From IMG/VR virus record IMGVR_UViG_3300025168_000116, positions 1 to 54,104 of that record: a DNA stretch of 54,104 nucleotides; one strand, given 5' to 3'. The notes under the pieces are model-generated. The model saw only the letters and a program-made list of their open reading frames with translations. It did not search any database and was not told the DNA's origin. A program made the position numbers and the translations under genes. This document shows, piece after piece, positions 1 through 54,104 of this stretch. This DNA comes from a virus (Duplodnaviria; Caudoviricetes). The first letter of the stretch is position 1; each line of letters opens with the position of its first letter.

Positions 1-813
1 AGTTTTAACGGTACAGATGAATTTGTAGAAACAAGTAGTACGGTAGATGCTACAGGAGATAAAAGTTTTTCATTTTGGTTAAAACGAAATTCATCAACTA
101 CAAATGACGGAGCAGTAATGACATTTGTTAATACAGGTAAAACCGATGACTATATGGCTATTGGTCTATTTGGTGGTTCTGCAGCGTCGGGTGCTTTATT
201 AAATGCCGTTACGGACAATGCTGGAAGCACTGTTAAAACAAGTAGTTCAGCAATAGCAACAGATGTATGGTATCACTTTGTAGTAATTAAAAGTGCAACT
301 GCAATTACAGCGATGTATATTAATGGAGTTTCTGAAACTTTAGCCGCTGGTGGTTTTTATTATTCAACTGCTACCGCTCCTCAAAGTTACTTAGTGAGAG
401 CAGATTTTAGTGGTTCTAATTATTATGCAGAAATAAACTTATCAAATGTTGCAGTATTTAACGGAGTTTTAACTCAAGATCAAGTACTAACAATTTACAA
501 TGGTGGTGTTCCAAATGATATTTCTAGTTTATCGCCAACAGGGTGGTGGAGTTTAGCGGGTGATAGCTATTTTAATGGAAATAATTTTATATGCCCTGAT
601 TTAAGTACTAATAGCAATAATGGAACTAGTGATGGTATGGGTGGTACAGAATTAGTAGGTAATGGTCCAGGTTCTACAGGTAACGGTACAGCTACAGGTA
701 TGAATATACCAGAGAACTTACAAGGTAACGCACCTAACTCAACTAAAAATGCTTTTTCAATTAATATGGCAGCTAATGATAAAACGTCTAGTGTACCAGA
801 TATATCATCGTAA
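1..813 (+). CDS. C-terminal part of LamG/concanavalin-A-like fibre protein (5'-truncated; probably continuation of the gene starting at 53092)
   Basis: Frame is open from base 1 (SFNGTDEFV...KSFSFWLK), so ATG 118 is internal. LamG motifs WYHFVV, MYING and LSNVAVFNGVLT are present. Confidence 0.8.
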   Translation, partial: SFNGTDEFVETSSTVDATGDKSFSFWLKRNSSTTNDGAVMTFVNTGKTDDYMAIGLFGGSAASGALLNAVTDNAGSTVKTSSSAIATDVWYHFVVIKSATAITAMYINGVSETLAAGGFYYSTATAPQSYLVRADFSGSNYYAEINLSNVAVFNGVLTQDQVLTIYNGGVPNDISSLSPTGWWSLAGDSYFNGNNFICPDLSTNSNNGTSDGMGGTELVGNGPGSTGNGTATGMNIPENLQGNAPNSTKNAFSINMAANDKTSSVPDISS

Positions 814-821
814 AAAATTAT

Positions 822-829
822 TAACTTTG
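822..829 (+). promoter_or_regulatory. Bacteroidota -7 promoter element TAACTTTG
   Basis: Intergenic match to TAnnTTTG, 13 nt before ATG 843. Confidence 0.6.
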
Positions 830-842
830 TAAAAAAAATAAA

Positions 843-1094
843 ATGTCAACAATATATGCTGTAATTAACCTTGATGATACGAATGCAATTCTATTCAGTC
901 AAGTAAACCAATCAAGTGCGCAAACAATGCGTAGAAACTTAGCAAACACTCAAGGATTACTATCCTATCAAGTGGAACCTTCATTTATTACTAATGGATC
1001 TTTAGTTCCTGTTTCAACAATGAATCACGAAGAAGCTTTAGCTCTAATGGCTACAGCAGCTTGGACAGATCCTAACGCTGGACCTGGAGAGTAA
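843..1094 (+). CDS. Hypothetical protein, fibre-associated
   Basis: 83-aa ORF directly after the fibre gene, with an A-rich start. Confidence 0.65.
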   Translation: MSTIYAVINLDDTNAILFSQVNQSSAQTMRRNLANTQGLLSYQVEPSFITNGSLVPVSTMNHEEALALMATAAWTDPNAGPGE

Positions 1095-1201
1095 TGTCCT
1101 ACAGAAAGAAGGTAACTACCAAGAGACCTGGGGTGCACTCTAAGAATGCGTCTAAATCTCAGGTGAAGTATAAAAAAACATATCGTGGTCAAGGCAAATG
1201 A
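1094..1201 (+). CDS. Small basic peptide of the ...YRGQGK type (35 aa, not in ORF track)
   Basis: Manual translation MSYRKKVTTKRPGVHSKNASKSQVKYKKTYRGQGK. The start is TAATG-coupled to the upstream stop, and the C-terminal YRGQG motif recurs in phage microproteins. Confidence 0.7.
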   Translation: MSYRKKVTTKRPGVHSKNASKSQVKYKKTYRGQGK

Positions 1202-1202
1202 T

Positions 1203-1451
1203 ATGGAGGATGGATTATTAATAGCTTTAATATCAGCTCTAGGTGTTAAGGAAATATGGAACATAATTAAAAAAAAGATAGACATCAACGCTAAGAAAGA
1301 AGATGATCATATCGTAATGCTTACCCAAAAGATATCCAACCTAGAAATAAAAATAGACGAACTTATAAAAGAAAATATGCAGCTTAAGGTGAAGGTTGCT
1401 AAGATGGAAGAAAGAATATTGTTAACTGCAAAAAATAGAATTAAAAAATGA
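1203..1451 (+). CDS. Membrane-anchored coiled-coil protein, putative lysis (holin-like) protein
   Basis: ATG 1203 (MEDGLLIALISALG...) is preferred over GTG 1185. It has an N-terminal hydrophobic helix plus heptads and overlaps the endolysin start (ATGA). Confidence 0.6.
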   Translation: MEDGLLIALISALGVKEIWNIIKKKIDINAKKEDDHIVMLTQKISNLEIKIDELIKENMQLKVKVAKMEERILLTAKNRIKK

Positions 1452-1915
1452 AGCTTTCAAAAAACCTAAGCTTATCTGAAATGACTAAAAGTAATACCGC
1501 TAAAAGAAAAGGTATTTCAAATCAACCTACTGAAGATCATATGGAAAATATGATAGACTTAGCTAATGTTATATTTCAGCCGATTAGAAATCATTTCGGA
1601 GTACCTATTCACATAAGCAGCGGATATAGAAGTGAAGAGCTAAATAAGGCTATTAATGGAAGTAAGTCTTCACAGCATTGTAAAGGTGAAGCTATAGATA
1701 TTGATATGGATTACAAAAGCGGTCCTTCTAATGCAGAGGTATTTAACTTCATAAAGGATAACCTTGACTTTGATCAATTGATATGGGAATTTGGTGATGT
1801 AAACAACCCAAGTTGGGTACACGTTAGTTACGACACTGACTTTGGACAAAGAAAACAAATACTAGTGGCTTATAAAAATAGTAAGGGTAAAACTAAATAC
1901 AAATCTTATGAGTGA
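1448..1915 (+). CDS. Endolysin, peptidase M15 family
   Basis: SGYR, SQHxxGEAxD and WVHVSY zinc-peptidase motifs. Confidence 0.9.
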   Translation: MKLSKNLSLSEMTKSNTAKRKGISNQPTEDHMENMIDLANVIFQPIRNHFGVPIHISSGYRSEELNKAINGSKSSQHCKGEAIDIDMDYKSGPSNAEVFNFIKDNLDFDQLIWEFGDVNNPSWVHVSYDTDFGQRKQILVAYKNSKGKTKYKSYE

Positions 1916-2363
1916 AAAAAAGAAATTTAAAGACACTAAGATTGGTAAGTTTTTAAAAAATAAAGCACCTAACATTTTAGATATAGTTGGAGATATTTTA
2001 CCTGACAAAGGTGCGTTAGGCATTGTAAAAAATTTAATTGACAAAGATGACTCTATAGACCCTGAGACAAAAAAAATGCTTCACGATCAGTTAATTGAAT
2101 CATACAAGACTGAAGTAGCTGATAGAGATTCTGCTAGAAAAAGAGAGGTTGAAATAGCTAAGGTTAAAAAGTTTGACTTTATGTTTAATCTAACAGGTTT
2201 AGTTGGGTTAGGTACTTTTGTGTTTTTAGTGTACGCCATAGTTTATATTAATATACCAGAACACAATGAAAAAACATTCTATACTTTAATCGGTCTTTGT
2301 GAGGGTATAACTTTGAGTATCTTTAGTTTTTATTTTGGCTCATCAATGAGAAAAGATAATTAA
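1908..2363 (+). CDS. Putative holin
   Basis: Adjacent to the endolysin. It has a DRDSARxRE motif followed by two TM helices ending FYFGSS. Confidence 0.7.
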   Translation: MSEKKKFKDTKIGKFLKNKAPNILDIVGDILPDKGALGIVKNLIDKDDSIDPETKKMLHDQLIESYKTEVADRDSARKREVEIAKVKKFDFMFNLTGLVGLGTFVFLVYAIVYINIPEHNEKTFYTLIGLCEGITLSIFSFYFGSSMRKDN

Positions 2364-2364
2364 G

Positions 2365-2517
2365 ATGGAGAAAGAGATAGAAGAATTAAAGTTACAACTT
2401 ACTGGAGATATGTTTAAAGACATGGATATTAAAGATAAAATACACAACCTTGAAATGAAGTTAAAAGGTGTTAAACCAGAAGATTCTCATTTTGACTGTA
2501 TAGGCTGTGGTTCCTGA
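2365..2517 (+). CDS. 50-aa protein with C-terminal CxxC (DCIGCGS*), not in ORF track
   Basis: Manual translation MEKEIEELKLQLTGDMFKDMDIKDKIHNLEMKLKGVKPEDSHFDCIGCGS. It fills the gap after the holin. Confidence 0.75.
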   Translation: MEKEIEELKLQLTGDMFKDMDIKDKIHNLEMKLKGVKPEDSHFDCIGCGS

Positions 2518-2527
2518 AAAAAATAAC

Positions 2528-2535
2528 TATATTTG
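2528..2535 (+). promoter_or_regulatory. -7 promoter element TATATTTG of the packaging operon
   Basis: Intergenic TAnnTTTG followed by the AATTAAATCAAATCAAATG start context. Confidence 0.7.
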
Positions 2536-2556
2536 TAGTTAATTAAATCAAATCAA

Positions 2557-2793
2557 ATGGATAAAATGAAAAAAGAAGAAGCGGAGATGCTTAAATCTTT
2601 GCAGTCTAGGTTGTTCAACGCTAGGTTAGATATCGGAGACATAGAAGTAGCTATTGCTAGACTACACAAAAGAAAAGAAGTTTTAGTGGATGAAGTAGAG
2701 AATGTTTCAACAGAACTACAGAATACACAAAACAAAATGACTAAAAAGTACGGGGACAAGAAAGTAAATCTTGAGACTGGCGAATTGTCATGA
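2557..2793 (+). CDS. Hypothetical coiled-coil protein
   Basis: 78 aa, helical heptads, ends KKYGDKKVNLETGELS. Confidence 0.75.
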   Translation: MDKMKKEEAEMLKSLQSRLFNARLDIGDIEVAIARLHKRKEVLVDEVENVSTELQNTQNKMTKKYGDKKVNLETGELS

Positions 2794-3011
2794 TAATAAG
2801 AAAAATATCTGTAGGAGCTGACTATAAGTCAAGCTCAATGCACTATTTAGTAGGTCAGTCTATATTAGGAGGAGCTTACAAAATACACCATATTAGAATG
2901 GAGGCAGATGGAGCCTACAAAATATGGATAGACAATGGTGCTGAGGTTTTTTTATGGAAAGAGTTTGGTAAGAATATGCCAGTTTCTATAGAGTATCTTG
3001 TAGATTTTTAA
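2790..3011 (+). CDS. Hypothetical protein
   Basis: 73-aa ORF coupled to both neighbours. Confidence 0.75.
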   Translation: MIIRKISVGADYKSSSMHYLVGQSILGGAYKIHHIRMEADGAYKIWIDNGAEVFLWKEFGKNMPVSIEYLVDF

Positions 3012-3012
3012 A

Positions 3013-3588
3013 ATGAGATCTCCTTTTCATTTCTTAATTAAACCAATGGGCGGTACTAGGTATAAACACACCAAGGAAATAGGTGGTGTAGATGTTATAG
3101 TTAGTTCTTCTCAGGAAGACCATACTGCTACAAATAGGTATGCTATGGTAGTAGAAACTCCTATTGTTTATAAAGGAGATATAAAAAAGGGAGATATACT
3201 AATTGTTCATCACAATGTATTTAGAAAGTATTATGACATGAAGGGTAGAGAAAAGAGTGGTCCTTCTTTTTTTATGGATGATTTATATATTATAGATAGG
3301 GATCAATACTTCTTATATAAAGATCCTGAAGATAACAATTGGATAGCTCCAGACCCTTATTGTTTCGTAGAGCCAATTATAAAAGAAGAATCTACCTTAG
3401 TCAACAATGAAGTATATAAAAACTTATTGGGAAAAATTAAGTATATTAATAAAGAATTAACATCCAAAGGTTTGAGTGTGGGAGATATAATTAGCTTTCA
3501 ACCAGAAAGTGAGTATGAGTTTGATGTAGATGGAGATAAACTTTACAGGATGTTTACTAAAAACATCTGCATATCTTATGACAACTAA
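3013..3588 (+). CDS. GroES-like co-chaperonin with two tandem domains
   Basis: Two repeats of the GroES pattern: FLIKP...AMVV...IKKGDILIV...LYII and CFVEP...GKIKY...LSVGDIISF...DGDKLYRM. Confidence 0.65.
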   Translation: MRSPFHFLIKPMGGTRYKHTKEIGGVDVIVSSSQEDHTATNRYAMVVETPIVYKGDIKKGDILIVHHNVFRKYYDMKGREKSGPSFFMDDLYIIDRDQYFLYKDPEDNNWIAPDPYCFVEPIIKEESTLVNNEVYKNLLGKIKYINKELTSKGLSVGDIISFQPESEYEFDVDGDKLYRMFTKNICISYDN

Positions 3589-3856
3589 ACAGATTAAGGA
3601 AGATATTATTAAGGCTGGTGAAATGGCTGTTAAGCAACTGGTAAAAGTTGCTAAAGAAGAAATAATAAAACCTGATCCAGAGGATGAGTTAGCAGCAGAC
3701 AGATTAAAAAACGCAGCAGCCACTAAGAAACTAGCTATATTTGATGCGTTTGAAATACTAAATAGAATAGAAGCAGAAAGAGCTATGCTTGAAGAGGAGC
3801 CTGAGAAAGAAGGTAAGAACAAATCATTTGGTTTTGCAGAAAGAAGATCAAAATAG
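3578..3856 (+). CDS. Putative terminase small subunit
   Basis: Helical 92-aa ORF from ATG 3578 (MTTKQIKE) immediately before TerL. The call is positional. Confidence 0.6.
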   Translation: MTTKQIKEDIIKAGEMAVKQLVKVAKEEIIKPDPEDELAADRLKNAAATKKLAIFDAFEILNRIEAERAMLEEEPEKEGKNKSFGFAERRSK

Positions 3857-6065
3857 TTTATATAAAGTTTTAGACAAACCGATTCCTAAGTCGGTAATGT
3901 CATCTAAAAATAGAGCTAAGACTTGGCACTATGGTTATCACGAAAAATACGATTTAGTAGTTATATCTAATGATGGAACATTAGGAGAAGTTTATGAAAT
4001 AAATGGAGTTAAGATTGGTTTACCTAAACAATGGGATAAGATAGATAAGGGTAATAATAAATGGCAACCAAAAGAGTATCCTAAGGATCTAAAGAAAATA
4101 AAAACAGTATTTGACTGGAGCAGAAGAAATAGTGATTTCAAGAATAAGTGGGTAGGTTTTATAGAGAATCAATTTGATATAAGAGAACAAGGTTATTGGT
4201 TTACAAATAATAATAAGCCTACTTATATAACAGGATCTCATTACATGTATTTACAATGGACTAAAATTGATATCGGACTACCTGATTTTAGAGAAGCAAA
4301 TAGAATATTTTTTATTTATTGGGAAGCCTGCAAGGCTGATAAGAGGTGTTTTGGAATGTGCTACCTAAAGAACAGACGTTCTGGGTTTTCGTTTATGAGC
4401 TCTTCCGAAACAGTTAATCAAGCTACCATATCAAGAGATGCTAGACTAGGTATATTATCTAAGACTGGTTCTGATGCAAAGAAAATGTTTACTGATAAGG
4501 TGGTTCCTATATCTAATCACTACCCTTTCTTTTTTAAGCCTATTCAGGACGGTATGGATAAACCAAAAACTGAGTTAGCTTATAGAGTTCCAGCTAGCAA
4601 GATTACTAAAAAGAACATGTATGAAGAGGACAATGATGATGTAGATGGGCTTGACACTACAATTGATTGGAAGAATACAGATGACAACTCTTATGATGGA
4701 GAAAAACTATTGTTGTTAGTTAGTGATGAATCGGGAAAATGGTTAAGACCAAATAACATATTAAATAACTGGAGGGTAACTAAAACATGTTTAAGATTAG
4801 GTAGTAAAGTAGTAGGTAAATGTATGATGGGATCTACCTGTAACGCCTTAAATAAAGGAGGTGGAAATTTTAAAAAATTATATGAAGATTCTGATCCGTT
4901 TGAAAGAAATGCTAATGGTCAAACTAGAAGTGGTTTATACTCTCTCTTTATTCCTATGGAGTGGAACTTTGAAGGGTACATAGATGAATTTGGTATGCCT
5001 GTATTTGACACTCCTAAAAAACCAAGGGTGGGAGTAGATGGAGAATATATATCTACAGGTGTTATTAACTACTGGCAGAATGAGGTATCATCATTAAAAT
5101 CTGATAACGATGCTCTTAATGAATTTTACAGACAGTTCCCTAGAACAGAAAGCCACGCATTTAGAGATGAAAGTAAATCGTCTATATTTAACTTAACAAA
5201 ACTATACCAACAAATAGATTATAATGAATCTTTAATAAAAGATAGGGTTTTAACTAAAGGTGGTTTTCATTGGAAAGACGGAATAAAAGATAGTAAGGTT
5301 ATATGGACACCTAATAATACTGGTAGGTTTTTATTGTCTTGGATACCAAAAAGTAATTTACAAAACAATGTAATAAGCAAAAATGGTAAGTATTTTCCTG
5401 GTAATGAGCACATTGGCAGCTTAGGCTGTGATCCATACGATATATCTGCAACTGTTATGGGTAGGGGTTCTAATGGATCTCTACATGGTATGACTAAGTT
5501 TAATATGGATGATGCTCCTAGTAATGAGTTCTTTTTAGAATATGTAGCTAGACCACAAACAGCAGAGATATTTTTTGAGGATGTATTGATGGCTTGTGTA
5601 TTTTACGGAATGCCAGTGCTAGTGGAGAATAACAAAGCTAGGTTGTTATATCATTTTAAAAACAGAGGATATAGAGCATTCTCTATGAATAGACCAGACA
5701 AGCACAAGAATAAACTTTCTGGTTCAGAAAAAGAATTAGGTGGTATACCTAACTCATCAGAAGATGTTAAACAAGCACATGCTGCCGCTATAGAAGCATA
5801 TATAGAAAAAAATGTAGGAATGGATTTAGAGGGTACTTATAGAGATCCAGACGAAATGGGATCTATGTATTTTACTAGAACATTAATGGATTGGGCTAGG
5901 TTCGATATTAACAATAGAACTAAGTTTGATGCCTCTATTAGTTCGGGTTTAGCTATAATGGCTAATCAAAAGCATTTATACAATCCAGTTGTCAAAGAGT
6001 CGAAAATTTCTATTAACTTTGCAAGATATAGTAATAAGGGTAGTATAAGCCAAATTATAAAATAA
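3789..6065 (+). CDS. terL: Terminase large subunit (likely start TTG 3834)
   Basis: Walker A-like KNRRSGFS, Walker B LLVSDESGKW, coupling motif GST, nuclease GCDPYD ... FDASIS. It lies upstream of the portal. Confidence 0.9.
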   Translation: MKRSLRKKVRTNHLVLQKEDQNSLYKVLDKPIPKSVMSSKNRAKTWHYGYHEKYDLVVISNDGTLGEVYEINGVKIGLPKQWDKIDKGNNKWQPKEYPKDLKKIKTVFDWSRRNSDFKNKWVGFIENQFDIREQGYWFTNNNKPTYITGSHYMYLQWTKIDIGLPDFREANRIFFIYWEACKADKRCFGMCYLKNRRSGFSFMSSSETVNQATISRDARLGILSKTGSDAKKMFTDKVVPISNHYPFFFKPIQDGMDKPKTELAYRVPASKITKKNMYEEDNDDVDGLDTTIDWKNTDDNSYDGEKLLLLVSDESGKWLRPNNILNNWRVTKTCLRLGSKVVGKCMMGSTCNALNKGGGNFKKLYEDSDPFERNANGQTRSGLYSLFIPMEWNFEGYIDEFGMPVFDTPKKPRVGVDGEYISTGVINYWQNEVSSLKSDNDALNEFYRQFPRTESHAFRDESKSSIFNLTKLYQQIDYNESLIKDRVLTKGGFHWKDGIKDSKVIWTPNNTGRFLLSWIPKSNLQNNVISKNGKYFPGNEHIGSLGCDPYDISATVMGRGSNGSLHGMTKFNMDDAPSNEFFLEYVARPQTAEIFFEDVLMACVFYGMPVLVENNKARLLYHFKNRGYRAFSMNRPDKHKNKLSGSEKELGGIPNSSEDVKQAHAAAIEAYIEKNVGMDLEGTYRDPDEMGSMYFTRTLMDWARFDINNRTKFDASISSGLAIMANQKHLYNPVVKESKISINFARYSNKGSISQIIK

Positions 6066-8495
6066 ATGAAGGAGCCTAATGTATTAATAAACCCTGTAAC
6101 TTTTCCTAATCAACTAGCGACAGATAGTCAGAAAGCAACAGAGGAATATGGTTTACAGGTAGGTCATTCTATTCAATATGAATGGTTTAAAAGAACTGGT
6201 AACACATGTAGATATTACAACCAGTGGATAGAGTTTCATAAATTAAGACTATATGCTAGAGGAGAGCAATCTGTAGATAAATACAAATCAGAGCTTGCTA
6301 TAGATGGAGATCTTTCCTACTTAAACTTAGACTGGACTCCAGTTCCAATAATCCCAAAGTTTGTTGATATAGTAGTTAACGGAATGTCTAATAGATTATT
6401 TACTGTTCAGGCATACGCTCAAGATGCTTTAGCTTCTGATCAAAGAATGCAATACCAGCAGATGATAGAGTCTGATATGGTTGCTAAAGACTTTTTAAAT
6501 CAATCAAAAGAATTATACGGTATTGATGCTTTCAATACTAGTGCTGAAGATTTACCAGCGGATGATCAAGAACTGCAACTTCACATGCAGTTGGAATACA
6601 AACCTGGTATAGAGATAGCAGAAGAAGAAGCTATTAATACCATACTGGAAGAGAATCATTTTTACGATGTAAGAAAAAGAGTAGACTACGATATTTGTAC
6701 TATTGGTATGGGTTGGTTAAAACATGAGTTCTTAGCTAATGCTGGAATTAAAGTAAGCTATGTAGATCCAGCAAACTTAGTGTATAGTTATAGTGAGAGT
6801 CCAACATTTGATGATTGTTTTTATTATGGAGAAGTTAAAAGAGTTGCTATAACAGAATTATTAAAAATAAACCCAGACCTAACTAAAGAAGATTTAGAAG
6901 AGATATCACAATTAAGTTCTAGTTGGTATGGACATTATGGTATATTAAACCCATATAGAGATAGTTTATTTGAAAAAGATGTAGTTTGTTTATTATATTT
7001 TAATTATAAGACAGACAAGAAGTTTGTATACAAGAAAAAGTATATGGACAATGGGGGAGAGAAGGTGATAAGAAAAGATGATTCTTTTAATCCACCACCA
7101 CAAGCAGAAGAAAGATTTGAAAAAATAGAAAAAAGAATAGACGTTTGGTATGAAGGTGTTATGGTACTGGGTAGTAATAAACTACTTAAATGGGATCTGG
7201 CTAAAAACATGGTTAGACCTAAATCAGCATCTCAGTATGCTACCCCAAATTACATTGGCGTTGCTCCTAGAATGTACAAAGGAGTGGTTGAATCTTTAGT
7301 TAGACGTATGACTACGTTTGCTGATTTGATTCAAATGACTCACTTAAAACTACAGCAAGTAATCTCAAGAATAGTTCCTGATGGTGTATATATTGATGCA
7401 GATGGTTTAAATGAAGTAGATTTAGGTACAGGTGCTGCATACAATCCAGAGGACGCTTTAAGGTTATACTTCCAAACTGGTAGTGTTATTGGTAGAAGTT
7501 TTACTCAAGATGGCGAGTACAATCATGGTAAGGTTCCTATTCAAGAACTATCAAGTAACTCAGGACAATCTAAGATTGCTAGTTTAATAGGTACGTATAA
7601 TCATTATCTTAGTATGATAAGAGATGTGACAGGCTTAAATGAAGCTAGAGATGCTTCATCTCCTGATCCAAACTCTTTAGTAGGTTTACAAAAGTTAGCT
7701 GCTTTAAATTCTAATACAGCTACAAGACATATATTAGATGGTAGTTTATATATAACTAGAAGATTAGCAGAGGCGTTATCCTGTAGAGTTTCTGATGTAT
7801 TAGAGTATTCAGCAACTAGAGAGGAGTTTGTAAACCAAATTGGTAAATACAATGTAAATACATTAGAGGATATAAAAGACTTATACTTGCACGACTTTGG
7901 TATTTTTATTGAAGTATCTCCAGATGAAGAAGAAAAAGCTCAGTTAGAGGCTAATATACAAGTAGCGTTAAGTAGAGATCAGATTACACTAGAGGATGCA
8001 ATTGACATAAGACAGATTAAGAATATTAAGATGGCTAATCAATTGTTGAAAGTTAAGAGAAAGAATAAAGAGAAAAAAGATGTAGAGAGAGAGAATGAGA
8101 AGATGCAGATGCAGGCTCAAATAAATGCTCAGTCATCACAAGCTTCGGCACAATCTAAAATGCAAGTAACTCAAGCTGAAATGCAGTCTAAAGTACAGAT
8201 AAAGCAAGCAGAGGTTGCTTTTGAAATAGAGAAGATGAACGCAGAGGCTGCTCTTAAGAAAGAGCTTATGCAGGTTGAGTTTGAAATGCAAATGCAATTA
8301 AAAGGTGTAGAATCTCAAGCTGTAGTAAAGAGAGAAGAAAACAAAGAGGCTGCAAAAGATAATAGAGTTTCTATTCAAAACACACAACAATCTAAACTAA
8401 TACAACAAAGAAAGGATAATTTACCTCCTATTAATTTCGAGTCTAATGAAGATTCCTTAGATGGATTTGATTTAGCAGAATTTGAGCCAAGGTAA
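6066..8495 (+). CDS. Portal protein
   Basis: 809 aa between TerL and scaffold. It contains PIIPKFVDIVVNG and a Q-rich C-terminal coiled-coil like P22-type portals. Confidence 0.8.
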   Translation: MKEPNVLINPVTFPNQLATDSQKATEEYGLQVGHSIQYEWFKRTGNTCRYYNQWIEFHKLRLYARGEQSVDKYKSELAIDGDLSYLNLDWTPVPIIPKFVDIVVNGMSNRLFTVQAYAQDALASDQRMQYQQMIESDMVAKDFLNQSKELYGIDAFNTSAEDLPADDQELQLHMQLEYKPGIEIAEEEAINTILEENHFYDVRKRVDYDICTIGMGWLKHEFLANAGIKVSYVDPANLVYSYSESPTFDDCFYYGEVKRVAITELLKINPDLTKEDLEEISQLSSSWYGHYGILNPYRDSLFEKDVVCLLYFNYKTDKKFVYKKKYMDNGGEKVIRKDDSFNPPPQAEERFEKIEKRIDVWYEGVMVLGSNKLLKWDLAKNMVRPKSASQYATPNYIGVAPRMYKGVVESLVRRMTTFADLIQMTHLKLQQVISRIVPDGVYIDADGLNEVDLGTGAAYNPEDALRLYFQTGSVIGRSFTQDGEYNHGKVPIQELSSNSGQSKIASLIGTYNHYLSMIRDVTGLNEARDASSPDPNSLVGLQKLAALNSNTATRHILDGSLYITRRLAEALSCRVSDVLEYSATREEFVNQIGKYNVNTLEDIKDLYLHDFGIFIEVSPDEEEKAQLEANIQVALSRDQITLEDAIDIRQIKNIKMANQLLKVKRKNKEKKDVERENEKMQMQAQINAQSSQASAQSKMQVTQAEMQSKVQIKQAEVAFEIEKMNAEAALKKELMQVEFEMQMQLKGVESQAVVKREENKEAAKDNRVSIQNTQQSKLIQQRKDNLPPINFESNEDSLDGFDLAEFEPR

Positions 8496-8515
8496 TTATA
8501 TTTAAAAAAAATCCT

Positions 8516-8523
8516 TAATTTTG
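8516..8523 (+). promoter_or_regulatory. -7 promoter element TAATTTTG for scaffold/capsid
   Basis: Intergenic TAnnTTTG before ATG 8549. Confidence 0.65.
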
Positions 8524-8548
8524 TACTTAATTAATTAAATCAAATAAA

Positions 8549-9703
8549 ATGTCAGAGTTAAAAGTAAAGGAAGTATCTAATGTTCCAGAGAAGTCTAAGG
8601 CTGAAATCGAAAAAGAATTATTAGACAAACATGAAGAGCAATTTGAAGACAGTGTTCCTAAAGAAGAAGTTACTGTAGTTGCTGAAGAAGAAATTAAAAC
8701 TGAAGAACCTCAAGAAGAGGTTAAGTCAGAAGAAAAAATTGAAGAGGAGGTAGTTAAAGAAGAATACCAAATTGGAGATGAAGACGTTCTTTCATTTATT
8801 AAAAATAGATACAGTAAAGAGATAAACTCTTTAGATGATTTGTTTGAACAAAAGGAAAGTAATGAGGAACTTCCAGAGGATGTTTCCGCTTATCTTAAAT
8901 TCAAAAAAGAAACTGGTCGTGGATTTCAAGACTTTGTAAACCTTAATAAGGATTATAATAGTATGGATAACGATCAACTCTTAGCAGAGTATTGGTCTCA
9001 ATCTAAACCACATTTAGACGCTGAGGATATTCAATTCGAGTTAGAAAATAAATTCGGATATGATGAAGACTTAGCAGATGATAAGGAGAAGAGACAGATT
9101 AATATAGCTAAGAAAGAAGAACTTGTAAAAGCTAAGAAGTATTTAAACAATCAAAAGGAACAATATGGTGTGCCACTTGAGTCAAGTAGTTCATTCGTTT
9201 CTCAAGACGAGCAAAATAACTACGAGGCTTACAAGAATTATGTTCAAGAATCGAACAGTATGCAAGAGCAGAATGTAAAAAGACAGGAGTATTTCACAAA
9301 GAAAACTAACGAATTATTTTCTACAGATTTCAAAGGTTTTGGTTTTAAAGTAGGAGAAAAGGAAATAGTTTTTAATCCAGGAAATGTGGATAAAATGAAA
9401 ACTACTCAGTCTGACATAACTAATTTTATTAATGCGCACATTAATGAGGATGGTTTTATTAAAGATGCTGCTGCATATCATAAGTCATTAGCTGTTGCTA
9501 TGAACTCTGAATCTTTTGCTAAGTTCTTTTATGAGCAAGGCAAATCAGACGCTGTTAGTGATATAACTAAGGAATCTAAAAACGTGGATATGCCCGTTAG
9601 AAAAGCTCCTGAAAGTATTAGTAAGGGTGGTTTCAGTGTTACAGCGGTAGGTAATGATCATGGTTCTGGATTAAAAATAAGAAGTAAAAAAAATAAAAAC
9701 TAA
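8549..9703 (+). CDS. Capsid scaffolding/assembly protein
   Basis: Very acidic helical protein between portal and major capsid. Confidence 0.7.
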   Translation: MSELKVKEVSNVPEKSKAEIEKELLDKHEEQFEDSVPKEEVTVVAEEEIKTEEPQEEVKSEEKIEEEVVKEEYQIGDEDVLSFIKNRYSKEINSLDDLFEQKESNEELPEDVSAYLKFKKETGRGFQDFVNLNKDYNSMDNDQLLAEYWSQSKPHLDAEDIQFELENKFGYDEDLADDKEKRQINIAKKEELVKAKKYLNNQKEQYGVPLESSSSFVSQDEQNNYEAYKNYVQESNSMQEQNVKRQEYFTKKTNELFSTDFKGFGFKVGEKEIVFNPGNVDKMKTTQSDITNFINAHINEDGFIKDAAAYHKSLAVAMNSESFAKFFYEQGKSDAVSDITKESKNVDMPVRKAPESISKGGFSVTAVGNDHGSGLKIRSKKNKN

Positions 9704-9721
9704 AAACTAAAACTTAAAAAA

Positions 9722-11128
9722 ATGGCAGGTTCAATAACAGGTGCTGCTGGACAACCAGCGTTAACACCATCGTCAAGTAAGGCAGCATTGCCTTCAAATT
9801 ATATTAACAACTTTGATTTTTTAAATCAATACTTACCAGACACTTACGAGAAAGAGTTTGAAAGATATGGAAACAGATCTATCAGTGCTTTCTTGAGAAT
9901 GGTTGGTGCAGAAATGCCTACTAACTCTGACCTTATTAAATGGGAAGAGCAAGGTAGACTACATACAAAGTTCGAGGGAGTAACTACAGCTACTGCTGAT
10001 GGTCAAGATAATGCTACTTTAGCTATCACTGGACACAACTTAAGAGCTGGTCAAACTATCTTCATTTCTGATGGTACGGCTGGATCTTCAGCAAGTAATA
10101 AAGCTATTGTTACTACTGCGACTAATGCTAACGATGTTACTGTAGCTTATTATGAAGCTGCTGGACAAGCGGTAGGTATGCAAGCTTCTACTAATATAGT
10201 TGTATTTGTATACGGTTCAGAGTTTAGAAAAGGATCTACCGGAATGGTTGGTTCTTTAGAGGCTGAACCAGTAATCAAGGACAATAAACCAATTATCATT
10301 AAAGATAAGTATGTTGTATCTGGTTCAGATATGGCTCAAATCGGATGGGTAGAGGTAACTTCAGAAAATGGAGCTTCAGGATACTTATGGTATATTAAGT
10401 CAGAGCACGAAACAAGATTACGTTTTGATGATTATCTTGAAATGTCAATGATTGAAGGTGTTCCAGCAGAAGCAGGTTCAGGAGCTATAGCAAGTCTTTC
10501 TCCAGCCCCAGGTGCAACTGACGCAGGTACAAAAGGTTTATTTCACGAAATTGAGAACAACGGTAACGTTTGGTCTGGTGGAAACCCTTCTGCTTTAGCT
10601 GACTTTGATGCTATTATTCAGAGATTAGATAAGCAAGGTGCTATCCAAGAGAATGTAATGTTCGTTAACAGAGAGTTCGGTTTTGATATCGATGATATGT
10701 TAGCTGCTCAAAATTCTTATGGAGCTGGTGGTACTTCTTACGGATTGTTTGACAATGACGAAGAAATGGCACTTAACCTTGGATTCTCAGGATTCAAAAG
10801 AGGATATGAGTTCTATAAGACTGACTGGAAATACCTTAACGATGCTACATTAAGAGGTGGTATTATTGGTGGAGCTGTAAATGGTGTATTAGTACCAGCA
10901 GGTTCAACTAATGTTTACGATCAAGTAATGGGTAGAAACGCTAAGAGACCATTCTTACACGTAAGATACAGAGCTTCAGAAACTGAAGATAGAAGATATA
11001 AGACTTGGATGACTGGTTCTGCTGGCGGAGCTGCAACAAGTGACTTAGATGCAATGGAAGTTAATTTCTTATCAGAAAGAGCTCTTTGTACTTTAGGTGC
11101 TAATAACTTCTTTATCTTTAAGGATTAA
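9722..11128 (+). CDS. Major capsid protein
   Basis: 468 aa after the scaffold, with biased codon use and a strong terminator downstream. The sequence style (LPDTYEKEFERYGNR...WxEQGRLH) is that of Bacteroidota podophage capsids. Confidence 0.85.
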   Translation: MAGSITGAAGQPALTPSSSKAALPSNYINNFDFLNQYLPDTYEKEFERYGNRSISAFLRMVGAEMPTNSDLIKWEEQGRLHTKFEGVTTATADGQDNATLAITGHNLRAGQTIFISDGTAGSSASNKAIVTTATNANDVTVAYYEAAGQAVGMQASTNIVVFVYGSEFRKGSTGMVGSLEAEPVIKDNKPIIIKDKYVVSGSDMAQIGWVEVTSENGASGYLWYIKSEHETRLRFDDYLEMSMIEGVPAEAGSGAIASLSPAPGATDAGTKGLFHEIENNGNVWSGGNPSALADFDAIIQRLDKQGAIQENVMFVNREFGFDIDDMLAAQNSYGAGGTSYGLFDNDEEMALNLGFSGFKRGYEFYKTDWKYLNDATLRGGIIGGAVNGVLVPAGSTNVYDQVMGRNAKRPFLHVRYRASETEDRRYKTWMTGSAGGAATSDLDAMEVNFLSERALCTLGANNFFIFKD

Positions 11129-11142
11129 GAATAACAATTACT

Positions 11143-11174
11143 AGGGGAGGGTTAATTCCCTCCTCTTTTTTTTT
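11143..11174 (+). terminator. Intrinsic terminator after major capsid gene
   Basis: GGGGAGGG-ttaatt-CCCTCCTC followed by a T run. Confidence 0.85.
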
Positions 11175-11197
11175 ACAATTAAATTAAATCTAATAAA

Positions 11198-11938
11198 ATG
11201 AAAACAGAATTAAAAGACAGGGTATATGTATTGAAATCTCAAACAACCCCTTTGAGTTATATGTTAAACTCAAGAAATACAAGAAGAGCACCATTATTAT
11301 ATTTTGACGAAGATATGGGAGTTAATAGACCACTTCGTTATGCAAGAAATCAAAAGAGTCCTTTTGAGGATGAGCAAGATGACAATGCTATTTTAGAACC
11401 AATAGTATTTGAAGATGGTTTTTTAAGTGTTCCAAAAAATAATCCAGTATTACAAAAATTTCTAAACTTACATCCTGGTATAAATAAAATATACGAAGAG
11501 GTGAACACAGAGAAAGACGCTAGTAAAGATGTTGCTAGTTTGGATAGTCAACTGGATGCAGAAATAGCTGCTAAAGAATTAGAAATAGATATGATTGAAA
11601 ACATAGCTAGACTACTAATGGGTTCTACTGTAGATAAGTTAACAAGCTCTGAATTAAGAAGAGATGTTAGATTATATGCTAGAGAATATCCATTGGAGTT
11701 TTTAGAAATGGTTGACGATCCTATGGTTAGGCTACAAGGTTTAGCTAAAAAGGCATTAGACTCTAAATTTCTTTCATTAAGAAATGGAGACAGAGATGTA
11801 TTCTTTAACCTTAAGAATAACAAGAAGAAAATGATTACTGTACCTTTTGACGAGACACCAGTGTCTGCTATATCAGCATTTTTAAAGTCTGACGAAGGTG
11901 TAGAAATTATGAAGATGTTAGAGAAAAAGGTAAATTAA
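11198..11938 (+). CDS. Hypothetical protein of the capsid module
   Basis: 246-aa ORF with an AATTAAATTAAATC start context. Confidence 0.8.
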   Translation: MKTELKDRVYVLKSQTTPLSYMLNSRNTRRAPLLYFDEDMGVNRPLRYARNQKSPFEDEQDDNAILEPIVFEDGFLSVPKNNPVLQKFLNLHPGINKIYEEVNTEKDASKDVASLDSQLDAEIAAKELEIDMIENIARLLMGSTVDKLTSSELRRDVRLYAREYPLEFLEMVDDPMVRLQGLAKKALDSKFLSLRNGDRDVFFNLKNNKKKMITVPFDETPVSAISAFLKSDEGVEIMKMLEKKVN

Positions 11939-11943
11939 TTTAC

Positions 11944-11951
11944 TATATTTG
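11944..11951 (+). promoter_or_regulatory. -7 promoter element TATATTTG driving putative sRNA
   Basis: TAnnTTTG with no ATG between it and the terminator at 11993-12021. Confidence 0.65.
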
Positions 11952-11955
11952 TGCT

Positions 11956-12021
11956 TTCATATAGTTGTTTGTTTCTTTCATAGTGAAGAGGGGAGAGGGT
12001 TGAGGCCCTCTCTTTTTTTTT
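11956..12021 (+). ncRNA. Putative trans-acting small RNA antisense to translation-start regions
   Basis: Bounded by its own promoter and terminator. ATAGTTGTTTGTTT (11961-11974) also occurs at 41849-41862 and 41983-41996, where minus-strand genes start, so it is complementary to those mRNAs. Confidence 0.55.
11993..12021 (+). terminator. Intrinsic terminator
   Basis: GAGAGGGT-tgag-GCCCTCTC followed by T9. Confidence 0.85.
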
Positions 12022-12023
12022 AC

Positions 12024-12031
12024 TATCTTTG
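12024..12031 (+). promoter_or_regulatory. -7 promoter element TATCTTTG
   Basis: Directly after the terminator U-tract, before ATG 12061. Confidence 0.7.
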
Positions 12032-12060
12032 TACTTTATTAATCCCATAAATTTTTAAAC

Positions 12061-12339
12061 ATGGAAAAATTCTTAAGTATTCCTGTAACAGGTGAACAAA
12101 ACCAGTTGGTTTCTTGTGCAGGTATAAAATTAATTGACGCAGCTTCAGCAACGGCAACCACTACAGTTATCACATATGCTGGAGGAAAAGTAGTAACATT
12201 AACACATGCAGCTCAAGTAGCTTTCAGTATGAGAGACGCTATTCAAAATGCAATGGTATCTGCTTTACAATCACAATGGCAATATGTTTCACATGATGTA
12301 GCTGTTCCACAAGCAGTTAGCGGTATCGCAATAGCTTAG
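12061..12339 (+). CDS. Small virion protein paralog 1 (decoration-like)
   Basis: Ala/Thr/Val-rich 92 aa, similar to the next two ORFs. Function is inferred from position. Confidence 0.65.
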   Translation: MEKFLSIPVTGEQNQLVSCAGIKLIDAASATATTTVITYAGGKVVTLTHAAQVAFSMRDAIQNAMVSALQSQWQYVSHDVAVPQAVSGIAIA

Positions 12340-12343
12340 TGTT

Positions 12344-12865
12344 ATGGATAAGTTTTTAAACATACCAGAACAAGATTTAGTAGTTAACGTAACTTCTATA
12401 ACTCAAATTGGATCTGCTGGTTTATCTACAACAAGTTCTACAGCTTTTGATAACGTTTCTGTCGGGGACATTGTTCATGAAGCAACTACTAATAAATATT
12501 ATTTAGTATCTGGACTTATAGATGGTAATCAGCTGAACATAACAGCTTTGGATGGTGGTGCAGTTCCAATCTTAGCTTCAAAAGAGTGTTTTATTCATTC
12601 GGCAACTACAAGTAAATCTCAGTTGGTTTCTTGTGCAGGTATTGGGTTAATTGAACAAGCTTCTACTAGTACAGTTACTATAACTTTTGATGATGCAGCT
12701 GCATCTGATGTAGTTACTATAACTCACGTTCCTCTTGGATCGGGTAGTGAAGCTATGAGAGACGCTATTCAAAATGAAGTTATAAGTGCTCTTCAAACTT
12801 CTTGGACTAGTGTTTCTAACTCAGTTGCTTTACCTAAACAAGTGATTGGTGTTAGCATAGGGTAA
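12344..12865 (+). CDS. Small virion protein paralog 2 with ~80-aa inserted domain
   Basis: Shares MxKFLxIP, QLVSCAGIxLI and MRDAIQNxxxSALQxxW with 12061-12339. Confidence 0.65.
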   Translation: MDKFLNIPEQDLVVNVTSITQIGSAGLSTTSSTAFDNVSVGDIVHEATTNKYYLVSGLIDGNQLNITALDGGAVPILASKECFIHSATTSKSQLVSCAGIGLIEQASTSTVTITFDDAAASDVVTITHVPLGSGSEAMRDAIQNEVISALQTSWTSVSNSVALPKQVIGVSIG

Positions 12866-12889
12866 TACCTTTTAACATACATTTATTAC

Positions 12890-12917
12890 AAGAGGGCTTT
12901 ATAGTCCTCTTTTTTTT
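12890..12917 (+). terminator. Intrinsic terminator
   Basis: AGAGGGCT-ttat-AGTCCTCT plus a T run that merges into TATCTTTG (12917-12924). Confidence 0.8.
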
Positions 12918-12928
12918 ATCTTTGTATT

Positions 12929-13234
12929 ATGAATAATTTTATATCTATACCAATTACTGATGGGGCTGGAAACTATAACGTCATAGTACAAACAAGTCAT
13001 ATAATTACAGCTGTCAGGCATTCATCAACTTTAACACATATACTTACACCTGCTGTAGGTGCTCAAGGAAGTGATGATATAATTGATGTTACACACGCAG
13101 CGGACACTGCTCAAAACTCAGTTGCTACAGCTATAATGATGGCGGTAGTTGCAGCCTCATCTATATTAGGTCAGAGTGGTACGGTTCGAGCTGTTGACTC
13201 TCCTGTTAATATAACTGCTGTTGATCACTCTTAA
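12929..13234 (+). CDS. Small virion protein paralog 3 (divergent; probably leaderless)
   Basis: The MNNFISIPIT...VTHAA...AIxxAVVAA pattern matches paralog 1. The ATG is 4 nt after TATCTTTG. Confidence 0.6.
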   Translation: MNNFISIPITDGAGNYNVIVQTSHIITAVRHSSTLTHILTPAVGAQGSDDIIDVTHAADTAQNSVATAIMMAVVAASSILGQSGTVRAVDSPVNITAVDHS

Positions 13235-13260
13235 AATAGCGTGTCTCTATTTTTTTTCAT

Positions 13261-13268
13261 TATCTTTG
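13261..13268 (+). promoter_or_regulatory. -7 promoter element TATCTTTG of tail operon
   Basis: Intergenic TAnnTTTG before ATG 13285. Confidence 0.7.
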
Positions 13269-13284
13269 TATCAAACATTTTTAG

Positions 13285-14070
13285 ATGATTAATACGGTAA
13301 GAAACACTGTCATGGCTGTCCTTAATAAGGATAACAATGGTTATCTTACTCCAGAAGAGTTTAACCTATTTGCTAAACAAGCGCAGTTAGAGATATTTGA
13401 AGAGTATTTTTATACTTATAATAACTGGATAAATAAGCAAAATAAGAGACTAAGCAGTACGGGGTATGCTGATATGCCTAGGCAATTAGTAGAAGTTATA
13501 GATACGTTTACTCAATTTAAAGCATTAACACTATCAACAAACAGTGAACAAACATTTGAGCTTCCTATAGATTGGTATACGTTTATATACGTGCAGTATA
13601 AGCAAGATTGTGGAGCTGCTGGAGCTTCTAACAATGAAGCGGAAAGAGTGAATGAAGGGCAAATAAATAGATTATTATCGTCTAATCTTACCTCTCCATC
13701 TAAACATCACCCTGCATATGTTTTTGCTCAACAAGGCCTTGGTATTACTCCAGGTCCTGGAACAAATACATATGGTAATTTAGGAAACCAGATAACTCTT
13801 TACCCAGCAAAAGGAGCAGGTTGCACATTAGATTGTGACTTAACCTATGTAAGATATCCAAAAGATCCTAAGTGGACTTATAACACAGTGTCGGGATCTC
13901 CTATATTTAATCAATCTGCTAGTGACTATCAAGATTTTGAACTTGCACTTTCTGATCAAGTAGAGATGACATTAAAAATATTACAGTATGCTGGTGTTAA
14001 TATAAGAGAACCAGAGATCGTTCAGTTTGCCTCTGGTCAAGAAGCAGTTAATAATCAAAGTGAATCATAA
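13285..14070 (+). CDS. Head-tail adaptor / tail ring protein
   Basis: NKxNNGYLTPEEFNLFAxQAQ N-terminus with LPxD and YxRxP motifs typical of podovirus adaptor rings. Position fits. Confidence 0.65.
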   Translation: MINTVRNTVMAVLNKDNNGYLTPEEFNLFAKQAQLEIFEEYFYTYNNWINKQNKRLSSTGYADMPRQLVEVIDTFTQFKALTLSTNSEQTFELPIDWYTFIYVQYKQDCGAAGASNNEAERVNEGQINRLLSSNLTSPSKHHPAYVFAQQGLGITPGPGTNTYGNLGNQITLYPAKGAGCTLDCDLTYVRYPKDPKWTYNTVSGSPIFNQSASDYQDFELALSDQVEMTLKILQYAGVNIREPEIVQFASGQEAVNNQSES

Positions 14071-14999
14071 TGGCTTATTTAACTAATTATCAATATTACA
14101 ACAACGGAGGTAATGCTCCTACTAACGCTAACTGGGGTAGTTACCAGTATGTTCCATTAAAGGATATAGTTAACAACTTTATGTTGATGTATGCTGATGA
14201 TGACAGTACTATAGGTAAGGTTAATAGATACGCTGTATTATTTCACGCTAAAAGAGGTATTCAAGAAATAACTTATGACGCACTTAGAAACATAAAAGTA
14301 TTAGAGTTTTGCATGGCAGAATGTGATAACTTAAAAATGATACTACCTAGTGATTATGTTAATTATGTAAGAATATCTGTAGAAAAAGATGGTGTGTTAT
14401 TCCCATTACACGAAAACCAAAGCATTAACTACGCAACTGAATATTTAAGAGATAATAATTGTGAGTTTTTATTTGATCAAGACGGAGAAGTGCTAGAAGC
14501 TGAAAACTCTCAATTAGATAGAAACAGACTTAATGGTTTACCTCAGTCTCAATTTTTAGGCGCAGGGGCAAGGTATGGTCAAATGGGGTGGAATGTAGAT
14601 GGTGAATGGTTTTTTAGATATGGGGTTGGCGGTGCTTTTTACGGATTAGATACTTCTAAGGCTAACATTAATGATAACTTTAGAATAGATAAAAAGTCTG
14701 GAGTAATTAACTTTAGCTCAGGAGTTAAAGACCAGTGTATAGTAATAGAGTATGTGTCAGATGGTATGGAGAATGGAGATGATGAATCTGTTAGTATTAA
14801 TAAGTTAGCCGAAGGATATCTATATGCTTATATAAAAGCTTCCATTTTAGAGAATAGAATAAGTGCACAAGAGTATGTGATAAGAAGAGCCAATAAAGAT
14901 AAGATGGCTAAGTTAAGAAACACTAAGATTAGATTAAGTAACATACACGCAGGTAGACTTCTTATGCCATTAAGAGGGCGTGATAAATGGATTAAATGA
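14070..14999 (+). CDS. Tail ring / tubular protein
   Basis: LPxDYVNYVRIS and IEYVSDG motifs. It precedes the nozzle gene. Confidence 0.65.
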   Translation: MAYLTNYQYYNNGGNAPTNANWGSYQYVPLKDIVNNFMLMYADDDSTIGKVNRYAVLFHAKRGIQEITYDALRNIKVLEFCMAECDNLKMILPSDYVNYVRISVEKDGVLFPLHENQSINYATEYLRDNNCEFLFDQDGEVLEAENSQLDRNRLNGLPQSQFLGAGARYGQMGWNVDGEWFFRYGVGGAFYGLDTSKANINDNFRIDKKSGVINFSSGVKDQCIVIEYVSDGMENGDDESVSINKLAEGYLYAYIKASILENRISAQEYVIRRANKDKMAKLRNTKIRLSNIHAGRLLMPLRGRDKWIK

Positions 15000-17900
15000 A
15001 AATAACCAACGGTTTCACGCAAGGTAAAATGAATAAAGACCTGGATGAGCGTTTGCTTCCAAAGGGTCAGTATAGAGATGCGCTTAATATAGAGGTTAAT
15101 AATTCTAATGGAGCTGGTGTAGGTGCTCTTGAAAATATAAAAGGGAATACTAAAACAAGTAGTTATTCGTTTCCATCAGAAGAATCTAACTTAGTAACTA
15201 TAGGAAGTATATCTAATGAATCTACGAATGATATATATTGGATGGTGTCAGGTACAGAGTTTGATTATGTATTTAGATACAATTCTTCTACAAATCTTAC
15301 TACTGCTTTATTAAAAGATACTAAAGGGAGGGTTTTAAATTTTAACTCTTCATTTTTAATTAATGGTATAAATATAATAGATGATTTACTTTTTTGGACA
15401 GATGATAAAAATCCACCGAGAAGATTAAACGTTACTAGAGTTTATGCTGCTGATGGATTTGTGGAAGATGATATATCTGTTATTGTAAAACCACCTTTAA
15501 ATGCTCCTACTGTTTCTTTAGGTAATTCTTCTGGTCCTGATAATAATAAAGAAAACAATATAGAAGATAAATTTATTCAATTCTCTTACAGATATAGATA
15601 TGAAAATGATGAGTATAGTGCTATGTCTCCATTCTCTGCTTTAGCATTTACTCCAGATGTATTCAACTATGACTATGGAGATGCAGAGCTTACCTCAATG
15701 ATTAATAAGTTTAATGAAGTTACTATAACATTTAATACTGGTAGCGAAAGAGTAAAAGATGTTCAAATTTTATTTAGAGATACCTTAGATAATACGGTAC
15801 ACGTAATAGAAAAGCTTGATAAGAGTTGGTACGCTTCTAATGAAAATTGGCAAGACAATACCAATCAAACAATAAAGTTTAGTAACAATAAAATATTTTC
15901 TGTACTACCTCCAGATGAGGTGACTAGATTATTTGACAACGTTCCGTTAAAAGCAAAAGCTCAAGATATAATAGGTAGTAGATTATTATATGGTAATTAT
16001 GTACAGTTTTTTGACATAATAGATTCTGATTTTATTGATATTACACCTAACTTTACATTAGAATACAACCTAAGTAAAAACGTTAATTTTCCATTAAGAA
16101 CATTTAAAAGTAATAGAGATTATGAGGTTGGATTAGCTTACTTAGATGACTACGGCAGAATGACAACTGTTTTAACTAGCTCAGAAAATACTGTTCACAT
16201 ACCACCTAAAAGTTCTGTAACTGCAAATAATTTAAGATTAACTATATCTAATGAAGCTCCACAATTTGCTACTAAATATAGAATTTTTATTAAACAAAAC
16301 AAAGGAGTGTATTATAGCATATTTCCTTTATACTACTACATTGATGGAGTTTTTAGATGGTTTAAAATAAGCGAGAGTGACGTAGATAAGGTTAAAGTGG
16401 GTGATTATATATCAGCTAAGATTTTTAAATCAGAGCCAATTGAAGAAGCAGAGAATTTTAAAGTAATTGAAGTAAGCGTTAAAGAAAAAGATTTTTTAAA
16501 TAATGATGAACTAGGAGGTTTGTATTTTAAAATAAAAATTGAATCAGGATCGACTTTATTTGACGGATCAGATATATTTCAAGCAAACTTTAATACTCAG
16601 GGTATAGGGTCAAATAACAATAACAACAAAAGCCAACCATATATAACTCCAGTTGGAACTGTTCTTTTTGGTCAAGGGGTTATAGATATACCTGTTTTTT
16701 ATGGTAAGTCAGCAACAAGAAATAGATTAGATTTAATACCATTTTCTAGTGGGGCTAATTCAGTTCCAACAGGGTCTAACGTAATTGATGCTAGATATAA
16801 AATATTAATGGAAGATAGCAATACTTTTTCTGTTTATGTTTTTTCGTCTAGTGGTTATGTTTTACATCCTAGTTCTCTTCTTCATTCAGTTGATATCCCC
16901 CCTAACAAACAAGTGGTACTTCTTGATGGTTATGTCCTTACACCCGTTACATATTTTAAGTTTGAATTTACATCAGGATATACAAAAGGAGATTATTGGG
17001 TAATTAACGTTAACACAGATCAAGGTTTAACCATAGGTAGAACAATGACACGTTGGGCTACTGGTGGATATCTGGGAAATGCTTTTGCTATAGTACCTGA
17101 AAACTCTTGGAGTCCAGATATTAACGCTCAAGTAAGCTTTCCTCAACCTGGATACTTTACTCAAGATAGACCTATTTTACCTGGAGCTAGGATTAGACTT
17201 AGAATTAAAGATCAGGAAGATTATGAAGAAGATGAAGAAGAAATGGCTGTTTGGCAAGAATGGCAAGAATGGATTTCTCCTAGGCAATATGCTAATCTTC
17301 AGGAATGGTTTTGGGAAAGCGGAGCTTATAGAACTTTTAAGCACCTAAATCAAAAAGAAGAAAATATAAGATGGGATAATGTGTTTTTTAGAAGAGGGTA
17401 TGGCAGAACAAACGTATCATCTAATAGTAATGACGGGATTACTAATCAAATAAACCAATCAAATATATCGACAACTACTCTTTCAACGAAACCTATATGG
17501 ATGATCATAAGGGGAACTGGACAGTCTGCTGATGGAACTAACGTTAATAAAAGACCTGTAATAAAAGTAGACTTTCAGGTTGTACAACAAACAAGTTTAA
17601 ATACCTTTGAGACAGAAGGTAAAATGAATTTAGAGGATGTTTTTTACGAAACAAATTTAACTCTTGATATTACTACAGATTCGGATGGTAAAAAAGTTCA
17701 TAGCGGAACACAACAAAATCAAATACTAGGAAGTAATGGAGCTATAGTAGACTTAAACGATTTTACTGAAAACGCTAATTTTAATGCTTACTGTTTTGGA
17801 AATGGTGTTGAGTCAATGGTTATTAGGGAAGATTGGAATGGTAGACATTTAAAATATAGCCCTAGAGCAAACTCTACTTATGATGATTACCAGCAAGAAA

Positions 17901-18469
17901 GAGTAGAAGAAGCTTTAACGTATAGTGGAGTATATAGAGAAACCAGTGGTATTAATAATCTAAACGAGTTTAATTTATCTTTAGCTAATTTTAAATATTT
18001 AGATAAGTCATTTGCATCTATACAAAAAATAAAAGCAAGAGACACAGACTTAGTTGTCTTTCAAGAAGATAAAGTTTCTAAAATATTATACGGTAAAAAT
18101 TTACTATCAGATTCTGTTGGAGGAGGTAATATAGCTAGTATACCTCAAGTTTTAGGAACACAAGTTTCTTTTGCTGGAGAGTATGGTATTAGTCAAAACC
18201 CTGAAAGCTTTGCTCAGTGGGGTAATAACATGTACTTTACTGACGAGTATAGAGGATCTGTATGTAGGTTAGCTGGTAATGGTATATTTGAAATATCATC
18301 TTTTGGGATGAGTAGTTTTTTTAGAGACTTATTTATAGATGAATCAGGCAAACAAAAAATTGGTGGTTACGATCCATTTAAAAACAAGTATGTTTTAACA
18401 GCTAGAGATGCAAGCTCATCAATAGTTATTGATTTTGAAATAATAGATAAAGATCCACAAGGAGGTTAA
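14996..18469 (+). CDS. Tail nozzle / stabilisation protein, N-terminal and central part
   Basis: F.QGKMNKDLDERL..GQYRDALN start, LLFWTD..NPPRRLN, and GEYGISxNPESF...YFTD beta-propeller motifs. Confidence 0.75.
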   Translation: MKITNGFTQGKMNKDLDERLLPKGQYRDALNIEVNNSNGAGVGALENIKGNTKTSSYSFPSEESNLVTIGSISNESTNDIYWMVSGTEFDYVFRYNSSTNLTTALLKDTKGRVLNFNSSFLINGINIIDDLLFWTDDKNPPRRLNVTRVYAADGFVEDDISVIVKPPLNAPTVSLGNSSGPDNNKENNIEDKFIQFSYRYRYENDEYSAMSPFSALAFTPDVFNYDYGDAELTSMINKFNEVTITFNTGSERVKDVQILFRDTLDNTVHVIEKLDKSWYASNENWQDNTNQTIKFSNNKIFSVLPPDEVTRLFDNVPLKAKAQDIIGSRLLYGNYVQFFDIIDSDFIDITPNFTLEYNLSKNVNFPLRTFKSNRDYEVGLAYLDDYGRMTTVLTSSENTVHIPPKSSVTANNLRLTISNEAPQFATKYRIFIKQNKGVYYSIFPLYYYIDGVFRWFKISESDVDKVKVGDYISAKIFKSEPIEEAENFKVIEVSVKEKDFLNNDELGGLYFKIKIESGSTLFDGSDIFQANFNTQGIGSNNNNNKSQPYITPVGTVLFGQGVIDIPVFYGKSATRNRLDLIPFSSGANSVPTGSNVIDARYKILMEDSNTFSVYVFSSSGYVLHPSSLLHSVDIPPNKQVVLLDGYVLTPVTYFKFEFTSGYTKGDYWVINVNTDQGLTIGRTMTRWATGGYLGNAFAIVPENSWSPDINAQVSFPQPGYFTQDRPILPGARIRLRIKDQEDYEEDEEEMAVWQEWQEWISPRQYANLQEWFWESGAYRTFKHLNQKEENIRWDNVFFRRGYGRTNVSSNSNDGITNQINQSNISTTTLSTKPIWMIIRGTGQSADGTNVNKRPVIKVDFQVVQQTSLNTFETEGKMNLEDVFYETNLTLDITTDSDGKKVHSGTQQNQILGSNGAIVDLNDFTENANFNAYCFGNGVESMVIREDWNGRHLKYSPRANSTYDDYQQERVEEALTYSGVYRETSGINNLNEFNLSLANFKYLDKSFASIQKIKARDTDLVVFQEDKVSKILYGKNLLSDSVGGGNIASIPQVLGTQVSFAGEYGISQNPESFAQWGNNMYFTDEYRGSVCRLAGNGIFEISSFGMSSFFRDLFIDESGKQKIGGYDPFKNKYVLTARDASSSIVIDFEIIDKDPQGG

Positions 18470-18472
18470 ACA

Positions 18473-20461
18473 ATGAGTAAACTAACATTCCCATCTATAG
18501 AATTTACAAGTGAGTTGTCAGTAAGGTCTAACTCTACATGGACTATTGGACTGCAAGATTTAGGCAGTGGGGTTAATATAGTTAAAATAAACGATGTACT
18601 TATAGGGTCTGGAACCTATCAAGGGTCTGGAGATGAAAGGGTTCGTATTACTTTTCTAGCTAACTCAACAGGTTCTAACAGGTCTGTACAATTAAATTTA
18701 ATTTCTACTACAACAAGTATTATTACTTTGACACAAGCAAAAAGTATAAGTCTAACAAGAATTGTAGCTGTAGTAAATAACAATGAAGATAATGGTAATA
18801 CCGCTACTCAAGCTTATGACTTTACTAGTAACACAGGTTCTGATATACAATTTACTAACACAGTGTTTGACGATAACAATACCTGTCTTTACAATTTATA
18901 CTCGAACTACGAAGGGTTTGAATCCGTTCCTTCAGATGGAGATACAATACAAATGAAAGCTTATGAAGCTGGAACATCAACCCAGCAACCTTTCTCTTCA
19001 TCTTTAGGTAATAGAATGCTTAATCTTGTTAGTAACACTTTGTATGGTCCTGAAGATATTACTACAATGCTTTCTTTAGCAACTAATGTTACTCCCACCT
19101 TATCAGCTGGTGTGTACACTTCTAGCTTTACTTATACTAGAGGGTCAAATAAGTATTTGTATTTGTTGTATGACTATAAGAATAACATAACTGCTGCTGG
19201 AGCTACAGTGTCAATGGCTGCTGGTGTAACTAATGGTACTACTACTAATATGAAGATTGACTTTACCGCTAATGCTGGTAACGTTAGACTGGATTACGAT
19301 GCTAATTCCACAGCTAATACTTTTATATTAAAACAAAATAACATAGAAATATTCAATTCAGGTTCTGTAACTGGAGCAGGTATAATTACTTTTTTGAAAA
19401 CAAGCAACACGTCAAACGTTTATGACTTGCAAGTATTAAGTACTGGGGTAGATGACGGATGGTCTATAGTTCCTAATTTATCTACATTAACATCCTTTAG
19501 TATAGATACTACAGGAACTACGTTAGCTAATGTTTGTGCTAATACAGCAAGCAATACTAAGTATCATAATGGTTCTGCTGCTTTACCTATTGTAGGAGAT
19601 GTAGTTTACGAAAACCCAACAGGTACATCTTTATTTGATGGTGGAAACACCTTTCATAAAGTATCTACTAATGATTATGCTTTAATTAATTCAAGTGGTA
19701 TAGTTGTTATTTTTGGAAATTGCACTACATGTTCTGAAACTGCTATCCCTGTTATTAATACTACTTCATTAACAATTACACAAGGAGATAGTATAAATTT
19801 ACAACTAGATGTAACAAACAACCCTGAAGATTTCAACATAATATCATCTTGCAATAGTTATAGTCTATTAGGAGGAACTAAAGGAGCTGTGTTTACCATA
19901 ACTGACTGTGATAGCGGATCAAGTTTAAATGTAACTGTTGCATCAGAAAGCTCATCAAATGTTTGTTCTTCTTCTTCACCTGTATTGGTTAGTGGAACAG
20001 GGACCTTTGCATCTCTTGGAGTTTGTGGAATAGAAGCTTTGCCAAATGGTATTAGTTTAGATACTTCTACTGGAGTATTAAGTGGTTCTATAAATATAAC
20101 AGGAATTTATACTTTTAACATAACAGCAACTAATTGCTTTGGAACGAGTGCTAGCACTGCTATAACTTTAATAGTTAATCCTGACACAATTTTGAGAAGA
20201 TATAATATGGATATATCAAATCCATCTAACACAAGTACTTTAGCGTGTGCTGTTACTCCTTCATATGCTCAGATGTATCACAATGGTGCAAAAGATTATC
20301 CAGAAGTCAATGATTTTATTTATACTTTTGTAGAGACTAAACAAGTTATTTACAATGGAGGTTATAAATATTACATTACTGACGAGTTAACTGGAGGTAA
20401 GAATAATATATTAAGAATAGATAGTGTAGGTCAAGTAGTAGAAAAAGTAGTTTGCCCCTAA
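18473..20461 (+). CDS. Ser/Thr-rich virion adhesin with BACON-like and Ig-like (He_PIG-like) domains
   Basis: N-terminal SVRSNSTWTI...GSG...ANSTGSNRS...ITLTQA, then LPNGISLDTSTGVLSG...YTFNITATN, and two YHNG...P.VxD modules. Confidence 0.65.
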   Translation: MSKLTFPSIEFTSELSVRSNSTWTIGLQDLGSGVNIVKINDVLIGSGTYQGSGDERVRITFLANSTGSNRSVQLNLISTTTSIITLTQAKSISLTRIVAVVNNNEDNGNTATQAYDFTSNTGSDIQFTNTVFDDNNTCLYNLYSNYEGFESVPSDGDTIQMKAYEAGTSTQQPFSSSLGNRMLNLVSNTLYGPEDITTMLSLATNVTPTLSAGVYTSSFTYTRGSNKYLYLLYDYKNNITAAGATVSMAAGVTNGTTTNMKIDFTANAGNVRLDYDANSTANTFILKQNNIEIFNSGSVTGAGIITFLKTSNTSNVYDLQVLSTGVDDGWSIVPNLSTLTSFSIDTTGTTLANVCANTASNTKYHNGSAALPIVGDVVYENPTGTSLFDGGNTFHKVSTNDYALINSSGIVVIFGNCTTCSETAIPVINTTSLTITQGDSINLQLDVTNNPEDFNIISSCNSYSLLGGTKGAVFTITDCDSGSSLNVTVASESSSNVCSSSSPVLVSGTGTFASLGVCGIEALPNGISLDTSTGVLSGSINITGIYTFNITATNCFGTSASTAITLIVNPDTILRRYNMDISNPSNTSTLACAVTPSYAQMYHNGAKDYPEVNDFIYTFVETKQVIYNGGYKYYITDELTGGKNNILRIDSVGQVVEKVVCP

Positions 20462-20470
20462 ATAAAAAAT

Positions 20471-21211
20471 ATGCCTAGTTATACCTTAACATTTTCAGAT
20501 ACAGATCAAGGTTGGACATCGTTTCATTCCTTTATTCCAGAAAATATGGTGTTTATGGATAATAACTACTATACATTTAAAGGAGGTGAGTTATACAAGC
20601 ATTACTCTAACAATACAAGAAACCAATATTATGGGGGAGCTGCTGCAACTTCTACAGTAACATCTGTTTTAAATGATGCACCTACCGAAGCTAAGATGTT
20701 TAAGACGGTACAATTAAATAGTAATAGAGCGTGGAGTACTGATATAACAACAGATATGACTACTGGTTTTATTGACTCTACTGCTTACACTTTGAAAGAA
20801 GGTGACTACTATGCTTATATAAAAAGAGTTGCTGGTAATACAGACTTAAGTTTAATGTCAGCGCAAGGTGTGGGTGAAGTAACAAGCGTAGCTGGAACAT
20901 CTCCAGGTAGTTTAACACTTACATTTAATTTTGATATAGGTAGTATAATTGCAGTTGGAGATAAATTATATAGAGATAACTCAGGTATTGAACTTATAGG
21001 AACTATAACTGGTTTAACTAATACCACAATTACTGTAGCTGTTTCTTCAATTACTCCTGTTGCTGGTAATTTTATACTGTATTTAAAAGACGCACAGGCT
21101 GAATCATATGGATCAAGAGGGTATTATATGGAATTAAAACTTACCTATGCAGGTACGGATGGTGTTGAATTGTTTTCAATAGACAGTGAGATATTTAAAA
21201 GTTTTCCTTAA
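20471..21211 (+). CDS. Tail nozzle C-terminal part as separate gene
   Basis: TLTFS...GWTSFHSFIPE...GELYKH...KMFKTV...KEG motifs, which normally form the end of the nozzle protein. Confidence 0.6.
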   Translation: MPSYTLTFSDTDQGWTSFHSFIPENMVFMDNNYYTFKGGELYKHYSNNTRNQYYGGAAATSTVTSVLNDAPTEAKMFKTVQLNSNRAWSTDITTDMTTGFIDSTAYTLKEGDYYAYIKRVAGNTDLSLMSAQGVGEVTSVAGTSPGSLTLTFNFDIGSIIAVGDKLYRDNSGIELIGTITGLTNTTITVAVSSITPVAGNFILYLKDAQAESYGSRGYYMELKLTYAGTDGVELFSIDSEIFKSFP

Positions 21212-21216
21212 ATTAG

Positions 21217-21224
21217 TATCTTTG
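21217..21224 (+). promoter_or_regulatory. -7 promoter element TATCTTTG of ejection-protein operon
   Basis: Intergenic TAnnTTTG before ATG 21240. Confidence 0.7.
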
Positions 21225-21239
21225 TAACAAACACAAGAA

Positions 21240-22256
21240 ATGGATTATATTATAGAAATATTTAGTGTTGTATTTAATTTAATGTTCCCTGAAAATGACG
21301 GAACATATACAATGGCTATTGAACCTGCTACAGCTATATTAATAGGAGTAGGAGTATCTAGCTTACTTTCTGGAGGTCAAATGATAGGTGGTAGCAGAAA
21401 AAAAAGAAAAGCTGAACAAGCTCAAGCTAAAGCTACGGCAGATTATGAAAATAAACTTAGAAACATAGAATTTGTTAACAAACTAAAAGCATTGCAAGTT
21501 CCTACAATGGGAGCTGAATTAAGAGAAAGAGGTATAGCAAGAGCTACTACTGGTGCTATAGAAGCAACGCAGGAGGCTGGAGCTGAAGCTGTTTTAGGTG
21601 GTGTTCCTAGAGTAGTTACCGCTGCTGATGCACAATCTGCTGAGATAGCAGCTCAACTAGACCAAATGGCAGTGAGACGTGATGAAGCGGTATTAAGAGA
21701 AGAACAAAGAATAGCTGATCAAAGAGTTGGTATAGAAGGACAAATAGCAGGAATAGATTTAATGAGAGCTCAAGGAGCTGGACAAGCAGCAGCTGATGCT
21801 CAAGCACAATTTAATGCTGGTGCTATGGGGTTAGCACAAACTGGCACTAGTATGGCAGTTGCGGGTCTTCAAGCTCAAAACCCTTATGGTAAACAGCCCC
21901 CAACTAGTCCAATCAACACTACAGGTGGTGTAGCACCTAAAATGTCGCTTGGTGTAAACACTAATTTATCTCCAGGTAATGCCTTAAATCAAGCTGGAGT
22001 GAGTAGCTTCTTCACTAATTTTAGAACACCTAATCTACAATTACAAGGATTACAACCTACACCTCCGTTATCTTTAACTTCTGCTAGTCCTTATTCAGGG
22101 TTACAATCTCAACAACCTGATTTTATACCGTCTTCAACGGCTGGAGTAAGGTTTCCTTCACCATCAACAGCTATAGGACTACAGATACCAACAACATCTT
22201 CAGTAACAGGAGGTCCAGTTTTAGATTATACTTATAATCCATATTTACAACAATAA
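21240..22256 (+). CDS. Putative ejection (pilot) protein 1; alternative start 21312
   Basis: Hydrophobic Gly/Ala N-terminal helix, then an A/Q coiled-coil and a disordered P/S/T tail. Position after the tail genes. Confidence 0.6.
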   Translation: MDYIIEIFSVVFNLMFPENDGTYTMAIEPATAILIGVGVSSLLSGGQMIGGSRKKRKAEQAQAKATADYENKLRNIEFVNKLKALQVPTMGAELRERGIARATTGAIEATQEAGAEAVLGGVPRVVTAADAQSAEIAAQLDQMAVRRDEAVLREEQRIADQRVGIEGQIAGIDLMRAQGAGQAAADAQAQFNAGAMGLAQTGTSMAVAGLQAQNPYGKQPPTSPINTTGGVAPKMSLGVNTNLSPGNALNQAGVSSFFTNFRTPNLQLQGLQPTPPLSLTSASPYSGLQSQQPDFIPSSTAGVRFPSPSTAIGLQIPTTSSVTGGPVLDYTYNPYLQQ

Positions 22257-22268
22257 TCAAAAAATATT

Positions 22269-23981
22269 ATGGCAGAATACGCAGGTTATGTAAAGAGAGG
22301 AACTCCAATAAATTGGGGAACTGTTGCTAATGATTTAGTTGAAAAGATAGGTAATGTAGAAAAGGAACAGGCTGCATTTAGAGACAAGTATGATTCTATA
22401 GCAGCTAAGACATCAGCAGAAATAGGTAAGTATGAGGCTGGTCAATCTCCACAGTTAAATGACTTAGCTTATAATATGATAGCAGATGGAAGAACTACAC
22501 TGTCTGCACTACACGAAAAATTAAAAAGAAGAGAGATTAGTCCAGACGCTTTTAACAGAGCAGCTATGTCAATGCAAACTCAAAACCAAGAGTTTAAAAC
22601 TATGTTAGGTACGTACAACGCTAATGTAGCTGATCTTGAAAAAGGAATAAGTGATGGTACATTAAGTAGTTTATCTGACTTTCAATTAGATGTGTATCAG
22701 GATATTTCTGACTTAAGTAATAAAAAATTTCAATGGGCTTCTAACCCAGATGGTATAACTAACTTATACGTTAATACAATAGATAAGGATGGTAATCCTG
22801 TTAAGCAACCAATGTCTTTAAGCTCAATAAGAGATATGGGTAATATGAGATACGAAAAGTATGACATCGACACTAGCTTAGCTAAGTCTATTAAATCTTT
22901 AGGCGTGTATGATCTTAATAATATTTCAGACGCTAGAGATAACCCTCAGTATGAGAAATGGAAAACATCATTAATAAATGACGCTACTATAGGAAACAGA
23001 GCAGCTACTATTCTAGCTGACTACGGTGACTTTGTTCCTTATAAACAAGGTGACGACATACCTGAAGATGAGAGTGGTAATAAGATTGGTATTGAAATGG
23101 TATTAAAACCTAATGGTCAGTACGAACCAAACATTACTCCAGATTTAAGAGACAAAGCTAAAACAATAGTTGACGAAAGTATAGAAGCTAGAGTAGGTAG
23201 AACAGAAACTATAGACTATGAAGGTCAAAGGCTTGAATTAGCAAAAGAAAAAGCTGAAGAACAAAAGAATAAAAAACCACCTTCAAAATTTAAACCAGAA
23301 GATATAGAGGGTTTTAAAACAGCTCATGAAATAACAAGATTAGCTTCTGCAGGAAAAGACTTTACGGGGATGGACACTAAACAATACTTGTTTGAAACAG
23401 AAGGCGACAAAGGTATAAACGTTTATAGTTTAAGTGATGGAGGTACGAAAGGTCAGTTATTAACAAAAAATCCACTGCCTTTTGGAACAGAAAAAACTCA
23501 AAGAGTATTATCAAAATATACTAAAGAGTTTGGTAATAAGCCTCAAGCTAATTGGGATCTTATAAATAAACAGTTAAAAAAAGAAAGTCCTAAAAGCGCT
23601 GGAGATGTACAAGTAAACGTAAAAGAAGTTGCTAAAGTTGTAGAGCCTTTTAAGCCTAGTCAGACACAAACTATCGCTATAGAAAATATATATAGTAATG
23701 ATATGGATGTAACTGGTTATGCTAGTGATAGAAACAAAAGAGCTGCTAGAGAATCATTAACAGAATTTTTGGAGCCTTTAGTTGGTGAAAACAATTTAGT
23801 TATAAGTCTTGCTGATGGTAACAATATTTCTGTAAAAATAAAAGGTCAAGAAATTGGTAAAATGGATTTAAAAGACGGTTCAGAAGATGATCTTAAAAAA
23901 ATAATATCAGATGCAGTTAAAAAGTCTAAGGAAGGGACTGAGTTTGCTATAGAAACTGCTTCAGATAATAACTTCGGATAA
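22269..23981 (+). CDS. Putative ejection protein 2
   Basis: 570-aa ORF between the pilot-like and giant ORFs. Confidence 0.6.
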   Translation: MAEYAGYVKRGTPINWGTVANDLVEKIGNVEKEQAAFRDKYDSIAAKTSAEIGKYEAGQSPQLNDLAYNMIADGRTTLSALHEKLKRREISPDAFNRAAMSMQTQNQEFKTMLGTYNANVADLEKGISDGTLSSLSDFQLDVYQDISDLSNKKFQWASNPDGITNLYVNTIDKDGNPVKQPMSLSSIRDMGNMRYEKYDIDTSLAKSIKSLGVYDLNNISDARDNPQYEKWKTSLINDATIGNRAATILADYGDFVPYKQGDDIPEDESGNKIGIEMVLKPNGQYEPNITPDLRDKAKTIVDESIEARVGRTETIDYEGQRLELAKEKAEEQKNKKPPSKFKPEDIEGFKTAHEITRLASAGKDFTGMDTKQYLFETEGDKGINVYSLSDGGTKGQLLTKNPLPFGTEKTQRVLSKYTKEFGNKPQANWDLINKQLKKESPKSAGDVQVNVKEVAKVVEPFKPSQTQTIAIENIYSNDMDVTGYASDRNKRAARESLTEFLEPLVGENNLVISLADGNNISVKIKGQEIGKMDLKDGSEDDLKKIISDAVKKSKEGTEFAIETASDNNFG

Positions 23982-23982
23982 T

Positions 23983-26900
23983 ATGGATGATAAAAGATTA
24001 AATAACATATGGAGTCATCTTACGGAAGAAAAGTTAACATCTAGTGATTTTGATACTTGGAAAAAAAACTTTACTGAATCTGAAACAATTCAAGAAAATA
24101 TACATTCTCATTTAACGTCAAGACAATTAACCTCTAGTGATATAAATACTTGGAAGAAAAATTTAGGTTTTTTTTTACCCCAAGACAAAGAGGATTTGGT
24201 TTCAAATACAAAGGAAGTTACTATTACTTCGGCATCAGACGAGGTTCAAGCTCCTCAACTTTCGGCATCTTCAAATTCAAGCGAACCTCTTCCAGACGCA
24301 TTTGAGTTTCCTACAACTGTAACACCTGGCATCGTACCGACAAAAGAAAAGGAAGGCATAGTTTCAGATGAGGATTTAGAAAGAATAAAACAAGAAACCG
24401 TAATATCTTTTAAAGATAAAGAAGGTAATATAGTTGGAGAAAGAAAAGGAGGTTTAACAGACAGAGAGGGTAAGTATTATCAAGATAAAAATATAAGTGA
24501 ATTTGGTAGGGGGTTAATGAAAGATGATCGAGACGTTGAAGATATAGAGGCGGATCAAAAAAAATCTGAATTAAAACAAAAAGTAGAAGATGTAGATAAA
24601 TCTATATACGACATAAATTTAGAAATGAGTGGTCTTCTGAATCAACGTATAGGTAAAGAAGTGGTTAAACTAAAACCTAAGCAATTAAAAGGACAAGAGA
24701 AATTAGATTACGAAAAACTATTAAAAAGAAAAGAGCAATCTAAAAAAGACTTAATACAGGCTAAAAAAGATTTTACTGATTATAAACCTAAAGGGTATGA
24801 AGAGGTAAGAATATACGACATATCTACTGGAAAATATGTAGATGGTTTAAATCAAGTCAGTGATGAAGGTAAGAAGTTACTAGAGGAAAGAGATGAAAAA
24901 ATAAATAAATATCAAGGTTCTGACTTAGAATCTTTAAAAGAGTTTAAAAATGAATCCTACTACAGGCTACTAAATATAGCTAAAAGAGTAAAGGATGGTA
25001 AGAATGCGGTAGCAGATGATAGATATACTCTTCAAAAAATAGCAGAAGGAATGGAAAGCTTAATACCGCTTGGAGGTGTTCAGCAATCTTCATTTGTAGA
25101 TGTTGTAGAAATGTTTCCAGATCCTGAAGATAAACAGTTTAAAGAAGGGTTTCCTAATTACACTATTAAAAGTAGTCATCCGCTAGCTCAAGAATATAAC
25201 GCTGCTTTAAATGACTTTTACGCCTTAAACACTGCTGTAGATTTAAATAGAAATCAAGCCTTATCTGGTAGTGAGTATGATAACTCATGGAAAAGTGGTG
25301 CTCAATTCGTTGAAGGATTTGGTCAAATGTTTTATGGTCCTGGAGCTGGTTTTGATTCATATAAAACTTCTGTGAAAAAACCTTTTGTTGATGCAATACA
25401 AAACATTGGATTAGAAGGAGAAGAAGTAGCTAAAATGGAAGAGGCTATTGAAACTACTTGGGGTGAAGAAACAGCGACTATAGGAGGAAACATAGCTGGA
25501 ATGGTAACTCAAATGGCTGGTCCTAATAAGCTTTTAGCGTTAACTAAAATACCTAAACTGCTTCAAGCAGGTAATGTTTTGACTAAAGCTAAGTATGGTA
25601 AATGGGCAGCAGCTCCTTATAGTATATTGCAACATGGTGGTACGGAAGCTGGTAAGTTTTACCTTACTGGAAAGATGTATAACAATGAAGAGTATTACGA
25701 TCCTGAACTTGGTTTTGCTTTTGGAGCTTTAACACCAGTCGCTCAAGCTGGAAGTGTGTTACTTTCAAAAGTTCCTGGAGCTCAAATAATAGATGCTACT
25801 TTAACTAATGCTATGCCTAATATATATAAAGGAGGTAAATATATAGGTAGTAAATCAGCTCAAGCTACTGGGGGGGTTGGTATTGCTTATGGTGCTGAAA
25901 TAGCAGATAAAGTTGTAGCTAAAGGTCATGAACTTGGAGAGTCTTGGGATGAAGTTATATATGGTAAAACAGAAGCTAATCCAGAAGGTGTAGATCCAAT
26001 AAGAAAAGCTTCTACATTATGGGCTGTAATGTTTGCAAGTGGTTTAGCTCAGAAGCCACAGAATAAACCTTTACACGATCAACTTACTAAAGATTTAGTT
26101 GACGCAAAATATAAAGAAGTTAATTCTAAAGTATTAGAAAAAGCAGAGCAAATAGAAAAATCAGGGACTAAAGAAGAAAAATCAGAACTAAAAAAAGCAA
26201 GAGAAAATGCTGACTTTAACGTTCAGCTTAAGGGTATAAAAACTCAAATTGAAGAAATACAAAGATCAGAGTCTGAAGCTGCTAATCAAACAGACGCTTT
26301 AAAGTCTATTATGGATCAGGTAATTAAAAGACCTAAAAAACCCCCAGGAGAACCAGGTGGAGCTGGAGACGTAGTATTAAGTAAAGATCAGCTATCTGCT
26401 TTAGATAAGGCTGGTCCTATTCAACTTAAAAATATGGAGCTGATAATAAAAAAGAGCGTCAAAGGGGGTAGTATAACACCTGAACAAGGCCAATCAGTTA
26501 TCAACGAAATAACAAATGTAAAAAACATATCCAGAAAAATAAATGTAGAGAACACTAATAAAAGTAGTGCAATAGAAGAGTTATATTTAGAAAAACAAAA
26601 GTTAGAGAGTGAATTACCTAGCGAAAGTAATATAATAAACGGAGGTAAAGAAACTGCGAAAGCAGAAGCTAATAAGAAAAGAATAGAAGAAATAGATGGT
26701 GAAATAAAAAAAATAGCAGAAACTCCAGAATCAACTACAGATTTATTAACTGACTTAATAGGAAATCCTAAGAGACAAGAGCAAACAATACGGAACGAAC
26801 AATGGAGAAAAGAAAACCCAGAACTAGTAAAAGAAATTGCTAATAAAACAGACTTAATAAACGGAGAAGGCAAGACTATAGATAAAGCTTTAGAAGAACT

Positions 26901-29900
26901 ATCTAAAGAATATAAAGAACCTAAGACAGAAGAAATAACTGTAGAAGACAAAAGTGTTGTTACACCAGAAACATTTGAAGTAAAGTCAAAAGAGGGAGAG
27001 GGTTCTAAGACTATTGAGGTTATTAAGAATGAAGATGGTAGTAGAAGTATTTCTCAAAAAGTAGATGGTAAAGAAGTGTCTTCAGACAATATACCAAAAG
27101 AAAATACTGTAGATACACAAAAGTATATAGAAGGAACATTTGGAGAAATACTACCTAAAGCTAAGGAAACTACAGAAGTTAAGAAAGATGTTCAGCCTGT
27201 TCAGCCTCTTAAAACTAAAAAACCTGTAAGTAAAAAACCAATTGGTATTGAAGCTATTGAAAAGTTTGATAAGTTAAAATCAGAAGGTGTTAGTACAGAA
27301 AACATAGTAAGAGAACTAACTAAAGGAAACTATAGCGAGAGGGTAATTAAGAAAACACTAGATAATGCTGGTATTGAGTACAGCTCTAGGTTAAAAACTC
27401 AAGTAGAGTTGTCTAAATTAAAGGATCAATTAACTACTGAAGGTAGAGGGGCTGAGAAAGGATTGGAATTAAACAAGGAGACAGTCGATAGAATAGCTAA
27501 GGTTGTAGATAGGGTAGCTAAAGAAGTTAAAAATATAGATCAAAAATTTTCTATAAAAGCTAAAGAAGCTAAACAACTATTAAAAGGATCAGCTAGAAAA
27601 GATTTAACTATAGATAAGGCTGATGAGATTGTAAAAGATATGACTAAAGCTCTTGAAAAAATAGGTCAAGAAAGCTTAATAAAAGGAATTAATAAAACCA
27701 TTAAAGATTCTAAAAGTAAAGATAAATCAAAAAAAGAAATTAAGTTTTCACCAGAGTCTCAAAAAGCCTTAGATGTTGTTAGAGATATGATTGAGGGTGT
27801 AGATTTAAATAAAGCTACTTATGAGCAAGTTAAAAACATATCTGAGTATGTAAAAGAAATCAAAACCAAAGGTAAAGCAGATAAGGCATTAACAGACAAA
27901 GTATTAAGAGCTGAGAAATCTATAGTAGAAGGCACATCATTAGAGTCTTTATATAAAGATGCTAAGTCAACTGAATTAAAAACAAAAGAAGAGGTAGAAA
28001 AATTTTTAAATAAAGAAACATTTGTTTTATTAGATGGAAAAAGAGTAGATGCTGATTTTATAAAAGATAACCCAGGTACAGACTACACTAATGCTAAAGG
28101 ATATGAAAAGCTATCAGTAACTACAGTGAACAACTTAATAGGGACTAAAGAAAATAAGACTAACAAGCAAGGCATATTAAGCAAACAGTATTGGTTAGGT
28201 GGATTAATAAAAAAAATTGGAGGTCTAAACCCTCTTAAGGCTACTGCTAATGTAGAGACAATATTAGGCAGACTTAAAAAAGGAGAAAGTAATGAGTTTA
28301 AAAAACAAATAGATGACATATCTACTTCTTTAACTAGAGAAGCAGATTATCAAGTAGAGCAAAGACAAGAGCAATCAAAGAAAAAAACAGATAAAATATT
28401 TAAAGACTCTTTCGGTTCCACATCTAAAGGTAATAGACTGTTAAATAAAATAGTACCAAAAGAAATATTTAAAAGACAAAAGGGGTTAACAGAAAAAGAA
28501 TCTATAGGTGTTAAAGCCACAAATGGTGTAGCTGTAGATATATATATAACTGGAGAAGTCTTTAAAAGAAGAGCTGAAAAATTAAGACAAGAAGCTAAAA
28601 ACAAAAATCAAAAAAAGAAAGAAACTGCTGAAAAAAAAGCCAATGATTTAGATAATATATTGGAAACATCAGGGGTTAATGAAAAAGTATTAAAAGATTA
28701 TATAGAGTCCAATAAACAATTAAAAGATTTTGCTGATAAAACTTTAGAGTTTTACAAAGAGATGGGAGATAGTTTTGAACAAACAGCTATAGACGCAACT
28801 GGGAAGCCTTTTTTAAATCCTGACTACTACCCTATATACAGAGAATCAGCTAAGGAAGAAAAGACACAAACTGTAGAAGAAAGAAGTGATGCTGGTGAGT
28901 TTGCTCAAAGAAGCGCTATGGTGGATAGACTAAAAGATGCTGATCCTTATTTATCAGATAATTTAGATATTAATACAGATGTAAGAGATAAAATGAAGGA
29001 CTACGTGGATCAAATGAGTCATGCAGAATCTTACATTCCTATATCTCAAAAAATAAACCAAGTCATAAATGCCGCGACAAAGGGTAAGATTATAAAAAAA
29101 ATTGGTAAAGAAAATTACGAAAACTTAATGGATAATCTTGACGCTATTATAGATGTAAACTATAACAAGTCTCACGATCAAATGAAATTTTTGCAGAAAA
29201 TAAACAGACTAGGGGTTGTGATAACATTAGCCGCTAAACCAGCTAACTTAATAAAGCAAATAACATCTGCTACTCACTGGGGGTATGCTGGATTAAAAGA
29301 TGGAATAACTACAGCAGAGGTTTGGTCTCCACTAGCTGAAATACCATTTAACAAGGAGTATAGAAAAGTTGCTTATGATGTAGTAACGAGTCCGTATGTA
29401 AGAAACAGAATAAGAAAAAGCGATATAGATCCAGTGCTTAAAAAAGATTTACTAGACATTAGAAATCAACCACTAGAAGCCGCATGGAGGAGAATAGAGC
29501 AGTTGGCAATGTCTCCAATAACATTAGGGGATATAGGTGGTGTTTTAGGGGGTGGTGTTCCTTACAGCGTAGCTAAATACAAGAAAATAAAGACTACTCC
29601 AAAGGGAGAGTTTGATGTTAAAGCTTTTGAAGAGGCTTACAAAAGATTCAGAGAAGAATCAAGTACAGCACAGCAATCAGGTAAAGCATTTACAACAGGT
29701 AAACAGCAAAGAACCGCAATAGGAAAATTACTAACTACTTACAAAACATCCCAAACTCAAGCCTTAAATAAAACTATGCAGGGATGGTTAGAAATGACGG
29801 ATAAAACAAATACTACAGCTCAAAGGAGAAAAGGATTTTTCAAGTGGCAAAAATTTATGAGAGCATCATTGCTGTTTCAAGCTGTTGGAACAGGAGCTGC

Positions 29901-30504
29901 TTATAGTTATATATTTGGTGGAGCAGATGAAGAAGATATGATTGAGCAGCAATTATTTGATACGACTGTAGAAACTATGAATGCTAATTTCCAAGGTATG
30001 GGTGCTGCTGGATATGTACCTATGTTAGTTACTAATTTTTTAGGAGGTAAGAATATGGAGTGGAATTTACCACCTGTTGTGGCAAAAACTTCTGAAGCTC
30101 TTCAAGGTATTGAAAAGTACGCTTCTATACTTAATAAAGATTATGACGAATTAACAGATACTGAAAAAGAACAATACGATAAAATGTTTGTTAACAAAAA
30201 TATAGATAAGATAATAAAATCATTAGACCCAAGTAATGAAGATCAGGATTTTGTAAAATTATTATTTAGTGGCAAAGATAAAAACTATAGAAACCCTTTA
30301 TACGAGATGTTGATAAAAGGTGAAGATTTTAAAAGGGATAAATATATAAAAATAAAAGTTACTCCTAAAGAAAAAGATAAGGAAGATAAATCTGATGGTG
30401 AATTTAAAAAGGTAAGACCACAGTTTGGATCAAGTGGTGGATTTAAAAAAGTCACACCGCAGATTGGATCTACAGGTTTCGAGAAAATAACCCCAGGCTC
30501 TTAA
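23983..30504 (+). CDS. Large internal virion / ejection protein (2173 aa)
   Basis: Largest ORF and last of the late arm. It is charged and helical with Gly/Ala hydrophobic patches. No RNAP catalytic motif recognised. Confidence 0.65.
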   Translation: MDDKRLNNIWSHLTEEKLTSSDFDTWKKNFTESETIQENIHSHLTSRQLTSSDINTWKKNLGFFLPQDKEDLVSNTKEVTITSASDEVQAPQLSASSNSSEPLPDAFEFPTTVTPGIVPTKEKEGIVSDEDLERIKQETVISFKDKEGNIVGERKGGLTDREGKYYQDKNISEFGRGLMKDDRDVEDIEADQKKSELKQKVEDVDKSIYDINLEMSGLLNQRIGKEVVKLKPKQLKGQEKLDYEKLLKRKEQSKKDLIQAKKDFTDYKPKGYEEVRIYDISTGKYVDGLNQVSDEGKKLLEERDEKINKYQGSDLESLKEFKNESYYRLLNIAKRVKDGKNAVADDRYTLQKIAEGMESLIPLGGVQQSSFVDVVEMFPDPEDKQFKEGFPNYTIKSSHPLAQEYNAALNDFYALNTAVDLNRNQALSGSEYDNSWKSGAQFVEGFGQMFYGPGAGFDSYKTSVKKPFVDAIQNIGLEGEEVAKMEEAIETTWGEETATIGGNIAGMVTQMAGPNKLLALTKIPKLLQAGNVLTKAKYGKWAAAPYSILQHGGTEAGKFYLTGKMYNNEEYYDPELGFAFGALTPVAQAGSVLLSKVPGAQIIDATLTNAMPNIYKGGKYIGSKSAQATGGVGIAYGAEIADKVVAKGHELGESWDEVIYGKTEANPEGVDPIRKASTLWAVMFASGLAQKPQNKPLHDQLTKDLVDAKYKEVNSKVLEKAEQIEKSGTKEEKSELKKARENADFNVQLKGIKTQIEEIQRSESEAANQTDALKSIMDQVIKRPKKPPGEPGGAGDVVLSKDQLSALDKAGPIQLKNMELIIKKSVKGGSITPEQGQSVINEITNVKNISRKINVENTNKSSAIEELYLEKQKLESELPSESNIINGGKETAKAEANKKRIEEIDGEIKKIAETPESTTDLLTDLIGNPKRQEQTIRNEQWRKENPELVKEIANKTDLINGEGKTIDKALEELSKEYKEPKTEEITVEDKSVVTPETFEVKSKEGEGSKTIEVIKNEDGSRSISQKVDGKEVSSDNIPKENTVDTQKYIEGTFGEILPKAKETTEVKKDVQPVQPLKTKKPVSKKPIGIEAIEKFDKLKSEGVSTENIVRELTKGNYSERVIKKTLDNAGIEYSSRLKTQVELSKLKDQLTTEGRGAEKGLELNKETVDRIAKVVDRVAKEVKNIDQKFSIKAKEAKQLLKGSARKDLTIDKADEIVKDMTKALEKIGQESLIKGINKTIKDSKSKDKSKKEIKFSPESQKALDVVRDMIEGVDLNKATYEQVKNISEYVKEIKTKGKADKALTDKVLRAEKSIVEGTSLESLYKDAKSTELKTKEEVEKFLNKETFVLLDGKRVDADFIKDNPGTDYTNAKGYEKLSVTTVNNLIGTKENKTNKQGILSKQYWLGGLIKKIGGLNPLKATANVETILGRLKKGESNEFKKQIDDISTSLTREADYQVEQRQEQSKKKTDKIFKDSFGSTSKGNRLLNKIVPKEIFKRQKGLTEKESIGVKATNGVAVDIYITGEVFKRRAEKLRQEAKNKNQKKKETAEKKANDLDNILETSGVNEKVLKDYIESNKQLKDFADKTLEFYKEMGDSFEQTAIDATGKPFLNPDYYPIYRESAKEEKTQTVEERSDAGEFAQRSAMVDRLKDADPYLSDNLDINTDVRDKMKDYVDQMSHAESYIPISQKINQVINAATKGKIIKKIGKENYENLMDNLDAIIDVNYNKSHDQMKFLQKINRLGVVITLAAKPANLIKQITSATHWGYAGLKDGITTAEVWSPLAEIPFNKEYRKVAYDVVTSPYVRNRIRKSDIDPVLKKDLLDIRNQPLEAAWRRIEQLAMSPITLGDIGGVLGGGVPYSVAKYKKIKTTPKGEFDVKAFEEAYKRFREESSTAQQSGKAFTTGKQQRTAIGKLLTTYKTSQTQALNKTMQGWLEMTDKTNTTAQRRKGFFKWQKFMRASLLFQAVGTGAAYSYIFGGADEEDMIEQQLFDTTVETMNANFQGMGAAGYVPMLVTNFLGGKNMEWNLPPVVAKTSEALQGIEKYASILNKDYDELTDTEKEQYDKMFVNKNIDKIIKSLDPSNEDQDFVKLLFSGKDKNYRNPLYEMLIKGEDFKRDKYIKIKVTPKEKDKEDKSDGEFKKVRPQFGSSGGFKKVTPQIGSTGFEKITPGS

Positions 30505-31616
30505 AATAAATGTGTTAATCTAGCGCATTGTCCATGCTTCTTATGATGTATGAATCCCTCCACAGCCTTAGGTGCTCCCATATATCCTTTCTTGGAATGC
30601 CATGCGTCTGCCCCTGATGGTGAACGAAGTGACTCACAAGTTACCCCTATGTAATCCTTAGATGTTTTATGGTGTACGTGATGTAAATAAACATACCTGT
30701 GTTCAGTCTTAGCCCAATCTTCCTTAGCTTCGTGTGCCATAAGTAATGGTAAGTCAGCTTGCTTTGCACCGTCTCCATGACTAGTAGCAATTAAATTTTC
30801 CCCATACTTGTAATACTTTCTATGTCTTATCGAGGTATCAAAAGTAATCTCCTTACAATTTCTAAACCAAGAACTAATAACATCTGCTAACATAAAACCA
30901 GAAACATAGTCGTGGTTACTTGGGTTAAATGTAAAGTGAACTGGAGCTACCGCAATCAGCATCTCTAAACATTCTATATATAATTTCTTAGCATTTAAGA
31001 AAGCCTCATACCACATACTATCCATGTTCTGTGGCGTACCCGAAGTAGTATTATTACCAGGAGTATCTACATGTAGAATATCGTTACCACCAACGAATAA
31101 TATTTGATCTATATTAAATCCTACTGACTTATCTAAAAGTCCTTGTACGCCCTCTTTAACACGCCTCACAGCGATGCTAGTGTTATACTCCTCTCCCTCA
31201 ACAGCTTTAGCTAACTTTCCTATATGTACATCAGCTGGATCAACTACCAATAAGTGGCCCTCTCTTACCTTCTCTCTTTTAATCTCAGGATACATTGGAG
31301 AATACTCCATCATCTCCTTTATTAAATCCTCTCTAACATCTTCATAGGTTGGTTTAGCGGAACCCTTAGCCATTATACTAAAGTGTTTACCCTTATACCA
31401 ATAGCTAGAAACAGAATCTATATCTATACCTACGCTCTTGCACTCATTAAATATCGCTGGGTTTCTTTGTTTTTTAACTTGTCTACCTATTCTTTTTCTT
31501 ATAGCATTTACACTATCTGGTAGATCGTATATGTCTTTGATATACTTAGCACAAGATGTGTAACTCTTACCCTTCAAGTTAACCAACTCCAAGGCATGTT
31601 TCATATATTGCTTCAT
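30501..31616 (-). CDS. Calcineurin-like metallophosphoesterase
   Basis: DxH (ADVHIG), GND, SNHD, HGD and HxHH motifs. Confidence 0.8.
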   Translation of the reverse strand: MKQYMKHALELVNLKGKSYTSCAKYIKDIYDLPDSVNAIRKRIGRQVKKQRNPAIFNECKSVGIDIDSVSSYWYKGKHFSIMAKGSAKPTYEDVREDLIKEMMEYSPMYPEIKREKVREGHLLVVDPADVHIGKLAKAVEGEEYNTSIAVRRVKEGVQGLLDKSVGFNIDQILFVGGNDILHVDTPGNNTTSGTPQNMDSMWYEAFLNAKKLYIECLEMLIAVAPVHFTFNPSNHDYVSGFMLADVISSWFRNCKEITFDTSIRHRKYYKYGENLIATSHGDGAKQADLPLLMAHEAKEDWAKTEHRYVYLHHVHHKTSKDYIGVTCESLRSPSGADAWHSKKGYMGAPKAVEGFIHHKKHGQCARLTHLF

Positions 31617-31786
31617 TTCGTTTTTAGTTCAAGTAAAACATCAATTAAAGAATCAACTGATCTTTGTAGGTCTGGATTTTCTTGATCCATTAAAGCCTCG
31701 TATATATCATCAGCGTGATTATGTATCTGATTTGTTACAAAATTGATGTAAGTTATTGTGTTTGAGTTATTTGATTTTACTGACAT
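31613..31786 (-). CDS. Hypothetical protein (start 31786 preferred over 31822)
   Basis: ATG 31786 is preceded by AATTAAATCAA. The stop overlaps the next start. Confidence 0.6.
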   Translation of the reverse strand: MSVKSNNSNTITYINFVTNQIHNHADDIYEALMDQENPDLQRSVDSLIDVLLELKTK

Positions 31787-31859
31787 TTGATTTAATTTTA
31801 GCGAAAGAATTTTCATTACCACTTATTTATAAGTGGTTTAGAAACAGTTTAACTATTAG

Positions 31860-32042
31860 TTATTCTATCTCTACAAGGTTTTTAATATCTACTTTAAACA
31901 AACCTTTTCTTTCTTGTTTACTAAAGCTAACTAAAGCATAGTTACTTGTAAGGTTTTTTATGTAGATTTTTTTGCCGTTGTATGACAATCTTTTCTTCAT
32001 TATTTCTGTGTTTATATTATTTAGTTTATTTAAAAAATCCAT
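31860..32042 (-). CDS. Hypothetical protein
   Basis: ORF in the minus-strand operon. ATG 32042 is coupled to the upstream stop. Confidence 0.55.
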   Translation of the reverse strand: MDFLNKLNNINTEIMKKRLSYNGKKIYIKNLTSNYALVSFSKQERKGLFKVDIKNLVEIE

Positions 32043-32263
32043 TAATTTAATTGTGTTAAAAGTTTTACATACCACTCTTCATCATCCATAGGCTCTCCTT
32101 CGCCCAATAATCTATCTACGTCATCATCTATTATATAAATGTTATTTAGAAACGCATCAAGAACATCGTCTTCTGAACACTTGTATAAAGATTTTATTGT
32201 ATCAACAGGCATCCCTCTTTTAATCATCTCTGGTATGTTTTCTAACTGATCTTCTGTTAACAT
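32042..32263 (-). CDS. Hypothetical acidic protein
   Basis: 73-aa ORF overlapping its neighbours. Confidence 0.6.
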   Translation of the reverse strand: MLTEDQLENIPEMIKRGMPVDTIKSLYKCSEDDVLDAFLNNIYIIDDDVDRLLGEGEPMDDEEWYVKLLTQLN

Positions 32264-32601
32264 ATTAAACGTATTTTATTTTTATTAGCTTTAAAAATAT
32301 TACCATCTAGTATTAAGTCTAAGTACTTATCAACGTCAATTTTTTTATAATCAAATATAATATACTCCCCAGTGTGTATACAAGATGCTTGTATCTGTAG
32401 GTATATATCTTCATCTTCTTCGTCCTTAATAATTAACCCTAAAGTTGTTAGCTGAATTAAATCATTGTCAATCATTTCAATACTATCAAACAACATATTA
32501 GAGAAGTGTTCACTCTCATAGTTTAGTTTTAGCATCACGTCTGAAGACATAGAAACTATGTTATTCTTTTCCATATACTTCTGTGTTAAACCCATTGTCA
32601 C
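32257..32601 (-). CDS. Hypothetical protein (start probably 32574, MEKNN)
   Basis: Acidic ORF in the operon. Confidence 0.6.
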   Translation of the reverse strand: MTMGLTQKYMEKNNIVSMSSDVMLKLNYESEHFSNMLFDSIEMIDNDLIQLTTLGLIIKDEEDEDIYLQIQASCIHTGEYIIFDYKKIDVDKYLDLILDGNIFKANKNKIRLIC

Positions 32602-32803
32602 TTAGTTCTTTTAATCTATACTCTTGCAACTTAGACAGTCTTCCTGTTTTAGTTTTTATTTCCGAGAACAAAACGTTCTCTCCTGGTTTAACCGCTATAA
32701 GATCTGGTATCCCATTCTTATTGGTCTTCATTAATTTAATTACATAATACCCTTCCGCCTCTAGCTCCTTGATTCTTTTTCTTTGAATGTCTTGCTCTTT
32801 CAA
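32561..32803 (-). CDS. VRR-NUC domain nuclease
   Basis: E.DIQ...GIPDL...EIK...GRLSKLQ motif. The TTG start is 5 nt after TAACTTTG (32809-32816, minus). Confidence 0.85.
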   Translation of the reverse strand: MKEQDIQRKRIKELEAEGYYVIKLMKTNKNGIPDLIAVKPGENVLFSEIKTKTGRLSKLQEYRLKELSDNGFNTEVYGKE

Positions 32804-32891
32804 TGCTACAAAGTTAAAAAAAAAACAGCGAACTTAGTAAGGTGTCTATTACTCGTGAATATATTAAGTGAATAACGCAACTGCAATTTAT

Positions 32892-33143
32892 TTAATAATT
32901 AGTTTTTAACAAGTCCCAACACCATATAGGTGTTTTTTCTCCTACATACCCACCGCTTACATTGTAAGTAAAGTATTCTATAGCATCAGTGTAGTCCATA
33001 TCTTCTTTTAATATTTCTATACATTTAGAGACTGAATATATAAGTCTCATCTCGGTTTCATCAACACCTATTAAAGCATCATCAAATCCATCGGCTATTA
33101 AGAATTCTTCTTCATAATAGTTTTCAATTATTTCCTTTAACAT
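32892..33143 (-). CDS. Conserved phage hypothetical protein
   Basis: ADGFDDALIG...EYFxYN..GGYVGExTP pattern. Confidence 0.7.
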   Translation of the reverse strand: MLKEIIENYYEEEFLIADGFDDALIGVDETEMRLIYSVSKCIEILKEDMDYTDAIEYFTYNVSGGYVGEKTPIWCWDLLKTNY

Positions 33144-34365
33144 AGTCTTTTTTAAAATGTGTTATTGTATAATTCTTTTTACCCTGTACTGCCTTGTATA
33201 TCTTCTTCTCTATACCGCCTCTACTAAATACCCAATACACCTTGTTGTATCTCCTGTTCTTGGTGGTCATTCTATCTCTACTCTGCCAGTAACTAGTAGC
33301 ACTGAAGTCAATGTTGTAGTAAACAATATACTTAGCCTTGCGAAGTGATATCCCTTCTCTACCGCTAACTATTTGTAGAGCTATAGTTTTTTCAGAGTTA
33401 TCAAACTCATCTATATCTGTAGTTAAGTCATCACCAAACTCTTCCTTGAGTGCTTTTAACTCAGCAGTAAACTTATAAAAGATGGCTATCTTCTCACCCT
33501 TAAACTTATTCTTTATAAACCTAGCCTTTGAATCATCTATTACCATAGAGTTTCCGCTTTCAAACTTAACAGTACCACTATGTATTTGATGTAACTTCAT
33601 CATTAGCTTTACAGATGTGTCTGCTAATATCACCTCCTCTTTACCCTCCACTACTAAGTTAGCTTCTAATCTTTCACATAGTCTATAAGTACTTGGCTTC
33701 ATATCAACATATAAAACATCCTCTTCTATTTCTGACATAAAACCAGCCTGCTTCTGTGTATACGATATCATATACGGTTTTATTACACCCATTATCTTTT
33801 CCATCAAACCATTTGAGTAATCATTAACTACATTGCCACCAATCCTTCTTTGTGATACATTAACGTATTGTGTAGCAAACTTATAGAAGTTTTTAAATTG
33901 ATTAAACGGATTATTTCTGTGTCCATATACCTGGTGGTATATCTGTGAGAAACTCTCAGGTGTTGGTGTACCAGACATTAATATCATTCTAGGTATTATC
34001 ATATTGCTTAATATATTCCTAACATCCTTAGCTCTTTTACTTGGCTTAGGAAAAGCACCCATTGAATGAGCCTCATCACATATAACTAAATCAGGATCAG
34101 ACATAGTTCTTTTATGTAAACTCTCATAGTTTATAACCTCTAACTTAAACTTAGGATTTAATAAAGCATAATCATTCTCAATAGAATATATTGCCTTCTT
34201 CTTTGTTATAAACAAAACACTACTAGCCCCGATCTTTTGAGCTATACCAAGGCTAGTAAGCGTTTTCCCCGTCCTGACTTCCATGGATAAATAGACTAAC
34301 CCAGTGTCAGACAACTTCTTAGACCCAATATTAATTATACTTTTTTGGTAATCTCTAAACTCCAT
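33124..34365 (-). CDS. SNF2-like superfamily 2 helicase
   Basis: Q motif RDYQ, Walker A variant VRTGKT, DEAH, SGTP, GREGISL and QSRDR. Confidence 0.85.
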   Translation of the reverse strand: MEFRDYQKSIINIGSKKLSDTGLVYLSMEVRTGKTLTSLGIAQKIGASSVLFITKKKAIYSIENDYALLNPKFKLEVINYESLHKRTMSDPDLVICDEAHSMGAFPKPSKRAKDVRNILSNMIIPRMILMSGTPTPESFSQIYHQVYGHRNNPFNQFKNFYKFATQYVNVSQRRIGGNVVNDYSNGLMEKIMGVIKPYMISYTQKQAGFMSEIEEDVLYVDMKPSTYRLCERLEANLVVEGKEEVILADTSVKLMMKLHQIHSGTVKFESGNSMVIDDSKARFIKNKFKGEKIAIFYKFTAELKALKEEFGDDLTTDIDEFDNSEKTIALQIVSGREGISLRKAKYIVYYNIDFSATSYWQSRDRMTTKNRRYNKVYWVFSRGGIEKKIYKAVQGKKNYTITHFKKDYVKGNN

Positions 34366-34588
34366 CTCTTTTATTTTTTACATCAGAACATTTTTCGTAT
34401 TCTTCTGTGGTTTCAAAATATGAAATTATAAAATCAAGGTCATCATCTGTTATACTATCATCTACATCGTGAATAAACATAGGGTAATCTCCTTGTATTA
34501 TATTTTCGTAAGTATCTATCTCCATATATAAAGCGTAAGTATTTCTTATTGCTATATCTATAGCTTCATCTAAATTTAATTCATCCAT
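34355..34588 (-). CDS. Hypothetical acidic protein
   Basis: 77 aa with a C-terminal EEYEKC helix, coupled to the primase stop. Confidence 0.65.
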   Translation of the reverse strand: MDELNLDEAIDIAIRNTYALYMEIDTYENIIQGDYPMFIHDVDDSITDDDLDFIISYFETTEEYEKCSDVKNKRDGV

Positions 34589-36969
34589 TAGATGTTAATT
34601 TTTATTTGTTCCTCTTTAGGAGTTTCAATATATATATGTCTTCCATGTTGGTCTCTACCCTCTTTAGGATTACTACCCATAATATAATTACCATAAGCTA
34701 TTAGCCACTTTCCAAATTGTATACGTGTTAATTTTTTATAATAGTCTGGGTTGTCTGCAACAAATTGATTATAAGCATCTGATTTGTATATAGTTCTGTC
34801 TAATAAGTTATTGTCTCTATCAGACACCCATTCAAAAAACTGATGATTAGTTTCTGCTATAAACTTTCTAGTCTCTAAGTTTTTAAACTTACTCTTTACA
34901 AAACCATTCTTCATAAAGAATTTTAAATTACCTAACATATAGTTGTCGAACCTACACCATTCCCCTTCATCCCAATCGTCAAACAATAATCTACCAAATT
35001 CATCGTAAGGTGTAAACCCACTGCCATAGTACCTAGTTAGTTCTAATTCCCATTTTCTTCTATCAAATGAGCTGCCTTTACCTTTTATAGCGTAGTTAGT
35101 AGTAATTACAACTTTAGGTGACTGCTCGTATGGAATCTTAATTGCATCCTTATTCTTTTTTTCTAATGTAATACCTTCTGTAATGACACTAAATAGATTC
35201 TCGAATATAAAGTTCTTTTTTACATCATCGAATGTAAGTATCTGTGTATCAGCTGATACTAATTGATACGCAAAAGATTTGTCAAAAGAAAACTCCTTAC
35301 CATTAATTACTACATTCTTTTTCATCTCAGTTATACCCTGTACAAATAAACCTTTTCCTGTTCCTCCTTCTGGGTTATCACTAATTACTTCATCATTAAT
35401 AATTACAGCTGGACAAAATCCTTTGTCCTTGTATCCTTGTAGTAAAAAACCAATCGTACTGTGCATTGATTTAATTCTATTAGAATCGTTGTTAGATATG
35501 TTAGCTATAAATGTTTTGTAGTCGCACTCGTTAGACTCACAGAAATCAAACTCTCTATTTATTATCTGATCATTCCATACATAACCACCTAAATTCTCAT
35601 ACTCCACCTTTTCAATATCATCTTTAGTTACTTTAACCGCACAGTTCTTGTAATATATGTAGGATGTGTTGGTATTGTCTACTAAAAATGGAACCTCTGT
35701 AAAGTCTAGCATTGACAAAAAGTCTTCCTTAAAAAATCTAGTCTTGTCTGCAAAGTGATTGTATATACTTAAGTCTTCTAAGTTTTCTAAGTAACCTAAT
35801 ACATCATCTTTAATCTTTTCTTCATTAGTATTGTGTACTCTATTACTTTCTATCTTAATAAATATAAAACTTTTACCACCATCTGGGTAATACCTATAGT
35901 AGCCTCTATCTTGTAGGAAAGCTCTGAACATAAAGTGTATAACAGACACTACTCCTTTATCACTCTTGGACCAAAACCTTAAGCTGTTGGATTCTTTTTC
36001 TTTGTCTTCTATGACAGCATCCGCTACTTCGCCCTCAACTCCAGCTTCTACTAATTGAGAACGTATTTTCTTTTTTTGCACACCTGCCCTTAACTTATCT
36101 CTAACAGAGTTAACTTTATCTCTATCTTCAAAGAACTTAGTGTTAAAATTCTGAACACTTCTATATGCACTATCAAGAGTTATCTTTATCTCATTATCTG
36201 TAAAGTCTTCCTGAGTATATCCACTCATAACATACGAAGCTAAATCTCTGTTTATTCCAAAGTCATTAAATGCTGAGGCTAGAATATATACATTATTATT
36301 TCTCTCACCATCTATCATGCCGTACTTCTTCTCCCACCAGGACTTTAACCTTCTAACTATCTCATCTTGGTTAGATACCTTAATGGTTTTAATACCATCG
36401 CTTACCTTCAATTGATCGTACTCTTTTTCATCTAACGTATCCCAAACTATACTATCAGCATTAACAAATAATTTTAAATCGTATGATTCGTAACATACTC
36501 TTGAAAGATTCTTACACGCCTTATCAAAGTGAGTAGAGTTGTAATGTTTTTCAAGGGCATTAAAGTACGCCTTGTGATTGTCAACTTCCTTTGGTATCTT
36601 AACTAATACTTTGATACCATTACCGCTTGGTGAAGTAAATAAAGCAAATGTATATGGATCTTTTTGTATCTTTTTTCTCTCCTCGTTAAGATCTTTAATA
36701 GTAGAATATCCATCAAAGTCTAAACAAATTAAACCACTGTGGTTTGTAATAGAAGAGTCTTCCCTTTTATTAAACTCTCCAGAAAAACATATAGCAGGTA
36801 ATCCTTTTTTAAGTAGATTCCTTTGCTCTTTATCCTTTTCTTTTCTTATGTTTTCGATTAGCTCTTTGGATTTTCCATCCTTAATTCTTTGTAAGACCAC
36901 AGAAACATCTCTAAAAAAAGGTGTTGATGTGTCTCTTATGTTTTGAAATATCGTTATTTTATAGTCCAT
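34588..36969 (-). CDS. Primase-helicase (BT4734/VirE-N-like primase domain, PriCT, P-loop helicase)
   Basis: KKxLPAICFSG.F, SGLICLDFD, SPSGNGIK, GERNN, Walker A GGTGKG, FDD and ITTNY. Confidence 0.85.
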   Translation of the reverse strand: MDYKITIFQNIRDTSTPFFRDVSVVLQRIKDGKSKELIENIRKEKDKEQRNLLKKGLPAICFSGEFNKREDSSITNHSGLICLDFDGYSTIKDLNEERKKIQKDPYTFALFTSPSGNGIKVLVKIPKEVDNHKAYFNALEKHYNSTHFDKACKNLSRVCYESYDLKLFVNADSIVWDTLDEKEYDQLKVSDGIKTIKVSNQDEIVRRLKSWWEKKYGMIDGERNNNVYILASAFNDFGINRDLASYVMSGYTQEDFTDNEIKITLDSAYRSVQNFNTKFFEDRDKVNSVRDKLRAGVQKKKIRSQLVEAGVEGEVADAVIEDKEKESNSLRFWSKSDKGVVSVIHFMFRAFLQDRGYYRYYPDGGKSFIFIKIESNRVHNTNEEKIKDDVLGYLENLEDLSIYNHFADKTRFFKEDFLSMLDFTEVPFLVDNTNTSYIYYKNCAVKVTKDDIEKVEYENLGGYVWNDQIINREFDFCESNECDYKTFIANISNNDSNRIKSMHSTIGFLLQGYKDKGFCPAVIINDEVISDNPEGGTGKGLFVQGITEMKKNVVINGKEFSFDKSFAYQLVSADTQILTFDDVKKNFIFENLFSVITEGITLEKKNKDAIKIPYEQSPKVVITTNYAIKGKGSSFDRRKWELELTRYYGSGFTPYDEFGRLLFDDWDEGEWCRFDNYMLGNLKFFMKNGFVKSKFKNLETRKFIAETNHQFFEWVSDRDNNLLDRTIYKSDAYNQFVADNPDYYKKLTRIQFGKWLIAYGNYIMGSNPKEGRDQHGRHIYIETPKEEQIKINI

Positions 36970-36980
36970 TTTATTAAATT

Positions 36981-37201
36981 TTGTGACGAGTTTTAGTGTT
37001 TTATGACAAGTTTATAGTGGTTTGTGACAACTTTGTGACAACCTATTTGTTTAACTCAAGTAACTTAACTAGCTCATTAGCAGTACCTTGAGATTTTCCA
37101 TTCCTAGAATGACAACTTTTCTTACATATATACAAGAAAAAAATATAAATACTATTTAAAAGTATAAAGAGAGTAGGGAGACTTATTTTGATTCTTGTCA
37201 T
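36981..37201. repeat. Origin-like element copy A (TGACAA iterons, AT-rich core)
   Basis: TGACAA/TGACGA at 36984, 37004, 37025, 37036 and 37110, inverted at 37195. It shares 23 identical nt with 47359-47381. Confidence 0.65.
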
Positions 37202-37233
37202 ATTATATTTTATCTCCCTTACTCTCATCTTAT

Positions 37234-37524
37234 TTAGAATGGTAAGTCCTCAGTCTTAGCTGCCACCACTGGCTTCTTAGTTTCCTCTTTCTTCTCAGCA
37301 ACCACTGAATTACCATTGGTCCAGACTACTTTTCCATTACCCACATAAGTTCGTTGAGCTTTCGCTTCACGCTCTTCTTTAGATTGTTGATGAAACATAG
37401 CTGCGTTGTTACCGTAGTTATCTGTCTCATCGTTTACTGAAATGGTAAAGTATCCCTTTCCATCATTTAGCTTAGACTTATCTATCTTCTTAAAGTCTAC
37501 ATAAAAGCTTATTAATTGTGCCAT
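37234..37524 (-). CDS. Putative single-stranded DNA-binding protein
   Basis: 96 aa with acidic C-terminus EDLPF, next to the exonuclease and ERF genes. Confidence 0.65.
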   Translation of the reverse strand: MAQLISFYVDFKKIDKSKLNDGKGYFTISVNDETDNYGNNAAMFHQQSKEEREAKAQRTYVGNGKVVWTNGNSVVAEKKEETKKPVVAAKTEDLPF

Positions 37525-37527
37525 TGT

Positions 37528-38271
37528 TTATAGTGTTTCGTTTATAAAATATTGATTTATATCTTCTGTAGGATTTTCCCCGAAGAATGTATTATACACT
37601 TCAATTGCTTGACTTACCTTGTCTTGCCCTCTGCTTAAGAAGTCTTCAGAGCAGTCAAACATTCCTAGTCTGCCCGATGATTTCTCTATAGCTACGAAAA
37701 CTACAGGGTGTCCAAACAATTGTTGATATATCCACGCCTGACTATCATAGTTATACCTACGAGCTTTGTATTTAAAATCATCCAACGTTGCTGTTGTCTT
37801 GATATCAATAATTAAATCTCGTGTAACTATATCTGCCTTGCCCTTCCACATCAAGCCACCGATTTCACCTAATCCAGGCTCCTCGTACTTGTTGGTCTTG
37901 TCATATATAATTTCGTTTAGGAACACATTTGCCCTAATTTCTTTTGCTAACCACTCTATATGGGTAGCTTCCTTACTTAAAAGGATCATATCTTTATCTG
38001 TTTCCTCTAAATCAGCTCTATATTTTTTAGTAACCCTTGACGAACAGTCCGAAATAATAAAATTATCTTTCTTCTCTGGCTCTAAAATTAACGTATGTAG
38101 GTAGTTACCCTCTAACATAGCTAAAGACCCTTTAGAAGGCTTCTTAAACCCCTTAGGATTGTTAAGGAGAGATCTAATATCGCTGTTAGATAAGAAAGTT
38201 TTGCCGTAAGGACCATAATAACTATCGTCATCACGTAACTTTTTTAATATCACTTCTCTATTATCTTTCAT
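37528..38271 (-). CDS. PD-(D/E)XK exonuclease (ExoVIII/DUF3799-like)
   Basis: LSxS, G..LHTLILEP, KGKAD, IDIKTT, Y..QA.IY and VAIEK. Confidence 0.85.
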   Translation of the reverse strand: MKDNREVILKKLRDDDSYYGPYGKTFLSNSDIRSLLNNPKGFKKPSKGSLAMLEGNYLHTLILEPEKKDNFIISDCSSRVTKKYRADLEETDKDMILLSKEATHIEWLAKEIRANVFLNEIIYDKTNKYEEPGLGEIGGLMWKGKADIVTRDLIIDIKTTATLDDFKYKARRYNYDSQAWIYQQLFGHPVVFVAIEKSSGRLGMFDCSEDFLSRGQDKVSQAIEVYNTFFGENPTEDINQYFINETL

Positions 38272-38834
38272 GACTTAAGAGCTTTAGATATTTCTTTCTT
38301 AATCATTGGAGTAACATTGTATTTTAGACTTAAATTATCTATAATTTTTCTAATGCCTAAGTCTTTATTTTGCACCACGTAAGTTAGCACCTTATCCCAA
38401 TTCTCATCACCTAATGTAAGGTGTATACCCTTTGTAATTGTTTTGTCGTGATTATTAGTAGCGTCTGAATCTTTAGTGTCATCAATTAGTAAGAGTCCGT
38501 TTAGTGCATACTTTCTTGAATAAGAAGATGAACTACCAAAACACTGAGCAATGTCCATACCTTTTCTGTTTGGATCAATACCTGCCTGTGCTTTTGACAC
38601 CACCTGGTCCTCAGGTTTTTTTGCATCATATATAGTTGCTGTTGATTCTACATAAACAAGGCCAGACAATTCTTTAATATCATCTGTTATGTTTAGTATT
38701 AAACCATGCTTGCTTAGTAGTGGTTTTACCGCCTCTAATATATCCTCACATGATCTATAGTTGTACTTACCAAAGTTATTTCTCTGGTTCTTTGGAGCCT
38801 TAAGCTCTGCTTGTAATTTTACTAGTTTTTCCAT
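38268..38834 (-). CDS. erf: ERF-family single-strand annealing protein
   Basis: LKAPKNQ.N.FGKYNYRSCEDIL...AQxxGSSSSYxRKYALxGL..IDD..DSD. Confidence 0.9.
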   Translation of the reverse strand: MEKLVKLQAELKAPKNQRNNFGKYNYRSCEDILEAVKPLLSKHGLILNITDDIKELSGLVYVESTATIYDAKKPEDQVVSKAQAGIDPNRKGMDIAQCFGSSSSYSRKYALNGLLLIDDTKDSDATNNHDKTITKGIHLTLGDENWDKVLTYVVQNKDLGIRKIIDNLSLKYNVTPMIKKEISKALKS

Positions 38835-39211
38835 TTGTTGAAGTTTTTGTTTAGTTTTTCAATTATTGTTTTTCTTCTCACTTTAGCTTGTCTTAGTTTA
38901 TTGGTTTTATTTGTGTTTAAATAATACTGTACATTAATATTAATCTTATGTAGTTCACTCTCATAATATCTAATAGTAAGTAAATCAGCACCCTTAACAA
39001 AACCGTTTTCTAAAAAGATATTCTTATCTACATCACTTACGCTTTGATAAAATACACTATCTGTTCTAGTGTTGAATATTAACACGTCTCCTGTATTCTT
39101 TTTCTCAATTTTATATCCATTATATATGGTGAATTTAGAATCGTTAGAGGTGTACATTTCAACACGCTTTTTACTAAAGAGTTCCTTCCAGATCTCGCTC
39201 ATGCTGTTCAT
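38822..39211 (-). CDS. Hypothetical protein
   Basis: 129-aa ORF overlapping the erf start. Confidence 0.65.
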   Translation of the reverse strand: MNSMSEIWKELFSKKRVEMYTSNDSKFTIYNGYKIEKKNTGDVLIFNTRTDSVFYQSVSDVDKNIFLENGFVKGADLLTIRYYESELHKININVQYYLNTNKTNKLRQAKVRRKTIIEKLNKNFNKWKN

Positions 39212-39322
39212 CTATTTGTTTTTTATTTTGAATGTAATCATTAAGCCACAGATCCGTAGCATATACCTCTTGGTATAGTTGTTTTGTTTGTCCCATTTCA
39301 TTTAATTTAATTGTGTGTAAAC

Positions 39323-39703
39323 TTACTGAATATATATATCTTCACCAACTCTTATGTTGAATTTTTCGATATCATATCCCTTCTTTTCCATAGCTTTAAT
39401 TACTTGATTAAAGTAGTAATTGTTAGTCCTTCCTCCGTTAGATATAGACCTACAAAAAAGTTTTCCATCATAATGTAGCTCCATGTCTGACTTAGTTCCA
39501 TCATGCCCCATGTGTTTTATTACTTCGTTCTCTATTTTTTTAAGATCACTAGTGTGTCCTTTTTTCTTAAGGATTAAATTTTGTATTTCATTTACAGCAT
39601 ACATCATTCCAGAACCAAAGTCTCTTATAGGCTCTCCTCCCTTTGTCATATACTTCTCAGCTCTATTATAGATTATTACTAATTCTTTTTCTATTTCTTC
39701 CAT
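39323..39703 (-). CDS. Hypothetical protein
   Basis: 126-aa ORF in the early arm. Confidence 0.65.
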   Translation of the reverse strand: MEEIEKELVIIYNRAEKYMTKGGEPIRDFGSGMMYAVNEIQNLILKKKGHTSDLKKIENEVIKHMGHDGTKSDMELHYDGKLFCRSISNGGRTNNYYFNQVIKAMEKKGYDIEKFNIRVGEDIYIQ

Positions 39704-39846
39704 AATTTTCTTATTTGTTTTCCTAACTCTGTATCGTTAGGGTATTTTTTAATTAACTCAGTTATAGTTGGTCTAGGCTGATCTGGGTTTGTATACCCAT
39801 AAGTTTTCTCTTGCCTAAGTTCGTTTAGTGTTCTCTTCTTTACCAT
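39691..39846 (-). CDS. Small hypothetical protein (51 aa, not in ORF track)
   Basis: MVKKRTLNELRQ...KKYPNDTELGKQIRKLWKK fills the gap and overlaps both neighbours. Confidence 0.6.
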   Translation of the reverse strand: MVKKRTLNELRQEKTYGYTNPDQPRPTITELIKKYPNDTELGKQIRKLWKK

Positions 39847-40250
39847 ATCTCTTTAAATAAATCAATCATACTTAGGGTTTTTGCTTCTTGCATATGTATT
39901 TTTTTTACTTTCTTTTCTTTTGTCTTTTTGTTTTTATTATAGTAAGATCTAAATGAGTCACTCTTAAGCTCATAAACTCTGCCATGTTTATTGCTTATTA
40001 CTTTTACATATTTACTCACATCATTAGTGAATATATTAACCTCTTCTTGATTAAGGTTTCTTTCATAAACATCACTATATCCTGTGTTCTTTCCTGGCCT
40101 GAACCCTTGCTTAGAGGTGACGTCCTTTTTGTTAGATATTATGTAGTATTCTCTTTTAAATCTACCTAGTTGTAGTTCACCTTTAGTAACTGAGACACAC
40201 ACAGCGTGTGTTATTCCCTTGTCTTGTAGTTGTTCAAATATATTTTTCAT
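39840..40250 (-). CDS. Hypothetical basic protein
   Basis: 136-aa ORF in the operon. Confidence 0.65.
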   Translation of the reverse strand: MKNIFEQLQDKGITHAVCVSVTKGELQLGRFKREYYIISNKKDVTSKQGFRPGKNTGYSDVYERNLNQEEVNIFTNDVSKYVKVISNKHGRVYELKSDSFRSYYNKNKKTKEKKVKKIHMQEAKTLSMIDLFKEIW

Positions 40251-40602
40251 CTTTCAATAGTTTTTCAATGGTTTGTTCTAATTCTGATCTTGTCATTATA
40301 GATAAGTAATTTTTATTTAAGTACCTATTAAATGAGTTACTAACTTTCTTATAGTTAATCATAATGTCTGCATTTTCGTTTTGACCAACTTCATTTTCAA
40401 ATCTTTTTAAGTAGTGTATCATACTTGCATGATCTCTATTTATAGATTCTCCAATTTTTGAAAGTGTCCATCCACAATTCCTTAATATCCTACAGTATAT
40501 TACTTTAGCGTCTATTAAGGGTTTAATTCTACTATCGCTATCAATGTCTAAACACAGCTCCTCTAGTATTATTTCTTTTAGTTTATTTGTATCTATTTTC
40601 AT
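40234..40602 (-). CDS. DnaA C-terminal (domain IV)-like HTH protein
   Basis: SR...LIDAK.IY....R..GWTLSKIG..INRDHASMIHY matches the DnaA domain IV pattern (SLxxIGxxFxRDHTTVxH). Confidence 0.75.
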   Translation of the reverse strand: MKIDTNKLKEIILEELCLDIDSDSRIKPLIDAKVIYCRILRNCGWTLSKIGESINRDHASMIHYLKRFENEVGQNENADIMINYKKVSNSFNRYLNKNYLSIMTRSELEQTIEKLLKDEKYI

Positions 40603-40638
40603 TTTATTTGTTTTATTAAAAGTTTGGGTTAGTCCAAA

Positions 40639-40941
40639 CTATTTCTCATAATCTTTAATGTTTATTTTATATTGATCATCTAAGTTCATCATGTCAATTA
40701 ACTGATGACAAGCCTTTGTACTTTTTATGTAGTATTCCTTTTCAGACAACTCTGGTGAATTTACTTTGTGCATAACATCAACTCTACAAATGTCAGGTCT
40801 ATTTTCGTATATTGAGCATTGGTTTTGTTTATTTAAATAAGCACAGGCTCCATCCCCCCTGTCAGGTAGTAGCTTTGAATAACCTGCTACCATACAACAG
40901 GCTCCACATCCTGAACATAAGAACTCAGCTTTTTTATTCAT
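40639..40941 (-). CDS. YkgJ-family CxxCxxCC cysteine-cluster (Zn/Fe-S) protein
   Basis: CSGCGACC...DGACAYL...CSIYENRPDICR. Confidence 0.85.
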   Translation of the reverse strand: MNKKAEFLCSGCGACCMVAGYSKLLPDRGDGACAYLNKQNQCSIYENRPDICRVDVMHKVNSPELSEKEYYIKSTKACHQLIDMMNLDDQYKINIKDYEK

Positions 40942-41137
40942 AATCTTTTATTAGATCTCCAATTGTGGCAGATAACACTATATCATTTATTTTATTTAGT
41001 AACCACTCATAATCTTGATGATCTCTGGTTGCTAGTAGTCGAAATGATATTTCGTCTGTTGCTTGTTTTATTCTGTTGTTTTCCATAGTTCTATTATTTG
41101 TTTTTACTTCTATTTTCATAGTATTATTTTTGTACAT
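40934..41137 (-). CDS. Hypothetical protein (start uncertain)
   Basis: ORF overlapping the YkgJ start. Confidence 0.5.
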   Translation of the reverse strand: MYKNNTMKIEVKTNNRTMENNRIKQATDEISFRLLATRDHQDYEWLLNKINDIVLSATIGDLIKDYE

Positions 41138-41290
41138 TTTTAAGCACCTCTTCTCTAAACTTTTTCTTGCTTATAAAGAGATCCATCATTGCTACTATTG
41201 TATTGGAATAGTTAATGTCTAACTCTTGGTTAACATCCTTGAAGTCATACATTACTTCTTCATTCTCTGGTTTTATATAAAATGTTCGTG

Positions 41291-41476
41291 TCATATTTTT
41301 TCGTTTTTATTTAAGTCATATTTATAATCAACAATAAATGATTCATCAAAAGTTCTCATTCCTGATATTTCAACTGTTACTGTCTCTTTATTTATTTGTA
41401 TTAATTCTTTTACTATTTCACCTGATAGCAAACTGTCTATTTGATTGTCTGATAATTCTATGTATTCTCTTTTCAT
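41291..41476 (-). CDS. Hypothetical protein
   Basis: 61-aa ORF with an A-rich start. Confidence 0.55.
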   Translation of the reverse strand: MKREYIELSDNQIDSLLSGEIVKELIQINKETVTVEISGMRTFDESFIVDYKYDLNKNEKI

Positions 41477-41682
41477 TTTTTTTCTACGTATTTATAATGG
41501 TTATATATTATGTAACATCCTTGAGAACAAAAGTCTTTATTATAATCTGACTCTGCATCTCCACAGTCTACACCTAGTTTTGATCCACATCTTTTGCAAT
41601 TTTCCATTCTTTATTTATTAATTTTAATATACTTATGTATGCTTTTATTTCTCTTTTCTTTAGTATCTCATACCATTTGCAC

Positions 41683-41850
41683 CTACTCAGCAGTCGGTAA
41701 GCTAATTGAACTTCTGTGATCCAATGATTCTTCATTCCTGTGTATTTTAAGTATTACTTTTCTTTTGTTTTTAAAGTCGGTTAACTTCTCTTGGTGATAG
41801 TCAATCCACTCTTGATTCTCTGTTAGCATTTTATTTATTACTTCTTTCAT
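41683..41850 (-). CDS. Small early protein (55 aa, not in ORF track); candidate sRNA target
   Basis: MKEVINKMLTENQEWIDYH... The start context AAACAAACAACTATGAAAG overlaps the upstream stop (ATGA). Confidence 0.55.
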   Translation of the reverse strand: MKEVINKMLTENQEWIDYHQEKLTDFKNKRKVILKIHRNEESLDHRSSISLPTAE

Positions 41851-41984
41851 AGTTGTTTGTTTTTAATTATTGAAATGGCTCTTAATAACCCATGACCTTC
41901 TGCTTTTTCTCTGGAATTACCAAAGTCTAAAAGCTCTTGGGCGCACTCTTCAATGTGTTTTATTTTTTTATTTAAGTCTTTCAT
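41847..41984 (-). CDS. Small early protein (45 aa, not in ORF track); candidate sRNA target
   Basis: MKDLNKKIKHIEECAQELLDFGNSREKAEGHGLLRAISIIKNKQL. It is the first gene after the promoter at 42004-42035. Confidence 0.6.
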   Translation of the reverse strand: MKDLNKKIKHIEECAQELLDFGNSREKAEGHGLLRAISIIKNKQL

Positions 41985-42003
41985 AGTTGTTTGTTTTAGT
42001 TTA

Positions 42004-42035
42004 CTAATATATGTATTTATGTTTATAATTACAAA
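42004..42035 (-). promoter_or_regulatory. Early promoter, -33/-7 type
   Basis: Minus strand TTTG-N20-TATATTAG. Confidence 0.6.
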
Positions 42036-42047
42036 TTATATTATTGT

Positions 42048-42695
42048 TTATATTGATTCTAGATAAGTTTTTATTTTTAGTAAGTCTGATCCGCTTAAGT
42101 CAAACCATTCCCCTCTGACCCTATTCTTTTTAAACATATTGTGAAGTTTCTTTTCGTCACTGTGTTTACCCTCTTTGTTAAATATCATTTCTATCGTTGG
42201 CTTCTCTGATTGAAGAGTTTTTTCTCTTAAACTAGGGTTGATAGACCTTCCTATCTTATAGTATCCTGTGTTTTTATCTATCATTACATATACTTTAGTT
42301 GTCTTGCCTTTAAATTCAAAAGATTTTAAATTCTTTATATATAATCTCACGTCTTTTTGTACCTCCTTAAAGTTATTGTTTAAAACATCTCCCTTTACTG
42401 TTGGGCTTTCTTTACCGTAGTAAGTGTCAAAATCTTGTTGAGGATGAAACTTCGTTAAGGTTGGTTTAAAAAAATATTTCTCCTCTTTTTCTATATACAT
42501 CCAGTATGACCAATATTTAAATGAGTTTTCTATATCTATTATCTCATATATCTTACCCTTAGTAGGGTAAAACTTTTTTATTTCTTTTGCGTTTTCTCTG
42601 CACCAATCTATTCTAAGTTGTTTTAAGTTGTTAGTTTGTTTTATTAATTCTTGAAATTTATCATTAAATTCTTTTAGTTTTTTTAAATATTCCAT
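42048..42695 (-). CDS. GIY-YIG (T5orf172/MUG113-like) domain protein
   Basis: C-terminal VYVM...YKIGRS..P..R...LQ...EKxLH..F...RVRGEWFDL. Confidence 0.85.
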   Translation of the reverse strand: MEYLKKLKEFNDKFQELIKQTNNLKQLRIDWCRENAKEIKKFYPTKGKIYEIIDIENSFKYWSYWMYIEKEEKYFFKPTLTKFHPQQDFDTYYGKESPTVKGDVLNNNFKEVQKDVRLYIKNLKSFEFKGKTTKVYVMIDKNTGYYKIGRSINPSLREKTLQSEKPTIEMIFNKEGKHSDEKKLHNMFKKNRVRGEWFDLSGSDLLKIKTYLESI

Positions 42696-43192
42696 ATTGT
42701 ATCTCCTTTCATTAAGTTTTCTTTAGCCCATAGAGGTTGTAGGTTGGTATAATGAAATAGTTTTTTAACATCTTCCTCTGTATTTGCCGAGGCTAATGGT
42801 ATTATGTGATCTATATGCCACTCACTATAGTTATCCCAACTCATTCCATCCCTAAATTGTTTTGTTAAATGATTCCTAACTTCATTATAAGAACATCCAA
42901 GTAGCTCACTATTCCCTTTTACATTAAAGTTTTTAATTGATCTTCTTGTCATCTTTCTTAAGTTTAATTTCATTCTATAAACTGGATCAGCATCCCTTTT
43001 TAGTTTCTCTCTTTGGTTTATGTCCTTTCTATGTGCTTTTGAATACTCAGAGTTATAAGCAGAAATTTTTTCTTTGTTATTTTCTCTCCATAATCTTTTA
43101 ACTTCTTTCTTATGGTCTAACTTTTTAAATTTGTTTTTTTCGTAGTGTTTTTTTAAATACTCTCTTTGCTTTTCTTTGTCTTTATATCCCAT
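42683..43192 (-). CDS. HNH endonuclease
   Basis: WHIDHIIPL...HYTNLQPLWAKENLxKG, preceded by a basic helical N-terminus. Confidence 0.85.
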   Translation of the reverse strand: MGYKDKEKQREYLKKHYEKNKFKKLDHKKEVKRLWRENNKEKISAYNSEYSKAHRKDINQREKLKRDADPVYRMKLNLRKMTRRSIKNFNVKGNSELLGCSYNEVRNHLTKQFRDGMSWDNYSEWHIDHIIPLASANTEEDVKKLFHYTNLQPLWAKENLMKGDTIWNI

Positions 43193-43417
43193 CTTTAGTT
43201 ATATGTACTTCATCAAAATGATAATTCTTTTTTTTACAGATATAATTAATGAAGTTGTTTAAATGATTATCGTTGTTAAATTGTTTTGTTACTTGCCATC
43301 TTGTGGCCTCATTTGTCATGAAAATTATTGTAGCTGTCATCTCTCTTTATATATAAAATTATTATTGTTGCTATCATTACGCCTAGTGTAAATCCTAATA
43401 AAAAACCATCTATTGTA

Positions 43418-43771
43418 TTAAAATCTTCCATCATTTTCTATTTTTAGCAAATTATCTTCTAATTCTCCCAGATATTCAATATAATATTCTGCATAATCAA
43501 AATTTATTATTTCATTCTGTTGATCCTCAATCATCCAAGCTCTCATGTCTTGGACTGTATAAATTGATTCTTTTAACAAATGTTTATTGTTACTTTCAAC
43601 ATGAGTGCAAGAAGTAAAAGTTAGTATTAAAATTAACCCCTTTATTTTTTTTATTATTTCTATTATTTTTTTAAAGTCTTTCATGTTGTAGGGTTTTAAG
43701 CCGTGGTTTTTTGATATTCTTTTTATTAAAGGCATCATTTCTATTAGTGTTTTTTTTCCTATTGTTTTCAT
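43418..43771 (-). CDS. Hypothetical protein with internal lipobox-like segment
   Basis: 117 aa with KKIKGLILILTFTSC at residues ~41-55. Confidence 0.55.
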   Translation of the reverse strand: MKTIGKKTLIEMMPLIKRISKNHGLKPYNMKDFKKIIEIIKKIKGLILILTFTSCTHVESNNKHLLKESIYTVQDMRAWMIEDQQNEIINFDYAEYYIEYLGELEDNLLKIENDGRF

Positions 43772-43860
43772 AATTGTTTAGTTTATTACCGCACTGAGTA
43801 AACAGAGCATATACATTATAAATATTATTGGTACTGTGATCGCTATATATTTGTCTTTTG

Positions 43861-44688
43861 TCATATTAATTGTGTTTTAATGTTGTTTATTTCTTTCATT
43901 GTTATATTGTGGCATCCTACCTTTAAAACTCCGTTTAGTGCCTTTACAATATATTTGTTATCTACCTTTTCACCTACTATCTTTTTTAAATCTATTAGCT
44001 TAAGTAGTCTTTTGCCCTCTTCAACTGGTATTTTAACGCCCTGAGAAGTCTCTATTATATTGTTTGCTTTGTCTACTCTTAAGAAGTCTTTATTAGTTTC
44101 ATTACTAAACCAATTAATTTCAAATGACCTCCATTTTTTTAACTTCTTTTGAACTTCTTTCTGCTTCTTTTCTTTATCTTTCTTTTGTTCTTCCTGGATT
44201 ACTTGCAATAAATTTTCAGTACTTACATAAAAATCATTATATAATTTTAATATTTCTCTATGTTCTTTACTTTTCTTTGCCTTAGTTCTAGTTTTGGTAA
44301 AGTCTATATACTCAAAGTAACTTTTAAATAAACGATCTATTGTTGATTTGTAATAGTCTGCTTTTAATCTAGTTCTAGTTAGTTTATTTAATAAGTCTTT
44401 TAATTCGCTTAGAACTAAATCTCTTTTGGTTTCTGTTATAAAAAATTGTTGTTTGTCTCTTGTTGCACTTCTTAATAATGAAATATGTTTTGATGTGGTG
44501 TTAGAATATCCTCTATCATTTATCATTATTGTGTTATCGTCTATAAATTCACCTAGTAAATAGTGTGAACCGTAAGAGTAAATCTTTTTATATTCAAAGT
44601 ACATTGAACCGTTGGAAGTTCTTCCAAAACTTTGCTCTTGCAAGTTAAATTCATGCACTATTTTGCTGTTTGTAAATACTGTTTTCAT
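43861..44688 (-). CDS. Hypothetical early protein
   Basis: 275-aa ORF after the promoter at 44713-44744. Confidence 0.75.
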   Translation of the reverse strand: MKTVFTNSKIVHEFNLQEQSFGRTSNGSMYFEYKKIYSYGSHYLLGEFIDDNTIMINDRGYSNTTSKHISLLRSATRDKQQFFITETKRDLVLSELKDLLNKLTRTRLKADYYKSTIDRLFKSYFEYIDFTKTRTKAKKSKEHREILKLYNDFYVSTENLLQVIQEEQKKDKEKKQKEVQKKLKKWRSFEINWFSNETNKDFLRVDKANNIIETSQGVKIPVEEGKRLLKLIDLKKIVGEKVDNKYIVKALNGVLKVGCHNITMKEINNIKTQLI

Positions 44689-44712
44689 AATGTTTAGTTT
44701 TTAATTGTTATG

Positions 44713-44744
44713 CTAATGTAAGTATAATTATATTTATATCCTAA
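44713..44744 (-). promoter_or_regulatory. Early promoter, -33/-7 type
   Basis: Minus strand TTAG-N20-TACATTAG. Confidence 0.55.
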
Positions 44745-44755
44745 TTTATTTTGTT

Positions 44756-44917
44756 TTAATTTCTGTTGTGACATGGGTATCCCTTATGGAATTTTGGATG
44801 ATATTGTGAAAAGTCATCACTCTTCATGATCGAACAAGAACTCATAAGTAATATAGTTAATGTTAATATTATTGTTATTTGTAATATCAGTGTATTTATT
44901 TGAATTTTATTAGTCAT
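44756..44917 (-). CDS. Small putative lipoprotein (53 aa, not in ORF track)
   Basis: MTNKIQINTLILQITIILTLTILLMSSC-SIMKSDDFSQYHPKFHKGYPCHNRN: hydrophobic signal plus lipobox Cys. Confidence 0.55.
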   Translation of the reverse strand: MTNKIQINTLILQITIILTLTILLMSSCSIMKSDDFSQYHPKFHKGYPCHNRN

Positions 44918-44929
44918 TTTATTTTGTTT

Positions 44930-45115
44930 TTAATTAATATAATAAGTTTCTGTGTAGTCTTTATATTTTTTTCCTCTTAAATAATCGTTTATTGCTTTTT
45001 TAATTTTATTAATATTATTTCCGTAAAATGTAGGATTGGCATAAGTTGATGCTGTATATTCATTTTTAATTAATCTTATTCCATACCCTTTATATGTTTG
45101 ATATTCTTTTTTCAT
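44930..45115 (-). CDS. Hypothetical early protein
   Basis: 61-aa ORF with an A-rich start. Confidence 0.55.
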   Translation of the reverse strand: MKKEYQTYKGYGIRLIKNEYTASTYANPTFYGNNINKIKKAINDYLRGKKYKDYTETYYIN

Positions 45116-45291
45116 TTTATTTTATTTTTAATTAATAGCTCAGTTTTAAATTTGGTTTCTAGTTTCATTAATTGGATCAAGTCAAAATTGTTTAGTCTTT
45201 TACTTGTGTAATGTTTTTTAGTTACTTCTTTATTGTATATCTTATTAGCTAAATGTTGGATATTTTCAATTATGTTTGTTTTCATTTTATT

Positions 45292-45597
45292 TTAGTTTAA
45301 TTCTAATTCATTGCATATTTCAAGGCCTAACCAATAAACTAGATGATTTACTAATTTTTCTGCATTGTCAAAAGTTGTTTGAATTTCTCCGAAGTTTTCA
45401 AGCTCTGAATCGTTGCATATTTTAATTGCGTCGAATGTGTCTAAATCATGTTTTTTTAACCATTGTTCCGCCTGGTAATATCCAATAATATAATAACCCT
45501 CATTAAATGCGTGAAAATGTATTTCTTCTTGTGAACCTAAGTGTTCAATAGTTTCGTTTAAATGCTCTCTTAATTCTGTTTTAATTGATTCTTTCAT
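45292..45597 (-). CDS. Hypothetical acidic early protein (first gene of the early arm)
   Basis: 101 aa, Glu/Asp-rich, follows the promoter at 45630-45662. Confidence 0.7.
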   Translation of the reverse strand: MKESIKTELREHLNETIEHLGSQEEIHFHAFNEGYYIIGYYQAEQWLKKHDLDTFDAIKICNDSELENFGEIQTTFDNAEKLVNHLVYWLGLEICNELELN

Positions 45598-45629
45598 AAT
45601 TGTTAAATTAGTTAATTAATTTGTTGGTT

Positions 45630-45662
45630 CAAATATAAGTATAAATATAAATATAAAACAAG
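45630..45662 (-). promoter_or_regulatory. First early promoter, -33/-7 type
   Basis: Minus strand CTTG-N21-TATATTTG. Confidence 0.65.
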
Positions 45663-45781
45663 TGTTTAGGCATGTTTCTTTGAAATTTGCAACAATATTC
45701 TAATGTTTTTTTATATGCGAAATATTATTTGGTTAGTGGTTTAATCCTTAGAATTTTATTTGGATATTTAATACTTTCTTG

Positions 45782-45794
45782 TAACTTGTTGATT
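45782..45794 (-). promoter_or_regulatory. IHF-consensus site
   Basis: Minus strand AATCAACAAGTTA matches WATCAANNNNTTR. It shares 14 identical nt with 47324-47337. Confidence 0.5.
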
Positions 45795-45929
45795 AACAGA
45801 GCTTTACACTTTAGTTAGTTGTTTTGTTCTTCGGTTTGTCTATTGGTGGAAAAATTGGTTGGGTGTTTATCCACCCTTTAAAGGTGTGTTAATATATATT
45901 TATATAACAATTTACAGCTTGTTAATGTG

Positions 45930-46145
45930 GATTAATTGCAAAGGTTACAAGGTAACAAGGGCAACAGGTACGGGATGCGGGCAACTAGCAAACCAGAACA
46001 GCAGGGCAGCAGGGGAGCCGCTAGAAAACCGCAAAAGTATTGCAGGAGAACCCCTGAAAAGACACCCCCCTAGGGAAATTAGAACAACTTTCCTTTGAGG
46101 TGGTGACGACGTACAGCCATATATAACCCCCAACCTACGGATGTG
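45930..46145. other. GC-elevated non-coding segment between divergent arms; candidate genome end/packaging site
   Basis: Abrupt composition change, short AAGG(T/G)(T/A/C)AC repeats and C-runs. It lies between the divergent early and late promoters. Confidence 0.45.
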
Positions 46146-46172
46146 TAATAATAATATTCCAAACCAATTTAC

Positions 46173-46180
46173 TATCTTTG
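46173..46180 (+). promoter_or_regulatory. -7 promoter element TATCTTTG starting the + strand arm
   Basis: TAnnTTTG. The context TATCTTTGTATTATG is identical to 12917-12931. Confidence 0.7.
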
Positions 46181-46184
46181 TATT

Positions 46185-46284
46185 ATGCTTCTGCTAATCA
46201 TATAGGTGGGGTAGGTTTAAGCCTCGCCAGGAGAGACAAGCAGTTTTGGTTAGAGCCCAATACTGGTAAGAGGCTAAACTTTTT
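46185..46284 (+). promoter_or_regulatory. Structured leader / possible sRNA or attenuator
   Basis: GTTT(A)AGCCTC-GCCAG pairs with CTGGT-(AA)-GAGGCTAAAC, followed by T5. Confidence 0.4.
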
Positions 46285-46306
46285 AAATAACATAAAACAA
46301 AATAAG

Positions 46307-46471
46307 ATGGACGGTTTAACAATAAAAAATGGTAGGTTGATTAATAACAGACCAGACAGTGAAATGGGAATCACTAAAATATGTAGAATGAAAAAGGCTG
46401 AGAAGAGAGCTGAAAAGATCTCAATGATAGTAGAGGCCAATAGAATCTCTAACATGCTAGACAATGGGTAA
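46307..46471 (+). CDS. Small hypothetical protein (54 aa; ATG 46307)
   Basis: MDGLTIKNGRLINNRP... with an A-rich start. The ORF-track TTG start at 46178 lies inside the promoter. Confidence 0.65.
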   Translation: MDGLTIKNGRLINNRPDSEMGITKICRMKKAEKRAEKISMIVEANRISNMLDNG

Positions 46472-47156
46472 GATATCAGACACTAGTAAGTATCCAGTAG
46501 TAACACCTGCTGGAACAGACATAGTAATAGGTACTGATGTGGGGTCTAGTAATGCTACTAAGAACTTTACTATAGCAAGTATAAACGCACTAAATAATAC
46601 TTACGCACTAACTAACCCTTCTGGAGGTATATTACAGTTATCTGATGGAGTAGACACTTCTTCAGTTACACTAAGTAGTACAACTGGACTAGATATAACA
46701 AGTGCTGCTGCAAATACCATACGGATTAACTTAAGTACTCCTGTTGCTGTAGCTAATGGAGGTACAGGTTTAACTGCTGCTGGCAATAGAAGACAGGTGG
46801 TAACTTCTACTGGAACTGTCTTAGCTATGAAGAATAAGTTTGGTCCTGTATTATCAGAAGTAACATCTGTGACTGGAACGTATACTTGGAATTTTGATCT
46901 TGGAGATACCCTGTCTATTACACTAACAAATGGAGTAGCTACCACACTAGCAATAACTAATGTAGTTGACGGTGATGAAGGCACAGTATTAGTTACTGGA
47001 GCTGGAGGAGGTATTACACTACCTGATCCTGGAAGTAAGATTAAAGGATCATCATACTCTTCATCAAATGGTAAAGTAGACCTACTTAAATTTAAGTATA
47101 TAGGTAGTACATTTTACTGGGTAGCCACTGAAACTTTGGTAACATACTCACCTTAA
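46464..47156 (+). CDS. Short tail-fibre-like virion protein
   Basis: N-terminal anchor pattern D.VIGTD...TKNFTI, fibre motif PVAVANGGTGLT and a beta-rich C-terminus. Confidence 0.65.
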   Translation: MGKISDTSKYPVVTPAGTDIVIGTDVGSSNATKNFTIASINALNNTYALTNPSGGILQLSDGVDTSSVTLSSTTGLDITSAAANTIRINLSTPVAVANGGTGLTAAGNRRQVVTSTGTVLAMKNKFGPVLSEVTSVTGTYTWNFDLGDTLSITLTNGVATTLAITNVVDGDEGTVLVTGAGGGITLPDPGSKIKGSSYSSSNGKVDLLKFKYIGSTFYWVATETLVTYSP

Positions 47157-47179
47157 TTCTACTTAAAAAATATGAAACG

Positions 47180-47201
47180 AGGGGCTTGCGCCCCTTTTTT
47201 T
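47180..47201 (+). terminator. Intrinsic terminator
   Basis: AGGGGC-ttgc-GCCCCT followed by a T run. Confidence 0.85.
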
Positions 47202-47210
47202 GTGGCTAAA

Positions 47211-47459
47211 CTTGTCATGCAATAAACGGTATTAAACGTTTTAAAACGGATAATTGGGCTGTTTTATGACAAGATTAGGGTGTTTATGACAAGAAATGAC
47301 AACTTTAAAAAAAGCTGTCACGCTGTAACTTGTTGATAATCAGTAAGTTAATGGTGATATTCCTAGAATGACAACTTTTCTCTACGTATATAAGAAAAAA
47401 AAATATATATACATTAAATAGTATAGAGTAATAGGAGGTGTTTTCTTTGGAATCGTCAT
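47211..47459. repeat. Origin-like element copy B (TGACAA iterons, palindromic IHF sites, AT-rich core)
   Basis: ATGACAA at 47266, 47286, 47296 and 47368, with inverted copies near 47212, 47316 and 47453. TAACTTGTTGATAATCAGTAAGTTA lies at 47326-47350. Confidence 0.65.
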
Positions 47460-47507
47460 GGAAGATAATTAAGAGAATTATTACTAGTGGTTTATAAAAA
47501 ACATTTA

Positions 47508-47552
47508 TATATTTGCTTTATATATTTGCTGTGGTTTAAAAAGTATATTTGC
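47508..47552 (+). promoter_or_regulatory. Three tandem TATATTTGC -7 elements upstream of groEL
   Basis: Exact copies at 47508, 47521 and 47544. Confidence 0.65.
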
Positions 47553-47586
47553 AAATGTATAATGGTATAATTAAATTAAATTTATT

Positions 47587-49164
47587 ATGATAGTAAAACA
47601 AGTAAGCTTTGATAAAGAGGCTAGGGAAGATCTTATCAATGGTATTAATACACTAGCCAATGCAGTGAAGAGCACATTAGGTGCGAGAGGTCAGACTGTG
47701 TTAATAGAATCAGAGAATCATACAAAAGGGATTACAGTTACCAAGGATGGTGTAACAGTGGCTAGGAGTATTAACTTACTACACCCTACACAAAACCTAG
47801 CGGTGACTATGATGAAAGAGGCGGCTAGTAATACCGCAGTGGCAGCAGGCGATGGTACTACAACAGCAATAGTAATTACACAAGCTATAGTGCTAGAGGC
47901 ACAGAAAAGAATTAAACCACACATGAACTTAACAGAAATCATTAGGTCTATACAGTCTAGTTCTGAGTGGGTGGTAGAAAAGTTAAGTAAAAAGGCTAGA
48001 AAGATTAGTGGTAAGAAGTTGATTGATGTAGCTACAATATCAGCTAACAATGATAAGGTGCTAGGTGAGATTATAGCTAATGCTTATAAGGCAGTTGGAG
48101 AGAATGGAGTAGTTACTGTAGAGAATGCAAGTGGTAGTGAAACGTATTCTAATATTATTGATGGGATGAAGATTGATAGAGGAATGTCTTCTAAGTATTT
48201 TATTACGGATCAAAAGAAAGGAGAATGTGTACTAGAGAATCCTTACGTGATGGTAATAGACCAAGAGATATCTTCGTTAACAAGTATTGAACATGTTTTA
48301 GCTCCAGTCATACAAAGTGGTAAGCCGCTATTGATTATCGGAACGCTAACACCAGCGGCATTAAATACATTAAACCTTAATGTAGTTAAGGGTAATATCA
48401 AGGCGTGTGCAATCATACCACCACAGTTTGGATATAAGAGTGATGACTTAATGAGTGATATAGCTTACGCTACAGGAGCTAAATATTTTTCTGAGACCAC
48501 AGGTGATAATTTAGAATTAATGCAGATAGGGGACTTAGGAAGGTGTAAGAAAGCTATTATTGATAGGGGTAGTACAGTTCTGATTAAAAATGATGAGCAA
48601 TCTATAGACCAAAGAGTAGCTGAGCTATGGGATGAGTACAATACTGAGAAGCATGAGTCAGAGAAAGAGTTTATAAAGGAGCGTATTGCTATTATGTCTG
48701 GTGGAGTAGCGGTCATTAATGTGGGTGCAAACAGTGATATAGAGCAAAAGGAAAAGAGAGATAGGGTAGATGATGCAGTATGTGCTACTAGAGCAGCATT
48801 AGAAGAGGGAATATTACCTGGAGGAGGTATAGCTCTATTGGATACTTCTAAGGAACTATTAGAACGTGGAGACGGTGAGACTATGCTTGTAGCTAATGCA
48901 ATCCTCTCAGAGGCTTTAAAAGCACCATTTAAGCAGATATTAACCAATGCAGGGATTGATTCTAAGGAAATAGAACCTAATTTAGACCCAGGCATAGGAT
49001 ATGATGTTAAGAATGACAAGTATGGAAATATGATTAAGATGGGTATAATAGACCCAATGAAGGTTACTAAGAATGCACTAGAGAATGCGGTATCTGTAGC
49101 GACAACCATATTAAGTACAAATGCAATAATAACAAACGTAAGAGACTATGAAAGCGATAGGTAA
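47587..49164 (+). CDS. groL: Chaperonin GroEL
   Basis: LANAVKSTLG, TKDGVTVA, AGDGTTTA, ATISANND, EEGILPGGG and GIIDPxKV. It has no GGM tail. Confidence 0.97.
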   Translation: MIVKQVSFDKEAREDLINGINTLANAVKSTLGARGQTVLIESENHTKGITVTKDGVTVARSINLLHPTQNLAVTMMKEAASNTAVAAGDGTTTAIVITQAIVLEAQKRIKPHMNLTEIIRSIQSSSEWVVEKLSKKARKISGKKLIDVATISANNDKVLGEIIANAYKAVGENGVVTVENASGSETYSNIIDGMKIDRGMSSKYFITDQKKGECVLENPYVMVIDQEISSLTSIEHVLAPVIQSGKPLLIIGTLTPAALNTLNLNVVKGNIKACAIIPPQFGYKSDDLMSDIAYATGAKYFSETTGDNLELMQIGDLGRCKKAIIDRGSTVLIKNDEQSIDQRVAELWDEYNTEKHESEKEFIKERIAIMSGGVAVINVGANSDIEQKEKRDRVDDAVCATRAALEEGILPGGGIALLDTSKELLERGDGETMLVANAILSEALKAPFKQILTNAGIDSKEIEPNLDPGIGYDVKNDKYGNMIKMGIIDPMKVTKNALENAVSVATTILSTNAIITNVRDYESDR

Positions 49165-49405
49165 ATATATAATTGTTGAGGCGATCAACGAAGAAGTAAA
49201 AACAAGCAGTGGTCTTTTAATGAGTGGCGAAGAAGTAAATAAGCTTCGATACAAGAAGAGCAAGGTAATTTCTGTAGGCACTGATGTGAATGGTATAGAA
49301 GATAACAATGTAATCTACCATGACGCTAGATCAGGGCATCAAATGAAGATTGATAACAAGACGTATGGTGTTATTATGGAGAGAGATGTAGTGATCTGTA
49401 TGTAA
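49148..49405 (+). CDS. groS: Co-chaperonin GroES
   Basis: KTSSGLL mobile loop, VISVG and IMERDV. It overlaps the groEL end. Confidence 0.9.
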   Translation: MKAIGKYIIVEAINEEVKTSSGLLMSGEEVNKLRYKKSKVISVGTDVNGIEDNNVIYHDARSGHQMKIDNKTYGVIMERDVVICM

Positions 49406-49430
49406 TATTTTTCGTAACTTTGCTGACTAT

Positions 49431-49586
49431 ATGGCGACAAAAGGTAGAACAAAGAAAAATAGTATATGTCCATCTGGTATAGCTTGGGCTAAAAGAACAT
49501 TCGATACTTACCCTGGTGCATATGCTAATATGGCAGCTAGTAAGTACTGTAAAGACCCTAACTATGCTAAGAAGTCTAAAAAGTAA
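49431..49586 (+). CDS. Small basic Cys-containing protein (51 aa, not in ORF track)
   Basis: MATKGRTKKNSICPSGIAWAKRTFDTYPGAYANMAASKYCKDPNYAKKSKK, after TAACTTTG at 49415-49422. Confidence 0.7.
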   Translation: MATKGRTKKNSICPSGIAWAKRTFDTYPGAYANMAASKYCKDPNYAKKSKK

Positions 49587-49864
49587 TGGGTTTAAGTAGA
49601 TCAGCAAAATATTATAGAAAAAACGCTAAGGCTCGTAAGAAAAAAAACGCTTATCAGAAAATATTTAATAGCAAGAAAAGTGAGATTGAAAAAAGGGTAT
49701 TGCTAAATAAATTAAATAGACAGTTTGGAACTTATGGGAATGGGGACAATAAAGACGTGTCTCATAAAACAGGTGAGAAACCAACTCTTGTAAAACAATC
49801 AATCAACAGAGGAGATAATAATAACACACCTGGAGATAAAAGATCTAGGAGTAAAAAACGATAA
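49586..49864 (+). CDS. Basic protein, degenerate HNH-like
   Basis: GDNKDVSHK...SINR pattern. Confidence 0.6.
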   Translation: MGLSRSAKYYRKNAKARKKKNAYQKIFNSKKSEIEKRVLLNKLNRQFGTYGNGDNKDVSHKTGEKPTLVKQSINRGDNNNTPGDKRSRSKKR

Positions 49865-49866
49865 TT

Positions 49867-49998
49867 ATGGCTAAGAAATTTAAACCACATATGATGTATA
49901 AAGCTTGTAAAGGTAAGATGGCTTTTAAACTAGAAGATCATAACAAGCTAAAAGAAAAAGGTTACGGTCATGAAAAAGATAAATCTTGTAAAAAATAA
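49867..49998 (+). CDS. Small basic protein (43 aa, not in ORF track)
   Basis: MAKKFKPHMMYKACKGKMAFKLEDHNKLKEKGYGHEKDKSCKK. Confidence 0.65.
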   Translation: MAKKFKPHMMYKACKGKMAFKLEDHNKLKEKGYGHEKDKSCKK

Positions 49999-50004
49999 AT
50001 AATT

Positions 50005-50178
50005 ATGCCAACAGTAAAATACACATGCCCAGATTCAGGGAAGTCAATGTCAAAGACGTTTCCTTATAACGCAATGGGAAAAGCACAATCAGATTCATTT
50101 GCTAAACTTATGAATGGGTCAAAGAAAAACAATCCTAATTACGGAATGGAAAAGAAAACTAGTTCATCAGGATATTAA
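50005..50178 (+). CDS. Small basic protein (57 aa, not in ORF track)
   Basis: MPTVKYTCPDSGKSMSKTFPYNAMGKAQ..., TAATG-coupled to the next gene. Confidence 0.65.
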   Translation: MPTVKYTCPDSGKSMSKTFPYNAMGKAQSDSFAKLMNGSKKNNPNYGMEKKTSSSGY

Positions 50179-50411
50179 TGGGTGATTTAGCTAAATGGAG
50201 AAAACAGAAGTGGGTTCGTATTGGTACAGACGGTTCTATATTAGGGGCGTGTGGTACTAGTAAGAATACTAAGAATCCAGATAGGTGTTTACCTCTAGCA
50301 AAAGCTAATAGTTTAACTAAAGCTGAAAGAGCTGCAACTGCTAAGAAAAAGAAGAGAAGTAAAAAAACGGTTGTTCCCAATACTAAGAAAGCAAGAGTTA
50401 GAAACACATGA
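50178..50411 (+). CDS. Small basic protein (DUF5872-like motif)
   Basis: L.KW..QKWV.I...CG...RCLP pattern. Confidence 0.65.
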   Translation: MGDLAKWRKQKWVRIGTDGSILGACGTSKNTKNPDRCLPLAKANSLTKAERAATAKKKKRSKKTVVPNTKKARVRNT

Positions 50412-50776
50412 TTAAGCGATTAATTAATATATGGGAGCACAGCGACTCACAGCCCACAGAGATTACTTTAGGCATATGTAACTTTATATTAACCCCACTA
50501 GCTACTATAATTGAGTTAGGTTTTATGCCTGTATTTAATGTGTTATTAGTGCTAGTTGGAGTATTTCAATTATTTGCCGTAGCAAATGGTTGTATAAACT
50601 ACAGGGTAAAAGCAGCTTTTCTTTCTTTTTCGTTATTTATTATAACTTTGTCACTATACATAATTTGTTGCGGATTAAAAGACGCTTCTCATTATGGTTG
50701 GGTAGTACTAGTAATTAGCTCGTTTGGTAGCTTAAGAAGATTAAAAAAGGAACAGCTACATGGACAGCGTAACTGA
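50408..50776 (+). CDS. Four-TM membrane protein
   Basis: Four hydrophobic segments in 122 aa. Confidence 0.7.
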   Translation: MIKRLINIWEHSDSQPTEITLGICNFILTPLATIIELGFMPVFNVLLVLVGVFQLFAVANGCINYRVKAAFLSFSLFIITLSLYIICCGLKDASHYGWVVLVISSFGSLRRLKKEQLHGQRN

Positions 50777-51071
50777 AATAATTACAATAGCAGCAGGTGC
50801 ATTAGGTACGGCTGGAATATGGAAGTTTGCTGAGGCTAGAATGAAAATAAAAGCAGAACAAAGAAAAGACGAAACAGTAAATAGTGATGGCATTCAATAC
50901 CGAGATGACTTGAAAAAAAGAGTAACTAAATTAGAGGAGTTACTAAGTGAGTCTTCTAAAGAGAAAGATGAATTAAGATCATTAGTGTTAAAACTAACTG
51001 AAGAGGTGTCAGCACTACGAACTAAGGTAGAGTTTTTAGAAAAAGAAAACGAAAGATTAAAAATGAGGTAA
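50760..51071 (+). CDS. Membrane-anchored coiled-coil protein
   Basis: Same architecture as 1203-1451 (ALG...IW plus heptads). Confidence 0.7.
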   Translation: MDSVTEIITIAAGALGTAGIWKFAEARMKIKAEQRKDETVNSDGIQYRDDLKKRVTKLEELLSESSKEKDELRSLVLKLTEEVSALRTKVEFLEKENERLKMR

Positions 51072-51361
51072 TGGCTAACAAAAGCAAAATGAAATGTAAT
51101 AGGGTTACTGCTTCTGACAGAGCTGGCAAGAAGAAGATGGTAAAGGCTTGTTCTGGTGGTAATGAGAAGTTAATTCATTTTGGTGCTAAGGGATACGGTC
51201 ATAACTACAGTTCTGCTGCTAGAAAAAGTTTTAGAGCTAGACACAAATGCAGTTCAGCTAATGATAAGATGACAGCTAGATACTGGTCTTGTAAACATTT
51301 ATGGGCTGGCAAAGGGGGATCAACTAAAAGCTCTCCTAAAAGTAAAAGAGGAAAATACTAA
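51071..51361 (+). CDS. Small basic protein (DUF5754-like motif)
   Basis: KLIHFGAKGY...RKSFRARHKC...ARYWSCKHLW. Confidence 0.7.
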   Translation: MANKSKMKCNRVTASDRAGKKKMVKACSGGNEKLIHFGAKGYGHNYSSAARKSFRARHKCSSANDKMTARYWSCKHLWAGKGGSTKSSPKSKRGKY

Positions 51362-51363
51362 TT

Positions 51364-51492
51364 ATGCCATTTACAAAAATGACAACAGGTAGATGTAAGG
51401 GCAAATATAAAAGTCCAAGTGGAAAATGTTTTACTAAGAAGCAGGTAAAATTTTATTATGCTACTGACGGAACGTTTAAAAAAAATAATTAA
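51364..51492 (+). CDS. Small basic protein (42 aa, not in ORF track)
   Basis: MPFTKMTTGRCKGKYKSPSGKCFTKKQVKFYYATDGTFKKNN. Confidence 0.65.
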   Translation: MPFTKMTTGRCKGKYKSPSGKCFTKKQVKFYYATDGTFKKNN

Positions 51493-51510
51493 ATTTGTAA
51501 AAAATATATT

Positions 51511-51726
51511 ATGGCATATAGAGTATCAAAACCATTAGCAGACACGCAAGAACAAAACGGTCCTATAAAAGATTTTTTTGACAAAAGAAGACAGAAAAGT
51601 AGCGCTAAGAGATCTAAAAGAAAAACAGAGTCTTATGACAAGGCGGCTAGTAGGAGAGGTCTTAAATTATTTGGAGCCTCAGTAGTGTTTGTTGCTGATC
51701 AAATAAGAAGAAGACTTAACGGTTAA
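51511..51726 (+). CDS. Small basic hypothetical protein
   Basis: 71 aa after TAAATTTG at 51490-51497. Confidence 0.55.
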   Translation: MAYRVSKPLADTQEQNGPIKDFFDKRRQKSSAKRSKRKTESYDKAASRRGLKLFGASVVFVADQIRRRLNG

Positions 51727-51727
51727 A

Positions 51728-52198
51728 TTAATCCTCATCAACCTCTTTGTTGAATTTTTGTATTGCTGTCTGATATATTTTATCTGTTGAGTTTCTCTTT
51801 TTAAATATTGGATTATTCCTAGGTTCTTCAGATATTTTTTCCTGACCGTTTAGTTTTTTGTATAATGAATCTACAAAACGTCTAGTCTTGTAGGTAACTT
51901 CATATAATGCTTTTTGATTAGGGCCATTATTTCTCCACTTGTGTAACCATCCATTTTTTAGAAGCTTACCAAAACGCTCCTTATCCCAAGACATAAGCTT
52001 ACCAAAATTCATGCAATCTTCTCTAGTAAATAACTTCTCCCCATAGAGGTATAGCAGCATATCTAATTCTGCGGTAGTAAGATCATGTTTAGCCTTAGCC
52101 CAGTAGCGAACTATTCGCCAATTTTTAAGATAATGTTTTTGTGGGTCGGCTCTCTCATAGATCTTGTACCTTTTGCGGTACATTATAAAGTGATTCAT
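51728..52198 (-). CDS. Winged-HTH (MarR-like) protein
   Basis: DLTTAELDMLLYLY...LLKNGWL...LYEVT. It is the lone minus-strand gene in the late arm. Confidence 0.6.
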   Translation of the reverse strand: MNHFIMYRKRYKIYERADPQKHYLKNWRIVRYWAKAKHDLTTAELDMLLYLYGEKLFTREDCMNFGKLMSWDKERFGKLLKNGWLHKWRNNGPNQKALYEVTYKTRRFVDSLYKKLNGQEKISEEPRNNPIFKKRNSTDKIYQTAIQKFNKEVDED

Positions 52199-52203
52199 AA
52201 ATG

Positions 52204-52232
52204 TAAAGATAGAAATTTTATTATTATCTTTG
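52204..52232. promoter_or_regulatory. Back-to-back divergent -7 elements
   Basis: TATCTTTA on minus (52204-52211) and TATCTTTG on plus (52225-52232), each 4-5 nt from an ATG. Confidence 0.6.
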
Positions 52233-52236
52233 TCGT

Positions 52237-52395
52237 ATGAAAAGTAAAGGACTTGGTGATAGCGTAGAAAAATTTACACAAGCCACAGGTATTAAATCAA
52301 TCGTAGAGAAAGGTGCTGCTGCATTAGGGAAAGATTGCGGATGTAGTCAGAGAAAAAATAAGCTAAACGAGTTATTTCCTTACGGTAAAAAATAA
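52237..52395 (+). CDS. Small protein with CGC motif (52 aa, not in ORF track)
   Basis: MKSKGLGDSVEKFTQATGIK...DCGCSQRKNKLNELFPYGKK. Confidence 0.75.
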   Translation: MKSKGLGDSVEKFTQATGIKSIVEKGAAALGKDCGCSQRKNKLNELFPYGKK

Positions 52396-52400
52396 AAATT

Positions 52401-52613
52401 ATGGACAAGTATCAAGACAAAAAATCATCTATGGATGATTACTCTCACGAAAGAAAATTAAGAATAGATGGTAGGTATGAAGCTGCTCATGGTAAGATGG
52501 ATGCTGCTAAAAACGATTTCGATCATGCACACGCTTTAAAGAAAGATGCTCACTACGATGCTGAAAGCAGAGCTCAGTTCGGGGGTCATATTCATAAAAT
52601 GTTTAAAAAGTAA
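52401..52613 (+). CDS. Small His/Asp-rich protein
   Basis: 70-aa ORF in the operon. Confidence 0.65.
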   Translation: MDKYQDKKSSMDDYSHERKLRIDGRYEAAHGKMDAAKNDFDHAHALKKDAHYDAESRAQFGGHIHKMFKK

Positions 52614-52616
52614 AAA

Positions 52617-53090
52617 ATGGCGTATCAAAAATTACAAGTAAGTAGAGCTCTTCAGGTTATACCGAGTGATACAATTAATATTCCAAACGTTGCACATAGA
52701 AACGCACAAGGAACGACAGTAGGTACTGCTGATACAAACAAATTAGTTGATACTGGTGCTAAGTTTAGAGATGAAGGACTAGTAAAGAAAAACGATATTG
52801 TTTATAATACCACTGATTCAACTATAGCTAGAGTTTTAGCTGTGGAGTCTAATACTACATTGTTGCTAAGTGCAGATATATTTATTGCTGCGGAAGGTTA
52901 TCAGATATATAAAGATAACAATGACGGATGTATTCTATATGTAGGAGGGTTAGGAAATGTTGAAGTGGTTACAGTTGGTGGAGATGAGATTGTATTACCA
53001 GGAATATCTGCTGGATCTTTTTTACCGCTTCAAGTAACTAGAGTAAAAGCTAATCTAACTACAGCTACGAACATTATAGCTCTTTGGTAA
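52617..53090 (+). CDS. Head-spike base protein (RcGTA Rcc01079-like) with inserted domain
   Basis: A..V.PSDT...ILYVGGxGNV.V...GD......AG.FLPLQVTRV...TTATNIIALW pattern. Confidence 0.7.
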   Translation: MAYQKLQVSRALQVIPSDTINIPNVAHRNAQGTTVGTADTNKLVDTGAKFRDEGLVKKNDIVYNTTDSTIARVLAVESNTTLLLSADIFIAAEGYQIYKDNNDGCILYVGGLGNVEVVTVGGDEIVLPGISAGSFLPLQVTRVKANLTTATNIIALW

Positions 53091-53091
53091 T

Positions 53092-54104
53092 ATGAGCACA
53101 GGGATAGGTGTAGGTGCAAGTATGGTGTTTGCTGGAGTAAAGGCTTCACCTTCATTTGAGTATTCTGCTAGTGCATTCTGTGCTGATGCTTATCCAGATC
53201 CAGTTCCAACAATTAACGGAACTCCTGGAGGTACTTTTAGTGCAGCTCCTGTTGCACCTAGCACAGGAACTTTAGTAATAGACTCTTCTACTGGAAGAGT
53301 TACTTTAGCTTCTAGTGATCCAGGAAATTATTTAGTTACCTACACTGTAGGTGGTGTATCTGAAAGCGATCCCTTTGAGGTATTAGCAGTACAGACCACA
53401 GGATTTAGTTACTCGTCTAATAGCTTTTCAGATAGTGGTACAGCTAGTCCAACTATAACAGGATCAGCTGGAGGAGTATTTACTGCAACAACAGGACTTA
53501 GTATTGATGCTAATACAGGTGTAATTGATTTAGGTGCGTCTACGGTAGGTGGACCATATACGGTTACATACACTAATACTGGAGCGTGTCAAGGAACACC
53601 ATCAACATTTGACATTACCATAACTGCTACGGTAAGAATAATAGCTAACAATTTTGCTATGGAGTTTGATGGTCAAAGTTATGTATCAGCTGGTAATCCA
53701 ACTCAGCTTCAAATGACTGGTGATATTAGTGTTTCAGCTTGGTTTAAAACTAGTAATAGTGGAAGTCAAATGCATATAGTAGGAAGAGGAGCTAATTATT
53801 CAACAGCAAACTCCTCTTGGGCTTTATTTAGAAGAACTAATAATGGAATAGCGGTTCAATTAAGAGCTGGAGGAGCTTATGTGTACGCATTATCCCCTGC
53901 AACAACTTTTAACGATGGTAATTGGCATCATGCTGCTTTTACTAGAGAAGTGTCTTCAGGTAACTTAAAGCTATATATAAATGGAAGTTTAGTGGTAACA
54001 ACAACTGGAGTTACAGCCGTTTTAAACAACGAAACTAAAGATACTTTAATTGGTGCTGATACTGATCCTTCCGAGTATTTTACAGGAGATATAGACGAAG
54101 TAGC
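53092..54104 (+). CDS. Head fibre protein, N-terminal part (two Ig-like repeats + LamG), 3'-truncated; not in ORF track
   Basis: Open from ATG 53092 (MSTGIGVGASMVF) to the window end. It contains GGTF...IDSSTGRV.L.....Y.VTY twice, then FAMEFDG...SVSAWFK...WHHAAF...LYING...FTGDIDEVA. Confidence 0.8.
   Translation, partial: MSTGIGVGASMVFAGVKASPSFEYSASAFCADAYPDPVPTINGTPGGTFSAAPVAPSTGTLVIDSSTGRVTLASSDPGNYLVTYTVGGVSESDPFEVLAVQTTGFSYSSNSFSDSGTASPTITGSAGGVFTATTGLSIDANTGVIDLGASTVGGPYTVTYTNTGACQGTPSTFDITITATVRIIANNFAMEFDGQSYVSAGNPTQLQMTGDISVSAWFKTSNSGSQMHIVGRGANYSTANSSWALFRRTNNGIAVQLRAGGAYVYALSPATTFNDGNWHHAAFTREVSSGNLKLYINGSLVVTTTGVTAVLNNETKDTLIGADTDPSEYFTGDIDEV

Follow-up and report, generated by a model that had tools for sequence, protein, structure and literature searches.

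The head-gene block of the phage described here ends in what reads as a compact, conserved non-coding unit (11939-12021), in which a promoter box, an unstructured U/G-rich tail and an intrinsic terminator follow one another. Our data show that the tail has a modest excess of complementarity to start regions, found in three lineages and specific to the early gene block. A discrete short RNA is probably produced from the unit, an estimate that we base mainly on the replacement of its promoter in a sister lineage. It is possible, and we put it forward tentatively as the preferred reading of the sequence, that this product is an anti-leader RNA whose U/G-rich tail pairs with the leaders of early genes.

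The window, by which we mean the whole stretch of 54,104 bases that was analysed, is the whole phage record, a linear one estimated to be 89% complete, and belongs to a Flavobacteriia-type podophage, apparently a virulent one. Its capsid protein has 63.5% identity to that of the uncultured podovirus MW202828.1, about 50% to those of Flavobacterium elemoviruses and about 41% to those of Cellulophaga phages. The minus-strand block from 45.6 to 30.5 kb is called 'early' throughout, a status that we infer from its gene content and from its position at a divergent control region. The phage had been described in the earlier note as having neither an RNA polymerase nor a sigma factor, and domain searches agree with this: Sigma70_r2 and Sigma70_r4_2 had no match in the genomes G000, G001 or G002, and the Pfam search for a T7-type RNA polymerase gave no match, which is a weak result since the control matched in no genome either. 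No tRNA or tmRNA was found in the window, and no Rfam family reached its gathering score anywhere in it. For the 215-aa early protein (42048-42695), no relative was found among viral contigs.

Anatomy of the unit

Table 1. Coordinates of the unit, of its surroundings and of its best predicted targets in the window
Feature	Position	Strand	Remarks
Structural block: terminase, portal, capsid and tail genes	about 0.1-30.5 kb	+	
Head-module gene, 246 aa, PHROG 34748 (function unknown)	11198-11938	+	stop codon directly 5' of the unit
Extended promoter-like repeat, copy 1	11939-11957	+	17/19 positions identical to copy 2 at 12019-12037
P1, Bacteroidota-type -7 box TATATTTG	11944-11951	+	five bases past the stop codon of the 246-aa gene
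U/G-rich unstructured tail, putative seed	11956-11985	+	17 T and 5 G of 30; contains the 14-mer 11961-11974 and the 12-mer 11973-11984
Intrinsic terminator	11986-12021	+	GC core 11993-11999 : 12006-12012, loop 12000-12005, T9 12013-12021
P2, -7 box TATCTTTG for the next cassette (gene 12061-12339, ATG 12061)	12024-12031	+	
Small-gene block, about 35 genes including primase/helicase-like	45.6 to 30.5 kb	-	
Best predicted target 1: leader and start codon of the 55-aa early ORF 41683-41850	41844-41862	-	-17.5 kcal/mol, rank 3/79
Best predicted target 2: identical 19-nt leader and start of the 45-aa early ORF 41847-41984	41978-41996	-	-17.3 kcal/mol, rank 4/79
Third gene block	46.4-54.1 kb	+	

The layout described in the earlier note, with a promoter box, an unstructured U-rich part lacking ATG and a GC hairpin followed by T9, is present at the positions given there, the unstructured stretch being about 30 nt long, and the next gene does have a promoter of its own (P2 in Table 1). 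In the predicted fold (-20.5 kcal/mol), positions 11956-11985 are unpaired and are followed by a long hairpin and the T9 tract; the stem consists of a 7-bp GC core lengthened to 16 pairs. The sole competing fold is a weak 6-bp hairpin, in which the terminator is intact. The segment 11986-12021, with its GC-rich hairpin running directly into a U tract, ranks strongest among the four strong terminators of the genome (the other three lie at 11166, 12910 and 47195), and its function as a terminator can be regarded as safe.

No ATG occurs on the plus strand from 11952 to 12021, and a small peptide encoded there was rejected on this ground; the mini-frames of the minus strand were rejected because they are not conserved in relatives. 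Both TTTCAT copies previously noticed in the single-stranded part were located, at 11955-11960 and 11976-11981. As a whole, the tail equals the complement of a 19-nt early leader with two extra bases inserted, followed by a second partial copy. A T+G content as high as that of the tail is found in 1.2% of the sense-strand 30-nt segments between positions 1 and 30504.

Three seawater metatranscriptome runs, available as assembled contigs, contained 6-15% of the sampled words. The contigs lying on 8500-14100 cover mostly the capsid gene and parts of cassettes and leave the bin 11866-12052 uncovered; since contigs cannot reveal short RNAs, we take this result as neutral. As a separate observation on the cassettes, the 92-aa and the 173-aa genes have two 23-nt repeats in common.

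Promoter-like elements and conservation among relatives

Promoters of the Bacteroidota sigma-A have a -7 box with the consensus TAnnTTTG and a -33 element, TTTG, located about 19-21 nt upstream. The TATATTTG box of P1 agrees with this -7 consensus. Upstream of it, no -33 element (TTG or TTTG) was recognised by eye, and the other intergenic boxes of the phage are likewise devoid of a clear one. The bare box TANNTTTG is not enriched, being found 69 times in the genome versus 81 +/- 10 times in shuffles. For the extended 19-nt promoter-like repeat, there are 3 sites at up to three mismatches versus 0.42 expected, and 3 sites were reached by 2 of 100 shuffles. P1 and P2 are near-identical direct repeats lying on both sides of the tail and terminator.

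Relatives were collected via the 246-aa gene, which yielded 80 viral and 80 metagenomic loci; as some of these probably represent the same contig, distinct sequences were counted too. The closest relatives (group 1) comprise 14 loci with 7 distinct spacers and at least 89% amino acid identity in the flanking gene. The TATATTTG box, TTGTTTGT, TTTCATA and the terminator are all kept in 14/14 of them, and the first TTTCAT is kept in 10/14. When read by eye, the stem sequence of the terminator varies among relatives and the hairpin persists. The neighbouring spacer, which separates the capsid gene from the 246-aa gene, is conserved at least equally within group 1, so that the spacer of the unit does not stand out by its conservation among these loci.

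The sister lineage (group 2) comprises 32 loci with 15 distinct spacers at about 69% amino acid identity. A -7 box before the terminator is lacking in all 32, and in its place xAAC-N15/16-CGTA stands directly after the stop codon (32/32 spacers), followed by a U/G-rich stretch, the terminator and then the -7 box of the next gene. Among the group-2 variants AAC, CGTA and the spacing between them are constant and the bases in between are variable, so that the motif looks like a working promoter. It combines a -35 AAC block with a T tract, a -10 CGTA and fixed spacing, and resembles the ECF-sigma promoter form tGAAACnTTTt ... CGTA (PMC5758882). The 59.9-kb record G001, estimated to be 99% complete, has seven matches to the motif: five upstream of early genes and on the same strand as these, one in the spacer and one in the capsid region opposite the strand of the structural genes; the reversed pattern, used as a control, has one match in this genome. 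In G002 the motif is matched four times, once in the spacer and three times on the strand opposite to that copy. The window lacks the motif, except for one match inside coding sequence. No cognate sigma was recognised through the Sigma70_r2 and r4_2 searches of G000, G001 and G002, and the motif may be read by a host-encoded ECF sigma or by a divergent factor of the phage.

We regard the group-2 motif at the unit as the most telling result of the analysis. Two lineages have different promoter-like elements at one and the same spot, each directed into a homologous tail and terminator, which argues that the short unit is transcribed for a reason. The tail itself can be aligned between groups 1 and 2 (a 17-column block; local alignment P-value = 0.026 in 2000 shuffles), and the matching stretch before the terminator in the neighbouring spacer shows no conservation between the two groups.

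Among more distant relatives the picture is mixed. L108/L111 (57%) have TATATTTG, about 20 nt and then a terminator; in L025/L107 and L106 the box is degenerate. U/G-rich tails are found at the same site in L025/L107, L047 and MW202828.1, the last of which has a 26-nt U/G-rich stretch reaching from the stop codon to the terminator and no promoter. In many other distant relatives the stretch before the terminator is not U/G-rich, or there is simply, right past the stop codon, a -7 box driving the next gene, in some cases four bases before its ATG. The elemoviruses (Flavobacterium phages, 50% capsid identity) show no U/G tail before the terminator and are therefore uninformative. The expectation that related phages would carry a promoter-seed-terminator unit at the syntenic site thus holds for all 14 close loci and, with a different motif, for group 2; it does not extend to MW202828.1, where the promoter is missing, or to L025/L107 and L106, where it is degenerate.

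The timing of the putative RNA can be approached from the same data. The earlier proposal that it is late-expressed is unsupported, since the motif standing at this place in group 2 is otherwise early-only and P1 is of the TATATTTG variant, which recurs in the control region at 45.6-47.6 kb (at 47508, 47521 and 47544 and, on the minus strand, at 45630-45637); TATCTTTG is the variant used by the structural cassettes. Both observations speak against late expression. It should be noted that the argument from box variants draws on small numbers and deserves little weight.

Complementarity to early gene starts

Exact recurrence of parts of the tail was the starting point of the idea that the RNA is antisense to early genes, and the recurrences were confirmed: the 14-mer is repeated at 41849-41862 and 41983-41996 and the 12-mer at 41842-41853, and these sites are indeed minus-strand gene starts, those of the two ORFs listed as targets in Table 1. 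The matched block spans the start codon together with the second and third codons, and one of the two 19-nt leader copies falls within the 3'-terminal coding sequence of the gene upstream. Taken on their own, the exact matches are at the background level for an AT-rich genome and, singly, the features are not unusual. The genome contains 167 clusters of exactly repeated 14-mers versus 77 +/- 12 in 20 dinucleotide shuffles, and 6.3% of 5408 30-nt segments have a best non-self match as good as that of the tail. What is uncommon is the summed score of the tail's three best matches, which 0.7% of 30-nt segments equal. Of the five best matches of the tail, two are away from gene starts: 40056-40067 and, with a score tied for first place, 43882-43899. 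Used as a probe, the 19-nt leader also turned up at gene starts of six further viral contigs, either distant or unrelated, and it is a generic start tag and no marker of the phage group. A conserved target gene was dropped from consideration, as neither of the two best target genes has a homologue in 20 kb of the G001 early region.

Complementarity was also considered at the level of whole sets of genes. ViennaRNA duplex energies were calculated for the tail paired with start regions (-30 to +15 relative to the start codon). Shuffled tails that preserved the dinucleotide content served as the control, and the main measure was the mean of the five best energies. For the window the tail reaches -16.9 against the 35 leftward early starts versus -14.3 in shuffles (p = 0.007-0.02), -12.2 versus -12.8 against 23 late starts (p = 0.67) and -14.2 versus -12.5 against 16 rightward starts (p = 0.13). 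The G001 tail scores -21.0 against its 37 early starts versus -16.8 in shuffles, a value equalled by 0 of 150. The MW202828.1 tail scores -14.5 versus -12.2 against 31 early starts (p = 0.007-0.02), -12.5 versus -11.6 against 21 late starts (p = 0.17) and -11.4 versus -11.4 against the 16 other starts (p = 0.52). In the window, ten early starts pair at -13 kcal/mol or below versus 4.4 in shuffles; when all 79 starts are considered the signal is weaker (p = 0.075 for the top five and 0.017 for the count). Reversed-seed controls were weaker in 3/3 lineages. In G001 the pairing partners of the tail are two blocks of the repeated early leader of that genome, AACCAATAAA and AATTATG.

Several results limit the strength of this signal. 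The best single duplex energy does not exceed that of shuffles, 27-38% of which do as well; by the top-five and count measures, the early starts come out ahead of shuffled controls in all three lineages. Much of the window signal comes from two identical leaders, without which it weakens to p of about 0.09. Without the AACCAA leaders, the G001 signal has p = 0.2 for the top five, 0.027 for the median and 0.03-0.06 across the median and the mean. The excess concerns the early block and not the late one; as to position within genes, early starts of the window are barely better than interiors of the same genes (-11.1 versus -10.3, Mann-Whitney P-value = 0.086). Of the additional, weaker matches suggested, the start at 45597 ranks 8th, that at 43771 19th and that at 44688 37th of 79 by duplex energy.

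Co-variation of seed and targets could be compared in only three genomes having both regions. The G001 tail prefers the early starts of its own genome (-21.0 versus -16.7), and the window tail does not, its energies against its own early starts and those of G001 being nearly equal (-16.9 and -16.6). Cis pairing, in the form of an mRNA 'panhandle', was considered and rejected: against the starts of its own operon and of the next gene (8549, 9722, 11198, 12061) the tail ranks 65th-77th of 79.

Explanations of the unit and known counterparts

According to the preferred reading, that of an anti-leader RNA, P1 would fire and give an RNA of about 65 nt; the same sequence also forms the 3' tail of the head-gene mRNA. 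The free 5' part of the short RNA would pair in the cell with A/C-rich leaders lacking a Shine-Dalgarno sequence, and with the start codons behind them, in a subset of the divergent early genes, among which the ORFs starting at 41850 and 41984 would be the favoured targets. Such pairing would dampen translation of early genes. As to timing, the RNA would more likely be co-produced with the early genes, as a delayed brake, than be a late product. A broader version of this proposal, in our view unlikely, is that Bacteroidota-type podophages have a terminator-anchored U/G-rich anti-leader riboregulator at the end of the head operon, which tracks their own early leader tags. Its promoter would be of the early class of the respective lineage (a host -7 box or an ECF-like element), or it would be a 3' tail where there is no promoter, and it would accumulate as a timer closing early translation on mRNAs without Shine-Dalgarno sequences.

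The same elements can be read as an ordinary 3' end, in which the terminator of the head transcript is accompanied by a duplicated or relic promoter (an 'empty cassette') that stayed behind when cassettes of promoter, gene and terminator were gained and lost at this hot spot, the short RNA is a by-product and the likeness to leaders reflects low-complexity U/G against A/C sequence. We find this somewhat unlikely, and it is a serious rival because of the cassette array, the whole-cassette differences among relatives and the P1/P2 repeats. The region 11939-13284 consists of successive cassettes, each made up of a -7 box, at least one small paralogous gene and a terminator; in L003, L004, L005, L008 and others 12019-12916 is lacking and the same terminator is joined to the next cassette; and the two repeats (17/19) bracket the tail and terminator. 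In many distant relatives the next gene is driven by a -7 box that directly follows the stop codon, without an intervening terminator, which is likely the ancestral state, and L108/L111, where the small genes are absent, resemble a box and a terminator separated by about 20 nt. The degenerate boxes of L025/L107 and L106 and the background level of the leader matches fit as well. A neutral remnant, however, should not stay alignable across lineages at 69% amino acid identity, nor would a U/G-rich tract be expected to recur in five of them. The well-conserved promoter-like motif of group 2 (32/32), aimed straight into a terminator, also stays unexplained in this way, as does the restriction of the excess complementarity to the early block in three genomes.

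Several other explanations retain the promoters or the tail and assign them a different role. P1, a short leader and the strong terminator might act as a transcriptional gate, limiting or timing read-through into the small-gene cassettes, with P2 providing their main, differently timed expression. The unit does lie directly upstream of cassette genes in all lineages, with two promoter classes in tandem around a single terminator, and sites where transcription starts and then terminates are common in phage transcriptomes, often as 5'-UTR events (PMC11512511). We consider a gate quite improbable: no antiterminator alternative is apparent, only the weak 6-bp hairpin competing with the terminator; P2 follows at once, in several relatives with an apparently leaderless gene, and makes a gate seem unnecessary; and the downstream gene changes among relatives while the unit is constant. 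It is highly improbable, in our estimate, that the shared sequence is a site at the DNA level, bound by a phage regulator at early leaders for repression and, inverted, in the spacer upstream of P2 for activation or insulation. Relative to transcription, the motif has opposite orientations at early starts and upstream of a late-module promoter in two lineages, and orientation is irrelevant for DNA sites. Yet the matched block includes the start, second and third codons, for which RNA pairing offers a rationale and an operator none, and one leader copy lies inside the coding 3' end of an upstream gene; no candidate regulator was identified, and the flanking promoter and terminator favour an RNA product. 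Finally, the reverse strand reads as a leader followed by ATGAAAG, and 11955-11984 resembles an early leader with two ATGs opening 5- and 12-codon frames, as a fossil or tiny minus-strand gene start would. This is hardly credible given that the frames are not conserved (the minus strand of L006, read by eye, offers only ATG AAA TAA), that the ATG at 11981 ranks 2787th of 108,162 positions by a start-region weight matrix and that the site is within a plus-strand operon.

The unit bears on the ordering of gene expression in virulent Bacteroidota phages without a polymerase or sigma factor of their own, and on translation control on mRNAs that lack Shine-Dalgarno sequences. If the anti-leader reading is true, the unit would be a case of a phage RNA acting on the phage's own early leaders, which may recur in other phages. 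If it is false, the locus still shows the shuffling of promoter-gene-terminator cassettes in a head module, and the sister lineage still shows ECF-like promoters for early genes. In the freely accessible full text of the literature, main articles only, nothing turned up on small RNAs of phages of Flavobacteriia or Bacteroidota. No Rfam family, tRNA or conserved small ORF accounts for the unit.

The layout of the unit is known from a bacterial system. FopS sRNAs of Bacteroides thetaiotaomicron have a canonical sigma-A promoter, a single-stranded 5' seed for the translation initiation region and a terminator hairpin (PMC11697453). The unit is like FopS and GibS in the order of a promoter (a putative one with a sigma-A-type -7 box in the unit), a single-stranded 5' seed (predicted in the unit) and then only a Rho-independent terminator. 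The seeds of those RNAs pair with initiation regions of mRNAs devoid of Shine-Dalgarno sequences (PMC11697453), as is proposed for the unit. It differs in being phage-encoded, in having early genes of the phage itself as putative targets and in showing no similarity in sequence or to covariance models: FopS (Rfam RF04319) had no match at the unit up to E = 10, its sole row in the window, at 11128-11207 of the minus strand, scoring 19 bits against a gathering score of 56. A match to AniS at 27.8 bits (gathering score 50) was discarded as a chance match driven by the terminator.

Among virulent phages, short promoter-to-terminator units and 5'-UTR-derived sRNAs have been mapped by transcripts in the Pseudomonas phages 201phi2-1 and phiKZ (PMC11512511). 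Those units combine a transcription start with an immediate terminator, lie beside structural genes and keep their position in related phages (PMC11512511), and our unit has the corresponding putative layout. The Pseudomonas units were defined by transcript mapping, whereas the unit of the window is predicted from sequence and has a second promoter past its terminator. 3'-UTR-derived sRNAs arise either from their own promoter (type I) or by processing (type II). The tail and terminator would correspond to such RNAs, with a putative promoter in groups 1 and 2 and promoterless, right after the stop codon, in MW202828.1.

Conceptually, the closest systems appear to be the c4 RNA of phage P1 and the RegA and RegB proteins of T4. 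In phages P1 and P7, c4 is a short antisense RNA of the phage that masks the ribosome-binding region of its own mRNA in trans; c4 and its target come from one operon, from whose transcript c4 is processed, and what it controls is an antirepressor of a temperate phage. The likeness consists in a phage-encoded short RNA acting on an mRNA start region of the same phage. The unit differs by its place among the head genes of a podophage that is apparently virulent, and by the many leaders that it would face. In T4, the translational repressor RegA and the endoribonuclease RegB shut down translation of many early mRNAs via their start regions. The outcome proposed here would be alike, reached by proteins there and by an RNA here, and the unit, if the broader version of the anti-leader reading is true, would be an RNA counterpart of RegA/RegB.

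Cassettes and expression in the head module

Between the 246-aa head-module gene and the 261-aa gene, positions 12019–13284 hold arrayed cassettes, each consisting of a promoter, one or more small genes and a terminator. The 92-aa and 173-aa genes have two 23-nt repeats in common (table). Since several relatives lack 12019–12916 entirely, the array is a hot spot for gain and loss of cassettes. Positions 11129–11197 contain no –7 box (the Bacteroidota-type promoter-like element) for the 246-aa gene itself, which directly follows the capsid gene terminator (11143–11175) and so is probably expressed via read-through, at a level below that of the capsid gene.

Start sites and the divergent control region

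At three sites in the window the –7 box TATCTTTG ends just 4 bases upstream of an ATG, a proximity which suggests that the mRNAs produced there are leaderless. Identical box-N4-ATG spacing occurs in distant relatives (loci L041, L081 and others). Elsewhere, two adjoining tiny ORFs of the putative early block, overlapping by 4 nt, have an identical 21-nt leader and start (41843–41863 and 41977–41997); one copy is intergenic, and the other sits inside the upstream ORF, at the 3' end of its coding sequence.

Positions 45600–47600 form a divergent control region with few ORFs. Direct repeats of up to 23 nt tie the spacer near 37.0–37.1 kb to this region near 47.3 kb.

Repeats, boxes and promoter-like motifs in the window and in relatives
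Feature	Location	Positions	Remark
23-nt repeat 1	Window	12103–12125 = 12620–12642	92-aa and 173-aa genes
23-nt repeat 2	Window	12228–12250 = 12754–12776	92-aa and 173-aa genes
TATCTTTG-N4-ATG	Window	12917–12931	
TATCTTTG-N4-ATG	Window	52225–52239	
TATCTTTG-N4-ATG	Window	46173–46187	ATG frame of only 6 codons
TATATTTGC boxes	Control region	47508, 47521, 47544	Three, tandem
TACATTTG	Control region	47552–47559	Opposing direction to tandem boxes
TATATTTG	Control region	45630–45637	Minus strand
Strong terminator	Control region	47195	
Direct repeat	Window	37100–37122 = 47359–47381	
Direct repeat	Window	36997–37010 = 47260–47273	
Direct repeat	Window	45780–45793 = 47324–47337	
GTTAACGAC core	MW202828.1	44573, 44840, 45631, 45925, 48962, 49907	Starts downstream of core
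GTAAC-N15/16-ACGTA	L168	877, 2367, 3560, 4688, 8223	

Possible early promoter or operator motifs in relatives

Early leaders of the uncultured podovirus MW202828.1 have in common GTTAACGAC, the core of a palindrome whose full form is GTCGTTAACGAC, ∼20–25 nt upstream of the ATG; one leader among six carries just its final bases, and A/C-rich leaders come after the core. This motif could be a further type of early promoter or operator. In the early region of the sister-lineage phage G001 (L168, G001:C1:32000–51999), the bipartite motif GTAAC-N15/16-ACGTA lies upstream of five early genes, each copy being followed after ∼5 nt by a common leader starting ATATAAAC. A search of G001 for a sigma domain found none; the motif itself is ECF-sigma-like.
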